A stretch of DNA of 63,997 nucleotides, filler included, from Basidiobolus ranarum (lineage: Eukaryota), in the NCBI GenBank assembly GCA_040143965.1. It is 11 parts of 11 records of this genome, joined end to end, with 100 filler letters (N's around TTAATTAATTAA, not from the genome) between each part and the next. Parts side by side here need not be neighbours in the genome. Positions count along the whole stretch, not along the records: positions 41,229 to 47,001 come from JASJQH010008377.1; 10 more parts are not named here. One strand, given 5' to 3'. Each line of letters starts with the position of its first letter. Positions within the stretch are counted from its first letter, which is position 1. A program made the translations under genes and the position numbers. Positions 1 to 63,997 of this stretch are shown here, piece after piece. The notes beneath the pieces are model-generated. The model saw nothing but the letters and a program-made list of their open reading frames with translations. It was not told the DNA's origin and did not search any database.

Positions 1-1150
1 TGGCTCCTTTTCGCTACATCCGTGAATGGTTTATATGCTGAGTATTGGGGATATGTGCTAGTTGAGATCAGGTTTAGAAGAAACTACTCATATCCAGAGT
101 ATAACGAGGTATCCAATACAAGGGCTCCAGTAGTGGCGAGTATGGAGAGACTAATCAGCGCCAGATCCAAAGAGTGTGTAGAGCTGCGCTCAACGATAGG
201 CCCATGGGCCGGTTATGTTAGGAACTCATCTGTAAATTGCAAGTTGATAACTTTGGCACTAATTCTGTCTTGTACCCTCCATGCAGTTGGCTGATCTAAG
301 CCACAGAAACCCGGGTCTACCCAACACCGTTTTGGATTGTATGCGCTTGGGTGTCACATCATAAAGAAAAGTTAGACCACGTTTGGTTTGGATGCATATA
401 GAGATCTGAGCACTACTTGCATCAGTATGAAATATTATAGTAGAGCTGATTCTGTCTCTTGAATCGGCTCCTTACTCTGCTTCTACCAATAGGCTGTGTC
501 ATTGGTTGCTCTGGGATTTGTTCTTGATACCCGGAAGATGACCTGCCTTATGCTCTATTAACCGAGTAGAGTCCTGTATTAGGATTTTCCTACATATGCT
601 AATAAAAGTATGACCGTTTCGGGAAGCATTTGGATGTCGATATCTGAGGATAGGTCTTTCATTCCAAGCTAAGCGGCGAAGATCAGACGCTGGCGCCAGT
701 CTCAAAAGTGGGTTACAAATTTGTTAAATTTCCGTATTAAGAAGTGTTGTGTTCCTTTGTTCTGCAGTAAGTACATCGCTTGGAATTATGTTGATATTGG
801 ATTGTTCATTAGACTGCCTCATCTATAAAGAGGTTGGTTAGATGGTGCAGTATATGATCATGTTTGACAAGATGTGCAACGAGTACTACAATATTTGGAA
901 TTGCTCACCATCAGCTTTAACCAGTATATTAGAGAGAGATGAGAGGAATTATCCAATGCTCATCAGTCTCGTAAGGATCCGGACTTGAGTTGAATATGGA
1001 TCTTCATTCGTGTGAGTGCATGCGCCATATATTACAGTTTGGCTGATGATGAGGATATGTTCACTTCTTGCGGCTTGTCTCTGATATATAGCCACTTCCA
1101 CTACCTTCTACATACCATGTTTCATAATAAAGAGCAACGTCGTAGGTGGT
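1..1150 (-). pseudogene. Highly decayed coding remnant, possibly Fanzor1/TnpB-like (WED/RuvC-I region)
   Basis: Minus-strand translation across frameshifts gives IIFHTDASSAQI (~405-440), KTVLG/VDPG (DPG at 309-317) and VINLQFTDEFLT*P. The motif order resembles Fanzor1 'I.TDG.s' then 'G.DPG'. Many stops and frameshifts; a GTGAG...CTAAC...TAG intron-like segment lies at ~823-909. Confidence 0.3.
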
Positions 1151-3885
1151 TTTGATTTTTTGAAATATTTATTCCTACTGCTGATAATCCGAATGGCAAT
1201 CCATCAATATGTAAGACACTTCATATATCTGTTGATCATCATAAAGCCATACATGATTCAGTGTAGCACATAAGTTCTTCTTGTACATTTGGGTATAGTG
1301 GCCTACCATTCTAATCATGTAGAAGGTTTTAATTATAACAATAACTGGGGATAAAATCTCTCAAGAATCTGTGTTGACCCGTGAGAGGAAGGGTCTCAGT
1401 AAACCAGTTGTATACAAGGATAGTATAGGTAGGCCACATAGATATGATCCCTTGCAATGAGTAAATACCATCAAACTCGAGGATTCTGCACTTCAAAGCA
1501 TATCCTATCTTCGGTGGTACAGCGCGCTTATCTCTTGGTGCATGGGGTCATCTTTGAGCATTGATTCTTATATGTCTCTGCCACAATTTAATATTTACCA
1601 GGTACTCTAATTTCGAACAAATCACTTTGGTGATACCCATGTGCCGGATATCACGGAGTTGGAGTAATTAAATACTTGTTCACCTAGAAACCGATATGTT
1701 GTTACTACCCAGTTGTATTTTCATACTCATTACTAAGACTATTTGAAGGAATAGTAGATCTTGTGTACATGGATTTAATCGCAGTTTAATAACCTCATGA
1801 GATAGAAATAGACTGTATTCTTTGTCTTATTTGGTTTTGATGTTGAGATAAATCTATGATCATTGCTCCATTGTCAATAAGCATAGTCATGATCACTACT
1901 AGCGGAGGTCTCGTTTTCACCAGATTGCACAGATTTTAGCCCAACATGACTTAGCATTTAAATTTTGGTCTACACTGTTGTTGCACGTTACTGGGTTGGA
2001 ATTATCCAATATGTCTTTCTATGCTATCGTAGCTGAGCAGAATGTATATTTATATAGTCTTTGATTTAACTATAGAAATCAGCTAAACCCAGCTTTAAAG
2101 TGAATGTGAATTTGTCTGCAATATGTACTCCATTCAAAGGAAAACTAGAGGATCCAAGTGGGTGAAATGCTTTATAATATTTACCAGGTGACACCAGTGA
2201 GATGGTCTGCAAGTATATTTTTCATATTTGTGTGGGTATTTGAAAGTGAGATATTGATACTTGGTTAAAAGTTTAACAATAGTCGATGCTGATTTCTGTC
2301 ATAGATTATCTATGTAAAAAATGCGTACGCCAACTGTATTATATTCAAGTTACCCTTGGGAAATCTATGTATTATCAGAAGAGTTACTGGGTAATGTTTA
2401 TGTTGTCATGTGCTGCTAACTTACTATAAGCCAATCATTGACACTTGCTCCATAAATGCATCAAGACTATTTGAGTATTGTATTTGGTCTATCACAATGC
2501 CAGCAAGGCATCGTTTCTAAAACCTTTTGTTTTTAATACCACTTTCAGAATAGCAAGTCAATAATGAAATCCAAGCTTTGATATGTAAGCAATTCAACCC
2601 AATGAGAGCTATGTGTCTAGTAATTATTATGCATCGTACTTGTTGACCATTCAACATCAGGTGTGCAAGAAAAACAATGAATGTGCAACACTATTGGTCA
2701 TCATTCAAAATGCAATAGCTCATATATTAAGAGTGCAACACAACAGAGACTACTAACTCAGTGCGCACTAGCGAAATTTGTGGTGAGGCTTGGTATACCA
2801 ATAGCTTCACATGTAAATATAGGATTGACTATCAAAGAATCGTTCTTAACTATTAAAATCTCTGGTTGTTAATGGCAACATAATTGACATACAATAAATA
2901 GTTACATGGTCCTAATGCACACAATGCACAGCATCAGGCAATAGCAATGGAGAATGTCTGGTGATATACTAGATTGAACTAAGAATTCAATGCATACTAT
3001 CCTCTGCTTTACACTCTGCATTGAGACTAGGCCAAGACTGTATCGTTCATTGCATACCCGACCACTGAAACAGTATATACAAATACTAATATTCTCTAAT
3101 CATGATTTAGCACAGTGACTGGAGGAGTCCTTGGTCCAAGGAGTACATTAATAGCTATACTTATCCACCTTCTCCCCAATCACCTAGAGGCTATAAGCGG
3201 AGCAGATGAGCCTTGTGACCAGACAGCTCATGCAGAGGTGAGTAAACATTGAACATACGATGGGAATAGAAAATATTGAGAATTGAGGATCTCCATCTGC
3301 GTAAGTTCCTAAAGGGTCGCATGTTGCGAATACGATGTTTCCGAGTACTCCAAGAATTGATCCCATATTCAACTCCTCACAAACATCATCACCATACCAT
3401 AAACTGTAAAAGTGAACTTAGGGCTTTTTAATGCCACCGAATTTACATAATGGGGGCTAGAAGAGAACGTCCAATGTGATTCACTTGGATTCCTACACTG
3501 AGCCTCACCACGTAATGACACATGATAAAAGTATCAAACAGAGAAACATATATTTCGTAATATTTTGCAAGAACTTAAAACGATGGTTTTAGATTGGTTA
3601 TGCTTATTTTGGTCATCGGGGTTCAGTATTTTCCTTCAAAGCGCACGGCATAAATGGAATATGTTGGAAAGCGGTACAACATTCGAGGACACAGGCGTAT
3701 TAGGTTTTTAAGAATTGGGTTTACTCGGCTGGAAGGAATACCCGATCGAGGATTACAATTATATTCTGCAACTGGATGAGTTTTCATCGCAAATTATCAA
3801 CATACTCACAGATATAAAGGAATCCAGTATCCTCTCATTGAATACGTAAACTATGTTCTAAATTCAAGAAATTCTTTCTTTGATC

Positions 3886-4652
3886 ATGTCTCCTCAAAGC
3901 AATCATTTCTTCAATAGCTCCCTAAAGTCTTGTACAAAACCACCCACTGAATCCCTGATAGGTAAAAGTCATGTTACCTTCGGGTGAGTCTTCTGAACTG
4001 CTACTAATACTTGTTGATAGATATTACAGTAGAGATCATTCAATATATCTGGCCTGAAGAACTGTTGGATCGTAAATCAATTCCACTTCGAGTATTTGCT
4101 GAAGAGATCTTGCGGCGGTCAGGAGCATCGTTTTCAATTCTGTTCGTCACGCTGATTTATCTATTTCGATTCAAGAGCTCTTTGACAATTTTAAACAGTG
4201 CCGAATCTAATGGGAACTCTCCTCGATGTGAGGCCTGCAGGTCAGGACGTAGAATGTTTATTGCTGCAATGATTGTTGCGTCCAAGTACCTTGAGGATCA
4301 AAACATTCCTAATACACGATGGTCACTTACCACTGGACTGGGCATTCAAGAAATCAACCATAATGAAAGAGTATTCTTGAATCATCTAGGCTATCAGTTA
4401 TATTTAGCTCCGTCATTATTCACTTGGTGGATAACGCTTCTCTTGGCCAATGCAGATGGTGATATTATACTCTCATTCAATCAAAAAATAAGCAAGAAAG
4501 CACGTTCTGGCACACCACCTGATCAAACTACTGTAATAAGGACCCCGTTAAGAACAGGTAAACAAAATATCAGAGACCAAATGAGATTTAACAACAATCT
4601 TCACTATCTACCATATCGCCATCCAAAGGCTCGGTCCTCTGTGCAGTCATAA
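3886..4652 (+). CDS. Pho85-type (PCL/Clg1-like) cyclin, 2 exons
   Basis: ATG at 3886; intron 3962-4020 (GTAAAA...CTAAT...TAG) joins in frame to ORF 4011-4652. Cyclin-box motifs EILRRS and RRMFIAAMIVASKYLED.N..W, plus INHNERVFLNHLGYQL. Confidence 0.85.
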
Positions 4653-5512
4653 CCTTGTATTCAATATATATGTTGAAATATCACCTCCGTATATGGGGAT
4701 TAACCAAGTTCTATCTGGCTTGAACAAGGCTCACTACTTGTCCTGGCTTCTGCCTCTTCGACCTGATGTAAAAACACTATATATAACCACCAAATAGTTG
4801 ATCTTTACTAGCAAGAGTTTGTACATAATACTAAGCAACCTTTAATGCTTACTGTTTCGTATAGTAAAGCTAAAGCCAAATGTAGTATACATACAAGTGT
4901 TGGAGCACTTTTTCAAGTGGGAAAATGGACCTTTTCTAAATAAAAGCTCCTTTATAAAATAAGGCATTAAAACTTTATTTCCCACCTGGTCATGGCCTTG
5001 TGTCACCCGGAATAAACTAAATATGGTAAATAAATTGAATTGTAAAAAAAATATTAATAAATTGAAACCAATTCATGTTGCACCAGGTCAATTTGATCTT
5101 CCGTTATCCGAGAATTCCGGATCTTCATTTGATTCTCCTTATTCTATTTACCATTTGCAATATATCACTTTCAACTATCTAGATTGGTATGTACCTGTTT
5201 GGGAAGTTGCCGCATTTTGATGACAATTCCATATTCTAATTTGGTTAATTTTAATCAATTACACGTGCAATGAAATTTATACCTGGACTTGGAAATCATT
5301 CTTGGTATCGATTAGTTTATTATCGAAGTATCATTCTCTGTAATTAAATCAACAAGAACAAAACAATTTACATTAAAAATTGAGGGTGTGGGTCAGACAG
5401 AGAGAGAAGGGAGAGGGTAGTAGTTGACACTAAAGTATTAAGAAATTTGCTTGTTAATTATCGCTCAAGCTGAGAGGGTATGGGTGCTTGTTGAACAAAT
5501 TGGGATTTCAAT

Positions 5513-5713
5513 TCAAAAAATGAATGTTCTGCTTCGAATTGGACTGGGGCGTTGTTCGCTACAAAAGTGTGGATTGTTGATACCAAATACCACGTGTGAA
5601 CATGGTCTTTGGTAATCGAGCCTGGGATAGTATTTCTTGGCGGTAAAATTGGATCTGAAACCCTTTATGAAACTCAAGTAATTGGTGGAGTCAGCTTTCC
5701 TTGTCCACACATC
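5513..5713 (-). CDS. Possible terminal exon of an unidentified gene truncated by the contig end
   Basis: ORF 5513-5710 is directly preceded on the minus strand by a branch point and acceptor (CTAATACCTAG). No recognisable domain. Confidence 0.25.
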   Translation of the reverse strand, partial: DVWTRKADSTNYLSFIKGFRSNFTAKKYYPRLDYQRPCSHVVFGINNPHFCSEQRPSPIRSRTFIF

Positions 5714-5802
5714 TAGGTATTAGCAAGACCAGGAGGCGGGCCTGTTAACCCTTGCCCGAATTATCTCATCGATCCTTAGAGGGAACATCTATTCAATTAC
5801 AG

Positions 5803-5902
5803 NNNNNNNNNNNNNNNNNNNNNNNNNNNNNNNNNNNNNNNNNNNNTTAATTAATTAANNNNNNNNNNNNNNNNNNNNNNNNNNNNNNNNNNNNNNNNNN
5901 NN
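5803..5902. other. Artificial 100-bp contig spacer; also at 11701-11800, 17593-17692, 23481-23580, 29368-29467, 35252-35351, 41129-41228, 47002-47101, 52874-52973, 58745-58844
   Basis: N44-TTAATTAATTAA-N44 (stops in all frames). Contig lengths between spacers fall monotonically: 5798, 5792, 5788, 5787, 5784, 5777, 5773, 5772, 5771. Confidence 0.99.
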
Positions 5903-6003
5903 GGAAGTTTATCCAACACCTGGCACCTCTCAACAAGCCAAAACACTAGCAAATAGAACTCACAGCTCTCCAACCTCAACTGGTACTTTTCAAAGTGTTG
6001 AAA

Positions 6004-6390
6004 TTAGCCCCAAGCTTAAAGGCAGGCAAAAAGCCACACAAACACTGCAAAGCACCCTCAGTAGTGTTGCAATACAAGGATGTACAAAAATAGTCAAAGT
6101 GCTTGAGGAGTATTTCCAAAAGTATGAGGGGAAAAATGCAGCACAAGTATGCAGAGAGTGGCTTCAGAAGAAAAACATTCAACTTGACATTCAGTCTGGT
6201 GTTGACTGTGCAGATATCTGGGAAGAACTTAATACAGAGTAGCACAATATTGCAGGGTATCCGCCAGATAGCTGGAAGAATGTTGATTCACCAACATTAA
6301 TACAATGGTGAGCTTTGATGGAGATATTGATACTAACTTGTGTTGGGTATGAGCTAAACATTGGGTATGAAGAACTCTATAAAAATACTC
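6004..6390 (+). repeat. Degenerate coding repeat of unknown TE family; homologous copy at ~52490-52873 (-)
   Basis: Alignable by eye, e.g. ttagccccaagcttaaaggcaggcaaaaagc vs ttagccctaaacttaaaggcaagcaaaaagc, and attcaacttgacattcagtctggtgttga vs attcaacttcatattcaatctggtattga. CpG-depleted. Confidence 0.6.
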
Positions 6391-6559
6391 AGGAGAATAT
6401 ATCAAAGAGACTAGGGATCTCAAAGGTGGTAAATTAGCATTCAAGTGGTAAATGGGTAAAATTTGGGTTATGTTTTTTGCACATGCATTGAACCATAGTT
6501 TGCTGAGATTGTAGCCAATCATGTGCAACCATTTTGCAAGATCTTGAAATTTCACTCAT

Positions 6560-7470
6560 GAAACTGAAAAAATTGATTAAAATCAAATCTAATTTAACAA
6601 TTTTATGAAGGTAACTAAACAATCAATCACAAATGGATTAAAATTGTGATGGTTTTCCTACAATAACAATCCTCAAATTTCTGCTAGGGCACAGACCTGG
6701 TACAAGTGGAAAACACTTTTCAGTCTTATAACTTATAATCATATAGTAATTAAACCATCTTCAAAAGCATAAGATTGTTTGGCTTTCACTGGTGATCTGA
6801 AAAGCCTGAAGTTATGTACTGCTAGCACACAATAGGCAATCACTGAATAAGGTAAATATTGCTTATATTTATCATACATTCCTTTCATTCCCCATCTTAC
6901 AGTTTTGATGAAATCACCCAAAATAGATCTTCAATCCAATACCAAAGTACTCACTATAAAGCTCATGCTTTTACCAATATACCTCAAGGATATCACTACC
7001 AGAATTAGAAAAGTCAAGGTTTCTTTGCAAAAATATATGATCATGCATTTGCATTGGATCTGGATGGTTCCTCACTAAGCAAGTATACCATTAGAAAGGT
7101 GTGTTGGCTGATAATTTTAATTAACTTAAGCATTTCTCCTTTTGAATGGTAGAAGAGTCATAATATTTTGACTCCATCCATCATATGTGGGCATAAATCA
7201 ATAGTGCTTATAGATAGCAACTTGCTGCCTTTGATAGTGGAATTTGAATGGTTGTCTAATGTGGTTTGGCTGTGAGAATATTAGTTTTAAAGCTAATAAC
7301 ATTGTCTGCATTGGTCATACTCCTACATCAGTAAATATGATGTTTTTGTAGGTACAATGCACTATCTTGCTATTGATTTAGTCAAAGCAAAGAAGTGTAC
7401 TTTACCAGGCATAGGCACTACTACTATCCAGCCACAACACTTAACTCCATGATTTTACCATCAAGAGCCT
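6560..7470 (+). mobile_element. CACTA/EnSpm (Transposase_21-type) transposase remnant, N-terminal/core part
   Basis: Translation through stops: FTNIPQGYHYQN*KSQGFFAKIYDHAFALDLDG (~7039-7068)...CWLIILINLSISPFE...DSNLLPLIVEFEWL...RHYYYP (7416-7430), matching the CACTA motif order. Confidence 0.75.
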
Positions 7471-7908
7471 AGTCAGATTTCAACATGATCACTTATATCA
7501 ATTCACCAAATAGTCAGTCAAGCTTCAAACTTGGGTTAGCCATAAGCCTAAGATTATATTGCTAAAGGGGATCCGTTGGAGCCAGAGCTTTCCAATAAGC
7601 ACTTTGTCCGGAAAGTCAGGTGACTTGTGGTACAAGCAGTAATTCCCAAAGAGGAATATATAGAGTATGTGACTGCATCTGAACACAAAGTCTAAGGGCA
7701 ATCAGTTGCTTGTATAGCTGATATGCCAAAGTACCATACATTAACAGACTTCATTAAGGCTCCCTAGCAATATATGCATAGCATACAAGGACTGGTAGCT
7801 CAGTGGTAAGAGCACCTTGCTAGAGTGAAGGAGGTCCCCAGTTCAAATCCTGGCCAGACCAATATTTCTCCCTAAATAATTTCAATACTTTGCACTTACT
7901 ATTCAACA
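7470..7908 (+). mobile_element. 3' end of a Ty1/copia-like element: RNase H tail, polypurine tract and 335-bp LTR (7574-7908)
   Basis: Degenerate NMI..I/FTK...FKLGL at ~7478-7538; PPT-like TAAAGGGG at 7563-7570; termini CGTTGGA...TTCAACA. The CACTA frame resumes immediately after 7908. Confidence 0.6.
7789..7861 (+). tRNA. tRNA-like 73-nt cassette (probably a pseudo-tRNA or Pol III promoter module) inside the LTR
   Basis: Canonical spacing: acceptor GGACTGG/CCAGACC (1 mismatch), D-stem GCTC/GAGC, anticodon stem CCTTG/GAAGG with loop CTAGAGT, T-loop TTCAAAT, discriminator A. A-box TAGCTCAGTGG and B-box GTTCAAATCC are intact; the T-stem has 2 mismatches. Confidence 0.75.
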
Positions 7909-8438
7909 ATATTCAAATACTACTTACTCAGCTATATGGTGGATAGTTCAGCCTAATGAGTCATTTGAGATAGGATCAAATTTTGAATTAATTGTAAAAG
8001 TGCATCAAATGTCAAGATACCATCATATTTTACAAAAACCCCATCAACATTAACTTATCTAGGTGTTTATTCAAATGCAAAGACTGGAAATATTGGATTT
8101 GCATATATTCAAGTTGAATCTTGAAAAGACTTCTGCCTGATAAGTATAGACAACATTGGGAGTTATTTGTAGATATTGTTAATATATTCTTATGGCATCA
8201 ACTCACATTGTCAGATCTCAGGCAAAAACAGCAACCATGCAAAGATTTTGTAATTGGATGTTAACAACCTATTACAGTTTTAAAGAAGATTGGCTGAATA
8301 TATGCCAGTATCCAATATATTCCCTGCTGTATCTTTCTCAATGCTTGGCAATCACAGGCCCTTGCTATACATTGTGGGAGTTTCCAATGGAGTGCACCTG
8401 CAGTGATATGATGCTCTGTGTGAAATTGTCAGTAGCAC
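7909..8438 (+). mobile_element. CACTA/EnSpm transposase remnant, C-terminal part
   Basis: FKCKDWKYWICIYSS*ILKRLLPDKYRQHWELFV...TYYSF...SLLYLSQCLAITGPCYTLWEFPME (~8357-8392), corresponding to the H.LLHL..GP..W.FPMER motif. Confidence 0.8.
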
Positions 8439-8665
8439 TGTTGAAATTAGCATTGCCTAAACACCTATTTAGTCATATATAGCTTAGTACTTAGTTTTCT
8501 TGCATTTCACTAAGATAGTATACATTATTCTCAATCAGAATTTACTTAGGATATTTTTACCAACTTCTAAGTTCTCACATATAGATTTTTCAAACTTGTG
8601 CTAGAAGCCCCAATCTTTGCACATATGTTCCTGGGTTCTTCCTTAACACATTCTACATGTTAGAT
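8439..8665 (+). mobile_element. LTR family B, 5' part; other pieces at 35032-35251, 11801-11924 and 41229-41335
   Basis: Starts TGTTGAAATTAGCATTGCC as at 35032. The 3' parts at contig starts end TACTTTAACA and overlap the 35251 end through GACAAAACTAT. Confidence 0.75.
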
Positions 8666-10654
8666 CAAGAAGCCACCATTGTACCATTACAATCCCAGGC
8701 AGAATGCAGGCCACTGATAACGTCACAGGCCTCCAATAGTTTTGAGATACAGAACAGTGGATCTGATCTGGATCAAATAAATTATAATTTTGTTAGGAGG
8801 TTGTCAACACCTTAATTCACAGTAAATTGGCTATCATCTAGCAAGGCTCTGATAATGTGTATAAAGCAAGTTCTATGCTTTTATGATACATACCTTGATG
8901 TCTGAGCTCTTGATAACTCAAAGACTTGCAAAAGAAGGAGCAAGGCTTCTTTGTTCAATGTAGTTCAGCACTAGTATTCATATCTTTGCAATGACAATGA
9001 GAAAAACATCTTCTCCTGAGAGGTGAGTGTTTGGTTGTTTATGAGAGCATGATCCACTATCAAAGACTGTTTTATGTTTGTACCACCTCTGTGCCAATAA
9101 GCACCTAAGAATTTGAATTCTTTATTAATATAATGTGTTTGAATTAGAGAGTACTAATGGATTTTGGAGCTGGTATAAAGTAAATAGACAAAAGATTGCT
9201 AACCAGAAACCAACAGCATCAGTACCAACATCAATAACTAACACTGCAGCAAAATCAGTTTTTATGCCACCTTTTGGTAAGGCCAAAGGCAAGGAAAAGA
9301 GGATACTTCATACTGCTACTGGAAGTGTAGCTGATACACTGCCAAACAGAGCCAGATTGCAAGAACTCACTCAAAGAAGCCATAGATCATAATATTGCCA
9401 GAGATAGCATTGTTTGCTAAAAAAGCTGCCAACAGCTAGGGCCAGAAGTCACATCATCAACAACAAACCATTGTTGTATTGCTTATTGTGGGTTTCCCAA
9501 AGCCAATGGTTACTGAGCAACCTTTGGTATTTTGTGAAGCATATAAACAATATGTAAGGGTATAAAGAGGACAGAACAATGGAGCCACCAGTGCATATAG
9601 GTCCTTAGCATATAGAGTCAGGAAGCCAAAATACTATTGCCAAGAAGCATGCTGTTGGAGCTAGCCCACATACCCCAAGAACACAGCAAAGAAAACAGTA
9701 CCATACATCTCAGTATAAAAAGAAAACCTAACCCTACCAGGCAGCCAAACAAAAAACACAAGCTAAGTTACAGTTGCCATTCACCAGAATGCACTGTTAC
9801 TTTTTGTAAAGTGTTGATACTAACATCTCTGCTGATAAATGGAATGTAACCACCAGCAAGGCAAGAGCAAGCATTAACGGTGCCAGCTTCAAAAACAGCA
9901 TCATATATTCTGAAGCTATCAAAGAGTAAGGCAATTTTATGGTAGGTCAGCAAGCAGAAACAGCTTGTTTTGCTTTTTTACAGAAACTAGCTAGACTTGC
10001 ACCAAGTATAGTAATTGAAGAGAACTTTCAGGAGAAACTGAACCAACAGCAGCAAATTAATACTGGATTCCCTCCACTCTGAACAAAAAGCTTCATAGGA
10101 GTATGTTAATTGAATTGTACTCTTTACAATCTCCAGAATTTGAACTTTGTAAGCAACTCATAGCATTTAATTGCAGATATCTGTTGATAAATGCCACAAT
10201 TAGCTTTTTCAAATATTCTGTTATTGGCTTTCTTTTGTTCAAAGTGCTAATATCAACATTGTGAAAAGCCCTCTTAAAGATTTGAAGCTGTGGATTTGAG
10301 TTTCATGTATATCAAATCATTAAGATATCAAAGGTGTGCTTCTTTTGATGGTAAAGTGTAACAATATTCAACCATATATCATCTGTGCAGGTGACAGCAG
10401 ATTGATACTGTATATCTTTTTGTTTGCTGGTTTCCTTATTAGATATCTACTCTGATGCACCCAGATGTTTTCTTGTCACTGTATAGGCTTGAATGTTACA
10501 CTTCTGTTCTGCTCTTTGATATTGTTGCAGTAACATTTATATGTGTAGCATGGGATATACTGAAATCTGGTATTGTAATTCAAAAGTGGAGCAGCTGGTT
10601 GCTTCAGCAAAAGGACACCATCCTAGAGATCCAAGATTGTTGTTGACCAATCAT

Positions 10655-11700
10655 TGAAAGAAGTGTTTTGGGGATACAAAATTGTTTAGGACAAGATTTG
10701 GATTTGTGAATTAGACACTTAAGTTATGTTGAATTCAACATGTCTTATTTATAGTTTGCTATGAAATAAAGCTATTGGATGTGCCTAGATCATAACAAAC
10801 CTGCCTGTAAAGCATAGGTGGAAATATGAGATGATTTGGAGAAGTTTTTAGAAAATAGTGAAAATTGGTAAAATTGATCTAATTGATATTTCTATCAAAT
10901 AGAGCAACAAGCACATGTTTTTGAATAGCAGAATTGAGTGCTAAATTATCAGAATATCAATGAACTAACTAGTTAATAAAAAGTTGCTATTAACCTAATT
11001 TCAACAGTCACACTCAACTAATCACTTTGCATTCCTCCTAAACCTAACTTATATCTTAGTAACTGATATTATTCTTTATCTAAAGGTTTGGCTGGGATGT
11101 TAGCAATCATTTCTTCAGTATGGCTATAGACAAGTTCAGGCATATCATTCTCTGTAGCTTCTGTAACAAAATGATGCCTAATATCTGTATGTTTTGTTCT
11201 ATTATGAAATTTAAGCTTTTTTAGCTAAAAGCATAGCACTTCAATTTCTTCAGACACAGTAATAGCATGTTTGTGGGTTAAACCTAAGTCTCTATATAAC
11301 TTCCTTAGCCACCTTGCATCTTGTGTGTTAGTAGAGGCAGCCATATACTCTGCTTCTGTAGTCAAATGTGCTATGGTTGGTTGCTTCTTACCATTCCAAG
11401 TCATGGCTCCATTGCCATGAAGATGAGTGTATACAGTTGTTGCTCAACTCTCATTAAGGTTTGATCCCCAGTTGGCATCACTGTGGCCTTCAAATTTTTT
11501 ATATCAGAGGTGCTAGAGTACTCCAGAACTTGTTATACAGTTCCTCTCAAATAGCCCAATATTTGTTTTACTGTAGTTTTATGCTCAGTTCATGGGGCTT
11601 TGAGGTATTCATTGCCAGTTCCCATTGTTACAACAATGTCTGAAGGCATTCCAACCATTGTATTTTTCTAACTACCCACCATGGATTGATCAGGGAACTC
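10655..11700 (-). mobile_element. Ty1/copia 3' end: RNase H remnant plus 3' LTR family A (10655-11006, 352 bp)
   Basis: Minus strand gives TEAEYMAA, RTKHTDIRHHFV and EEMIANIPAKPL...RYKLGL. The LTR begins TGTTGAAATTAGG and aligns with the 47301-47652 LTR. Confidence 0.9.
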
Positions 11701-13838
11701 NNNNNNNNNNNNNNNNNNNNNNNNNNNNNNNNNNNNNNNNNNNNTTAATTAATTAANNNNNNNNNNNNNNNNNNNNNNNNNNNNNNNNNNNNNNNNNNNN
11801 TAGATTGCTTACATCTTGACAAAACTATAAATGTCAACTTTCAACTCAATAAATCAACAAGTGAAAACCACCAATTTCTCTAATTCTCCAAACCACTTCC
11901 GACAGGCTCCCAAATACTTTAACAAACCTCAATATCTTCCTATGCTAAGCACTTTTTTCAACATTCTGCACTGTTGATGTAACTGTACTAATATTATTAA
12001 GATGGTAAAGTATATTAGTACATATCATTTGATTAAATATGTAGTGATGGGTTTCAGCACAACAGCTAAAAATACATGAGAATAAATACAACAACATCAG
12101 TAATATATTAGAAGAAGTTTAATTTTATGCCAATGTAGTAGCACCAGCAAAGACTCTGTATTTGAAAAACTATATCCACAAGGAATAGCTCTGAAAATTA
12201 GTTATCACCAAAAAACCATGAAAACTAAGCAGTATATAGAGTTACAAGAGCGTATGCCATATAGGAATTTCTCTTATTTCAGTTTTTAATGTGCATGCTA
12301 CGAGGTAGATTCATTATGCGTAGCTATGTAATGAACAACATTTATTTGATTGACTCCAAATGCTTCCTATTCACTGCTTGTATATATTCTTTTATATATT
12401 GCGTTCTTATTGATATATGATTCGAATAGATTCAGAATCTCATTTGTATTCATCCGAATAGTAGGATTTCTATATCACGTAGCAGTAGTTAAATTATGAG
12501 CATTTTTCTATACTTTTGAGCTGAACATACATTTACTGTCATTTCTAAAGATTACGCGCCCATATATATACACATTTACAGAGAGTGATTTTGTTTTCGC
12601 ATGGATAAGTAAATGGACCTGTCAGAGCAAAATTCACAACCTGTTACTTGATACTTCAATTCATTGTATTTACGCTTAGTACAAAATAAAACAGACATTA
12701 TCTGCAGTACATAGATTCTCGATGTCATGCTACTGTTTGACATTTTACTACTGGACTGGTTCAATATAGCAGGGGTAAAAGTAATACCGTCCTTAATACA
12801 AATCTATTAGGCAATGTGTACTTGCACTTGTAATATCGTTGCAATATATATTGTCGCTATAGCAGGCTTCATCCAGAAATTTAGTCATAGATCTTTCAAA
12901 TAGATGTGATTAATTTCATTTGACAATGTGAACTTTTATCGGGAACAGAACCGGTAAAGTGATCCGATAAATGGTGTGTATATATTCCACAAAGGAATAT
13001 TTGTTTATTTATAGATACATTTGAAAGTTAAAAAATTGGAACTTGAACGATGCATTTTCCTTTCTCTCGTAAATCAACCAAGAATAACGAGCAAAAATAA
13101 TGGATTGATGACGTTTTATTCTTAAATTAAAGAGACATTCAAACAACAGAATTTCGTTCACTACTGTAGTTCAACACTAAGCTCTTTGGTAGAGTTTGTT
13201 TGCTCTTGCACTTGATTGTCCTATGAGTCGATTCATTAATTGACATACGTGCTCTACTAGTCAATACGGCATAAACATTGATGCATAAGTTAAGAAGAAG
13301 CAAAATATTTACTGGAGTAATTCTCCAATTGGTGGACATGGTATTGAATTCGTAACAATGAATATGAATCGCGAAGTACAAAAATCTGAGTAGTCAAAAT
13401 CTATTTAGTCTAATTAGCAAAAGCAATCGCCACCAATGTTGCACTGGCGCTGCCTTCTGAGCGGCATACTGTTTGTACTCATATACTTAAAAGTATCGGT
13501 TTGTAAACAAAGTAGTTGGTACGAGAGTTAATTGGCTAAGTCACTTCCAATAACGAAGTATCATAAATCTCCATTAATACCAAGTTTATGTACATTAAGC
13601 TACCAAATCCTCGACAAAAATGGAGGCAGATTTAATTATTTTGCCATATATGGCTCTGCGGTCATACACCAATTATAATAGTTATCAATAATCAATTACT
13701 TATTTTCGTGTCACCACACTATTACTTATAATAAATTCATCTCGCGTACAGACACTTTTCGAACCCATCTAGAGCTAGGTTACAGGTTAACACTCGCTTA
13801 ATTCTCCATCGTAATTGCAACAATTTCATTTCCTCCTC

Positions 13839-16210
13839 ATGTATGACTTCTTTGACGCTCCGGTAGAGTGCCCATTCTTATAGCTTGATTTCTCAACTCA
13901 GAGTCTAACCATTCCCTTCAAAGCAACGTGACGAGAGTGTTGAATATGGATTTCGTGCAGTAAAAGAAATAGCCGAATGCAATCAGAACGAATTTACTTC
14001 AGTCATTGGATTTTTTAAATTACGGTAAATATTCTTAAATCACCTATTCTCAAGAGGAGATGGGAAGTGAATTACAAATACTCACTTAAACCTTCGTAGA
14101 ATGCAACTGGAAGTGGCTTATTATAAAGGTTTAGAAAGACTAACTAAGCATCGACAAAATGCGGAGCAATGGTATGGAAAAATTATATTCCCAATAATTT
14201 CCGATGATGAACTGATGTTGATGGAATTTCTCACTATCTATCAGCGAATTTACCACGTCTTCCCACGCTTTTACTGAAATGGTGAGGAGTAGCGAGAAAG
14301 CAGCGAAACATCATCAAAAATTCATAAATACACTTGAGAACCTAGTGATAGAGCCATTGGCACAGGCCAAGGTAAGTAAGAAACATATTCAATATAGGTT
14401 ATCAAGAAATCAACCTACTCACTCTTGTCACAAAAAGGAGTATCAACAAACCCATCTCAACAACCTGAAAATTCGTGTGAAAAGAGTAACAAAAGAGTAT
14501 TCGGATTTAAGAGCACAATGCTTTCCAAAGGTAGATGTTTTAACTCTTCTTACTGCATGTTCCTTCTGGAATCCTAACGTCTTGGAATAGTTAAAGAGAA
14601 ATTACGTAACAAAATGTAAAGAATATCATGAACGTCCCATGGAAGAAGAGGATGATGCAATTGATTTCACTCGATCTTTTCAAAATAACAAAACCACTAA
14701 GGTAATCTAGTAAATATGGATGTCCTGATCCGGGATCGGTAATAACTTCTACGTATAAACAGTTCCTGTTGAGACAAAGCAAAGCGCGCAAAGACATGGA
14801 ATTGGCAGGTATTAAACAGATGCGGTTTGTCGAAAATTTTGGATGATATTTAACCTACGAGATAAGTAGATGAAGATTATCGCAGAGGGGTTCAATCACT
14901 GGAGGATGTTCGCCAAAAGCATATGGAGATGATGAAAGTAGCAAACCAAGAATGTCGCCGATTAGAATATCTACGAGTGGAAGTCATTAAGAGTTCCTTA
15001 AACATTTTCCAACAGTCGGAGTTTGCTTTACATGAGAAAGTAAAAGTGGTACGTATGCCACATGTTTGTTGCGATAACGAATCTTGTTGACCAAGTATAT
15101 TTAGTTGTCGGAGAATATCAACATGTTTATTTCCTGTATCAAACCATCCATTGATGTCGAGCTCTCCACTGCCACTTTCATGACTGGGAAATCCTTCTCT
15201 CCAGAGCCTGTATATTACGAGAACTATCATGCGGGAACGACTAAGGGTATGTATACCATTGTAGCGTCATATTCGTCCGATAGTTTCACTAAACAACTCT
15301 AGAACTGGTATTTGGCATCCCACTTCATGACCACTGTTCAAAAAAGGAGCGCACGATTCCATACATAGTAGAAAAGTGTATAACCATGATTGAAAGTCAG
15401 GGTAAGACGCTCTATCCTTTACTATAAAGCCATTTATCCTAAACCAATCTTTTAGGACTTGAAAAGGAAGGATTATATCGAATCTCAGGACAAAAGGCTC
15501 AGATCGACAAGCTACATCACGCATTTGAGCAGGACGAAACCATTGATCTTGATGTAGACATCAACATCACTGCCTTAACCAGTCTTTTGAAGAGCTACTT
15601 TTTGAAACTTCCGCATCCATTATTTCCGTTTCCGTCACAACGTAGACTGGAGTATTCAAGTAGAATGAAATAGTTAGTTGATGATATTTTCTAATGACTA
15701 ATCCATCATCTCAACACCAGAAATCAAAGAAGAGTCCATACGATTGGAGACGCTTCAACAGGAGCTTAAACTACTCCCTCTGCCACATTACGATACATTA
15801 CAATATCTAGTGAAGCATCTCAGTCGGTAAGTAGCCTGCTTTCAATTCAGTGCCACCATTTGGTCCTAACTTTGACTATTGCAGCATTGTACAGCATTCC
15901 CATCTCAATAAGATGACTCCTTACAATTTATCCCTCATCTTCACTCCGGTCATATTTCAAGATAGTCCTGAAACTAAACGGACCAGCTCAATATATGAAT
16001 GGCAATACGATAATGTGTTAGAGTATATGATAACAAATCAAGCTGAGGTTTTTGATGCCGCTCTATGTACGCGCCTTAGCAGACCTTTAGTAAAATCGAA
16101 AACCACCGATAAAGTTGGTAATGTATTCCGCTTGTTTCCAGGATATAGTATATAGAATACACCGATGTAATCACTCACTTGTAAATAAAGAATCTTCAGT
16201 GCTGCCATAA
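13839..16210 (+). CDS. F-BAR (FCH) plus RhoGAP protein, Rgd1-like architecture, many short introns
   Basis: Spliced translation: MYDFFDAP/QRDESVEYGFRAVKEIAE...FFKLR/MQLEVAYYKGLERL (FCH); LVFGIPL...IPYIVEKCI...GLEKEGLYRISG (arginine finger 15479-15481)...TSLLKSYFLKLPHPLFP...NKMTPYNLSLIFTP. Middle exon boundaries and the last exon (16191-16210) are tentative. Confidence 0.88.
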
Positions 16211-17477
16211 TAAGGTAGTGTCCATATTTCTTCTATATTCTGAATAGAATTAAAACTTTCAATTGGTACTGTTGTTAATGTGATGACGTTAGGACTCCTC
16301 ATTGTCACTATCTTGTCATTCTCATATTCATTATATCTTTACATCTCCAGCATGATATATTCATCTTAAAAGTAACTTAACAGAAATATCAGAGTAAATA
16401 ATACTACAAAGCTAATCTTCTTCTAGCAGATACTATGTAATATTGGGACTCTATATAAGAAGTTCTTTCCAGACATCTGCATAGCAAACATCAGATGTAG
16501 CATCAAGTCAAATTTCAATCAAGTGGAATAAAGTGCTGCATATTTGCACTGTATTTCTCTCTTCAACCTGTTTGATATAGTCTTCAGGTACTTTCATACA
16601 TGTTATACACCTCTATAGTAATACTTTATAAAATCTTGGTATTTGCTTGAATTCATGCTTGGAGATAATATCAGCAATTTGTAAAACAACAACCAAGTGG
16701 AGAGTAGTATCAACTTTGGATGCATTTATTATGCATTGCTGAGATAAAATAGGTATATGACTAATAGTAAACAATGCCACTCTTTGACTGGTGTGCAATG
16801 TTGCTTGTTAAGTCAACTTGAAAAAAATATAAACTGAAATATTGTAGAAATATCCACAAGATTCTTGTTTTTTCATGATTTTCCTTCAGATTCTGTCAGA
16901 ATGTTGAAAAGGGCTAATTTCAAGATATGAAGGATCAACTTGTAGCTAATCAATCCATCCTTACCCCAGATTGTGCATGAAATATTGATTATAAGTCTTT
17001 GCAAAATTGTTTCTAGTGTTCTGTATCAATTACCTCAGGGCACAATAAATAGTGTGGCTTTAGTCTTTACTTTCTGACAAGATTTCACCACTATTCTATA
17101 AAATATTGCATTACTGTGTAAAAATTAAACTGACTGTCATATCCCTAGCAGAAGTATTAGAATAATTAAACCAGATGCAGAAGCTAAGTGGTAATTTTCA
17201 GTTGCTGGTTTTTTACATTGCCAAGATGTCATAGTTGATGGATCCTTTTTAAACCTTAGCACTGTTTAAACTAGTGTGCTTTGTTGCATGGTAAAGTCAA
17301 GCTTTTTGGATGGTTCCTGTGCCCATACATTAAACAACAAATTTTTTATTAGTAGTGGCATGAAGTCATGTTTAAATGGGGTAGTCTTCTCATGGCTCAC
17401 TATCACCTTCATTTTCCCATGAGGTTACTTCTTATATGATCTTTTGGTACTCCTCTAGCTGTTTTTCCATCTCTTCC

Positions 17478-17592
17478 TGTCATGATTCTGATCTCGGCAT
17501 ACTGATCTACTGCATATGGAACTCTTCTATTATTAGATTATGACATCATATCTACTGTGCCATCCCTTCTCGGCAATATGCTGTCAGTTCAT
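17478..17592 (+). mobile_element. Ty3/gypsy LTR 5' fragment cut by the contig end
   Basis: TGTCATGATTCTGATCTCGGCATACTGATC... closely matches 29007+ and the minus-strand LTR starting at 35773. Confidence 0.85.
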
Positions 17593-20350
17593 NNNNNNNN
17601 NNNNNNNNNNNNNNNNNNNNNNNNNNNNNNNNNNNNTTAATTAATTAANNNNNNNNNNNNNNNNNNNNNNNNNNNNNNNNNNNNNNNNNNNNACTTTCTC
17701 CAGGCTGACATACAACAACTCTTCTTCAGTATCTGCAAGAATAATACATACCATAAAAAGATCCTACTAGGTGTGACTAGGTGCTTCCTAATTGGAGTCT
17801 GAAAATGTGAACACTCCATCATTACAATCGCTAAATTTAGTTGGTTGGAAAGCGGAAACATTGGGGAATAACTGGTCATGAACTACCATAGTACGTGAAC
17901 TGTCGCGATTTCTCTAGTGCCTGATGATATTATAATATACAGAATATTCTGTGGGCCTATGTGTGTGAATCCTTACATATTGCCCTCAAAAGTACTTGTC
18001 CGAAAATAATCAGACAGTAAATGGTAATCTTAGTGTGGAGAGATCATGGTTTATAGTGCAGGCGTCTTGTTCACAATCCCATGCTTTGGTTACTACATGA
18101 TGCAGAATAGGATTAATGTGCCCAAACAGGGCTGCTACATCTCTATATGATTCTCTAGAATACTGATCCATCACATCGATGTGCTTTTGATATTGTCCAA
18201 AACAAACAATCCATTGATTATTTGGCGTGGATAACTGTCGCGCTCTTCTCGCTTAGCGTTGATATCATTCTTGGTTTATGACGGATTTCGTACTAGGGGG
18301 TAGCTTTCATGCTAGGGGATAGATTTCATATCGTATTCTGAGTCATCGTAAAGCCTGATACAACTCAAACATAAGAACCAGTGGTGCTTCAATGTAACTA
18401 GTTTAGAGTCGTGTCATCCATTCCAGTGCACATCGTGGTATAGAAGTTAGCACAGGTGGATTTCCAGATGCTGATAATCCTGAAGATGATTGTAGCCCAG
18501 AACTGTCTCTCTTGATATTAAAGTATTAATACGAGGATTATATGTATTAGCCAAGCATCTCTGATCCTTTCTTCTGATCGAATAACTCTTACTAGAGTCA
18601 TATAACATCTATTATTTCAATGGCGTTTTTTACAAGATATAAAGAGAAATTGCAGGGGAAGCCAATTCCAATCTAAGTGTGGAGATTACTAGTCAATTTA
18701 CTAGATATATTATTATTTAAAAAGGTGATACCCAAGTAGTGGTTAGAAATAGAAATGAAGCCCCCAATTTTGTGAACTAGGAGTCGATTCTTCACTTTCC
18801 ATTCTAGAAATGGTGTATTAATGCAAGGATCATTGACTTGGGTAGTTGCGATCTTGTTTCTTGACAGTTATCCCATATTAGTGAATGGACTACTCACATC
18901 CGATGGATTTTACGATAGGTATCAGTGCAGCTTTATATGTTTCATGTAAAAGTCATAAAACCTCTCTGCACTCTGATTGTTTGGGCACCGCTTGCGTCAG
19001 CTGAACAGACAAATGGATACCATTAAAGTTGAACCACGTTACGAAGATTCATCAGATGGTTTTGATTTGCTTTTTTGAGCATTTAAATCGTTATAGCAAC
19101 TTTTATGGGTAAATATATTCAGATAGTACTTATTATTATACGGTGCTACCACCAAGACCTTGAATACAGTTAATGCTTGATTCTACAGCGGTGATTCGAT
19201 GAATTGAGTCACATTTACTCTGACCTTCCAATAAAGCTCTCGTCACACAAGATGCCAATACATAAGCGCCTGGATTGGTATTGCAAGAAAGGAGTGTGGC
19301 TTGGATACATCAAGGTATGGAGTGATTAGGTATCATGAATACTGATACCCTCTGTGGAACTAAAAGAAAACGTAGACTTGTGATGCGATGATGGGGACAT
19401 ACCAAGTCTTGTAATAGCTTGATTGGCACACCAAATGGAATTGAGTGATTTACAAGAGCTAAATGCCAACGTCTGAATTCTACAATTTTCCGATGCCAAA
19501 AATGGATGAAAACTCGCAAATTGAGCGTGACACCATTGTCGCCATAAAACTATCCGAGGCAGAGATATTGGAAGCCCGCTACAGTGTCTATTAAGCAGTA
19601 GAAATATTTCTGTAGATACAGGTAACGAGTATGTTCTTCTATCAATAACGAGTGGCATAAGTCAGACCCTCATTACCATTGATTAAGCACTAAATTTTAG
19701 TTGCGCAACTATTAATTACTTAAAGAATATGGCGCCAGAGAACTCTCACAAGCTGGTTGGGTAAATTGATGACCCTTTGTAATATACCCACTAGAGGAAA
19801 ACACACAAGTATAATGTTGCTTCGACAAATTTGGATATGTACGAAATATAGCCACTCTTGCGCCATTAGTAATTTTTGGTGCTGTAATAATACTGCCCAC
19901 TGCAGGTGCACTGTAGCCCGGATTTACTTGATAACTGGAGTGTCAATCCATATTACCAACTGCTTATTTGGTTGGTCATGGCACCCCACTATGCGTCACA
20001 GAGGATGCTCAAAATGACGGATTAATATGTTGTGAATCACATCCTTCCGGATTATATCTTCTTGCACTAAGCCTATCTATTATTAATTCTCTACTCATTA
20101 CATGTGTAGTTCAGACATTGCGTCATCATCTATGCATTCCCAGATTTACCAGGTGTTCTGGAATTAATATTCGAAATCCAATCAATAATTAGCATTTGCT
20201 AAGCTTCTGGTGACTAGCATTGGCGAGTAAACTGCCATGATTCGTCAATCCGAAATATGGCTCTATTGATGTCGTGTGTGAAAATAGCAGATTCGTCAGC
20301 AGTATCTATATATAGTCGGTGCTTTCCATATTCATCATCAGCGATACTAA

Positions 20351-22054
<1,704 letters not shown>

Positions 22055-22301
22055 TTCAACTACCAAGGAACCTTCTCACTCTCTTGGAAACAATCGAAAC
22101 CATCAAGACTCGTGTACATTAAGCCTTAAACTAAATTGATATCAATCAATATTCGAATATTCATTAAGAAATAAGAATAAATAAATTTCGACCAAATCCG
22201 TTCAGAATCCAGTCAAACCTTGTTGGAAAGAAATGTAGCACCGACACAGGATGAAATGTTCCGGGTCAATCTAGTCAGAAATTATTGTTAAGGAATAATT
22301 T

Positions 22302-23480
22302 TTATTTACCGAATGCATTCGGCTTATATATAGCGCTTGGCAATTTCAAGAGCGCATGCTTGTTGTAAGGCTTAATAATGTAATCGGTCATCCCCGATTC
22401 AATCGCAAGATATCTGTACTCTTCCCTTGCATTTCCCGACACTCCAACGATAGGAATACTTTCTGACCCTGTTTCTGCTTCGATTTCGCGAATTCTCCGA
22501 GTACAATCCAGCCCTCCCATAACTGGCATCTCAAGATCCTAGATTATCACAGTTAGGAATGGTAAACGTTATGGTAGGTGCTTAGTACTACGCAAGAGTA
22601 CAAATCAAATTGACAAACCATCAAGATCAATCTGTAGGTCGTATTTTGCATCAATTCCAATGCTTCTGCACCATGTTTGGCTCCCTCCACTGTATATCCA
22701 GCCAACTCTAGTTGACGCTTCAGTACCCGTTGATTGATTAAGTTGTCTTCAACAACAAGCACTGAGACAACATATCGATCTTTATACGGCACAGGCTTGG
22801 AATGACCCTTTGCGGATACAGTTGTACTCATCTCTGTGTGCGTCAACGGAGCTGACTTATCCTGCAAATGACTGTTATATGCTGAAGAGTGCTTCCTGTA
22901 TCCATACTTCTCCTTGCCAGTGTGGCTTTTCGTTGCAATTGCTTTGGTTTTTTTATGTACCTCATCTCCTTGAGACGGGTCGACTGATTTTGTGTGACGG
23001 TTCGAAGATCTGTAGGGTCCAATGTACCTCAGTTCAACTGCATCACGTGAAGATTCAGCGTTTAAATGTTCCTCCAAAAGATCCTCAATCTTTGCACTGA
23101 CTCTGTCACATTTGATAAAGCAAGTAAACGTCGTTCCATCTCCTTTAGCAGATTCCACTAGGATTTTGCCACCATGGAGCTCGACTAACCGTTTACTGAT
23201 AAACAGGCCTAGGCCACTACCACCAAACTCCGCATATGTACGTGGATTGGCTTGCGCGAATCGTTGGAATAGCATTGATTGCTCTTCTTTAGACATACCA
23301 ACCCCACTGTCTTTGATTGCGATTGAGATGTAAATCGCTTCGAGCAACACTGAACTTGTTATTGAGTCTTTTAACTCCTCTTTCTCTGACGTCAATACGG
23401 AACTCCCACTTCGAGACTGGGTTTCTTCAACCTGAGAAGCCGATCTCGAGTTGAGTATCTCCCCATACCCTTCCGGTGAC
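22302..23480 (-). CDS. Hybrid histidine kinase, 3' part (HATPase_c plus receiver); 5' end lost at the gap
   Basis: DSGVGM, FQRFAQAN and GGSGLGLFISKRLVELHGG boxes; receiver VLVVEDNLINQ...LILM/DLEMPVMGG...KP across intron 22539-22618 (GTTTGT...TAG). Confidence 0.93.
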
Positions 23481-23580
23481 NNNNNNNNNNNNNNNNNNNN
23501 NNNNNNNNNNNNNNNNNNNNNNNNTTAATTAATTAANNNNNNNNNNNNNNNNNNNNNNNNNNNNNNNNNNNNNNNNNNNN

Positions 23581-23742
23581 CATGCTTAACAGGCATGTTT
23601 GTTATGATCTAAGCACATCCAATAGTCCTATTTCATAGTAAACTATAAATAGGACATATTCAATTCAATAAAACTTAAGTGTCTAATTCACGCATCCAAA
23701 TCTTGTCCAAAGCACTTCCAAATCCCCTAAACACTTTTATCA
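23581..23742 (+). mobile_element. Copia LTR family A, 3' half
   Basis: Closely matches 48203-48353 and ends CACTTTTATCA. Confidence 0.85.
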
Positions 23743-24329
23743 ATTGGAAATATCATATAAATCCGCTGATGACTCATTTTTAACACCATCTTGTAATCAG
23801 CTGATGATATTGATGAGCTATACCTAAGATACCACCTTTGTGTTGGTGTTGTTCTTTTTTCTGCAATATTTTTTAAAGCCACAATACATATGTATAAGAA
23901 GTCCAGCTCTTATTGTTGCAAATTCTTGTGCTATGAGAGCCAGAGGCTTCATAGGAAGAGTAATCACAAGCATGGTCACTTCACCATGCCACCAGCTGCA
24001 CAAAGCCTGGTGAATAGCAGCAGTAAAAGTTCAGAAAAGTGACTTAAGTTTTGCCCACTGAGTCCACTGACTGTGCTTTGCCTCAAAGTATTGGTTGCAC
24101 TGCCAACAGTCAAGATACTGCGAAGTTACCACAGTTAAATTACCAGAATAATGTAGGTAGATATGCCACTCTGGTCAAGCCAGTCAATTGAGACAACAAT
24201 GAGGACATGCTACTAGATGTTGACCTTTGTTATTCCAGTACTTATGGCAGTATATCAGCAGTTGAAGAAGAACACAATGGTTTTGTTATGTACTCTTCAT
24301 TATCAACAAGCATTAGTTCACTCATAACA

Positions 24330-25640
24330 CTTACACTAAAGGAAAAAACTTTGATTATCAAGGAGTGAAGAGTTCCATCCAATCTTAGCAACAAGGTGTT
24401 TATTGGTTTTCTTACACTTTTACTACAGTTAATTAGTAACTGTTGCTTGCCACAGACCTGGTACAAGTGGAAAACACTAGTCACACATATAGCTTATGAT
24501 CCCTCTGTAATTAAACTACCTTGGTGTCCAAAGGGTTGTTTTGCTTTCATTGTTGATCCAAAAAATCTGCAGTCATGCACTGTTGGCATACAATTGCCAA
24601 TCACTGAATCAGGTATATAATGTTCATATCTGGCTTACATATTGAAAATTCTCTCTTAAAGTTTTGATTAAATCACCAAAATACAGATCCTTATTTAATA
24701 TCAAAGTACTCAATATAAAGTTGATGGTATTACCAATATACTTGATGGATATCACTACTAAAATCTATAAAGTCCAGGTATCCTTGGGAACATGTAATGC
24801 AATGGGTTAAGGAGACTCCCAAGTATATTACACTTCCTACAAAAGGCTCTGTTCAATGTGCACATTGGTTTTTGCATTGTTTGAACACAATAACAGCAAC
24901 AAAACCCAATTCATGGACACTGCATAAGTACCTCTATAATAAGGACTATTTTGATTCTGTGACAATCTGAGAGTAGTTCTAGGTAAGCTGCAAGAAAGAC
25001 TTCTTGGTGAGATAGCTCAAGATATGTAGTATTAGCATTTAGCCTTGGGGTAATCAATTCAAGAAAAAGACACATCTACTTGTGGCTGGATATTTGTTAA
25101 ATGCAAGTCAAGGATATTTAGGCTGAATTCTCTACAGTAATTTGCCTTAATCTAAGAGCTTATTTTCAGTGTGAATAGTACCACAAGTCGGCTATTTGCC
25201 AAGTGTCAGTGCTAATCAAAACTTCTGTTGTTAACAATTTCTCCACCATCAGTCAGCTGATAAAGCAAATTGGTGTTATTGAGTTATGTCTGATCAGTCA
25301 AGTATGTGCATATGTAGATACCAAATACAACTAGATTCTTGTTTTTGATTCTCATTATGCTGGAATGCAAAGCCAAAAATATCTAAATAAAGGCAAGCAT
25401 ATTAATTCAAACTTCTACAGCAGTAAACCCACTAACTTGCCATTAAAATATTAGATGTTTGCAAAAGTTGCTGGAAATTAAATAACACATACCAAATATG
25501 AAGAGCAATATGTTAACATGTAAGCATATCAGCAAAATATTGTCAAGAAGCTACCCTCTCCTCATAAAAATCCTTGGCAAAATGTAAGCCATCAATATTG
25601 TGATGGTTCTTTAACAGCTTTGTGATCTATAAGGTGGACC
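24330..25640 (+). mobile_element. Internally deleted CACTA transposase remnant
   Basis: 24450-24780 aligns with 6690-7020 (cacagacctggtacaagtggaaaacact identical). About 24800-25620 aligns in inverted orientation with 28080-28870. Confidence 0.65.
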
Positions 25641-27130
25641 AATTCATACCAAATCAATTTTTTTTTGTTTGGAAATTTTGTAGCAATCTTTTTGGGCCTC
25701 TGTTATTGCTTGCAACTGCAGTAGAGACAGTTTCAGCCCTATATTAGTTACCTACCTTTTGAACAGGTAATATAGCTCTTGCCCTCTCTACAATGGTCCT
25801 ATTAGCATGTTTTGCACCTCCAATTTGTTAAGGAATATAAAGTACAGTAGTTTGTTACTTGACTTCATGATTAGAACAAATGCTAGCTAAGTTTTTAGAG
25901 CAGTATTTTACACCTTTATCATAACTCAGTACTCTTTTTTTTTATGCTAATTCTTTCTCTACCAAAGCTCTGCAGTGCTTGAACTTAATCTAAGCTTCAG
26001 AGTTTGATTGGAAAAAATACCCAGCTTTATCTTGTTTTGGCCTCAATAAAGGTGATAATGTTCAAGCTGCCACCTAGTGAGGTATTATACATGGGCCCAC
26101 ATAGGTCAGAATGAATTGGGCAAATATTTGAGTGGATTTGATCTCTCCTGAGCTTGAAAATGGCTTTCTGTGAGGCTTATAATTTGTAACCTTCATTTAT
26201 TGATATTCTCAATTTCTAAACCTGAAACAAGCTATTTTAAATTATTTGCGCTAGTGTTTGTTCCCCAATATGGCCTAATCTGCTATGGCAAGAATGATAG
26301 CTTACCTTGCTGGTTTTGGCCAAGTATATTTTCTCAGAATGCCAGTTGTTGATTTCTAGCTTGTATAGCTTTTGAGTTTTGTTCCCAATAGCTAATCTTA
26401 TATTGTTCTGATCTGTGTGAGTGTATGCAGCCTTGCTGAACATCAAATTTAATCCTTGAGCAATTGCTTGACTCACTGACGCAAGAATCTTATCTATATT
26501 TGATACATAGATTGAGTCATCCAACTTTGCAGATGGTGTAACTGAATTTCATTCCAAATTGAGCACATCTGTGCCCTTACCAACTGCATGCAGTGTATAG
26601 TAATAACCTCAGTAGACTCTCCCTGTTTTGATTGTTTTAGGCTGCAAAACCAATCTGTCTTCTTTTTCATAAGCTGTAAGGTTCCTGAATCAATGAATCA
26701 ATGCACCATATTTTGGAGTCCTCCTTAATGGTTATTAAACTGGGTAAAAACCATTAGATGATCCCTATTGGTACTTGCTTGATTTGGCAAAAATTCTCTT
26801 TCTGCAGTGTGTAACCAAATAACCTGGTTTCTTGATTTCATATTAGAGGCACCATTATTCAAGCATGTTGGATGTTTTACAGCTCCAAAAAAAATACCTG
26901 ATGAGCATTGTTTTGCTGAGAATTGGGTGCCTTTAGCTCCTGATTCAAAAGCTTGGCTCCAAATTATTCCATTGATGATAGCTCTGATCATGATTCAAGG
27001 GCAATTATGAGTTTCCCAAACTTAAGGTGCTATTGACCTATAATCAACGAACATGTATATCAACTTCATCATAGTAAGGATTGAAGGGTAAAGCTCCAAA
27101 ATTTTGGAGTTTCATCTGCTTAATAGTAGA
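25640..27130 (-). mobile_element. Ty1/copia gag-protease-integrase remnant
   Basis: Minus-strand motifs WCIDS (protease), HSRLGHIG (pre-integrase), HSDLCGPM and ANRTIVERARA (integrase), with multiple stops. Confidence 0.85.
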
Positions 27131-27949
27131 TGTGCATTTGATGCAGTAAACAAAGGATAAAGTTTATTTTTTCCCTCCCGTTATAACTGGAATAATTGTG
27201 TTGACAGTTTTACATATGAAAAATGTCAAATACAAGAAAACTAGAATTTTGCATGCTTAAGACCATTATTATTGCCAGAAACAAATGCAGTTTACAATAG
27301 GGCTTTTGTAAATGAGTTAAATTTGCCTCAATAATTTTGTTATATAAAATAAGAGATTATATCACAAAACCATATGGCAAGATACACAAAACCAGTCAAA
27401 ATCCCAGTTGCCAGTATTAGCAAAAATTTTTGATAGTATCATACTGTTGTGAGTAGGATCCAACCCCAGTCTTTCAAAATTAATTTTCAAAGAGAGCTGA
27501 TTTGGGACAAGTGTCTCTTATGGATATCACTGGAAGAGTTGAATATTGAATACCACCAGTCCTTGTACTTATTTATTAAACACAGCCTGCTGCAGATGTT
27601 GACTAGTGTTTGTTTGAGAAATGCCCCAAACACAAATAAATCATTTTGATTCAGACTGAATTCACACTCTTTGGAGGCATTATTGTGAGTTTGACTTGCA
27701 ATTTACTTCAAGGAATTCTCATTTTCCTTACCTATGCATGTTATTACATTTTAGATTTACTATAGGATTAGCACATTTATGTATTTTTCCACAAATGATG
27801 CTGCTAGCTTAAGCATATCAATATTATGCCGTACTTTCTGGCTATGTTATAGACATTGCTTTGATTAATCCCCACAGCAATGGAGGAGTTTTTGGTACGA
27901 GGTGAAGTGTCCTGATTGGACACAAGCTCACTAATCACATTCAGTCATA

Positions 27950-28950
27950 GCTGACACAAAATACATTGGTATAGAGTGTTCCATGATTTCATCAATCTCT
28001 TGGCTACGTAATTACCCCCTAACAAAAATAAAGTCCATATGATCTGGCTTGGATCTACCCTTCCAAATTGCAAAACTATCAGAGAACAATCACAATATTG
28101 ACAGCTTGCATTCTGTCAGGGATTTTGATGGTATTCTTACATGTTGAAATATTATTCCTCATGTTTGACAAGTGTTATTTGATTTCTGGCAATATTTGAA
28201 AGATGCAATATTTGCATAGCAAATTACTGGGTTCACTGCTGTAGAAATATGAATTAATATGTGTGCCTTTGTTCAGATGGTGTAGGATTTGTATTCCAGC
28301 CATAATGAAGTCAAAAAATACCAGAATCGTGTTGTGTTTAGTGTCTACAAATGCACATACTTGACTGACCAGACATAACTCAACAACTTTAATATGCTTT
28401 ACCAGCAAACTACTGGTGGAAAAATTGCTAAACATCTGAAATTCTGAATAGCACTGACACTTGGCAAATAGCTGACTCTTGTGACCATTCACAATGAGAA
28501 GAAGTTCCTAGTTTTAGCAAATTTCCACAAAGAATTCAGCCAAAATATCCTCTTCTTGCAGTCAATATATGTCCTGCTGCAAGTAGATGTGTCATGGCTT
28601 GAATAGATTACCCCATGGCTAAACCAATAGGACTGCATATCTCAATCTATGTTTTGAAGAAGTCTGTCTTGCTGCTTTCCTAGAAAAACCTTCAGATTAT
28701 CACACAAACAATTTAGTCCAAATTACATAGGTAATGACTCTGTATCCATGAATTGGGTTTTATTGCTGTTATTATGCTCAAACAATGCAGAAACTCATGA
28801 GCACATTGAAAAGAGCCCATTGTTGTAAGGTTAATATATTCTAGAGTCTCCTTAACCCATGGCATTATAACCATCACTGATTTTCCCAATACATTATTAA
28901 TCAGATTAGCATATGGTAATACTGACAAATTCAGATGGAGAATCATTTCA
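27950..28950 (-). mobile_element. CACTA transposase C-terminal remnant (inverted relative to the 24800-25620 copy)
   Basis: SVLPYANLINNV resembles the KS..PY.NL.N motif that follows the CACTA core; nucleotide homology to 24800-25620. Confidence 0.55.
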
Positions 28951-29006
28951 TCTCAGGTGCACTCCATTGGGGACTCTCAGAATGTATAGAAAGGGCCTAC
29001 AATCTT

Positions 29007-29367
29007 TGTCATGATTCTAATCTTGGCATACTGATCCACTGCAAATAGAACTCTTCTATTATTAGATTATGACATCATATCTGCTGTGCCATCCCTTCTT
29101 AGCAATCTGGTGTCAATTCATCCAGATTACCTTAAATGGAAGTCATGTTCTTTGGAACATTCCAAGAAAACATCTGCAAACTTCAATGTGAAGACCAATT
29201 GGTAATATCAATCAAGAAAGCCCAGGAAACACCCAAAGACCTCTCAAGCTTGAACCTGTACCACCATTTCTCTATCATCAATGATCTCTTGTTTTATAAG
29301 AAGCACCTTTACATTCCAGACCACACTTCCAGACTCAAAATCATGCAGGAAAGACATGACTCACCAC
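29007..29367 (+). mobile_element. Ty3/gypsy deletion derivative (LTR fused directly to the integrase region)
   Basis: LTR sequence 29007-~29164, then sequence matching 37255-37055 (-): DLLFYKKHLYIPDHTSRLKIMQERHDSP. Confidence 0.88.
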
Positions 29368-29467
29368 NNNNNNNNNNNNNNNNNNNNNNNNNNNNNNNNN
29401 NNNNNNNNNNNTTAATTAATTAANNNNNNNNNNNNNNNNNNNNNNNNNNNNNNNNNNNNNNNNNNNN

Positions 29468-29952
29468 GATGCAACGATAACAAACAAATACATATTATCG
29501 AATCACATTCTGTATATATAGCCGGGTAAGTAAATATATCTTTCTGGTTCGCGTGCCCATATGCAGCGTGAATTTTTGGCAACTTTAGAGTAAGGCTTTC
29601 CCCTATGTACGTATATAGAAATGAATCTAATCTTAGAGATGTTCTTTTCCGTATCCTGGGTTGAGTCGGAGCCATTCGTAACATTGCGCTGTCAAACGCT
29701 ACCATGCGTACCAGACCAATATGAGACCATTATACCGAGGTAAAAATGGTCTTTTAAAAAAAGAGATACGGTTGTAATTGCTTGCTAACATAGGCCTTCT
29801 CAGAGGGAGAGTTTGGCAGTAGCAGTAAGGTACTCAAGAATTCTTGCATAGGGAATGAAAGGCCTAGATAATTCCAAAATTTTCCTCGAATTTGTTTCAT
29901 CGAGGATTCAACCCCACTTCTGCGAAAGCCTGTCAGAAGCGACAAGTATTAA
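29468..29952 (+). pseudogene. Unidentified multi-exon gene 3' fragment with in-frame stops
   Basis: Three intron-like segments (GTAAGT..CAG, GTAAGG..CTAAT..TAG, GTAAAA..CTAAC..TAG); the joined frame contains stops; no domain recognised. Confidence 0.25.
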
Positions 29953-31273
29953 CAAGTACTGCTTCCCCATTAAAAAGGTGTAAATTACATATTGGGCCAT
30001 GCACTATTGCCATATCTCGGTATCAACTATTATGAATACTGGTGTGTATTTTCCTTTTCCGGGTATTCATAATGCACTCTATATGACGAGAATGTCTAAT
30101 ACCTTGTCATGGCAGGTACCTCATATCGTACTGTTTTAGTAAACGGCAGTCGTTAGGATTCTCTATTTTGTCGATAAAAAATATCGAATATGAAGGTAAC
30201 ATCGTTCATTGGGTCTTGGTTTTCAAGTGATTGAGTACAGCATGCTACTGGAGGAACCATGAAGTATTTGACTCTTTTCCAACATCAATATATAAAGTTT
30301 AAGGTTAGAGTACATTCGAGTGCATATTTGAATGTGGTAAATCTTATTGCTGATCAAATCACATTCTGTACTAACATCATCAACCCTTTCTTGTGGTTGT
30401 TGGTATATTCAACTTTCTTATCGTCACTTTTATCATAATTACACTTAGTACTAACAGTACATTTACTATATTCCAGTAAATTTACTGCAAATCATAACAT
30501 GCTTGCAATTGTGCATAATCCTTGAACCCTTTCCCAAGTCAGCTCATATTTAGTATTTTTGGTGAATATACTCGAGGGAGAGAAGTCAAATCAGATAACA
30601 GGGTTAGGGTTAGAGCTGAAAGACAACAAATCCAGTTCATAAAACGCTGCTCACTACAATGTCGAGTTAGTCGCTGACTGAATTTCGATAGAACAAATCC
30701 TAATTGCGTTACTTCACAAGTACCTAATGCATATAAAGCATGGTGCATTTGCTAAAGTGGTATCAGTAGTACAATTCCCGAATCTACCTCTTTTTTCTTA
30801 TCTGAATCATGCACGAAGAGGGTTTCTCCAATCAATTAAGCAATACTGGGCATTTTCGCTGATAAATAGGACGAATAATTACTAGATATAGTGATTTTAT
30901 CACACTCCATCAAATCCAATTTTAGCTCCTGAGTAACTTGGGATGAATGTGAGTGGGAAAACTATCAGATAATAGGAACAAATCTATTGGTCCATAGTCG
31001 CACTGAAATTTTAAAAACTGAATCAAGTGGTGAGAATATTGAGAGAAACCTAGATCCAGACAACATTTTTGGAATTCTACTTTTGGCATGATTCAAGTCT
31101 ATTAAAATGGCTGTTTATTTGGGGGATATATTGAAGCTATATTAGAACGGTTATTTTATACTAGTAAACATGATGTGTGCTAGTCAATATGATCTTTAAA
31201 TAACCATTGACTTATCTTACCAAACCAGCATGATATTAGGGGTAAAGTAAAAGGGCGAATGAACTAAGCAGGC

Positions 31274-32961
31274 TTATCTGCGTGGCTTTCTCTCAGGTAG
31301 TACAATCGGTTTGATACAAAGGGACGCAACCAAAGCGATGAGAAAGAAGACAGGTCCAAGAATAAAGAGTGGTCTGAATACGTTGACCAAATCACCTATG
31401 ATCTTTGCTTTGACTGGTGGTGGTAGTCTTTGAGCCGCACCAGCATATGCCATAGCGTTACCGCTACCAGGAGGGAGCACAGACTTCATAACAGGGATCA
31501 AACGATTGTTGAATATTCCTCCGCATATCGCAATCCCTACAGTAGCACCAATAGGTTGAATAAACTCAAACATGCTCGTAACAATAGCCATATCTTCAAG
31601 ATTGACTGACCCTTGGGCGCACATTAGCAAGGTACGGGTGCACATTCCCATTCCAGCACCAGTGATAGCGTAGATGCCAATAACCTGAGCAGCTGCAGTG
31701 GTTTCGTCAAAGGTATTGTAGAGTCCATTACCAAGGGCACATAAAAATAAGCCTCCCCAAACCCATGGTCGGATTTTACCAGTCATAGCGATAATAATAC
31801 CAGAGATAATGGCAATCAATGACATAGAACCAGTCTTTCCGATAGAGTAGAGGCTTGTCTCAAGAGAAGTCAATCCATAAATGATTTGTAAAAACATTGT
31901 AGAATAGAAGCCAACTCCAAATGAGGACATACTTAGGAAAAAGATGGAGATAAAGGTGTAAACGACATTCGGCTTTTTCCACATTTTTCCAGGAATGATG
32001 GCCTCCGCAGGAATATATTTTTCATATGCTACAAATACCATGAATATCACTACGCATCCACATAGTAGGCCAATGATTAATGGCGAATTCCAGGGATGGC
32101 TAGTTCCTCCCCATTGAGTAGCCAGTAGGAAGCAAATGATACTAGCAGCGAGCAAGGTCATGCCACCATAGTCAATCTTCCTTAACACCTTTGCAGTGGA
32201 AGTCTCTTCACGTTTAGGCTCACGAATACAGAAGTACAGAATTACAAATATAATAACGGCAATAGGGATTTTAACGTAGAATATCCAACGCCAGGACACC
32301 TTATCGGTCAAAACACCACCAATCAAGGAACCAATGATTGAAGAGAAAGCAAAAGCCGTGGTCAAGATGCCTTCATAATAACCACGATCACGGAGTGGTA
32401 TAATATCAGCCAATAGGACTTGTGTTATGGAGGAGATAGCACCAGCTGCTAGACCAGCGAGAGCGCGAAATCCAATCAACATACTCAAACTTTGGGATGC
32501 ACCGCATAATATTAAACTAATAACGTACAGTATCACTGCTAATAAAATGATATTCTTTCTACCAAAAAGGTTGGCCAACTTGCCGTAAACAGGTTGGAAC
32601 GTGGTGTTGGTTAGGAGGAAGGCTATACTTAACCAAGCGATGTTGGTGGTATCGTTAAGATCTTTACCGATGTAAATCATCGACGACATTATCATGGATG
32701 GATCCAAAGAAATCAGCATTGTTGATAGGACAAGACTAAATAGTGAGCATAAGCAATGGTTAGTGAGCTGCATTAAGATTCTCAGGAACGTAACGTACGA
32801 CTTTACCCAATGAAAGCTATAATTCTCTTTGTACTAGAAAGCTCAAGAACAAAGACTTTCTCGGCAATTGGATTCTCAGGGTCGCTTGTTGAATTAATTA
32901 TATCCACATCTTGCGCCATGGATTTCTCACTTAACGTGGGGTTTTTATTATCCGCGCTCAT
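31274..32961 (-). CDS. MFS drug:H+ antiporter-2 (14-TMS) transporter, 2 exons
   Basis: ATG at 32961; intron 32736-32806 in frame. Motifs LISLDPSMI, QPVYGKLANLFGRK, FRALAGL, IIPLRDRG, IGGVLTDKVSWRWIFY and IDYGG. Confidence 0.93.
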
Positions 32962-35031
32962 GATGTTGCGGTCAGGAAAAGTAAATTTAAAAGTATGTTT
33001 AACTTAGAGGGGATGCCATCATTCTGAATTCGGAGCGCCACCTTTATACAACACAACGAGTAGGGGTATCCCTAGCCATTTTGACAGAAAAGAGCGGTTG
33101 GAACACCGGCAGCCAAGAAGTAGACAACCTTTCGGTGCTCCGATTGGTAGAAGCCAAGGACAAGTAACATCTGATAATAGCACACTTCTAAAGTCGTACC
33201 TATGGGGAAAGCTGTATAGAGTATGTTTCACTTTATGTGTATTCAAGTCAGATCGTAATAATCAGATCATCACAGATAAAGTATTATCAGATTGATTTCG
33301 TTAACCAGATTAATCTTCAACATTGTTGACTGGACACTGAGGTGCCTCCAGGTTTTTCATGATTTGTGCTGATTATTGTACACTTAACAATGTAATAAGT
33401 GGCATATTTAATAACTAGATGGATCTATAGACCGTAGTTTTCTATATAGCCAGGTTTTTTGAAGGGTTATCGCCTTTATTATAACTAAAGGAGTAATCGT
33501 TACATTGCTTAATGGAGTAATGCAGGATGATTTGACAAGCGCTTGGTAGTACTCCCATTTAGAAATAAACTCAACACAATGATTTTACTTGTTTATACTT
33601 TAACCGTAGGGTTGTACTTTGCAGGGTAATTGATATTACGACAATCAGTAAGAAGGTTGCTAGAATCTTAACTCTAATTTGTACACACAGTTCAAGTGCT
33701 CTCAGGTTTAGATGCGGAATTTGCGCCTATTTAGTGCAACTATTCATCGCATGGATCATATCATTATATCAGAATATGTGACAACCAACGCGCATTACCA
33801 TTTGTGAGAGATTTATATGCACTCACTGGTATCTAAAGCTATGCTGCTTGGATAATTCTAAAGATTGACTACATTTTATTGGCAACAGATTGAACTGATA
33901 ACCCAATAAGCATGTATCTGTCGTTTTTTTTCAAATTCTTTACGCTCTTACTCTTTACCAGTTGGATATTTGTTTGATACATTCAGTCACATAATTACTC
34001 TTACTCCATATATATTACATCTATTTCTTAGAATATTCAACCATAGGGTACACAGGTTTGGAATTGGGATTGTGCATTCACTACCAGGGTTACGGATCAG
34101 GGATTGCAAATATATATTGTAAATTTTTGATGAGCATCCAAGGTTTGTGCAAGTCAAACTTTCCATTGTGCAGCCTCCAATATGGTATACTAGAGTTACA
34201 TTTTTGATGTTAGTGAATGTTACTACAAGTCCTAATTTTCCTCCGTAATTGCCCGTACTGCCTTCCTGAATAGTTGTTCAATGACTTACATTTTTGTACA
34301 GTCCGTACCAGCATTTCTAGTAATGCTCATTATAGTACTTATTTCCAGATTCTGTGTATTATTACCACTGTTGGTTTACATTTACCGCCAATCTTTCATT
34401 TTCAATACGCTAAACACTGAGTATTGATGAAAGTTAAGGAATGGAGCACACTAGCTTAGAAATTACTCTTAGTATGTAGGAGCTGCTTTACATGGAAAGA
34501 GAAATAGCTTTGGTAAAGTTGGGGTGAAAAAAAGTCATATAGTGGCATTGCCAAAAGACATAAAGGGCATAATACGTTACAAGTGATGAAAATCTTGGTG
34601 GCATTGCGAAATATTGCACCGCAAGAGTTTGTTATATGTGACATAAATATTGTAAGTAATGATATACATCAGTAACGCTCTCAGTAATCACCAACATTGT
34701 ATCGAATTTAAAACCTATTATGGAGTCTCCCCTCAATACCAATTTTATTTATGACCATCCCTCATATACATATACTCGAACTAACCCTAACCCAATTCCG
34801 GTCTCTCTGGCTCAAAATTTCGAATCTTGTGGATTATATCTAAGAGTAATCTTAGTGTAAGAATGGTTTGAACAAGTGGTTTTTTTTATCAAGTAGTTCT
34901 ACTATGAATTATATGTCTGTATCATCTTTATGAGAGTCGATTCAATGTTGAAGAGTAGACACAAAGACAGATACTTTGTAATATTTTGACATAGATTAAA
35001 AGGTTAATATGCTTCAATGTAATGTGGTTTA

Positions 35032-35251
35032 TGTTGAAATTAGCATTGCCTAAACATCTATATAGTCATATATAGCTTAGTATTTAGTTATCCTATATTG
35101 AACTAAGATATTACCCATTATTCTCAAGAGGAATTTACTTAGTTCTCAAATATATAGATTTTTCAAAGAAGCCCAAAGTTTGCACACATGTTCCTGGGAC
35201 CTTCCTTAACACATTCTACACATTAGTTTGTTTACATCTTGACAAAACTAT
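35032..35251 (+). mobile_element. LTR family B, 5' part cut by the contig end
   Basis: Homologous to 8439-8665. Confidence 0.8.
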
Positions 35252-35351
35252 NNNNNNNNNNNNNNNNNNNNNNNNNNNNNNNNNNNNNNNNNNNNTTAAT
35301 TAATTAANNNNNNNNNNNNNNNNNNNNNNNNNNNNNNNNNNNNNNNNNNNN

Positions 35352-38300
35352 TACTTTGGCAAGAATCTTTATTGATAACTGGCATTGATCAGACTGAGGT
35401 CTGATCTAGGAATACATGGGGCTTATATAGATATTGCAAGGTGAAACATAATATACTGAATAAGGAATATACTGTGGCAAGTTTGAGAGTTGGAGTGTTG
35501 GGAACTACAAGGACTAATACAAAGAGGGATGATGTAAGGATGATCAGGGGACCTTCCATGGAAGGTCTTGGCAGAAATACACTGTGTGTGGGATGACATG
35601 ATTGGTTGGGTTTGATGGAATGTTCCAAAGAACATCACTTCCTTATAAGGTAATCTGGATGAACTGACACCAGATTGCCAAGAAGGGATGGCACAGCAGA
35701 TATGATGTCATAATCTAATAATAGGGGAGTTCTATTTGTAGTGGATCAGTACACCAAGATCAGAATCAAGGCAGTATCCCCTTCTTTAGTGATGGCTTCT
35801 AGACATCATAGGGCCAGGTTTCTCTGCATAGGCTTCATGAAACTCCTGGCAGAGTTCCTTGGAATTGGAAAGATTTGTTGCTGGCTCCCATGATTGATTA
35901 TTTGTTGAGTAACCTTTCCAGTCCACTAAATATTGCAACTTGCATCAATAAATTCTGGAATCTAGGATTTTGCTAACTTCATATTCAGGGTGTTCTTCCA
36001 CTTGGAGTGCTTGGGTTGGGTGAATGGATTGGCCCTGGAAGGTGTTTCTGGTATGTGGCTCTAAGAGAGACAAATGGAATACATTGTGGACTTTGAAATG
36101 GGCTGGGAGTTCAAGGCAGAAGGCTACTGAATTGATTTGTATAATAATCTTAAAAGGCCTTAGTCTTTTATGATCAAGTTTATCACAAGGCCTGGTGGTC
36201 TTGATATTTTTCTGGAGTAACCAAACATAATCTCCTGGCTTGAGATCTGGGCTTGGCTTTCTTTTCTTATCAGCAAAGTTCTTGTGTTGTGATTGAGCAT
36301 GTTCCAACTTGGATATTTATTGTTTATGGATGTCCTTAAGGAAAGTGGCATGGTCTGAGGCAGCAGGGCAACGTAGATTGGATAGTGGGTGAATTGTGAA
36401 ACAAGGATGGAATACATAATTTGCCAAGAAAGGAGTTTGCTTTGTTGAGGTTTGATAAGAGTTGTTGTAAGCAAATTCAGCCAGAGGCAAGAGTTTGTCC
36501 AATTATCTTGATTATAGTTGATAGTGCATCTCAAACATTGTTCCAAAACTTGATTGACTCTTTTGGTTTGGCCATCAGATTGGGGATGGAAGGCAGTGGA
36601 GAGATTGGCAGAGATACTCAAGGTATGGAGAAGACTTTTCCACAATTTGGAAGCAAACTGAGGTCCTTGGTCAGCAATGATAGTTTCAGGGAGTCCATGT
36701 AGGTGGAAGATGTTTTGAGTTACCAATTCTGCTGTTTGTTTTTCATCAATTGACTTGTTGCAGGGCAGAAAGTGGGCCATCTTTGTTAGACGGTCAACTA
36801 TTACCAGAATTGAATCATATTTGGCAGACATGGGCAGATCAGCTATGAAATCCAGGGATATGGATTTCCACTGCTGATCAGGAATTGGAAGTGGCTGCAG
36901 GAGGCCATAGGGCTGATGTCTTGGAGTCTTCACTTGAGCACAAGTATCACAGGTGGAAACATTAGTCTTGACAAATGCAAACATTTTGGCCCACCAATAA
37001 TCCCTGGATGCCAACATATATGATTTGGCAACACCAAAGTGTCCTGCCAGTGGTGAGTCATATCTTTCCTGCATGATTTTGAGTCTAGAAGTGTGGTCTG
37101 GAATGTAAAGGTGCTTCTTATAAAATAAGAGATCATTGATGATAGAGAAATGGCAGTACAGGTTCAAGCTTGAGAGGTCTTTTGGTGTTTCCTGGGCTTT
37201 TTTGATTGATATACCAATGCATCTTCAGATTGGAGTGTGTGGATGTCTTCATGGAATGTGCTTGAACTAGGAAGAGAAAGGGCAGTTGCACTAATTTGAA
37301 GTTGGTGGGGCTTCAGTAAGGAAGTATTTTGTTGGCCAAAGGCCTCATCCCCTTCTTTAAGCTGATATTGTGCTCTATTTGATAAGGCATCAGGCTTTCC
37401 TTGCTGGCTACCTGGTCAATATGTAATCACAAAATCAAAACTGGCAAGAAATAATGACCATCTTGCTTAACAATGGTTGAGAACTTTGGTTGTACTAAAA
37501 TACTCAAGATTCTTGTGATCACAATGACTGTGATTTTGTGATTTGCCCCATCCAAGTATTGTTGCCATTGTTCAAATGCAGCAATAAATGCTAAAAGGTC
37601 CTTGTCATAGAAGTCATAGTTGATTACTGCAGCAGAGAACTTTCTTGAGTAAGAGGCAACAGGGTGCAGTAAGTTGTCATCATCAAACTGTGATAGTACT
37701 GCTCCTAGAGCAAAGTTGGATGCATCAGTTTCAACAGTAAATGGCTTGTCTAGCTTGGGATGCACCAGGATTGGTGCTGATGTAAAAGCACTCTTAAAAG
37801 TTACAAATGCTTGTTGGCAAGATGGGTTCCAGTTGAATGGGAGTTCTTTCATTGTGAGATATGTTAATGGAGCGGATATTTTGGAGTAGTTAATTCTGCA
37901 GCATAAGTTGATTCAGGTTTTGACCCTTGTTTAAGTGCATGGAGCTTGGTAGCTGAGGTTCTTTCTTCATCTGCATTTGTAAATATGGCTTCCAGTTCAG
38001 CAAGAAAGGCAAGGAAGTTTGAAAGAAGTGGTGATTGACTTTCCATCAAAGGAGCAAACCAAGACAGAGCTGTTCCTGCTAAGAGTGTTCCCACTAAGCC
38101 TACTTTTGTTTGGTCAGAGGGGTAGCAATGGGGATGCAACTGGATGATAAGCTTTACTTGGTTAATAAAACCACAATAGTTTTGCCAAGTGCCATCAAAT
38201 TCATTTGGTAAGGAGATTTTGGGTTCAAGAGTTGGAATTGCAGTATAGTTGGGTGGATCTGGATTCTGTACTTGAGCAATGGAAGTACAAAGTTCTTGAT

Positions 38301-38740
38301 TTTCTTGCTGAAGCTGAGTAAGGCCTTGCATAACATCTTCCATTGTGAGGGCTGGTGTAGACATAATACTTACTATGCTGGGAGGGGAAAGTTTTAAAAA
38401 ACCACAAGTTTCTCTAGGAATGATAATCACAGTGCAATGTCCAACTTTCTGTTGAAGAAATGGTTGGTGCCTTGACAAAAGAATATGCTGGTATCAATGT
38501 CCTTTGATCTTGATCAAGTACTAAAGCTTCTTTGATCAAAAACAGCTGTAAACTCAACCAGTTGTGTCTTTACAAGGATGCACTTAGAGCAATTATCCAA
38601 AGGTGGAAGGTACCTTTGCCTTAGCAGGGAAGCTTGGGAAAGATGAGGATTAAGAGGGAAGCCAACCTTGGGGGGTTTCAAGGTTGGAGAACAGGGATGG
38701 AGAGAAGTCTACAGGCAAGTATTAGTAGTTTTATAAGACT
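35352..38740 (-). mobile_element. Chromodomain-bearing Ty3/gypsy element, degenerate and internally deleted
   Basis: gag (EPKISLPNEFDG...LAGTALSWF), RNase H (ETDASNFALGAVL), integrase (HFGVAK, CDTC, SLDFI, VDRLTKMAHF, FHPQSDGQ), chromodomain (EYEVSKILDSR..YLVDWKGY..SWEP), PPT AAAGAAGGGG, and a 3' LTR from 35773 to the contig start. Confidence 0.95.
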
Positions 38741-39192
38741 GTCACAATAAGGAACTGGACAAGGACTGGAAACAACAACAAGAGACTAGAAGGCAAGAAA
38801 CACACCATATGTGAAGCACTAAAAGTAGAGCTGAAATATACTGACAAACAATGCAAGGTATGGTGCCCAGAAACAAGTGGTATGTGACATATTAAAAGCT
38901 AAGTGTATGTAGTGCTAAAGACTGGTGACAAACAACAAAGGTATAGCAATAAGAATCAACTGGTATGGAAAGCACTTGAAACACAGTCTATGCACCACTA
39001 GAGCTTACTCACAAATAACAAAGGGTGTGGTGACTACACACAACAAGTATTTATTGATCAGCCAATATGACTTGACTGATTGTATATCAGTTGACTTTTC
39101 ATTATGTGACTTCTAAGAGGAATGTTATTGGTGTACTGTCACAATAAGGAACTGGACAAGGACTGGAAACAACAACAAGAGACTAGAAGGCA
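38740..39192. repeat. 56-bp perfect direct repeat (38740-38795 and 39137-39192), probably duplicated LTR ends
   Basis: TGTCACAATAAGGAACTGGACAAGGACTGGAAACAACAACAAGAGACTAGAAGGCA occurs twice, 397 bp apart; on the minus strand it ends ...GTGACA. Confidence 0.9.
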
Positions 39193-40119
39193 GGAGAGTA
39201 CTTGGGTGTAGACCACAAGGTTGCTGGATTTATTGCAAACTTGAAGAAGCCATTTAAATATTCCATTTTAGAGGGCTAAACTTTCACTTTCAGATCAACT
39301 TGTAACTCAGTAACTTGCTACAATATGTATTTAGATCACATGTCTGGATCAGGAACAATTGTTACAAGTTTGTCTCTTCAAGTGGTTGATTCAGTTATCA
39401 TACCATCAATAATTGCCTATAGTACTGGATTCATGAGGTGATATTGTATAGGTATCTTAGCTCCAGAACATGGAATTTAAACTGAAAACTGATACTCCAT
39501 GTAAATAACACTTTTGCTATGACCTCAAATTTGTGCCAAAATGGAGGTTGTGATATATGAAAAAACCTGCTCATTGGGAAAGCTTGATAAAAAAGGATTA
39601 ACTAAAACCAGACCAGATACTTATTTAACATCTTTTGATATCCTGTTGCTTATTAGCTTGCATTTATTTGTTTCTTTAATCACTTGCTAACTCAGGTAAA
39701 GTGTGTAAGATTTTCTCAACAATCTTTTGTTTCTTCCAGTTTTGAGGCTTATGTGCCTGAACTAGAGATATGAAATGGACTATATCAAATGGTAAAACTA
39801 GTATCTGCTAGTGGCTGTTTCTAGCCCTTCTGATCTGATTGTTACTATGAGTTTACTTCTCAAGCCACAGATTGCAAATTTCTCTCACTGGTCTATATCA
39901 TAGAGTTACAAAAACTTACCCTTCTTTATTGCTGCTACATTTTTTTAAGATGTGGCCATTAATGATTGTGATCACTGTTTATATGTACTGTACTTGCCCA
40001 AGTAGTCTCCACTATATGAAATCTCTCTGATTGATGCATCTTAGCTCTAGTTTACAACAATGACAGTCTTCCCAGTTGATCTAGCATCAATTATTTTAGT
40101 GACAAAAAACTAACACAAG

Positions 40120-40595
40120 TGTTATTATTCTTAAGTACCTAAGAATGATAGGAGGTTGAGTGAGCTACTATTGTGTTCACAAAGACTGGACTGCAATTTA
40201 TTGATAGAGATACTTCTTTATTTATACTTAGACTGATAGATTAGATGAGTTATAACTCATCCACTAATTACTATATCAGGATTAACTACATCACAATGAG
40301 TTGCACAGTCCTTGGCCAAAATATCCTAGGCCAGCAATGCAAGCAGCTGATATATTGGGGAGGCACAGTCAAGATGATCATGTGCCCAACTAGCTGGGAA
40401 GGGATATGAACAAGTGACCTCCCAAAGAATATGATCACAAGTCTATCATGTGACCTAGTACAACTAACAGCTGGAAAATTATATGAAAGCTGACTAATAC
40501 TTATTGATAGCAGAATAACTGACAGTACTAATATTACTGATCTGGGGATAATACTGATATACTGAAGTGCTGAATATTTCATAATCTAACTAACA
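40120..40595 (-). mobile_element. Probable solo LTR
   Basis: Termini TGTTA...TAACA; minus-strand TATAAA followed by AATAAA (~40225-40195). No target-site duplication seen. Confidence 0.45.
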
Positions 40596-42011
40596 CTTGA
40601 GCTGCTATGAGTAGCTAATCATTGCACATGATTGTTAAGCTGGTGTAAAGAATATGGTGGATGTATCACAGTTGAAAAAGCAAAAACAACATTTCAAAGC
40701 ATCACAGCCATCAGAGAGTAGTTGAGGGATGACATGATGGTTAGGTTGAGCTAACAAATAAATAACAGAGTTGTGTATTGGTCGATTACAATATCCACAC
40801 CAATACCAAGCTAGTATTCCAGTCACATCAATAGACTTGTTCCATTTTATTGAGCCAGATCAGGCCAGCTAAAAAGTGTGCCAGTACAAGTTGGCATGAT
40901 TGGGCACTATCTGGCACAATGTTATTTACCATTTTGGAAACAGTTTGTTTTACTTATGTGGTATGTTTAAGAAAAGTACTTTTAGACATTATTGCACATT
41001 CAAAAGATGATGAAAGCATTATTCATAGTGTCTTAAGTCTAGAGCTCTCAATGGATATCTTTGAGTATGGATGTATTGAGAATTAATCAAGATTTTGACT
41101 ACTTTGCCTAACTTTGATTGAGGCCCACNNNNNNNNNNNNNNNNNNNNNNNNNNNNNNNNNNNNNNNNNNNNTTAATTAATTAANNNNNNNNNNNNNNNN
41201 NNNNNNNNNNNNNNNNNNNNNNNNNNNNGACAAAACTATAAATGTCAACTTTCTACTCAATAAATCAATAAGTGAAAACCACCAATTCCTCTAATTCTCC
41301 AAACCACTTCCAACAGGCTCCCAAATACTTTAACACTTTCAAATACATATCTGTTTTGGTTGAGATATTTTTAAAGTGCTATTTAATCCTCCTAGGTTCT
41401 CTTCGTAAATATTACTTTTTTGATCCCAATGCTATTCCCTCTTCTCTTATGTTGTGTATTATCTCGTTTAGCAAAGGTCAGATGCTTCAACAATTTTGGT
41501 TACTTCTCAATGAGAAATTAAAGATGCCAAACTACGCAAAGATACAATTTATGTGTCCAAACTTGGAAAACATAAGAGAAAATTAATCCATTGCGACTCA
41601 GCACTAATTAACATTGTGAGGAGTTGTGGGGGCAGGAGACGTGATTTCTAATTTTAGGCTTTTTTGGATTCTAATCAAGCTACGATAATCTATTTAAAAA
41701 ATATCAGCAACCATATTCTACATAGAGTTTGGAATGATGATTACGTATCCCACAACTAAGCACACATACCAATCATGTATTATCTACCTAGAAATGACTA
41801 AAATTCCCTTGGTCGCTTAAGAATAATTGTGATTTAGAGATTGAAGAATATCAAATTTTGAGCACCAAAGATTGAACTGCTACCGCAGTCAATCCATCTA
41901 CTGCGCATGATGGAAATTTTTTACTTCGGGTGCGCCTTGATGGATGAGATATTTGAATTTGTTTCCTACACATCTTTACATCTTCATTCTGAACACTTTT
42001 CATAGTACAAT

Positions 42012-43077
42012 ATGGCTCAACAAGCTGCTAACTTTCTGAAAGGCAATGGTAAATCCATGTTTACCGGTGTCGGTGCTCTAATTACCTTAGGTACTTTAGG
42101 CTATGGTGTCAATTCTGCTTTGTTCAACGGTATGTCTTCTTTCTCGAAATCCCTAGTTCTTTGTATGTCTGTATTCTAACCAGTGAGCTACAATAGTTGA
42201 TGGTGGTCATAGAGCTGTCAAATACTCTAGAATTTTCGGTGTTCAAAAGGAGATTTACCAAGAAGGTACTCATATTGTCATTCCTTGGCTTGAGACTCCT
42301 ATCATCTACGATGTTCGTGCCAAGCCCAGAAACATTGCCTCATTGACCGGAACCAAAGGTCAGTATCATTGTGACTGGTGTCTTATAAATATCCTACTCA
42401 CATTTTACTGTCAGATCTCCAAATGGTCAACATCACCGTTCGTGTTCTGTCGAAACCAAATGTTGATGCTCTTGATACCATTTACAAGACTCTTGGAACT
42501 GATTATGATGAGCGTGTTTTGCCTTCCATTGTTAACGAAGTCTTGAAGAGTGTTGTTGCTCAATTTAATGCTTCTCAACTTATTACACAGCGTGAGAGAG
42601 TTAGTAGACTTGTCCTTTATAATCTCCTCCGTCGTGCTCTTCGTTTCAATATCGTCTTGGATGATGTTTCCATTACTCATGTTGCTTTCTCTCCTGAGTT
42701 CTCTACTGCAGTTGAAGGTAAACAAATTGCGCAACAAGAGGCCCAAAGAGCTTTCTTCATTGTCGAGAGTGCCAAGCAAGAGAAGCAGTCCACCATCATT
42801 AAAGCTGAGGGAGAAGCCCGCTCTGCTGAGCTTATTGGTGAGGCTATTCGTAACAAGCCAGGTTTCATTGCTCTTAGAAAGATTGAAGCTGCTCGTGAAA
42901 TCGCCCACATTATTGCCAACTCTAACAACCGTGTTATGTTGGATGCTGATACTCTCTTGCTCAATGTTCAATCCAATATGTAAGTGGTTGATTTGTATTG
43001 ATGTCCTTTTTTCTTCATTTAACCTTATACCTTTTTGTAGTTCTCCCGCTACTACAGTCATTCCTGCCTCTCAGTAG
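42012..43077 (+). CDS. PHB2: Prohibitin 2, 4 exons
   Basis: MAQQAANF...[16 protein letters not shown]...[35 protein letters not shown]...[32 protein letters not shown]...[11 protein letters not shown]. Introns at ~42130-42196, 42359-42414 and 42980-43040 (last one tentative). Confidence 0.95.
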
Positions 43078-43449
43078 GTCGGTTGGTCGCATGTTTCCTT
43101 TCATTAACCCATTTACTGTTACACTCTTCATTCCAGCTTACACTGCATATCATTCTTGTCTTGCGGTGTTTTATACATATATTGTATTATCACCTCTTGG
43201 GTTTCGTCCACAGTAAAAGAGCAAAATAAAATAAACCGTTATCCCGCGAATTTGTTGCCTAATGTTATATCCAATCCAAGCTTTCTGTAAACAACATACT
43301 TTTCCAGGCATATTTTTGATGATTTTGCTAAAATTTCTCAGGTAAAAGTTAGTTGACATGGAATATCCAGATTTCATGACTATCAAACAGATTATAAATC
43401 CAGTTGGCTTTTTCAAGTTCATTAATCTTCGCAGAGTTATTTCTGACAT

Positions 43450-45132
43450 GAAGATTTACTAATAATGTTGAAAATATTCCCAATAATCAATATCAAGCAC
43501 ATGATGAGTGATGATAGGTAACCATGCTTATCTCCAGTTGTTGAAGCTATTTACCAGACGAATGTCCCACACTAAAAGACCATCTATTTCTCAGTTTGTT
43601 CATTTTCCGAGTGATGACAGTAAGTATTGGTGGGGTATATTCTAGAGGCCCTCCACATAGTTCATGTTACTAGGATTACTCACACCAGGGCTCTCAAAGC
43701 TGATGGCGATGGTATCACCTCGGACAACTAATACTTCATGCTCCAACTAGTAAGCTCTTTTAATAAATTGAGGCCATCAGACACCTTGGTGCAGCGGGTT
43801 TCATAAAAAACTACACGTTCATTCTAAGGGTCGAACATGCTAAAGATTGTTCTACCGTTGATAATTGTGTCAATTGGAGCTGTACTTGCAAATCTAAGAG
43901 AAATATATTGGTAAATCCAGACTTTCACAGTCAGTATTTAAAAATATCGAACTTTCTTGGGTGAATTTGTTGATGTGTACCAAGGTGTCTATTCTGGTGG
44001 CATTTTTCTTACTTCATTTCAGCTGTCCAAGCATGTGGTTTAGCATGAGACACCATGTCAAAGTAGTGGTTTTTGCATAACATACTGGTCCATTTCAGTC
44101 TAGTAATGGTTTCGTATTAATTTCGTTAAAAATACTCACCATCTCCACCTATTGGTCCAGTAGTGTGGTTTCCTACAATTACTGGAGTTGTAAAATGAAT
44201 GATTTCAGTTGAGATTACCTGTACGAAATGCGCTCGATGACATTACTTTCACAATCATCACTATGAACGAATCATGTTCTACCAAAGAGTTCGGAAATTG
44301 TCACGCATGGAAGCGGTGATAGGAAACCAATATCGTACTGTTTCTACATTTGAGTAACTGTAGGTGCTCATTGCCAACATACACCAGCCATGAACTTGTT
44401 GATTTACAATCTTCCTATGATCGCAATCCTGAATGTTCGTAAAAATAATCAAGTAACAGGTCAATGGGAGGGAATGTAACTTCTCCAGGAACACCTAGGG
44501 TTCATATCTATTTAGGATGACTCACCAAAGCCCACTTATCGCAAGATACATTCAAGCACTAGAGCCAAGTGTTTGATATTAAAGCAAGTGATGCAATTCT
44601 CCGCATTGATTTTCAACTGATGTGTCATTCCTACCAGCCCTTTGGAGATGATCCTAGATGCTGGTTGCTCAGTACACAAGTGACAATAGCTTGGTTTAGT
44701 TTGAAGGAATATCTGCTTGGCCATATGCTTGATATTGTGTAGTTCGTTATCAAGTTCAATACGATACGAGTAGAACACAGAATATATCCCCTTGAAAATG
44801 ACCATTGTAACATTATAAATAGGCATGTTAGTGAAGTAGGAACCAATACAACTCATTCCAATTTCTCCATCGGAAAAAATACCAGCTGGAGACCTCTCCC
44901 CCATTAAACTTCTAATCGGAATCATGCCAATTAACGATTTGTTTCTAAGCATCGTCGATGCTTTCCCTAATAGGATGTCCACCATATTGATGCCATCATA
45001 CCACCCGCTAGTGCCAGACTTGAGTGAACTAATCACTGATATTGGCCTCAATTTCCACTGAACGTAATCGTTGATATCAGCTCCAATCTCCACTGAATGG
45101 CCTGAAATTAAATGTTCGTTGTTTTGAGTCAT
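43450..45132 (-). pseudogene. Decayed gene remnant of uncertain identity
   Basis: 198-aa open stretch with weak ankyrin-like words (GADIN, MVDILL), then broken frames including a GHSSG (GxSxG-like) motif near 43560. Confidence 0.25.
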
Positions 45133-45346
45133 AAAAATAATTCTATCACGGCCAATCCCTATGTTTCTCGATAAGGGCCCAAACGCCTCTGATGATGCTG
45201 ATCCTCTGGAGAGCTGGTAACCTCAGATAGCTTTGATTCGTTTACTGTCGTTGAGTGATTAAATTAGCAACATTGCCAACTATAAAGAACCAGGTTGGTT
45301 CCTCCTGAATTCATCATTCATTAAACTCACAAAGGGTCCATTGAAT

Positions 45347-45850
45347 ATGTTCTCAGCATCTCCATCTCAAACAAACAACAGTGAGGGGAATTCACCCAGT
45401 GACAATAGTAACCCCATCACCCAAATCATACATCATACCGAGGAGTCACTTTCTGCAGTTTCATCGGACAAATGTCCACGAGACTCTCAAGAAGTATTGT
45501 CAGAACCACACAACGATCAATCAAAAAATCCTCAAAGTTGCCCTGAAGGAACTAGTCAAAAAGATTCGTATGATCCAGTACAGTTTACAACCATCAGAAG
45601 TAAACGTTCACGCCAGGATTATGACCAATCGAATGATATCTCCGAACAATATCCATACAAACAAGTTGATATGCTTGCCATTGACAATCAGATATTGAAG
45701 TCACACCATCCTGCACCCATGAACGCCAACGTAGAGCATAGCTTTGCACTTTCATTGTCAATTAGTCATAAAGTCATAGGAAGAAACCGCTCAAGACAAA
45801 GCAGTCAAAAGCGTATTTTTGGCTCTTTATTGCAACGCTTGAGAGCCTAA
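45347..45850 (+). CDS. Hypothetical low-complexity Ser/Gln-rich protein (167 aa)
   Basis: Open frame from ATG at 45347 with TATAAAG ~65 bp upstream; no recognisable domain. Confidence 0.45.
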   Translation: MFSASPSQTNNSEGNSPSDNSNPITQIIHHTEESLSAVSSDKCPRDSQEVLSEPHNDQSKNPQSCPEGTSQKDSYDPVQFTTIRSKRSRQDYDQSNDISEQYPYKQVDMLAIDNQILKSHHPAPMNANVEHSFALSLSISHKVIGRNRSRQSSQKRIFGSLLQRLRA

Positions 45851-46545
45851 ATGCGCAAACACCTCTTATACATAGGAAGTTGTTGCAGTGCCATGTATAT
45901 ATATACACTTTCCTCTTTGTAAAATCAAATCCTTAGATAAAACTGTGTTACATATCAATAGCGTATCTGATTTACGAAAATTCTTTCTGCGATTCATCAT
46001 CATGACTACAAAATTTTTAGTCAGTTCCTTAATTTTATTACGCAACGCGGTAATTCTTAAGCCAATAACTACGCTTAGAGGTTTTGTAAACATTTGTAGA
46101 TATGGTTGTATGATTCATATACACACAGAAACAAGTTTGCTAATGCTACCGTTGAAAACACCAAGATCTTAAGAAGCCATGGTAAATACTAGTGCGCTTG
46201 ACTGCATAATCCGTGCTTCATGGGCAGTCATAGGTTGCATACCGTAAACAATACGACTTGTATTAAGCTCACACCTGACAGGTCATTTTTGTTTGCAAAG
46301 ACCTAAGATACCATAAATGGAAGAATACATCTCTGTAACTCACCATGCTCTCTTCCAGGTTAGAGGGTATCAAACGGTTCAGTTAAGTGGAATCAAAAGA
46401 CGGTACCGTAATTTTGTTGGCAGTAGTAGCAGTAGGGTTAGGGTTAGTATTGAGAATCACTTACTGTGATCAATCTTGTAAAGGAGTAAAAAGTAGAATG
46501 GGATTGTTATGGAATCCATCTACCTACATATCCATCCATACCTGT

Positions 46546-46625
46546 AAGAATCTTTAAATTCGCTCGCCAGAGCGAGGAACAACCACATTCTAGGTGGCGC
46601 GTTGTCCTGTTGGACAAGAGAAGAT
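46546..46625 (-). ncRNA. Candidate Fanzor omega-RNA scaffold
   Basis: Minus-strand hairpins TTGTCC-AACA-GGACAA, GCCAC-CTAGAAT-GTGGT and TCGCTC-TGGC-GAGCGA. Loop AGAAT (46591-46587) is complementary to ATTCT (46551-46547). Overlaps the 3' end of the Fanzor ORF; boundaries are inferred. Confidence 0.6.
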
Positions 46626-47001
46626 ATCGGGTCGTTCATTCCCGGACCAGTTGGGTTGAAATGAACATCATATTTTTAGCCGCAAGCACGTCTCGATTTC
46701 AAAATATATTACAATCGTTGCAGATCAATATATTGTAAAAGGTACGTTCTTGGACTCTATGGTATCTTAAATTTCTTTGATGGCATTCACAGCAAACCTA
46801 ATTAAAAGAAAAATTTAGACACTTAAAGTTACATAAAACTTGCAAAGATACCTACGGACGATGTCCTGAACTCATTAATGTCCAGTAGTAATAGTTCCCC
46901 TTGTTTTTCACGCTTTTTGAGATTTTTGTAAATCAGCTCGGAAGCTCCTCCTCTTCTTCCTCTAAACCTCGCGTAGGTACTTCCTCTCAGACCATCCCCG
47001 A
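46554..47001 (-). pseudogene. Fanzor1 (eukaryotic TnpB-family RNA-guided nuclease) 3' end, with one intron; disrupted copy, 5' part lost at the gap
   Basis: Exon 46999-46856: GDGLRGSTYARFRGRRGGASELIYKNLKKREKQGELLLLDINEFRTSS. Intron 46855-46798 (GTAGGT...TTAG). Exon from 46797: VCCECHQRNLRYHRVQERTFYNILICNDCNIF*NRDVLAAKNM, i.e. RuvC-II Glu, a CxxC/CxxC zinc finger and RuvC-III (W)NRD..AA.N. After a frameshift near 46650: WSGNERPDIF. Confidence 0.88.
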
Positions 47002-47101
47002 NNNNNNNNNNNNNNNNNNNNNNNNNNNNNNNNNNNNNNNNNNNNTTAATTAATTAANNNNNNNNNNNNNNNNNNNNNNNNNNNNNNNNNNNNNNNNNNN
47101 N

Positions 47102-47652
47102 AAGGGTAGCTTCTGGTGGTCCCTTTGGCTCTATTTCTTCTCCTGCAACAAATCCCCAAAGGTTCTTGTCTTCTAGCACCATTTGCATCTTGAACTTCCA
47201 AAGGTGAAAGTCTTCAACATCAAACTTCACAGTGGATGCAAACACTTTGGTAATAGTACTGGTAGATATTCCTCCAACAGCTAGCTTGGGGTTCACAAAG
47301 TGATAGAAGTGTTGAGGGGACTTGAAAGTATTTTGGACAAAATTTGGATTTGTGAATTGGACTCTGAAGTTTTATTGAATTGAATCTGTCCTGTTTATAG
47401 TTAACTATGAAATAAGACTCTTGGTTGTGCTTAGATCATAACAAATATGCCTGCTAAGTGTGGGTGGAAATTTGAGATGATTTGCAGAAATTTTGCAAAA
47501 ATAGTGAAAAATGGTAAAAGTGATCTAATTGGTATTTCTATCAATTTGTGCAATAAACATACATTTTTGAGTGACAGAATTGTGTGCTAAATAATCATAA
47601 TATGAATAAACCATCTACTAAATAATCAGTTGCTATTTACCTAATTTCAACA
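47102..47652 (-). mobile_element. Ty1/copia 5' LTR (47301-47652, family A) plus start of gag
   Basis: 352-bp LTR, TGTTG...TATCA; gag VKFDVEDFHLWKFKMQMVLEDKNLWGFV. Confidence 0.92.
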
Positions 47653-48353
47653 CTTTCCACTACAGAAGCGGAGTATATGGCTGCATCTGCTATGACACAA
47701 GAAGCAATTTGGTCAAGGAAGTTATTTACAGACTCAGAATACATCAAGGAATGTGCAATTACTGTATTTGAAGATAATTAAAGTTGTATTGCACTTGCTA
47801 AGAACCCAACATTGCATGCTAGAACAGAGCATATAGATAATAGGCAATGTTTTGTTAGAGAAGCAATAGAATTGATAACATTGAACTTGTCTATTGCCCT
47901 ACTGAAGCAATGATTGCTGACATCCTAACCAAGCCTTTAGCTAAGGCACAATTTGAATTATTAAGATATAAGTTAGGTTTAAGAGATATGCAAAATAATT
48001 AGTTAGGTGGGAATGTTGAAATCAGGCAAATAGCAACTCATTATTTAGTAGTTAGTTTATTCATATTCTGACTATTTAGTAATCAATTCTGTCATTCAAA
48101 AACATGTGTTTATTGCTCTGATTGATAGAAAAATCAAATAGATCACTTTTGCCAATTTTCACTATTTTCTCAAAGCTTCTCCAAATCAGCTCAACTTTTA
48201 CCCATGCTTAACAGGCATGTTTGCTATGATCTAAGCATGTCCAAAGGTCCTATCTCATAGTAAACTTAAAATAGGACATATTCAAATCTATAAAACCTGA
48301 GTGTCTAGTTCACAAATCTAAATCTTCTCCAAAACCCCTAAACACTTTTATCA
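47653..48353 (+). mobile_element. Ty1/copia RNase H, PPT and 3' LTR (48014-48353)
   Basis: LSTTEAEYMAA, FEDN*SCIALAKNP, HARTEHID and MIADILTKPL; PPT AGGTGGGAA; LTR TGTTG...TATCA. Confidence 0.93.
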
Positions 48354-49763
48354 AGTGAGATATTTTTCTCAGGCCTGCATAGGTCATAGTGAATCAGGGC
48401 AAAATATGGAGTTGATATGATCTCTGCAGAGCTTGAAAAGGCTGTCTGTGAAGTTTTTCATATATGCAACCTTTACACAGATCTAATTAAATGATATTTC
48501 CAACTTGTAAGCCAATAAGATGCTGCTTTTGGATCACTTGAGTCAATTTGTGTTCCCCCACATGCCCTAATCTTCTATGCCACATTTTACAGCTTATTTT
48601 GCCATTTTGTCTAATTTTGCATGCTCAGAATGCAATTTGTAGATTACTAAATGTTATAAGTTGTGAGATTTGTTCTAGCAGCTTATTTGAAACATATTTA
48701 TCTGTGATAATACATCCAGCCTTGTTGTACACAAAATTTAGTCCTTGAGTTGTTGCTTGGCTTACTGAGAGTAGATTCTAGGTTATATTTGGTACATATA
48801 GTACATGATCCATTTTTGCTGATGGTGTAGCCAAATGTTGGTCCAAATTGGGCACAACTGTGCTGTTGCTAACTGCATCTAGTGCACGGTCTCTACCTAA
48901 GTAGACATTCCTTGTTTCAATGGGTTTTAAGCTGGAAAACCAATCTTTCTTGTTAGACATATACTAGGAAGCTCCTGAATCAATGTACCAGGTTTCAGAG
49001 TTTTTTTCAGTTGTTACTGATAGAGCAGACATTAAGAGATGATCCCTATCAGTGCTTGCTTGATTTGCTTGTTGCAATTTTAGCTTTTTGGCAAAAACCC
49101 TTTTCCTGCAGTCCTTGAATGAATGGCCTGGTTTCTTGCACTACAGTGGATGACCTTTAGTCTCATACAGTCCCTCAAGTATTTTCTGTGCACTTTGGAT
49201 GTTTTGGCTGACTCTATGTGTCTCAATTGAGAGTCTCTGAGTTGTGGACAAAGTGTGGAGAGTGCTTTTCTATGATTTTTGTTTATGACCAGGATAGCTT
49301 CTGGTGGTCCCTTTAGCCCTATTTCTTCTCCTGTAACCAATCCCCAAAGGTGCTTGCCTTCTAGCACTATTTGCATCTGAAATTCCAAAGGTGAATGTCA
49401 TCAGTGTTTGGTAATAAATGTGTTCAGGGGACTTGGATATGTTTTAGGCAAGATTTAAATTTGTAAATTAGACACTGTGGTTTTATTGAAATAAATATGT
49501 CCTATTTGTTGCTTACTATGAAAAAGGATGGTTGGAAATGCTTAGAACAACACAAACATGCATATTAAGCATAAGTGAAAGTTTGAGATGATTTAGAGAA
49601 GTTTTGAGAAAATAGTGAAGATTGGTAGTGGTGATCTAATTGGTCTTACAATCTGTTGGAGCAATTAATAGATATTTTTGAATATCACAATTGAGTGCTA
49701 AATAATTGGAGTATGAATTAGTTAACTACTAAATAATGAGTTGCCATTTAGCTAACTTCTACA
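48354..49763 (-). mobile_element. Ty1/copia gag-pol remnant with 5' LTR (49412-49763)
   Basis: gag MQIVLEGKHLWGLVTGEE; protease WYIDSGAS; WHRRLGH; HYDLC. The 352-bp LTR belongs to family A. Confidence 0.9.
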
Positions 49764-52700
49764 GCATGGATGTTATATATTAAATTGCATCAACAAAGTT
49801 AAGCATAGTTTAGTCGGAATGAATATATTAAATATACTTATTAAAATGACTTGATAAAGTCAAACATGATAGGTATATGTAGTAGCTACATCTCATGTCA
49901 AAACAGATTCTTCTTGATTCACAACCTATTGTAGTACAGGAAACCACAACTTCCAAGATTTTGCATACACAGTCAAATTGAGATGCAGGTGGTGCAAATC
50001 TGCATGTGCCAAATGATTTTGCAGATGCCCAGATATCCACTATAAGTTTCAGCTTTGATATATGGGAGTCCTTGATAAACATGATGGAAGCTGGAGAAGG
50101 GGGCTTTAGACAAAAGTGAAAGCCACTTTTCACTCTGCTTTGGAGAGAATACAATATCTTCAAGCCTTGAGGAGTATGCAGAAATATACATTACAACACA
50201 TGAGGACAGAGAGCATGAGTAGAGAAATATATATTTCAATTTTGAGTCTGCAAAGTCACAATTCCAGTCTTGTTTTTGCCTACTGTGACAGGAAGCAAAC
50301 ATTGTGGCCTCAACTTTAGAGACAAAAGATCTTCTAAACAGATATCTACCCTCCTCAATGAGACTTTACAGCTACTGTTGATGGAGATTGAAGAGTTCAA
50401 AACAGTATTTCAGGACACTGTGGCAAAAGTAATCAACAGAGGTTTAAAGAGAAAGCAAGACAATTAGTGAATCAGAAGAGATTCCTAAAGGCCAATTGGA
50501 GCAATCCAGACTGTTGCACAGATAAGCTAGATCACTTCAGAGCAAAGAGACTCCCAACAAGGTATCTATTTCACAGGATGAGTCAACACATCTGATCACT
50601 GGAATTGAGGTAACTCCTCCAACAACTGCAAGAGCCCAGCAAGTTGGTTCATCAGCTAGTAGTACACATCAACTGCAATGCCAGCTTGGGAGAGTCCGTC
50701 ATGATTGTCCAAACTTTGATGAAGAGCAAGTGGTCTATGAGGAACCACAAAGAGGGTGGCCCACATTTTCACACATTATTGTGTGTGACTTACTTGACAC
50801 AACTACACCAACCAGTGAGCTTGTTACATCTGGAGTAGAGTCAGCTCCAAGGAGAATGCCACCAGACTGATATACTGGTTTAATGCATACTACCATGCAA
50901 TGGCAACAAAGAACAATTGCAAGAATAATTCAATCTACCACTTTGTTGGATGAGGATCTGACACCCAAAAGCAAACTACTAAGACAGCAATCCATTACAA
51001 TGCTTATCCTCACAAGACCAAGACAAAGGGTGTTTGAGAGAGACAGTGAAGCTCTTACTGAGCTTAAAGAAGCCACAATAGTCAAACACAATTGACAAGG
51101 TAGGCAATTTGTTCCAACACATTTGATCATGTGACAGAGGTCACAGCCGGTCAAATGCATATTTAAATAATGTGATTGAAATTGCTTATGCCAGAGAGTG
51201 ATGGAGAGTGCCAATTTGTGCCACATCAATTTTAGAACACATTATTCAATATGATATGTATAGCATATTCTGGCACTGTCACAGCAAACAAGTCCAAGAA
51301 CTGGCAAGTGCAAACCTCAAGTGAGACATTCTAAGTAGATACATAGAACTGCACACCAGCAGCAATGGCTGGTTGAACTGTCAAGTTCAGGCTCCACATA
51401 TGAAGAAGATACTGTAAATATAAACAAACTGCCAGCTAGACCAGACAACCCCATGCTTACCACAGCACATCAACCTCAAGCCTCAACTCATGCTGGCCAA
51501 GATAGAGGAATTTCAGCAGGGTCAAACTAACCAACCCAGTGCAGAGGTTCAAGCCAATTCCTTAGGTGGAATTATCAAGAAGACAACAAAAATAAATGAA
51601 GCAATTCATTGTTTACCACTTCAAACCTGGGCAACGGTCAAACATTCTTGTTAATATGTACATTATCCTATCTTGACTGTTTAGCACATGATGCTTAATC
51701 AAAGTGGAGTTTAGTCAAAAAAAGCATAAATCACTTTAGTTAGATCACAATTGCTTACGTATTGATGATACACTGATGGCATATAATCAATGTATATCAA
51801 AATTATCAATGATAGCACATCAATACAAGCAATATCTCTATAAATAAATGAAAAATATGTGTCAATAAAAATGTATTCACTCTCATTGGCTTTATATGGC
51901 ACAATCCACTCACACTCTCACCCAAATAGAAGCCTACATGATTGAACAAATAATTTGCAGATCTAAAATGAGGAATCAAGCAATCCTGATCAACACTATC
52001 ATACTCCAGATTGATCCAGTATCAAGTGCTACAATTTGCCACTAGTTTGCCAAAACTACTGGTGTCTCATAATTCAGGAGCTGCTGAGCTCATTTGAAAA
52101 TCAGGATATTGTATGATTGAGAGACATAAGAATGGCCTAAAAACATATGAATGACTTAGTTCTACATTTGATTAGGTAGGTTATTACATATATTGCTTAT
52201 TGTCACACATTGAATGATTGGTAAGTTACAGACTAGGGGACAAACTTGCATTGTGAGTTACCCAAAATCCTAATTTGGCATTACTCAATTGGTAACTTGA
52301 TACAAGATGGCACAATATCTGCAAAAAAAATCATTGTGTCCAATTGAGGTGGGATGGTGCCATATTGTTTCATATAGTTTCCAATCAAGTTTTATTGGAC
52401 CTAGCCATGGTAACTGAAAGATTGTGCCAGATAGTGTGTTAGCAGGCTGGATTGGGTGGCACAGTGTGATTGGGTCCAATAAAACATGTCTAATGCTCTA
52501 AAATACTTCAATACCCATATTTTAGTTAATATCAAACCCAGGTTGGTATCAACATCTCCACCAAAGCTTTTCATTGTATTAATATTGCCAAATCATAATT
52601 CTGACCGCTCTCTGGCAAATATTCTGCAATATTGTGCCACTTCTTATTGAGCTCTTCATAGAGATCTAGTCATTCAATACCAGATTGAATATGAAGTTGA

Positions 52701-52973
52701 ATATACTTTGTATGAAGGCACTTTCTACATACTTGGGCTCCATTGTCTCTTAATACTTTTCAAAATGCTCTTTATACATTTTTACAAATTTTTACATCCT
52801 TGTAGGGAGACATAACCCTTTGTGCTTCATGGTTTAGGAGTAGCTTTTTGCTTGCCTTTAAGTTTAGGGCTAANNNNNNNNNNNNNNNNNNNNNNNNNNN
52901 NNNNNNNNNNNNNNNNNTTAATTAATTAANNNNNNNNNNNNNNNNNNNNNNNNNNNNNNNNNNNNNNNNNNNN

Positions 52974-53420
52974 AATCCACTGATTAAGAAGTGGCTAGCC
53001 ACATCTTCTTCAAATGCATTATCATGCTGGAAATTGATACAAGATGATCCTTTGGTTTCTGAGTTAGCTTTGCAGCTGCATGAAACAAAACAGCCTAAAA
53101 TTGTTGCTATAGATTTCCAGCTAGACCTTTGGAAGCAATACCTTGTCTCCAAGACACCTTTCTTAATTCCCATTATTCCAGGTTTTTGTCCTATTATCTA
53201 TCTGGTTTGTACTGATTACCTTCCTTTCTGCTTACCACCTTTGCCCCTTAACACTATATTTACATCCTCTGAGCTTAATTACATTGGTCATCAGGTTAAG
53301 TATGGATATGATCCAGTATTGTCACAATATCTTAAAAGATTGATGTCTTGATTGACACTTTGTTTAGATTAGTATTTAAGCTATATAAAGTCCACACCAT
53401 CTGGTGCTTTTCATCCCCCC
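52974..53420 (+). mobile_element. LINE-like element 3' end (copy 1)
   Basis: Closely matching direct repeat of 54526-54972; both end TTTTCATCCCCCC. Confidence 0.85.
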
Positions 53421-53426
53421 TAACAT

Positions 53427-53815
53427 TGGGCTAATAGCCTATTGGGAGAACATGGGCTGTTTGGAGGAACTTTAGAAAGTGGAGTTGTGAATAGCTTTGT
53501 GAGATAATTATTTATTGTCCAGAAATGAAGCATTCATACATTTTGGGGGAAATTCAGAAAACTAACACTGGGGTTGTGTTCAGAACATCTGTGGGAGTAA
53601 AATGAGCAAATTTGGGGTAATTTGGATGAGTTTGAAATTTGCAATATGGAAATGCTAATTCTCACATTATTCATATATATATATAATATATGTACAAACT
53701 TGCAGTTAAGTAATATTTGACTAAGTGATCTTAACTAACTTATATGTGATATATGAAATAGTTAGATATATAACAATAGAGATAATATATGTGATCAAGG
53801 CAATAAACTTCAACA
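53427..53815 (-). mobile_element. Copia-type 5' LTR (53440-53815) with PBS-like GGCTATTAGCCCA
   Basis: Minus strand begins TGTTGAAG at 53815 and ends CCCAATA, followed by a GGTTATGAGCCCA-like motif. It truncates the adjacent LINE RT. Confidence 0.6.
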
Positions 53816-54972
53816 GAGCCCTCTTTATTGACAGTAGAGCCAGAATCCTCCATCCTGAATTCACTTCCTGCTTATACCTAGTGCCCAATGGTGTGGTGCA
53901 AGGTTCAGTGCTAGGTCCTCTACTTTTTGTGATATTTCTCAATGATTTGCTTCCGCTATATCCTGGATCCCTGCTTACTTTATTTGCTGATGATATCAGA
54001 GTCTCTACTTCTCAGCCCCAGCTGGATACTGCCACCATTCAGAGATACCTTTCAGGAAATAACTTGGAGCTTTTTATTGCCAAAACAATTCCAATTGTTT
54101 GAACCACTACCTTGTATGATACCCAGCTTCCTCAAATGAACCATGCAACTTATCTAGGCTTTTCATTTACTCAAACTGGCATTGATATAGAGAAATACTT
54201 GTCAGTTAGAATTACCTTGGCTAAACAGGCTGCTCGCAAGTTACTTGCTGTTACACCACCCAATACATCTGATCATTGCTGTCAAAGACTTCTCAAGCAG
54301 TTTGTGATACCAGTTCTAGAATATGGAGTACATCTGCTCCCACTCAACTAAGGAGACTACTCTAAGCTTGATAGATTCATCAGCTACTGCCTCAGGCTGC
54401 TGATGCCTGACTTGCCTGAGACTCCATATGATCATGATCTGAATGGAACTTTTGGATTCTTCCCATATCTTATTTGAATAGTCTTACTCAGGGCAAGATT
54501 TCTACTCCAACTAAATGACTGCTAAAATCCACTGATTAAGAAGTGGCTAGCCACATCTTCTTCAAATGCATTATCATGCTGGAAATTGATACAAGATGAT
54601 CCTTTGGTTTCTGAGTTAGCTTTGCAGCTGCATGAAACAAAAAAGCCTAAAATTGTTGCTATAGACTACCAGCTAGACCTTTGGAAGCAATACCTTGCCT
54701 CTAAGACACCTTTCTTAATTCCCATTATTCCAGGTTTTTGTCCTATTGTCCATCTAGTTTATGCTGAGTACCTTCATTTCTGCTTACCACCTTTGCCCCT
54801 TAACACTATATTTACATCCTCTGAACTTGATTATATTGGTCATCAAGTTAAGTATGGATATGATCCAATACTGTCACAACATCTTAAAAGATTGATGTCT
54901 TGATTGTCACTTTGTTTAGATTAGTATATAAGCTAAATAAAGTCCACACCATCGGGTTCTTTTCATCCCCCC
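53816..54972 (+). mobile_element. Non-LTR retrotransposon (LINE) RT C-terminal half, frameshifted
   Basis: GVVQGSVLGPLLFVIFLNDL...LFADDI, TYLGFSF and QFVIPVLEYG. Confidence 0.92.
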
Positions 54973-55559
54973 TTATTTAGTCTATTACTGGTGCTTCAAT
55001 GAAGCAAAACCATTGGGAATCTACTGTCGAGTTGTTGTTACACATTCGATATTTAGTATAATGTAAATCTGGAACATTAATATGTGATCTTAGAGATGCG
55101 ATTATATGGATTAATTCAAGATCAAGTTGGAGTATATCCACCAATCTATATAGATACCACATACTGAACTCTGCATGCAGTACTGTAAACAACGGAGCAT
55201 GATTGGTTTGGTTGAATTGACTAGCGTCAGGGAATAACAGTCACAGCCCAGGGCTACCACTTAATTTGATATATCTTTCAGTAATCTACATTAAAATTGG
55301 GTATTTCGTGTTAGCAGGTTTTATTCTGAACGAAGTTCCTCTATATCAAGATTACACATCCCTATACAGTAAGGAGGTATTGTACTTAACTCAATAACAA
55401 GCAGCAATCTTCTCTAATAGCTTATTTATTTAAGATACGAGATTTTAAAGAAGCCACTGGTTGAAAAATTAAATCTCAGACTAGTATGTTTCTTGATTAT
55501 TACAAAAAACGACTACTCGTCGCTAGTAGTATTTAAACTCAGTGGGAAAACAATGAAAT

Positions 55560-56880
55560 AGTATGAGAATTGTTAGATAATGGCTTAAAGGAAGTTTGAA
55601 GCTCAAGGAGCTGCAGAGACTGAATTCTGTTGCTTATAATACGAATGAAGATACTCTCCCTCGCATCTTCTCCATACTCCGCTTGAGGGAATCAGTAACA
55701 GGAAATATCCTATTCTAATTGTCATGTGATATTGATTTGTTGATTTCAGAATTGAAGATATCGAGGCTTGTCGGGAGACTGAAATTGCCTCATGTTGAAA
55801 TGAGTACAGGGAATTGCAACATGGTGCCGATATTAGAAGAAGTCGACTATTCATTGTTGACTACATTCAAACTCAACAGGCCAACTAATGAAGCAATATT
55901 GGAAGCATTGAGTGATGGTTTAGAGAAGGGGACCAATATAGAAAATCCGACACTATTGAATACGGTAAATACTTACGCAAGCTCAAATACTCTTCGTCAT
56001 ATAATCCCTAGACTGTCTCTTAAGAGTCATTATATGCGAAACTACAGAGGAACGCCGGATGTAGAGCGGGCCACCATTCTGTATTCTATGGATATAGCTC
56101 AACATTTCTTACTCAAAATTAGGAGATAGGGCGGTTGATAATCTGATTGAGTGCCTAGAGGAAGCTAAAGAGCTAACACAGTTGATACTTTATAGAACTC
56201 AGATAAGCATGACATCCTCTAACGACCTCAAGGAAGCACTAGAGAACACTTCTTTAAATAGTACTTACCAAGATACTTTTGATTACAAGATTCATCCGGA
56301 TAGCAATTAACTACTCCGGTAACTATTAGTGCTGGATGCTTATAGCATCAATGGTTATTTTTACACAACTCAAGATTCAATCGTCGAGCATTAGGATATG
56401 ACAATAATTACGTCAATTTCAGATTCCTAATGCTAATAAAGATACTATGATAGCTTGACGAAAACCAATAGACATTATGGTAACTAATTGAGATTACGAA
56501 CACTGATTCAAGAAATTAGAAGGGATAAACGCTGCTTAATATCAATAGATGATTAAAGATTGTGACCAGTTAAAAGTACTAAGAATTTGCCAGGATTGAA
56601 CAGGCGGGCACTCAGACAAGTCTTGGGGATGAGGAATTTGTCTCGTGGCAAGATATTTAGCATTCTTCCACTCAAAACTACTTTTTTAGTAAATCAAATA
56701 GCCTTTACTTCCTGATCTGAATGGACTGAAAACTTGGAGTTCTAAGGGCCACCCTATAGATCCGGAATTTTCAGGGAATGCTTGCAAAGATCCTATATCT
56801 ATGTCGTACACAAACAAGCTGACCATCAACTGAGTACGTTTTAAACCATTTGAGATTGGGCTTTTCATAATTATCTAAGC
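55560..56880 (+). pseudogene. Frameshifted leucine-rich-repeat-like gene remnant
   Basis: 136-aa ORF plus broken frames such as LIECLEEAKELTQLILYRTQI, with Leu periodicity. Lies directly upstream of the 56949 gene. Confidence 0.35.
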
Positions 56881-56948
56881 ATTCCTAAAGAATAAATAGC
56901 CACCCAGTTACCTTCATTTACTTATTCGCTCTTTAGATCACCAGAACA

Positions 56949-58744
56949 ATGCTTAGGAAATCTTTACCTATCTACCAAGAAAGCAACTACCAGGAATGTC
57001 AGTACAATGCCATAATCTTTCGGATACCAACTACAGTTATTGAAGGCAGAATATGTGTACTGCTGAGCGAGGTTAGCTATTTTATTCCGGGTGCCTTTTG
57101 CTTAGAGTATAATGGGTGTCCTATTCAATTTGTACTTACGCCAAATTATGAACAGTAAGTAGTATCATTTGCAAAGGGTTTTAGCATTGTAAGGCATAGG
57201 CGCCTTGACGAATCAAATCGTCAAGTTATTAAATTCTTGTCTTGTCATCTTCTAGCTCACATCCCAGAAGAATAGAGTATCAACCAGGCTGTGTACTTGT
57301 AGTCACCACAAAATTCAAAACTGTGATTTTAGAATCAAGCTCCAGCGAAACTACACCTAATCAGCCATACATTGTCCAGGCTCAAGATAATGCATACGAA
57401 GATGTGATAAGGAGCCAGAGAGACTCGAGAGTGAATGAAAGCCTCGTGTCCGATACTGGTGTTCTCCCTGTAAGTAACAACGTTGCTGGGTATTTTCCTG
57501 TTAGCCGACAGATGTCTCTCACGATTAAAGATAAGGAAGAAATTCTGGCCAAATTTCAAGAAGTGATTGAACAAAATAACAAAACACACGACGAGATTAA
57601 AAAGACCCATCAGCGTCTGGCTCTTCTTGATAGAAAAATGGGTGCGTTATTAACACAAAATTATGAATTACACGAGTTCCCTATCCCAAGAATGTTTATC
57701 ATCCATCCGGTCGACCGTCATCCAGCCAATCCAGCTTCCATGTTCACTACCAAGTATCGTCTCTATTTCCTGTGTGAATGTGGAGAGCACACTGAATCTC
57801 AATCGAACAATACCAATAATAAGCATGTGATTCATGTTGCACTTCATGACGGATATGATATCACAAAGCCAACCGAGTTTTATGCAAAGTATGGTCACTA
57901 TATCCTCTTTCTACTTAGAGCACTTCGATTTGGTCTACAAGTGGCTGGTGTTTCAATCCCACCAATTGCACAGAATCGGGAATGCAACAGAGTCATAGGA
58001 AACGTTACAGCGAAGACTTTGGATGCGTGCATTACCTTTCTAGACGCCAAGTTGTCTGACACCATTTCCTCAAGAAGCAGCGAAACCACGCATGGCCAGT
58101 TAGAGGTATCCGGTGAAGAGAACTTTCAGCAGCTAGTGGCCTTAGAAGGAGCAGATCTGCGACAACTGAGGATGTTTATTAGTGACAGTGACAGGTACAA
58201 AGTACTTGGCAATCTGTATAGGGTTATCACGAAGACGGGGCATGTCAAGTGGGTTTGTCTGAGTCATTATCGTAACAAATATTGGGAAACAGCCGGGACG
58301 CAGTTGAGGAATATTATCCGTGTCCAAGGCGGTGATTACGACGAACATTATGGGAAAGTGGTGCTTACGTTGACATCGATCATATTGGTCGAAGAGTTTT
58401 CCGAGGCGATTGTTCACAGCAAGCAGCTACAAGAGCTGGATGTTACATTTCAATACAAGTGGCAATCCTATGACCTTAGAGTTCTTGACAGTGCTATTCG
58501 CATGACAACTATCCGGTCCCTGACAGTAGATGTTTCTTGTAGGGAATTGAGCGGGTTCAATAACAGAGCAAATGCCCTCAGAAACATGATGAGTAACAAG
58601 CAATTACAAGCCATTCATTTGAAAGCCGATGATTGGTTTGTTGAGACAGGTTTATTGTCCATCAGGGACCTGTCTCATGTCAAGATCTTGACCTTCGGAA
58701 ACTACCAAATCCCAAATTATCCAACACCTCAGTACCCCAATGAA
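56949..58744 (+). CDS. Uncharacterised protein: small N-terminal domain, coiled coil, Cys/His domain (ELHEFPIPR / YFLCECGEH / KWVCLSH), then LRR-like region; 3' truncated
   Basis: Exon 56949-57154 and intron 57155-57255 (GTAAGT...TAG) join in frame to the long ORF, which stays open to the gap. LRR-like LQELDV, IRSLTV and LQAIHL. Confidence 0.8.
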
Positions 58745-60078
58745 NNNNNNNNNNNNNNNNNNNNNNNNNNNNNNNNNNNNNNNNNNNNTTAATTAATTAA
58801 NNNNNNNNNNNNNNNNNNNNNNNNNNNNNNNNNNNNNNNNNNNNCTTGTTTAAGAAAGTAGACAAACATTTTAAAGAGCAACATGGATATAGAGATAGAC
58901 AGAGGCTGGAGCACCAATATACAACCACATTCCACTTGTCTAATAATCATACCGAGTGTTGGATATCCTCACAATATCTAATCCTCATGCCATCAAAGCT
59001 CGGCTTTCGGATATCGACGGTCGGCTATGGGGGAATCATGGAGTTAAATCATTCATTGCCCAATTTAGAAAAGGTAGAACAACTATTCCAATAAGGTGAT
59101 TCAGTCAGAATTATGGATTTGGCTAGTGCAAGTCCTTATTTATTATAGAATTTGGCTAGTGTATGGCTATTAGTATATATATACAATTAGGCTAGTTCAT
59201 TTCCTTAGTTCGATTAGATTAAGTGGCTTTGATGGTAAATCCAAATATATGCAATATGTCTCGTTATGCATGTATGCTCATGGAGTTTTCGTATACATCT
59301 AAGTCATTGAAACCATATAAATACTGAATGTACCAGATGTTCCTTCTTCCCCCACATTTTTTGTTAAAGCTAGGTCTAACGGCGATATGGCCAATAAGAA
59401 TGCAATAGAGGCCTACAAGTTTGGATAAAGATAGCACATGGATGATACTCCTTCTGTATGTAGATAACACCTACAACTCTAATCGATAATTCGCATTTTT
59501 ACATCGATCGAAATAGTTCATCCTTTCAACGATCTCCTTTTTGATACCCATGTGAGGGTGAGGGGGTTTTTTCAACTAAATAATACATTTCTCTAATTCA
59601 TCACCGTCATATCAGAAAAACTATTGGTTTCATGCATTCTTCTGAATCAATTCCAATCCTATGTTTCTATATTATATAATTTACCATAGTAACCTTGCAC
59701 TTTCTCTCTCTCTCTTTCGTACAAATTTCACTTTCTCTTTTATATAGTAGCATTTGTGAATTGCCGAAATACATCCTCTCAAACATATCATTGTTTAGAG
59801 TACAAGCACAAAGAATAGCCATTCTCTTTTATATAATGTTAATTGTCCAAATTTGGCTAGCCTGAGGAATATACATATTTGCAGACAAAGACATCTTTAA
59901 ATTTATCGTAGTTACTGTACGTATAAGATTATTTGATATAGTCGTCTTCTCTGAGAATAGTGAATTTACGGTTTCAACATTTTTTTAGGGGGATTAATAT
60001 TTTGTTCGAAGCCAACTAAGACTTCCTTATTAATTGAGCTAAACGTTAAACCACTCTCATAATAATACTTGGATAAAA

Positions 60079-63000
60079 ATGACAGAGGTATTACGCCATA
60101 AAACAGACGAGTTAAATCGCGAGAGTACATCCACCTCATCGGAGAACTTTCTTTATCATATACAAGCGCTGCTGGGTCTAGCTGAAGAAGAAAAATTTGA
60201 TGATTTACTTAAGATGAATTATCAATCTAGTGGAAACGAGATAGAAACCAAAATCGAATCTTCGATAAGAAATCTTTTGGAAAAACAAACACGTTTGCAA
60301 GAAGAATTACGGCAATGTCAAACAGCGCTACAAGAGTCTTTAATAATTTCACATACAAGTGGTTCATTGAATACACATGGATTTCTTGCTGTATCTTCCG
60401 AAGATTTACTGCTTAATGAGAGAACACTTGAAGATGCATCCCAAGTAGCTTTCGTACCCCAATCTATTGGCGTAGCTAATATGATGTCCAACTCTAAGAG
60501 TGAGAATAGCGCATATACATCCGACGATATCTCTGAGAGCAGTTGCTTGAACTGCTTGAGACAATGCACTGATATAGCAAACGCGATTAAAGATGGCGAT
60601 TTATCTAGAAGAGTGACTTGCTCTCACGAGACTGGTGCCACATTGGCGTTAAATCAAGCCATGAACGATATGGCAGACAGGTTAGAATCGCTTGCATCCA
60701 AAGTATTTCATTTTGGCCATGAAATGGTAGAACTTGGGAAATACTGTAGTCAAGGGGAAGTAGAACACTGGGAAGGAACATGGAAAGAAATTGTTATTAA
60801 TCTCAACAAGGTGGCAAGTGAACACAGTGAACAAGTGAGTGATATCGCGGAAGTCTGTACTGCGGTCGCCCGTGGAGATTTGACGAAAAAAATCACGGTA
60901 GATATTAAGGGTGAAACATTTGTATTGAAAAACACCATCAATACGATGGTAGATCAATTGAACTCGTTTGCTTCCGAAGTTACCCGGGTCGCTCATGCAG
61001 TTGGAACAGAGGGAAAGTTAGGCGTTCAAGCAGAAGTTCCTGATGTTGACGGTACCTGGAAACTACTGACTGATAACGTAAACCTGATGGCGTCAAATCT
61101 TACTGGACAAGTAAGAGATATAATTCATGTCAGTAAAGCTGTGGCGCGCGGTGATTTATCCAAAAAAGTAACAGTAGACGTGAAAGGGGAGATACAAGAA
61201 TTAAAGGTGACCATCAATACAATGGTGGATCAGCTACAGACTTTTGCGACTGAGGTTACCAGAGTTTCTCTAGAAGTAGGAACAGAAGGGAAGCTCGGTG
61301 GTCAAGCTATTGTCAAAGATGCTGGTGGCACATGGAAAGATTTAACGGAAAATGTTAATCTTATGGCTTCTAATCTTACAAATCAAGTGCGCGATATCGC
61401 CAGTGTAAGTAAAGCTGTAGCTAGAGGCGATCTTTCCAAAAAAGTAACTGTCAATGTGAAAGGAGAAATTCAAGAATTGAAAATAACTATCAATACTATG
61501 GTAGATAATCTTCAAACATTCGCATCAGAGGTTACCCGAGTGGCTCGTGAAGTAGGAACAGAAGGGAAACTTGGAGGTCAAGCAGTGGTCAAAGATGTTG
61601 GCGGTACTTGGAAAGATCTGACAGAAAATGTTAACTTCATGGCCTCTAATTTGACAGGCCAGGTACGTGATATTGCTAATGTCAGTAAAGCAGTTGCCAG
61701 AGGTGACCTCTCCAAAAAAGTAACCGTCAACGTCAAAGGAGAAATCCTTGAACTGAAGAATACCATTAATACGATGGTGGATCAGCTTCAAACCTTTGCA
61801 TCGGAGGTTGTACGTGTAGCACGCGAAGTTGGCACAGAAGGTAAACTTGGAGGTCAAGCTGTGGTTAAAGATGTTGGCGGTACCTGGAAAGATTTAACGG
61901 ACAACGTTAATCTCATGGCTTCTAACTTGACTGGCCAAGTACGAGATATCGCCAATGTCAGCAAAGCAGTTGCACGAGGTGATCTCTCCAAGAAAGTGAC
62001 CGTCAATGTCAAAGGAGAGATTCTTGAACTGAAGAATACAATTAATACAATGGTGGACCAACTTCAAACTTTTGCATCCGAAGTCACTCGTGTTGCTCGT
62101 GAAGTAGGTACAGAAGGTAAACTCGGAGGTCAAGCTGTAGTCAAAGATGTAGGTGGCACATGGCAAGACCTTACCGATAATGTGAATATGATGGCATCTA
62201 ATCTTACAAATCAAGTAAGAGATATCGCTAGCGTTAGTAAAGCAGTAGCTCGAGGTGATCTCTCGAAGAAAGTTACAGTCAATGTCAAAGGTGAAATTCA
62301 TGAATTGAAAGCAACTATCAATACTATGGTTGATAACTTGCAAACTTTTGCATCTGAAGTCACTCGAGTTGCTCGCGAAGTTGGCATTGAAGGCAAACTT
62401 GGCGGTCAAGCTGTGGTTGAAGATGTTGGGGGTACATGGAAAGATTTGACAAACAACGTCAATATGATGGCTTCAAACCTCACTAATCAAGTGCGCGACA
62501 TTGCCAGTGTTAGTAAAGCGGTTGCTCGAGGAGACTTATCTAAGAAAGTTACAGTTGATGTTAAAGGAGAGATAAACGAACTCAAAGAGACAATTAACAC
62601 AATGGTTGATGACTTACAAACTTTCGCTGCTGAAGTCACCAGAGTGGCTCGTGAAGTTGGTAAAGAAGGTAAACTTGGTGGTCAAGCGGTGGTGGAAGAT
62701 GTTGGCGGTACCTGGAAAGACTTAACAGATAATGTCAACATGATGGCCTCTAATATTACAAACCAGGTCCGTGATATTGCCAACGTTAGTAAAGCGGTAG
62801 CTCGAGGAGATCTCTCTAAAAAGGTCACCGTAAATGTCAAGGGTGAAATTCAGGAACTCAAAGTAACAATCAACACAATGGTTGATGATCTTCAAACTTT
62901 CGCATCGGAAGTTACGCGCGTAGCTCGTGAAGTAGGCACTGAAGGAAAACTCGGAGGTCAAGCTGTGGTCAAAGATGTTGGCGGTACTTGGAAAGATCTG

Positions 63001-63997
63001 ACAGAAAACGTAAATCTTATGGCTTCTAATTTAACCGCACAGGTTCGTGATATTGCCAGTGTGAGCAAAGCCGTTGCAAGAGGTGATCTTTCCAAGAAAG
63101 TAACTGTTGATGTTAAAGGAGAAATACAAGAACTCAAATTCACAATTAATACCATGGTTGGTAATCTACAAACATTTGCATCAGAAGTTACTCGTGTAGC
63201 ACGTGAAGTCGGTACAGAAGGTAAACTTGGAGGTCAAGCTATTGTAAAAGATGTCGGTGGTACCTGGAAAGACCTAACGGATAATGTTAATCTGATGGCT
63301 TTCAATCTCACTGGCCAAGTACGTGATATCGCTAATGTCAGCAAAGCAGTCGCCCGAGGTGATCTCTCCAAGAAAGTAACCGTCAACGTCAAAGGAGAGA
63401 TTCTTGAACTGAAGAATACAATTAATACAATGGTGGACCAACTTCAAACTTTTGCATCAGAAGTCACTCGCGTTGCCCGTGAAGTAGGTACAGAAGGTAA
63501 ACTTGGAGGTCAAGCTGTAGTCAAAGATGTTGGCGGTACCTGGAAAGATTTAACGGACAACGTCAATCTTATGGCTTTCAATCTTACAGGCCAGGTACGA
63601 GATATCGCCAATGTCAGCAAAGCAGTTGCACGAGGTGATCTCTCCAAGAAAGTGACCGTCAATGTCAAGGGAGAGATTCTAGAACTGAAGAATACCATAA
63701 ATACGATGGTGGTCCAGCTCCAAACTTTTGCATCCGAAGTTACACGTGTCGCTCGCGAAGTAGGCACCGAAGGCAAACTCGGTGGTCAAGCTGTAGTCAA
63801 GGATGTTGGCGGTACCTGGAAAGATTTGACGGATAATGTCAACTTGATGGCCTTCAATCTCACTGGTCAAGTACGTGATATCGCCAATGTTAGTAAAGCA
63901 GTTGCCCGAGGTGATCTCTCCAAGAAAGTGACCGTCAATGTCAAGGGAGAGATTCTAGAACTGAAGAATACCATAAATACGATGGTGGTCCAGCTCC
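60079..63997 (+). CDS. Group III (Nik1/Os-1/Drk1-like) hybrid histidine kinase, poly-HAMP N-terminal region; runs off the window
   Basis: Open frame from ATG at 60079, missing from the ORF track because there is no stop. The 92-aa unit [81 protein letters not shown] has TW motifs exactly every 276 bp from 60778 to 63814. The kinase domain itself is outside the window. Confidence 0.92.

Follow-up and report, generated by a model that had tools for sequence, protein, structure and literature searches.

The window analysed here comprises 63,997 bases of Basidiobolus ranarum DNA, in which 11 contigs (5.8 to 5.2 kb, in descending order) are joined via N44-TTAATTAATTAA-N44 spacers. The contigs carry fungal genes (phosphoglucose isomerase, an MFS/TRI12-type transporter and a HAMP-repeat hybrid histidine kinase) along with copia and Ty3 fragments. 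A Fanzor1 gene lies on the minus strand of contig 8 (41229-47001), where the contig end at 47001 truncates it, so that the N-terminal two thirds, with the RuvC-I aspartate and the REC/WED domains, would lie beyond the contig end and the last ~120 codons are visible. When the whole of contig 8 was searched by blastn against the 11 contigs, no second Fanzor copy was detected in the window, the sole repeat being 107 bp at the far end of the contig (41229-41335) matching contig 3, and tblastn with three relatives together with short-word blastn of 46400-46660 found no further copies in the window. Among prokaryotic genome contigs, 58 pattern matches included no relatives. At 43161-43224, a weak snoRNA-like Rfam match scored 18.9 bits against a 50-bit threshold.

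Sequence comparison identifies the interval under study as the 3′ end of an intron-containing gene for a Fanzor1, a TnpB-like RNA-guided nuclease; the gene has decayed and is of the Rhizopus-like Mucorales type, the Rhizopus assignment being drawn from transposon matches alone. The RuvC-II glutamate is present in exon 1, within LDINEFRTSS, and aligns to the E180/S184 column, which is nearly invariant among 13 family members. Exon 2 contains the C4 zinc finger followed by the RuvC-III RD (CCEC...CNDC...NRD), and C187, C211, C214, R220 and D221 are likewise nearly invariant. The family alignment, built from 13 proteins out of 152 collected, shows the Fanzor1 pattern DPG...IDExKTSK-C4-WNRDxNAxKNMM...GxGRPxxF, after which comes a short variable tail. 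Exon 2 matched Pfam PF07282 (Cas12f1-like_TNB / OrfB_Zn_ribbon) at an E-value of 0.0011 and 19.5 bits, below the 26.3-bit cut-off, for a 52-aa piece. In a word-indexed search, the nearest relatives were three Rhizopus microsporus proteins, annotated as hypothetical and 129-256 aa long, with 83-88% identity, and exhaustive HMMER searching with the 256-aa relative retrieved 605 cluster representatives at E <= 0.001 (218 at <= 1e-10 and 13 at <= 1e-30), mainly fragments, with a few of 690-1180 aa. A protein search for the DNA of relatives gave no match to exon 2 at near length, and the antisense ORF at 46490-46735 had no match in a protein search.

The Fanzor1 ORF is not intact. Exon 2 contains an in-frame TGA where relatives encode tryptophan, and a frameshift follows, both lesions lying within 160 nt: after ...FISTQL, relatives carry WPGNERSDIFSRPTGQRAT-stop, and tblastn places the same tail in a different frame of the window copy, with a 2-nt frame overlap at 46649-46648. 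A variant genetic code reading TGA as W was ruled out because the frameshift is also present and the relatives' gene models read W. In view of these two lesions, the window copy is a pseudogene, in agreement with a sequence-only reading of this interval that had described a broken Fanzor frame. The features of the locus are collected in Table 1.

Table 1. Features of the Fanzor1 3′ end and of the adjoining non-coding region (positions along the window).
Feature	Position	Strand	Basis or remark
Partial Fanzor1 exon 1 (GDGLRGSTY...LLLLDINEFRTSS), RuvC-II glutamate motif	46856..46999	-	tblastn, 73-82% identity to P0003/P0004/P0005
58-nt GT..AG spliceosomal intron between both exons	46798..46855	-	read from sequence; relatives uninterrupted (...TSSVCFECH...)
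Exon 2, C4 zinc finger and RuvC-III motif (VCCECHQ...CNDCNIF*NRDVLAAKNMMFISTQL)	46648..46797	-	
In-frame TGA in exon 2	46701-46699	-	W in relatives
Frame-shifted C-terminal tail (WSGNERPDIFSCPTGQRAT)	46593..46649	-	tblastn, 16/19 residues identical to P0003 end
Ancestral stop TAG	46590..46592	-	within hairpin 2 loop; P0003 ends exactly there
Hairpin 1, UUGUCC AACA GGACAA	46602..46617	-	in coding tail (codons S-C-P-T-G-Q)
Hairpin 2, GCCAC CUAGAAU GUGGU	46582..46598	-	loop contains stop codon
UUCC directly 5′ of hairpin 3	46576..46579	-	place of the protein-contacted 5′ (U)UCC in published fungal Fanzor1 omega-RNAs
Hairpin 3, candidate SL1, UCGCUC UGGC GAGCGA	46560..46575	-	perfect 6-bp stem
A/U-rich linker AUUUAAAGAUUCUUA, contains AUUCU	46545..46559	-	by-eye comparison with ROr-1 and PpFz1 linkers
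CAGGUAUG	46537..46544	-	place of CAG/GUAAG or CAG/GUAUU in comparators and of UGGU at the SpuFz1 stem 2 base
C-poor low-complexity tract, 2 C in 35 nt	46512..46546	-	first 20 nt are the 'guide' of the sequence-only reading
Hairpin H4, 12 bp with internal loop	46491..46525	-	candidate distal stem
Long-range inverted repeat, arms 46592-46578 and 46508-46494	46494..46592	-	from stop codon onward

The three compact hairpins on which the sequence-only reading was built are all present on the minus strand. Their proposed overlap with the last codons holds once the frameshift is allowed for, the ancestral frame extending to the TAG at 46592-46590, and fails in the uncorrected frame, which stops at 46638-46636. 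Because the loop of hairpin 2 encloses the ancestral stop, most of the sequence in hairpins 1 and 2 is coding tail, with codons making up all of hairpin 1 as well as the 5′ arm of hairpin 2. Hairpin 2 is not formed in the minimum-energy folds, and hairpin 3 has a minimum-energy variant spanning 46580-46558 with 9 bp and one bulge. Further downstream, H4 competes with the long-range inverted repeat, in which 13 of 15 positions form Watson-Crick pairs (a level matched by 4 of 300 shuffles, a modest and uncorrected significance). A Helitron-type 3′ end (hairpin plus CTRR) was rejected, as no CTRR was seen by eye after hairpin 3.

Folding of the 99-nt interval spanning the hairpins is not above chance. 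Its energy of -26.9 kcal/mol corresponds to a z-score of -1.55, with 17 of 200 dinucleotide shuffles as good; longer frames gave z-scores of -1.5 to -1.8 on both strands, and an equal or lower z-score was obtained for 10% of the 344 99-nt windows of the contig. An equally low raw energy was reached in only two of these 344 windows, because the local G+C content is high (53% in 46558-46625 versus 38% for the contig). A window shifted to 46542-46640(-) yielded a z-score of -2.48 and ranked 12 of 344.

The sequence encoding a Fanzor1 omega-RNA begins at the stop codon of the Fanzor1 gene or immediately behind it (Saito 2023, PMC10432273), in line with the expectation of the sequence-only reading that a guide RNA is to be found at the 3′ end of the ORF. 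In the SpuFz1 RNA, U5-C6-C7 are contacted by the protein (Saito 2023, PMC10432273), and stem-loop 1 (SL1), with seven base pairs, is the conserved part of the RNA, the rest being variable and PpFz1 having the smallest scaffold (Xu 2024, PMC11423790). We compared published omega-RNAs with the window by eye and with short-motif scans only. Among the comparators (SpuFz1 loci, SPu-2, two PpFz1 loci, ROr-1, ROr-2, ROr-3, PBl-1, PBl-2 and MCi-1), the sequences given in PMC10432273 and PMC3627910 share by eye a layout consisting of (U)UCC, a 5-7-bp stem-loop with the loop YUAYCG and a 6-20-nt linker. The linker often reads (C)AUUUAAU or UUAAU and leads into GGU (SpuFz1) or into CAG/GUAAG or GUAUU (Mucorales). 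The UCC/YUAYCG module is absent from the three MCi-2 ends and from SPu-3 as presented by Bao and Jurka (2013, PMC3627910).

A similar order is found after the ancestral stop of the window gene, where UUCC, hairpin 3, AUUUAA and CAGGUAUG all occur within 55 nt. The candidate core (46579-46537) starts 11 nt past the stop on the same strand, a placement comparable to those of SpuFz1, ROr-2 and ROr-3; the UUCC abuts the stem at 46575 and CAGGUAUG lies 18 nt past the hairpin 3 stem, as against 12-20 nt in the comparators. No single pairing stands out as stem 2; candidates in competition for that place are H4, the long-range repeat and, as noticed by eye, GGUAUGG (46542-46536), which could pair at 6 of 7 positions with CCAUAAC.

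Like the candidate core in the window, the SpuFz1 omega-RNA of Spizellomyces punctatus (PDB 8GKH; Saito 2023) follows the stop codon and has a 5′ UCC ahead of a stem-loop; in SpuFz1, stem-loop 1 is succeeded by a short linker and by GGU at the base of stem 2, and a pseudoknot is lacking. SpuFz1 SL1 has 7 bp and the loop UUGUCG, whereas the window hairpin has 6 bp and the loop UGGC, and the linker is 6 nt in SpuFz1 versus 15-18 nt in the window. The SpuFz1 right end is a 30-nt inverted repeat with a variable 14-15-nt guide, established from 42 loci, 134 ghost loci and small-RNA-seq, whereas the gene at the window locus is broken. Closer in taxonomy are PpFz1 (Parasitella parasitica) and ROr-1 (Rhizopus oryzae; PMC3627910), from the same fungal order as the window element, in which UUCC or UCUCC, SL1, (C)AUUUAAU and CAG/GUAAG or GUAUU succeed one another by eye; the window counterpart is UUCC, hairpin 3, AUUUAAAG, 7 nt and CAG/GUAUG. 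The loop UUAUCG of PpFz1 and ROr-1 is absent from the window, their linker is 12 nt long versus 18 in the window, and the ROr-1 element ends ~195 nt past the motif.

The window protein belongs to a Fanzor1 subfamily other than that of PpFz1 and ROr-1. SpuFz1 was the sole PDB match to the protein family (E-value 0.011, over the C-terminal WNRD...GRPxxFSR region), PpFz1 giving no match in the same PDB search. Four short peptide motifs of the window family are absent from the table of Saito 2023 as available to us (PMC10432273), and of the ROr-1 to ROr-4 and SPu-1 to SPu-3 proteins in the available part of PMC3627910, none is close to the window subfamily, SPu-3 being the nearest by eye. SPu-3, a Fanzor1 of S. 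punctatus, and the window protein's full-length relatives, such as P0017, appear by eye to share an N-terminal CCHC knuckle and a C-terminal ...WNRD.NA..N...GERP..F, and by its knuckle the window subfamily seems to resemble SPu-3 more than PpFz1 or ROr-1. In the SPu-3 3′ end, the stop is immediately followed by a hairpin, beyond which come CAGG and a G/A/U tract poor in C; the UCC/YUAYCG module is lacking, and the terminal inverted repeat extends to ~165 nt past the stop. In the literature available to us we found no characterisation of an SPu-3 RNA.

To gauge how unusual the core is, we scanned the window for its parts. CAGGUAUG is the sole CAGGTAWG in the 64-kb window (1 match versus 3.6 expected), AATTTAAWG alone is at chance level (4 matches versus 4.4 expected), and for the combined motif there was one occurrence in the window against none in 100 shuffles. 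A loop-agnostic descriptor (TCC, 0-2 nt, a hairpin of >=5 bp, 11-21 nt, GTAWG), run on both strands of the 64 kb, produced 6 matches at 5 places; its strict version, with >=6 Watson-Crick bp, matched the hairpin 3 locus only, in 128 kb of searched strand. From these counts, a descriptor match within 30 nt of the ancestral stop is expected by chance about once in 1000. Since both sequences had already been seen when the descriptor and the combined motif were drawn up, the rarity of these patterns is partly by construction and is not an unbiased probability. The canonical SL1 pattern TCC-N7-TTRTCG, allowing one mismatch, had 24 matches in the window and none in 46300-47001, and a 23-nt stretch of hairpin 3 had no match in prokaryotic genome contigs.

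We favour the view, with a probability of roughly 0.55, that in the interval the 3′ end of a decayed Fanzor1 gene is joined by ~65 nt at the start of a 3′ non-coding region laid out like an omega-RNA core. Positions 46625-46593 are coding tail, now frame-shifted and closed by the ancestral stop, and 46579-46537 show the arrangement of the 5′ core of a fungal Fanzor1 omega-RNA: UUCC, a stem-loop as the putative SL1 equivalent, an A/U-rich linker and, where the base of a following stem would be, CAGGUA. Hairpin 3 would thus be SL1, hairpins 1 and 2 and the pairing between AGAAU and AUUCU would be incidental, and, by analogy with characterised Fanzor1 RNAs, hairpin 1 and most of hairpin 2 would lie 5′ of the RNA start. 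In an intact element, the RNA would be transcribed from the element 3′ end and bind the RuvC/TNB face of the nuclease via UCC and SL1, and sequence past the right end would act as the guide. The scaffold would continue past 46546, at least to about 46525-46490 if it resembles those of SpuFz1 and PpFz1, and 130-300 nt further if it resembles the published Mucorales consensus elements.

A remnant of an omega-RNA core centred on hairpin 3 is probable on this reading, and several observations count against it. The main point against a working omega-RNA is the missing canonical SL1 loop: in place of YUAYCG, hairpin 3 has a UGGC loop (UCUG if the alternative register is taken), and the stem has 6 bp instead of 7. 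Activity of a hairpin 3 RNA is doubtful because YUAYCG is absent from the SL1 loop and the copy is a pseudogene. Further counter-evidence comes from the SPu-3-like subfamily, since the SPu-3 3′ end and likewise the three MCi-2 ends lack the module, from the unremarkable folding z-scores on both strands, and from Rfam, which returned no match at the locus when the whole contig was searched at E-values up to 10.

The same observations bear on the possibility that there is no RNA gene here, the hairpins being incidental to a G+C-richer coding tail and 3′ UTR, and the likeness to the Fanzor1 core being coincidental or the core overly decayed. This account fits folding that stays within the shuffle range, the lack of an Rfam match and of the SL1 loop motif, the proximity of a nonsense codon and a frameshift, and the post hoc nature of the motif tests. 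It leaves to coincidence that four features (UUCC, a 6-bp hairpin, AUUUAA and CAGGUA) occur in the published Fanzor1 order and place no more than 55 nt from the stop, and that the strict descriptor is unique in the strand searched. We regard it as possible, though rather unlikely.

Much less probable is the detailed model of the sequence-only reading, which comprised a 79-nt scaffold (46625-46547) of three hairpins with a pseudoknot, a right end at 46546 and a 20-nt guide at 46546-46527. All its named elements are where it placed them, and the fall in complexity after 46546 is genuine: the tract at 46546-46512 ranks in the lowest 0.9% of the window's 35-nt windows by trinucleotide entropy. The shifted window described above folds better than most of the contig, and a pseudoknot of this kind does occur in TnpB and Fanzor2 RNAs (Yoon 2023, PMC10711439). 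ISDra2 TnpB, IS607 TnpB and Fanzor2 share with Fanzor1 the principle of a guide RNA at the 3′ end of the nuclease gene, with the guide taken from DNA past the right end; their RNAs depend on a loop pairing with guide-adjacent sequence in a 5-nt pseudoknot, whereas Fanzor1 RNAs lack it. According to the available text of the two studies, the SpuFz1 RNA is without a pseudoknot (Saito 2023, PMC10432273), and the pseudoknot, kept in TnpB and Fanzor2, seems lost from Fanzor1 (Yoon 2023, PMC10711439). The window gene being a Fanzor1, the premise of a pseudoknot in Fanzor guide RNAs does not extend to it, and the characterised Fanzor1 RNAs in these sources start at or after the stop rather than 35 nt inside the ORF.

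The proposed pseudoknot pairing itself is at chance level. AUUCU at 46551-46547 is indeed complementary to the AGAAU of the hairpin 2 loop; a 5-nt Watson-Crick complement to this loop within 60 nt downstream was present in 28.8% of 5000 shuffles, and the same loop complement was found in 17.9% of 2102 60-nt windows. Hairpin 2, which would donate the loop, is the one missing from the minimum-energy folds. Of the three-hairpin scaffold, only hairpin 3 resembles a part of known Fanzor guide RNAs, sitting in the UUCC-hairpin-AUUUAA-CAGGUA layout, hairpin 1 and most of hairpin 2 being coding tail and stop.

The element end fares no better, as 46546 is a linker position, 2 nt short of CAGGUAUG, and in every comparator that has this motif it appears by eye to be internal to the scaffold or element. 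Given the conserved CAGGUA beyond 46546, the element probably continues past this position and probably does not end there. By comparison, the PpFz1 RNA extends at least 28 nt past the motif at the CAGGUA position (table of Saito 2023, PMC10432273), and the consensus elements in PMC3627910 have their terminus ~130-300 nt past it. The three-hairpin scaffold, the pseudoknot, the end and the 20-nt guide are unsupported and, judging from these comparators, probably wrong.

Least probable of all, in our estimate, is that CAG/GUAWG is the 5′ splice site of a 3′-UTR intron (~46541-46473), so that the spliceosome processes the RNA or competes for it: GUAWG or GUAUU follows the linker in 8 Mucorales comparators (ROr-1, ROr-2, ROr-3, PBl-1, PBl-2, MCi-1 and both PpFz1 loci), ROr-1 and ROr-2 as published show by eye a branch-like UACUAA or UUAUUAAC with YAG 50-65 nt on, the window has a pyrimidine tract and ACAAG 69 nt downstream, and the Fanzor gene itself has a 58-nt intron, but SpuFz1 has UGGU at the same place with protein-contacted bases, which alone explains why GGU is conserved, the RNA bound by PpFz1 is unspliced and carries GUAAG in a short stem 2, and the splice signals were judged by eye only. 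Extended to Mucorales Fanzor1 in general, the equally improbable proposal would be that a consensus 5′ splice site and an intron-sized segment at a fixed place after the core let the spliceosome mature or regulate the guide RNA, splicing either linking the scaffold with sequence closer to the distant right end or sacrificing the RNA for the mRNA. Were this so, it would be a eukaryotic counterpart of the conflict between intron and guide RNA in bacterial IStrons.

Overall, the interval holds an ordinary decayed Fanzor1 and, probably, an omega-RNA remnant, and the detailed model with which we started is unlikely. Taken alone, this locus contributes little, being one broken copy of an element that is common. 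Unlike in SpuFz1, the right end of the published Mucorales consensus elements lies 130-300 nt past the RNA core, which raises the question of how the guide comes from flanking DNA. Our literature search found no published description of a Rhizopus Fanzor RNA; if the core is real, the Fanzor1 omega-RNA layout of UCC, SL1, linker and GGU would extend to the Rhizopus subfamily, whose RNA was previously undescribed, and the differing SL1 loop would bear on which RNA features the nuclease needs.

A motif resembling the consensus 5' splice site, CAG/GUAWG, follows the linker after stem-loop 1 (SL1) of the omega-RNA in the published 3' regions of the Mucorales Fanzor1 elements ROr-1, ROr-2, ROr-3, PBl-1, PBl-2, MCi-1 and PpFz1 (Parasitella parasitica), as well as in the window copy. 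A branch-like motif and a YAG lie 50-70 nt past CAG/GUAWG in several of these Mucorales regions, and the corresponding window segment (Table) may be a 3'-UTR intron. Alternatively, CAG/GUAWG may represent no more than the GGU contacted by the protein at the stem 2 base.

In the entries for ROr-1, ROr-2, ROr-3, PBl-1 and MCi-1 in Additional file 2 of Bao and Jurka (2013; PMC3627910), the UCC-SL1 core lies immediately 3' of the stop codon, and the terminal inverted repeat does not end until 130-300 nt past this core. In this respect these Mucorales consensus elements differ from SpuFz1, from Spizellomyces punctatus. The RNA 3' ends listed by Saito (PMC10432273) for two PpFz1 loci are identical at 14 of 17 positions, counted by eye, so the listed ends may be element-internal rather than flanking DNA.

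Hairpin 3, the SL1 candidate of the window copy, is enclosed between the arms of a 15-nt inverted repeat that starts exactly at the ancestral Fanzor1 stop codon; pairing at 13 of 15 positions was reached in only 4 of 300 shuffles. This repeat and a local hairpin at 46525-46491 are competing folds. Separately, roughly 150 nt past the Fanzor stop codon, 2.5 copies of TAGGGT (46433-46447, plus strand) read on the minus strand as telomere-repeat-like CCCTAA, and a perfect UACUAAC (46449-46443, minus strand) overlaps the 5' edge of this tract.

Features of the 3' region and of the other contigs
Feature	Position	Strand	Remarks
Candidate 3'-UTR intron	46541-46473	-	pyrimidine tract and ACAAG 69 nt downstream of CAG/GUAWG
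15-nt inverted repeat	46592-46578 and 46508-46494	-	13 Watson-Crick pairs and one G-U
107-bp repeat, 96% identical	41229-41335 and 11818-11924		starts of contigs 8 and 3
Open frame, 1318 aa, at least 11 HAMP domains	60043-63996	+	continues past window end
HATPase_c and receiver fragment	22556-23479	-	separate, on a different contig from the HAMP frame
Ty3/gypsy (integrase, RNase H, gag) and copia-type gag or reverse-transcriptase fragments	35948-38493 (-), 26240-26548 (-), 47102-47371 (-), 49083-49397 (-), 53725-54099 (+)		several contigs

The whole window consists of 11 separate contigs, ordered by descending length and joined by N44-TTAATTAATTAA-N44 spacers (5803-5902, 11701-11800, ... 58745-58844), so features that appear to cross a join are not contiguous in the genome; the copia gag frame at 47102-47371 and the Fanzor fragment, which lie on either side of a join, are one such case. 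The location of the 107-bp repeat at contig starts suggests a dispersed repeat that interrupted assembly, and the retrotransposon fragments on several contigs indicate that the assembly is repeat-rich. The HAMP frame resembles a group III hybrid histidine kinase.

Most of the 150 representatives listed for the Fanzor1 subfamily of the window copy are fragments of 66-450 aa, and, among the matches listed, the three nearest gene models of Rhizopus microsporus are likewise C-terminal pieces with differing tail frames. These sequences suggest that decay is widespread in this subfamily.

Follow-up and report, generated by a model that had tools for sequence, protein, structure and literature searches.

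A probable decayed Fanzor1 gene end at the edge of a contig in a Basidiobolus ranarum assembly

A gene fragment at positions 46999-46556 (minus strand) of the Basidiobolus ranarum DNA analyzed here, a stretch of 63,997 bases that we call the window, can be assigned with high confidence to the last third (the last ~130 codons) of a decayed Fanzor1 gene. Fanzor1 proteins are eukaryotic, transposon-borne homologues of bacterial TnpB. The fragment retains a Gly, a Glu, a zinc finger and an Asp in the right order. As assembled, this copy is dead: a stop codon has replaced a conserved Trp, the reading frame changes twice, and the 5′ part is cut off by the contig end. The nearest protein found by database search was P0003, a 256-residue hypothetical protein of Rhizopus microsporus with 88% identity over 94% of the exon 2 query. 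Longer relatives were P0004 (789 residues) and P0005 (590 residues, Benjaminiella poitrasii).

Gene structure and lesions of the fragment

The window comprises eleven contigs in descending order of length, from 5,802 down to 5,771 bases with the last one shortened, and since it is a chain of contigs joined by linkers, adjoining contigs are not genomic neighbours. The linkers at the ten sites (5803-5902, 11701-11800 and so on to 58745-58844) are all identical (N44-TTAATTAATTAA-N44). The Fanzor fragment lies at the high end of the contig at 41229-47001, which stops 1-2 bases upstream of the motif GDG; here the linker at 47002-47101 severs the gene, and the DNA past this linker belongs to an unrelated contig. 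Because the contig ends at 47001, the fragment lacks everything upstream of RuvC-II, namely REC, WED and RuvC-I. The contig ends inside the Fanzor gene, perhaps in the way that assemblies often break within repeats. When this contig was compared with the window by blastn, only a 107-bp repeat at its far end was detected. Its two copies (41229-41335 and 11818-11924; 96% identical) open two different contigs or lie close to their first bases, as would be expected if contigs break in repeats.

On the minus strand, the fragment begins with a piece of exon 1 from the RuvC-II region (46856-46999, GDGLRGST...LLLLDINEFRTSS), which has 82% identity to P0003 138-186 by tblastn. GDG is encoded by GGG GAT GGT at 46999-46991, and its first codon (46999-46997) is the Gly that is nearly invariant in the family. 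The Glu of INEF is GAG at 46873-46871, and the last codon of exon 1, TCC, ends at 46856. A phase 0 GT-AG intron of 58 nt follows at 46798-46855 (GTAGGT...TTAATTAG), with its GT at 46855-46854 and its AG at 46799-46798. Exon 2 starts with GTT at 46797 and translates from there as VCCECHQRNLRYHRVQERTFYNILICNDCNIF. The first part of this exon (46702-46797) encodes the TNB zinc finger VCCEC...ICNDC, in which both CxxC pairs are present (CCEC at 46794-46783 and CNDC at 46722-46711). An in-frame TGA at 46699-46701 then takes the place of the conserved Trp of WNRD, a residue found in 18 of 25 aligned family sequences, and is followed by RuvC-III (46651-46698, NRDVLAAKNMMFISTQ), where AAT CGA GAC encodes NRD with the Asp codon at 46692-46690.

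The first frame change lies at 46647-46650, where a CTG Leu codon and a TGG Trp codon share two bases and where tblastn pieces in different frames end at 46648 and begin at 46649. In the second frame, the conserved segment after RuvC-III, WSGNERPDIFS (46617-46649), is identical to P0003 236-246 at 10 of 11 residues and aligns with ...DGHGRPEVFSR of the Fanzor1 protein SpuFz1. The second frame change, at 46613-46616, consists of four bases where relatives have one codon. In the third frame, the C-terminal tail QQDNAPPRMWLFLALASEF (46556-46612) matches P0004 774-787; homology to P0004 ends here, and the frame runs to a stop at 46522-46520.

A preliminary description of this DNA had read GDG and a 58-nt GT-AG intron on the minus strand and had placed the Glu, the TGA and the Asp, and on direct reading every coordinate it gave was found to hold. 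It had also called the gene invisible to the ORF track, which agrees with pieces of 48, 32 and 20 codons in different frames. Of the lesions it had proposed, the TGA at the conserved Trp and the frameshift near 46650 both stood, whereas the second frame change had been missed.

Relatives provided independent evidence for the intron. P0003 is continuous across the proposed splice point (EFKTSS|VCFEC), so that the junction is also the one chosen in an independent gene model. In P0161, a relative known as an unspliced ORF call, a 20-residue in-frame insert was found at the same point, with Val (GTN) as its first residue and Gln as its last; going by its sequence, this insert is what a 60-nt intron would look like when read through. 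Furthermore, the two introns of a prohibitin-like gene on the same contig are 66 nt (42131-42196) and 56 nt (42359-42414) long and both GT-AG, so that an intron of 58 nt is typical of the host.

In the living genome, the copy is presumably a pseudogene as well. It is unlikely that the organism has an intact copy and that all three lesions arose through faulty sequencing or assembly of a small contig with poor support. Although the contig is indeed one of many leftovers of ~5.8 kb chained together and ends inside the gene, three independent lesions within ~90 bases argue against such errors, and the one at the conserved Trp is a stop of the substitution type and not an indel. The prohibitin gene on the same contig is clean through its exons and has proper GT-AG introns, and relatives in the database are likewise mostly short or partial, both of which favour decay of the gene itself. 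Decoding of the TGA as Trp by the organism was also considered and rejected, since stops are standard in the nuclear genes of this contig and both frame changes would still be there; a code with TGA as Trp served solely for reading through in searches.

Relationship to Fanzor1 nucleases

A HMMER search with P0004 over 1.84 billion representative sequences returned 1190 relatives at E ≤ 1e-3, including 523 at E ≤ 1e-10 and 91 at E ≤ 1e-30, most of which are fragments. Among the matches listed, all named relatives belong to Mucorales (Rhizopus, Mucor, Thamnidium, Cokeromyces and Benjaminiella). Twenty-two of the 150 matches listed, chosen for coverage of the C-terminal half, were aligned with P0003, P0004 and P0005, giving an alignment of 25 sequences. 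In this alignment, the Gly and the Glu are each kept in 23 of 25 sequences and all four Cys in 16 of 25. Eleven of the 25 sequences retain every one of the nine columns that were checked (D, G, E, four Cys, W and D), which indicates that the lineage includes apparently intact members.

When the profile of these 25 sequences was searched against the PDB, the best match was SpuFz1 (E = 1.9e-23), followed by PpFz1 (4.7e-10) and the mimivirus protein L79 (5e-10), with LaTranC, TnpB, Cas12f and GtFz1 (8e-4) lower in the ranking. Searched singly, P0004 matched SpuFz1 at 5e-9 and the mimivirus Fanzor2 L79 at 5.5e-5, and SpuFz1 was the sole PDB match of P0003, in three colinear stretches. P0003 also passes the cut-off of the Pfam family PF07282 (Cas12f1-like TNB domain; 28.6 bits against 26.3). 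An AlphaFold2 model of P0004 built on the 25-sequence alignment reached a mean pLDDT of 82 and a pTM of 0.76. In a Foldseek search of this model against the PDB, ranks 1-7 were all Fanzor1 chains, of SpuFz, then PpFz, then GtFz (E from 9e-21 to 5e-14). SpuFz was the best of these (E = 9e-21, TM by target 0.72-0.73), while the first match outside Fanzor was AsCas12f (9e-5) and Fanzor2 appeared at rank 34 (4.6e-3); 17 matches had E ≤ 0.001. The predicted fold of the relative P0004 (REC, WED, RuvC and TNB) therefore points to a Fanzor1 rather than a Fanzor2 or TnpB architecture. With PF07282 found in P0003, and with full-length relatives matching SpuFz1 in both sequence and predicted fold, the proposal that the fragment is a Fanzor1 gene end is upheld.

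To place the catalytic residues, we used the triad given for SpuFz1 by Xu and colleagues, D383, E541 and D606 (Xu et al., 2024, PMC11423790). The PDB chain of SpuFz1 is an MBP fusion, and a single offset of 394 places the three residues at D777, E935 and D1000. Chain residue D777 aligns with P0004 D491 within CTVDPGRRD, E935 with P0003 E180, which is the GAG at 46873-46871 of the window, and D1000 with P0003 D221, which is the GAC at 46692-46690. The RuvC-II Glu and the RuvC-III Asp named in the preliminary description hence fall on E541 and D606, and the Fanzor order of motifs it had recognized is correct. Upstream, the RuvC-I motif C(T/F)(L/V)DPGR was found in P0004, P0005 and the four close relatives that reach this far: P0159, P0162, P0163 and P0164 have C(T/F)LDPGR, and P0004 and P0005 have CTVDPGRRD, aligned to SpuFz1 D383. 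In Fanzors, the canonical RuvC-II Glu is described as replaced by Pro or Gly, with another conserved Glu ~45 residues away (Jiang et al., 2023, PMC10530073). In the fragment, the Gly at 46999-46997 and the Glu at 46873-46871 are 42 residues apart. This spacing, together with the P0004 model, where the Gly ends strand 651-657, suggests that the Gly of GDG occupies the canonical TnpB Glu site. The rearranged RuvC-II, the CxxC...CxxC zinc finger and the RuvC-III Asp were each found in the fragment.

In intact members of the family, the rearranged active site would consist of an Asp in RuvC-I, a Gly or Pro in place of the TnpB RuvC-II Glu, a replacement Glu just before CxxC...CxxC and an Asp in RuvC-III. 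Such proteins would be omega-RNA-guided double-strand DNA endonucleases with one RuvC: an intact protein is predicted to bind its omega-RNA, to recognize a TAM and a target complementary to the guide, and to use its one rearranged RuvC site for cleaving both strands.

Near the N-terminus of P0004 and P0005, a basic stretch is followed by a Cys/His motif (CxxC...GH...CxNH; residues 36-54 of P0004), which was modelled at only moderate confidence and could be a zinc knuckle.

An origin from Fanzor2, from an IS607-type TnpB or from a giant virus is very unlikely for the fragment. L79, a Fanzor2, does match the family profile on a par with PpFz1; however, the similarity to L79 is confined to the shared TNB/RuvC-III end, and SpuFz1 alone matches across both the RuvC-I/helical part and the C-terminus. 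The fold search separates the two groups in the same way, with its first seven ranks filled by three Fanzor1 proteins and Fanzor2 far below. The host-type spliceosomal intron and the nearby housekeeping gene also argue against such an origin.

Homology of the fragment was also demonstrated directly on the window. By tblastn, three colinear pieces of the window matched P0003, with E = 4e-43 when taken together; they pair P0003 138-186 with 46999-46853 (82% identity), 181-235 with 46812-46648 (80%) and 236-246 with 46649-46617 (91%). A family profile of 24 members, from which P0003 was left out, was then run on every stop-to-stop ORF segment of the window that has 20 codons or more, 2058 in all. 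Only 3 of the 2058 segments had E < 0.001, and these were exactly the three pieces of the fragment: exon 1 (4.7e-16), the first part of exon 2 (7.7e-5) and RuvC-III (2.5e-4). The three matches are colinear on profile positions 297-345, 345-376 and 378-395, and the next best segment had an E of 1.7. Against the family profile, the fragment read through with an X for every break reached 143.0 bits; of 500 shuffles, 346 scored at all, the best of them at 2.3 bits. Similarity to RuvC/TnpB folds, which the preliminary description had proposed, is thus found through this score and through the match of the family to SpuFz1. Chance resemblance of a zinc-finger-like ORF scrap unrelated to RuvC nucleases can be dismissed on these numbers, even though the pieces are short and remain below Pfam thresholds by themselves (exon 2 alone reaches 17.6 bits on PF07282 against the cut-off of 26.3, E = 0.0043, and exon 1 alone has no relevant Pfam family).

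Surroundings of the fragment

The Fanzor fragment lies ~3.5 kb from a housekeeping gene, the prohibitin-like gene at approximately 42040-42983 (plus strand), which was recognized by Pfam Band_7 in two exon ORFs (E = 3e-15 and 2e-6). Two long ORFs lie between them. The one at 44536-45222 (minus strand) has no Pfam family and no usable ESM Atlas match. The other, at 45263-45850 (plus strand; 195 codons, rich in Ser, Gln and Asn), also has no Pfam family, and its feature leads (BESS and MADF) were all below 0.9. From residue 29 on, the ESM Atlas already contains this ORF among its predicted proteins, with a pLDDT of 0.50. Neither ORF could be linked to a transposase through Pfam or the ESM Atlas.

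The gene is presumably of transposon origin. Within the contig at 41229-47001, the search for terminal inverted repeats and other repeats gave only short pairs at chance level, and no target site duplication was found; if there is an element, its 5′ half would be located past the end of the contig. No second Fanzor copy was detected in the window by tblastn with P0003, P0004 and P0005. A search for related DNA in metagenome contigs with a single-protein query gave 99 pattern matches and 0 confirmed loci.

For SpuFz1, PpFz1 and GtFz1, it is established that the gene's 3′ end, together with the transposon end, gives rise to the guide RNA, and by analogy the omega-RNA of this family would come from the gene's own 3′ end and the right end of the transposon. 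The predicted fold of 46700-46380 did not stand out from shuffles (z of -1.18, with 15 of 100 shuffles as good), and an Rfam scan of the contig gave no match at E ≤ 1. A scan for bacterial promoters and terminators stayed at chance level; such signals are irrelevant to a eukaryote.

A telomere-like motif, TAACCCTAACCCTA, is located at 46433-46446 (minus strand), ~110 bases downstream of the Fanzor homology. Copies with one mismatch lie on other contigs at 30599-30612 (minus strand) and 34782-34795 (plus strand). The three matches in the window compare with none in 100 shuffles, and the flanks of the copies are unrelated.

The next contig in the window carries pieces of a Copia-type LTR retrotransposon at 47102-49397 (minus strand). 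Retrotran_gag_2 (E = 2.7e-6) and the GAG-pre-integrase domain (E = 1.7e-7) are above the Pfam cut-offs there, and Retrotran_gag_3 and DUF4219 are below them. Gag-like stretches occur twice (47102-47371 and 49080-49397), possibly from two copies or from a nested one.

Known Fanzor systems and significance

Among known systems, SpuFz1 of Spizellomyces punctatus (PDB 8GKH, 9CEU-9CEZ) is the best match of the family in sequence and in fold. The two share the D in DP(G/N)xRD, the E in (D/N)E(F/Y)xTS before CxxC, the D in WNRD and a GRPxxFSR tail. However, identity over the fold alignment with P0004 is 14-15%, SpuFz1 is from a chytrid whereas the named members of the P0004 family are from Mucorales, and P0004 is longer (789 residues) and has the N-terminal Cys/His motif; the copy in the window is a broken fragment. 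PpFz1 of Parasitella parasitica (PDB 9CF0-9CF3) is also a Fanzor1 from Mucorales and has the RuvC/TNB end in common with the family (profile E = 4.7e-10, fold E = 2e-16), but it is farther from the P0004 family than SpuFz1 is. TnpB (ISDra2 and ISFba1) and Cas12f have the same RuvC and TNB zinc-finger core and PF07282 (profile E from 1e-4 to 1e-2, fold E ~1e-4); the canonical TnpB has Glu in RuvC-II where the P0004 family has Gly. TnpB is prokaryotic and without introns and resides in IS200/IS605 or IS607 elements. For PpFz1, a Fanzor RuvC insertion (FRI) domain has been described, which the relevant passage of that article reports only in Parasitella and Rhizopus (PMC11423790).

Fanzor1 families have been listed before for Mucorales: four in Rhizopus oryzae RA 99-880 (ROr-1 to ROr-4), 10 in Mucor circinelloides and three in Phycomyces (Bao and Jurka, 2013, Table 1, PMC3627910). 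ROr-4 is recorded there in MuDR-like elements with 9-bp target site duplications (PMC3627910). Going by the description in that source, ROr-1 to ROr-4 are of the same protein class as our fragment, which differs in that no terminal inverted repeat or target site duplication was found at it within the contig. Fz1 is also described as highly spread in fungi (Saito et al., 2023, PMC10432273). With Fanzor1 of Rhizopus and other Mucorales in print since 2013, the fragment is an ordinary pseudogene piece of a known kind of gene.

The value of the finding lies mainly in annotation: careful reading can recover a Fanzor1 gene end that is spliced, broken and overlooked in ORF lists. The fragment also flags a repeat family that is likely to break assembly. 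We tentatively suggest that it marks a Mucorales-wide Fanzor1 lineage of the P0004 type, nearer to SpuFz1 than to PpFz1, and that an intact and active copy may exist in the same genome, together with an omega-RNA, a TAM and a carrier transposon of its own. To our knowledge, no member of the P0004-type lineage has been tested biochemically. Fanzor1 nucleases attract attention as compact eukaryotic genome editors, and although the copy in the window is unusable for this, an intact member of the Mucorales lineage could merit testing.
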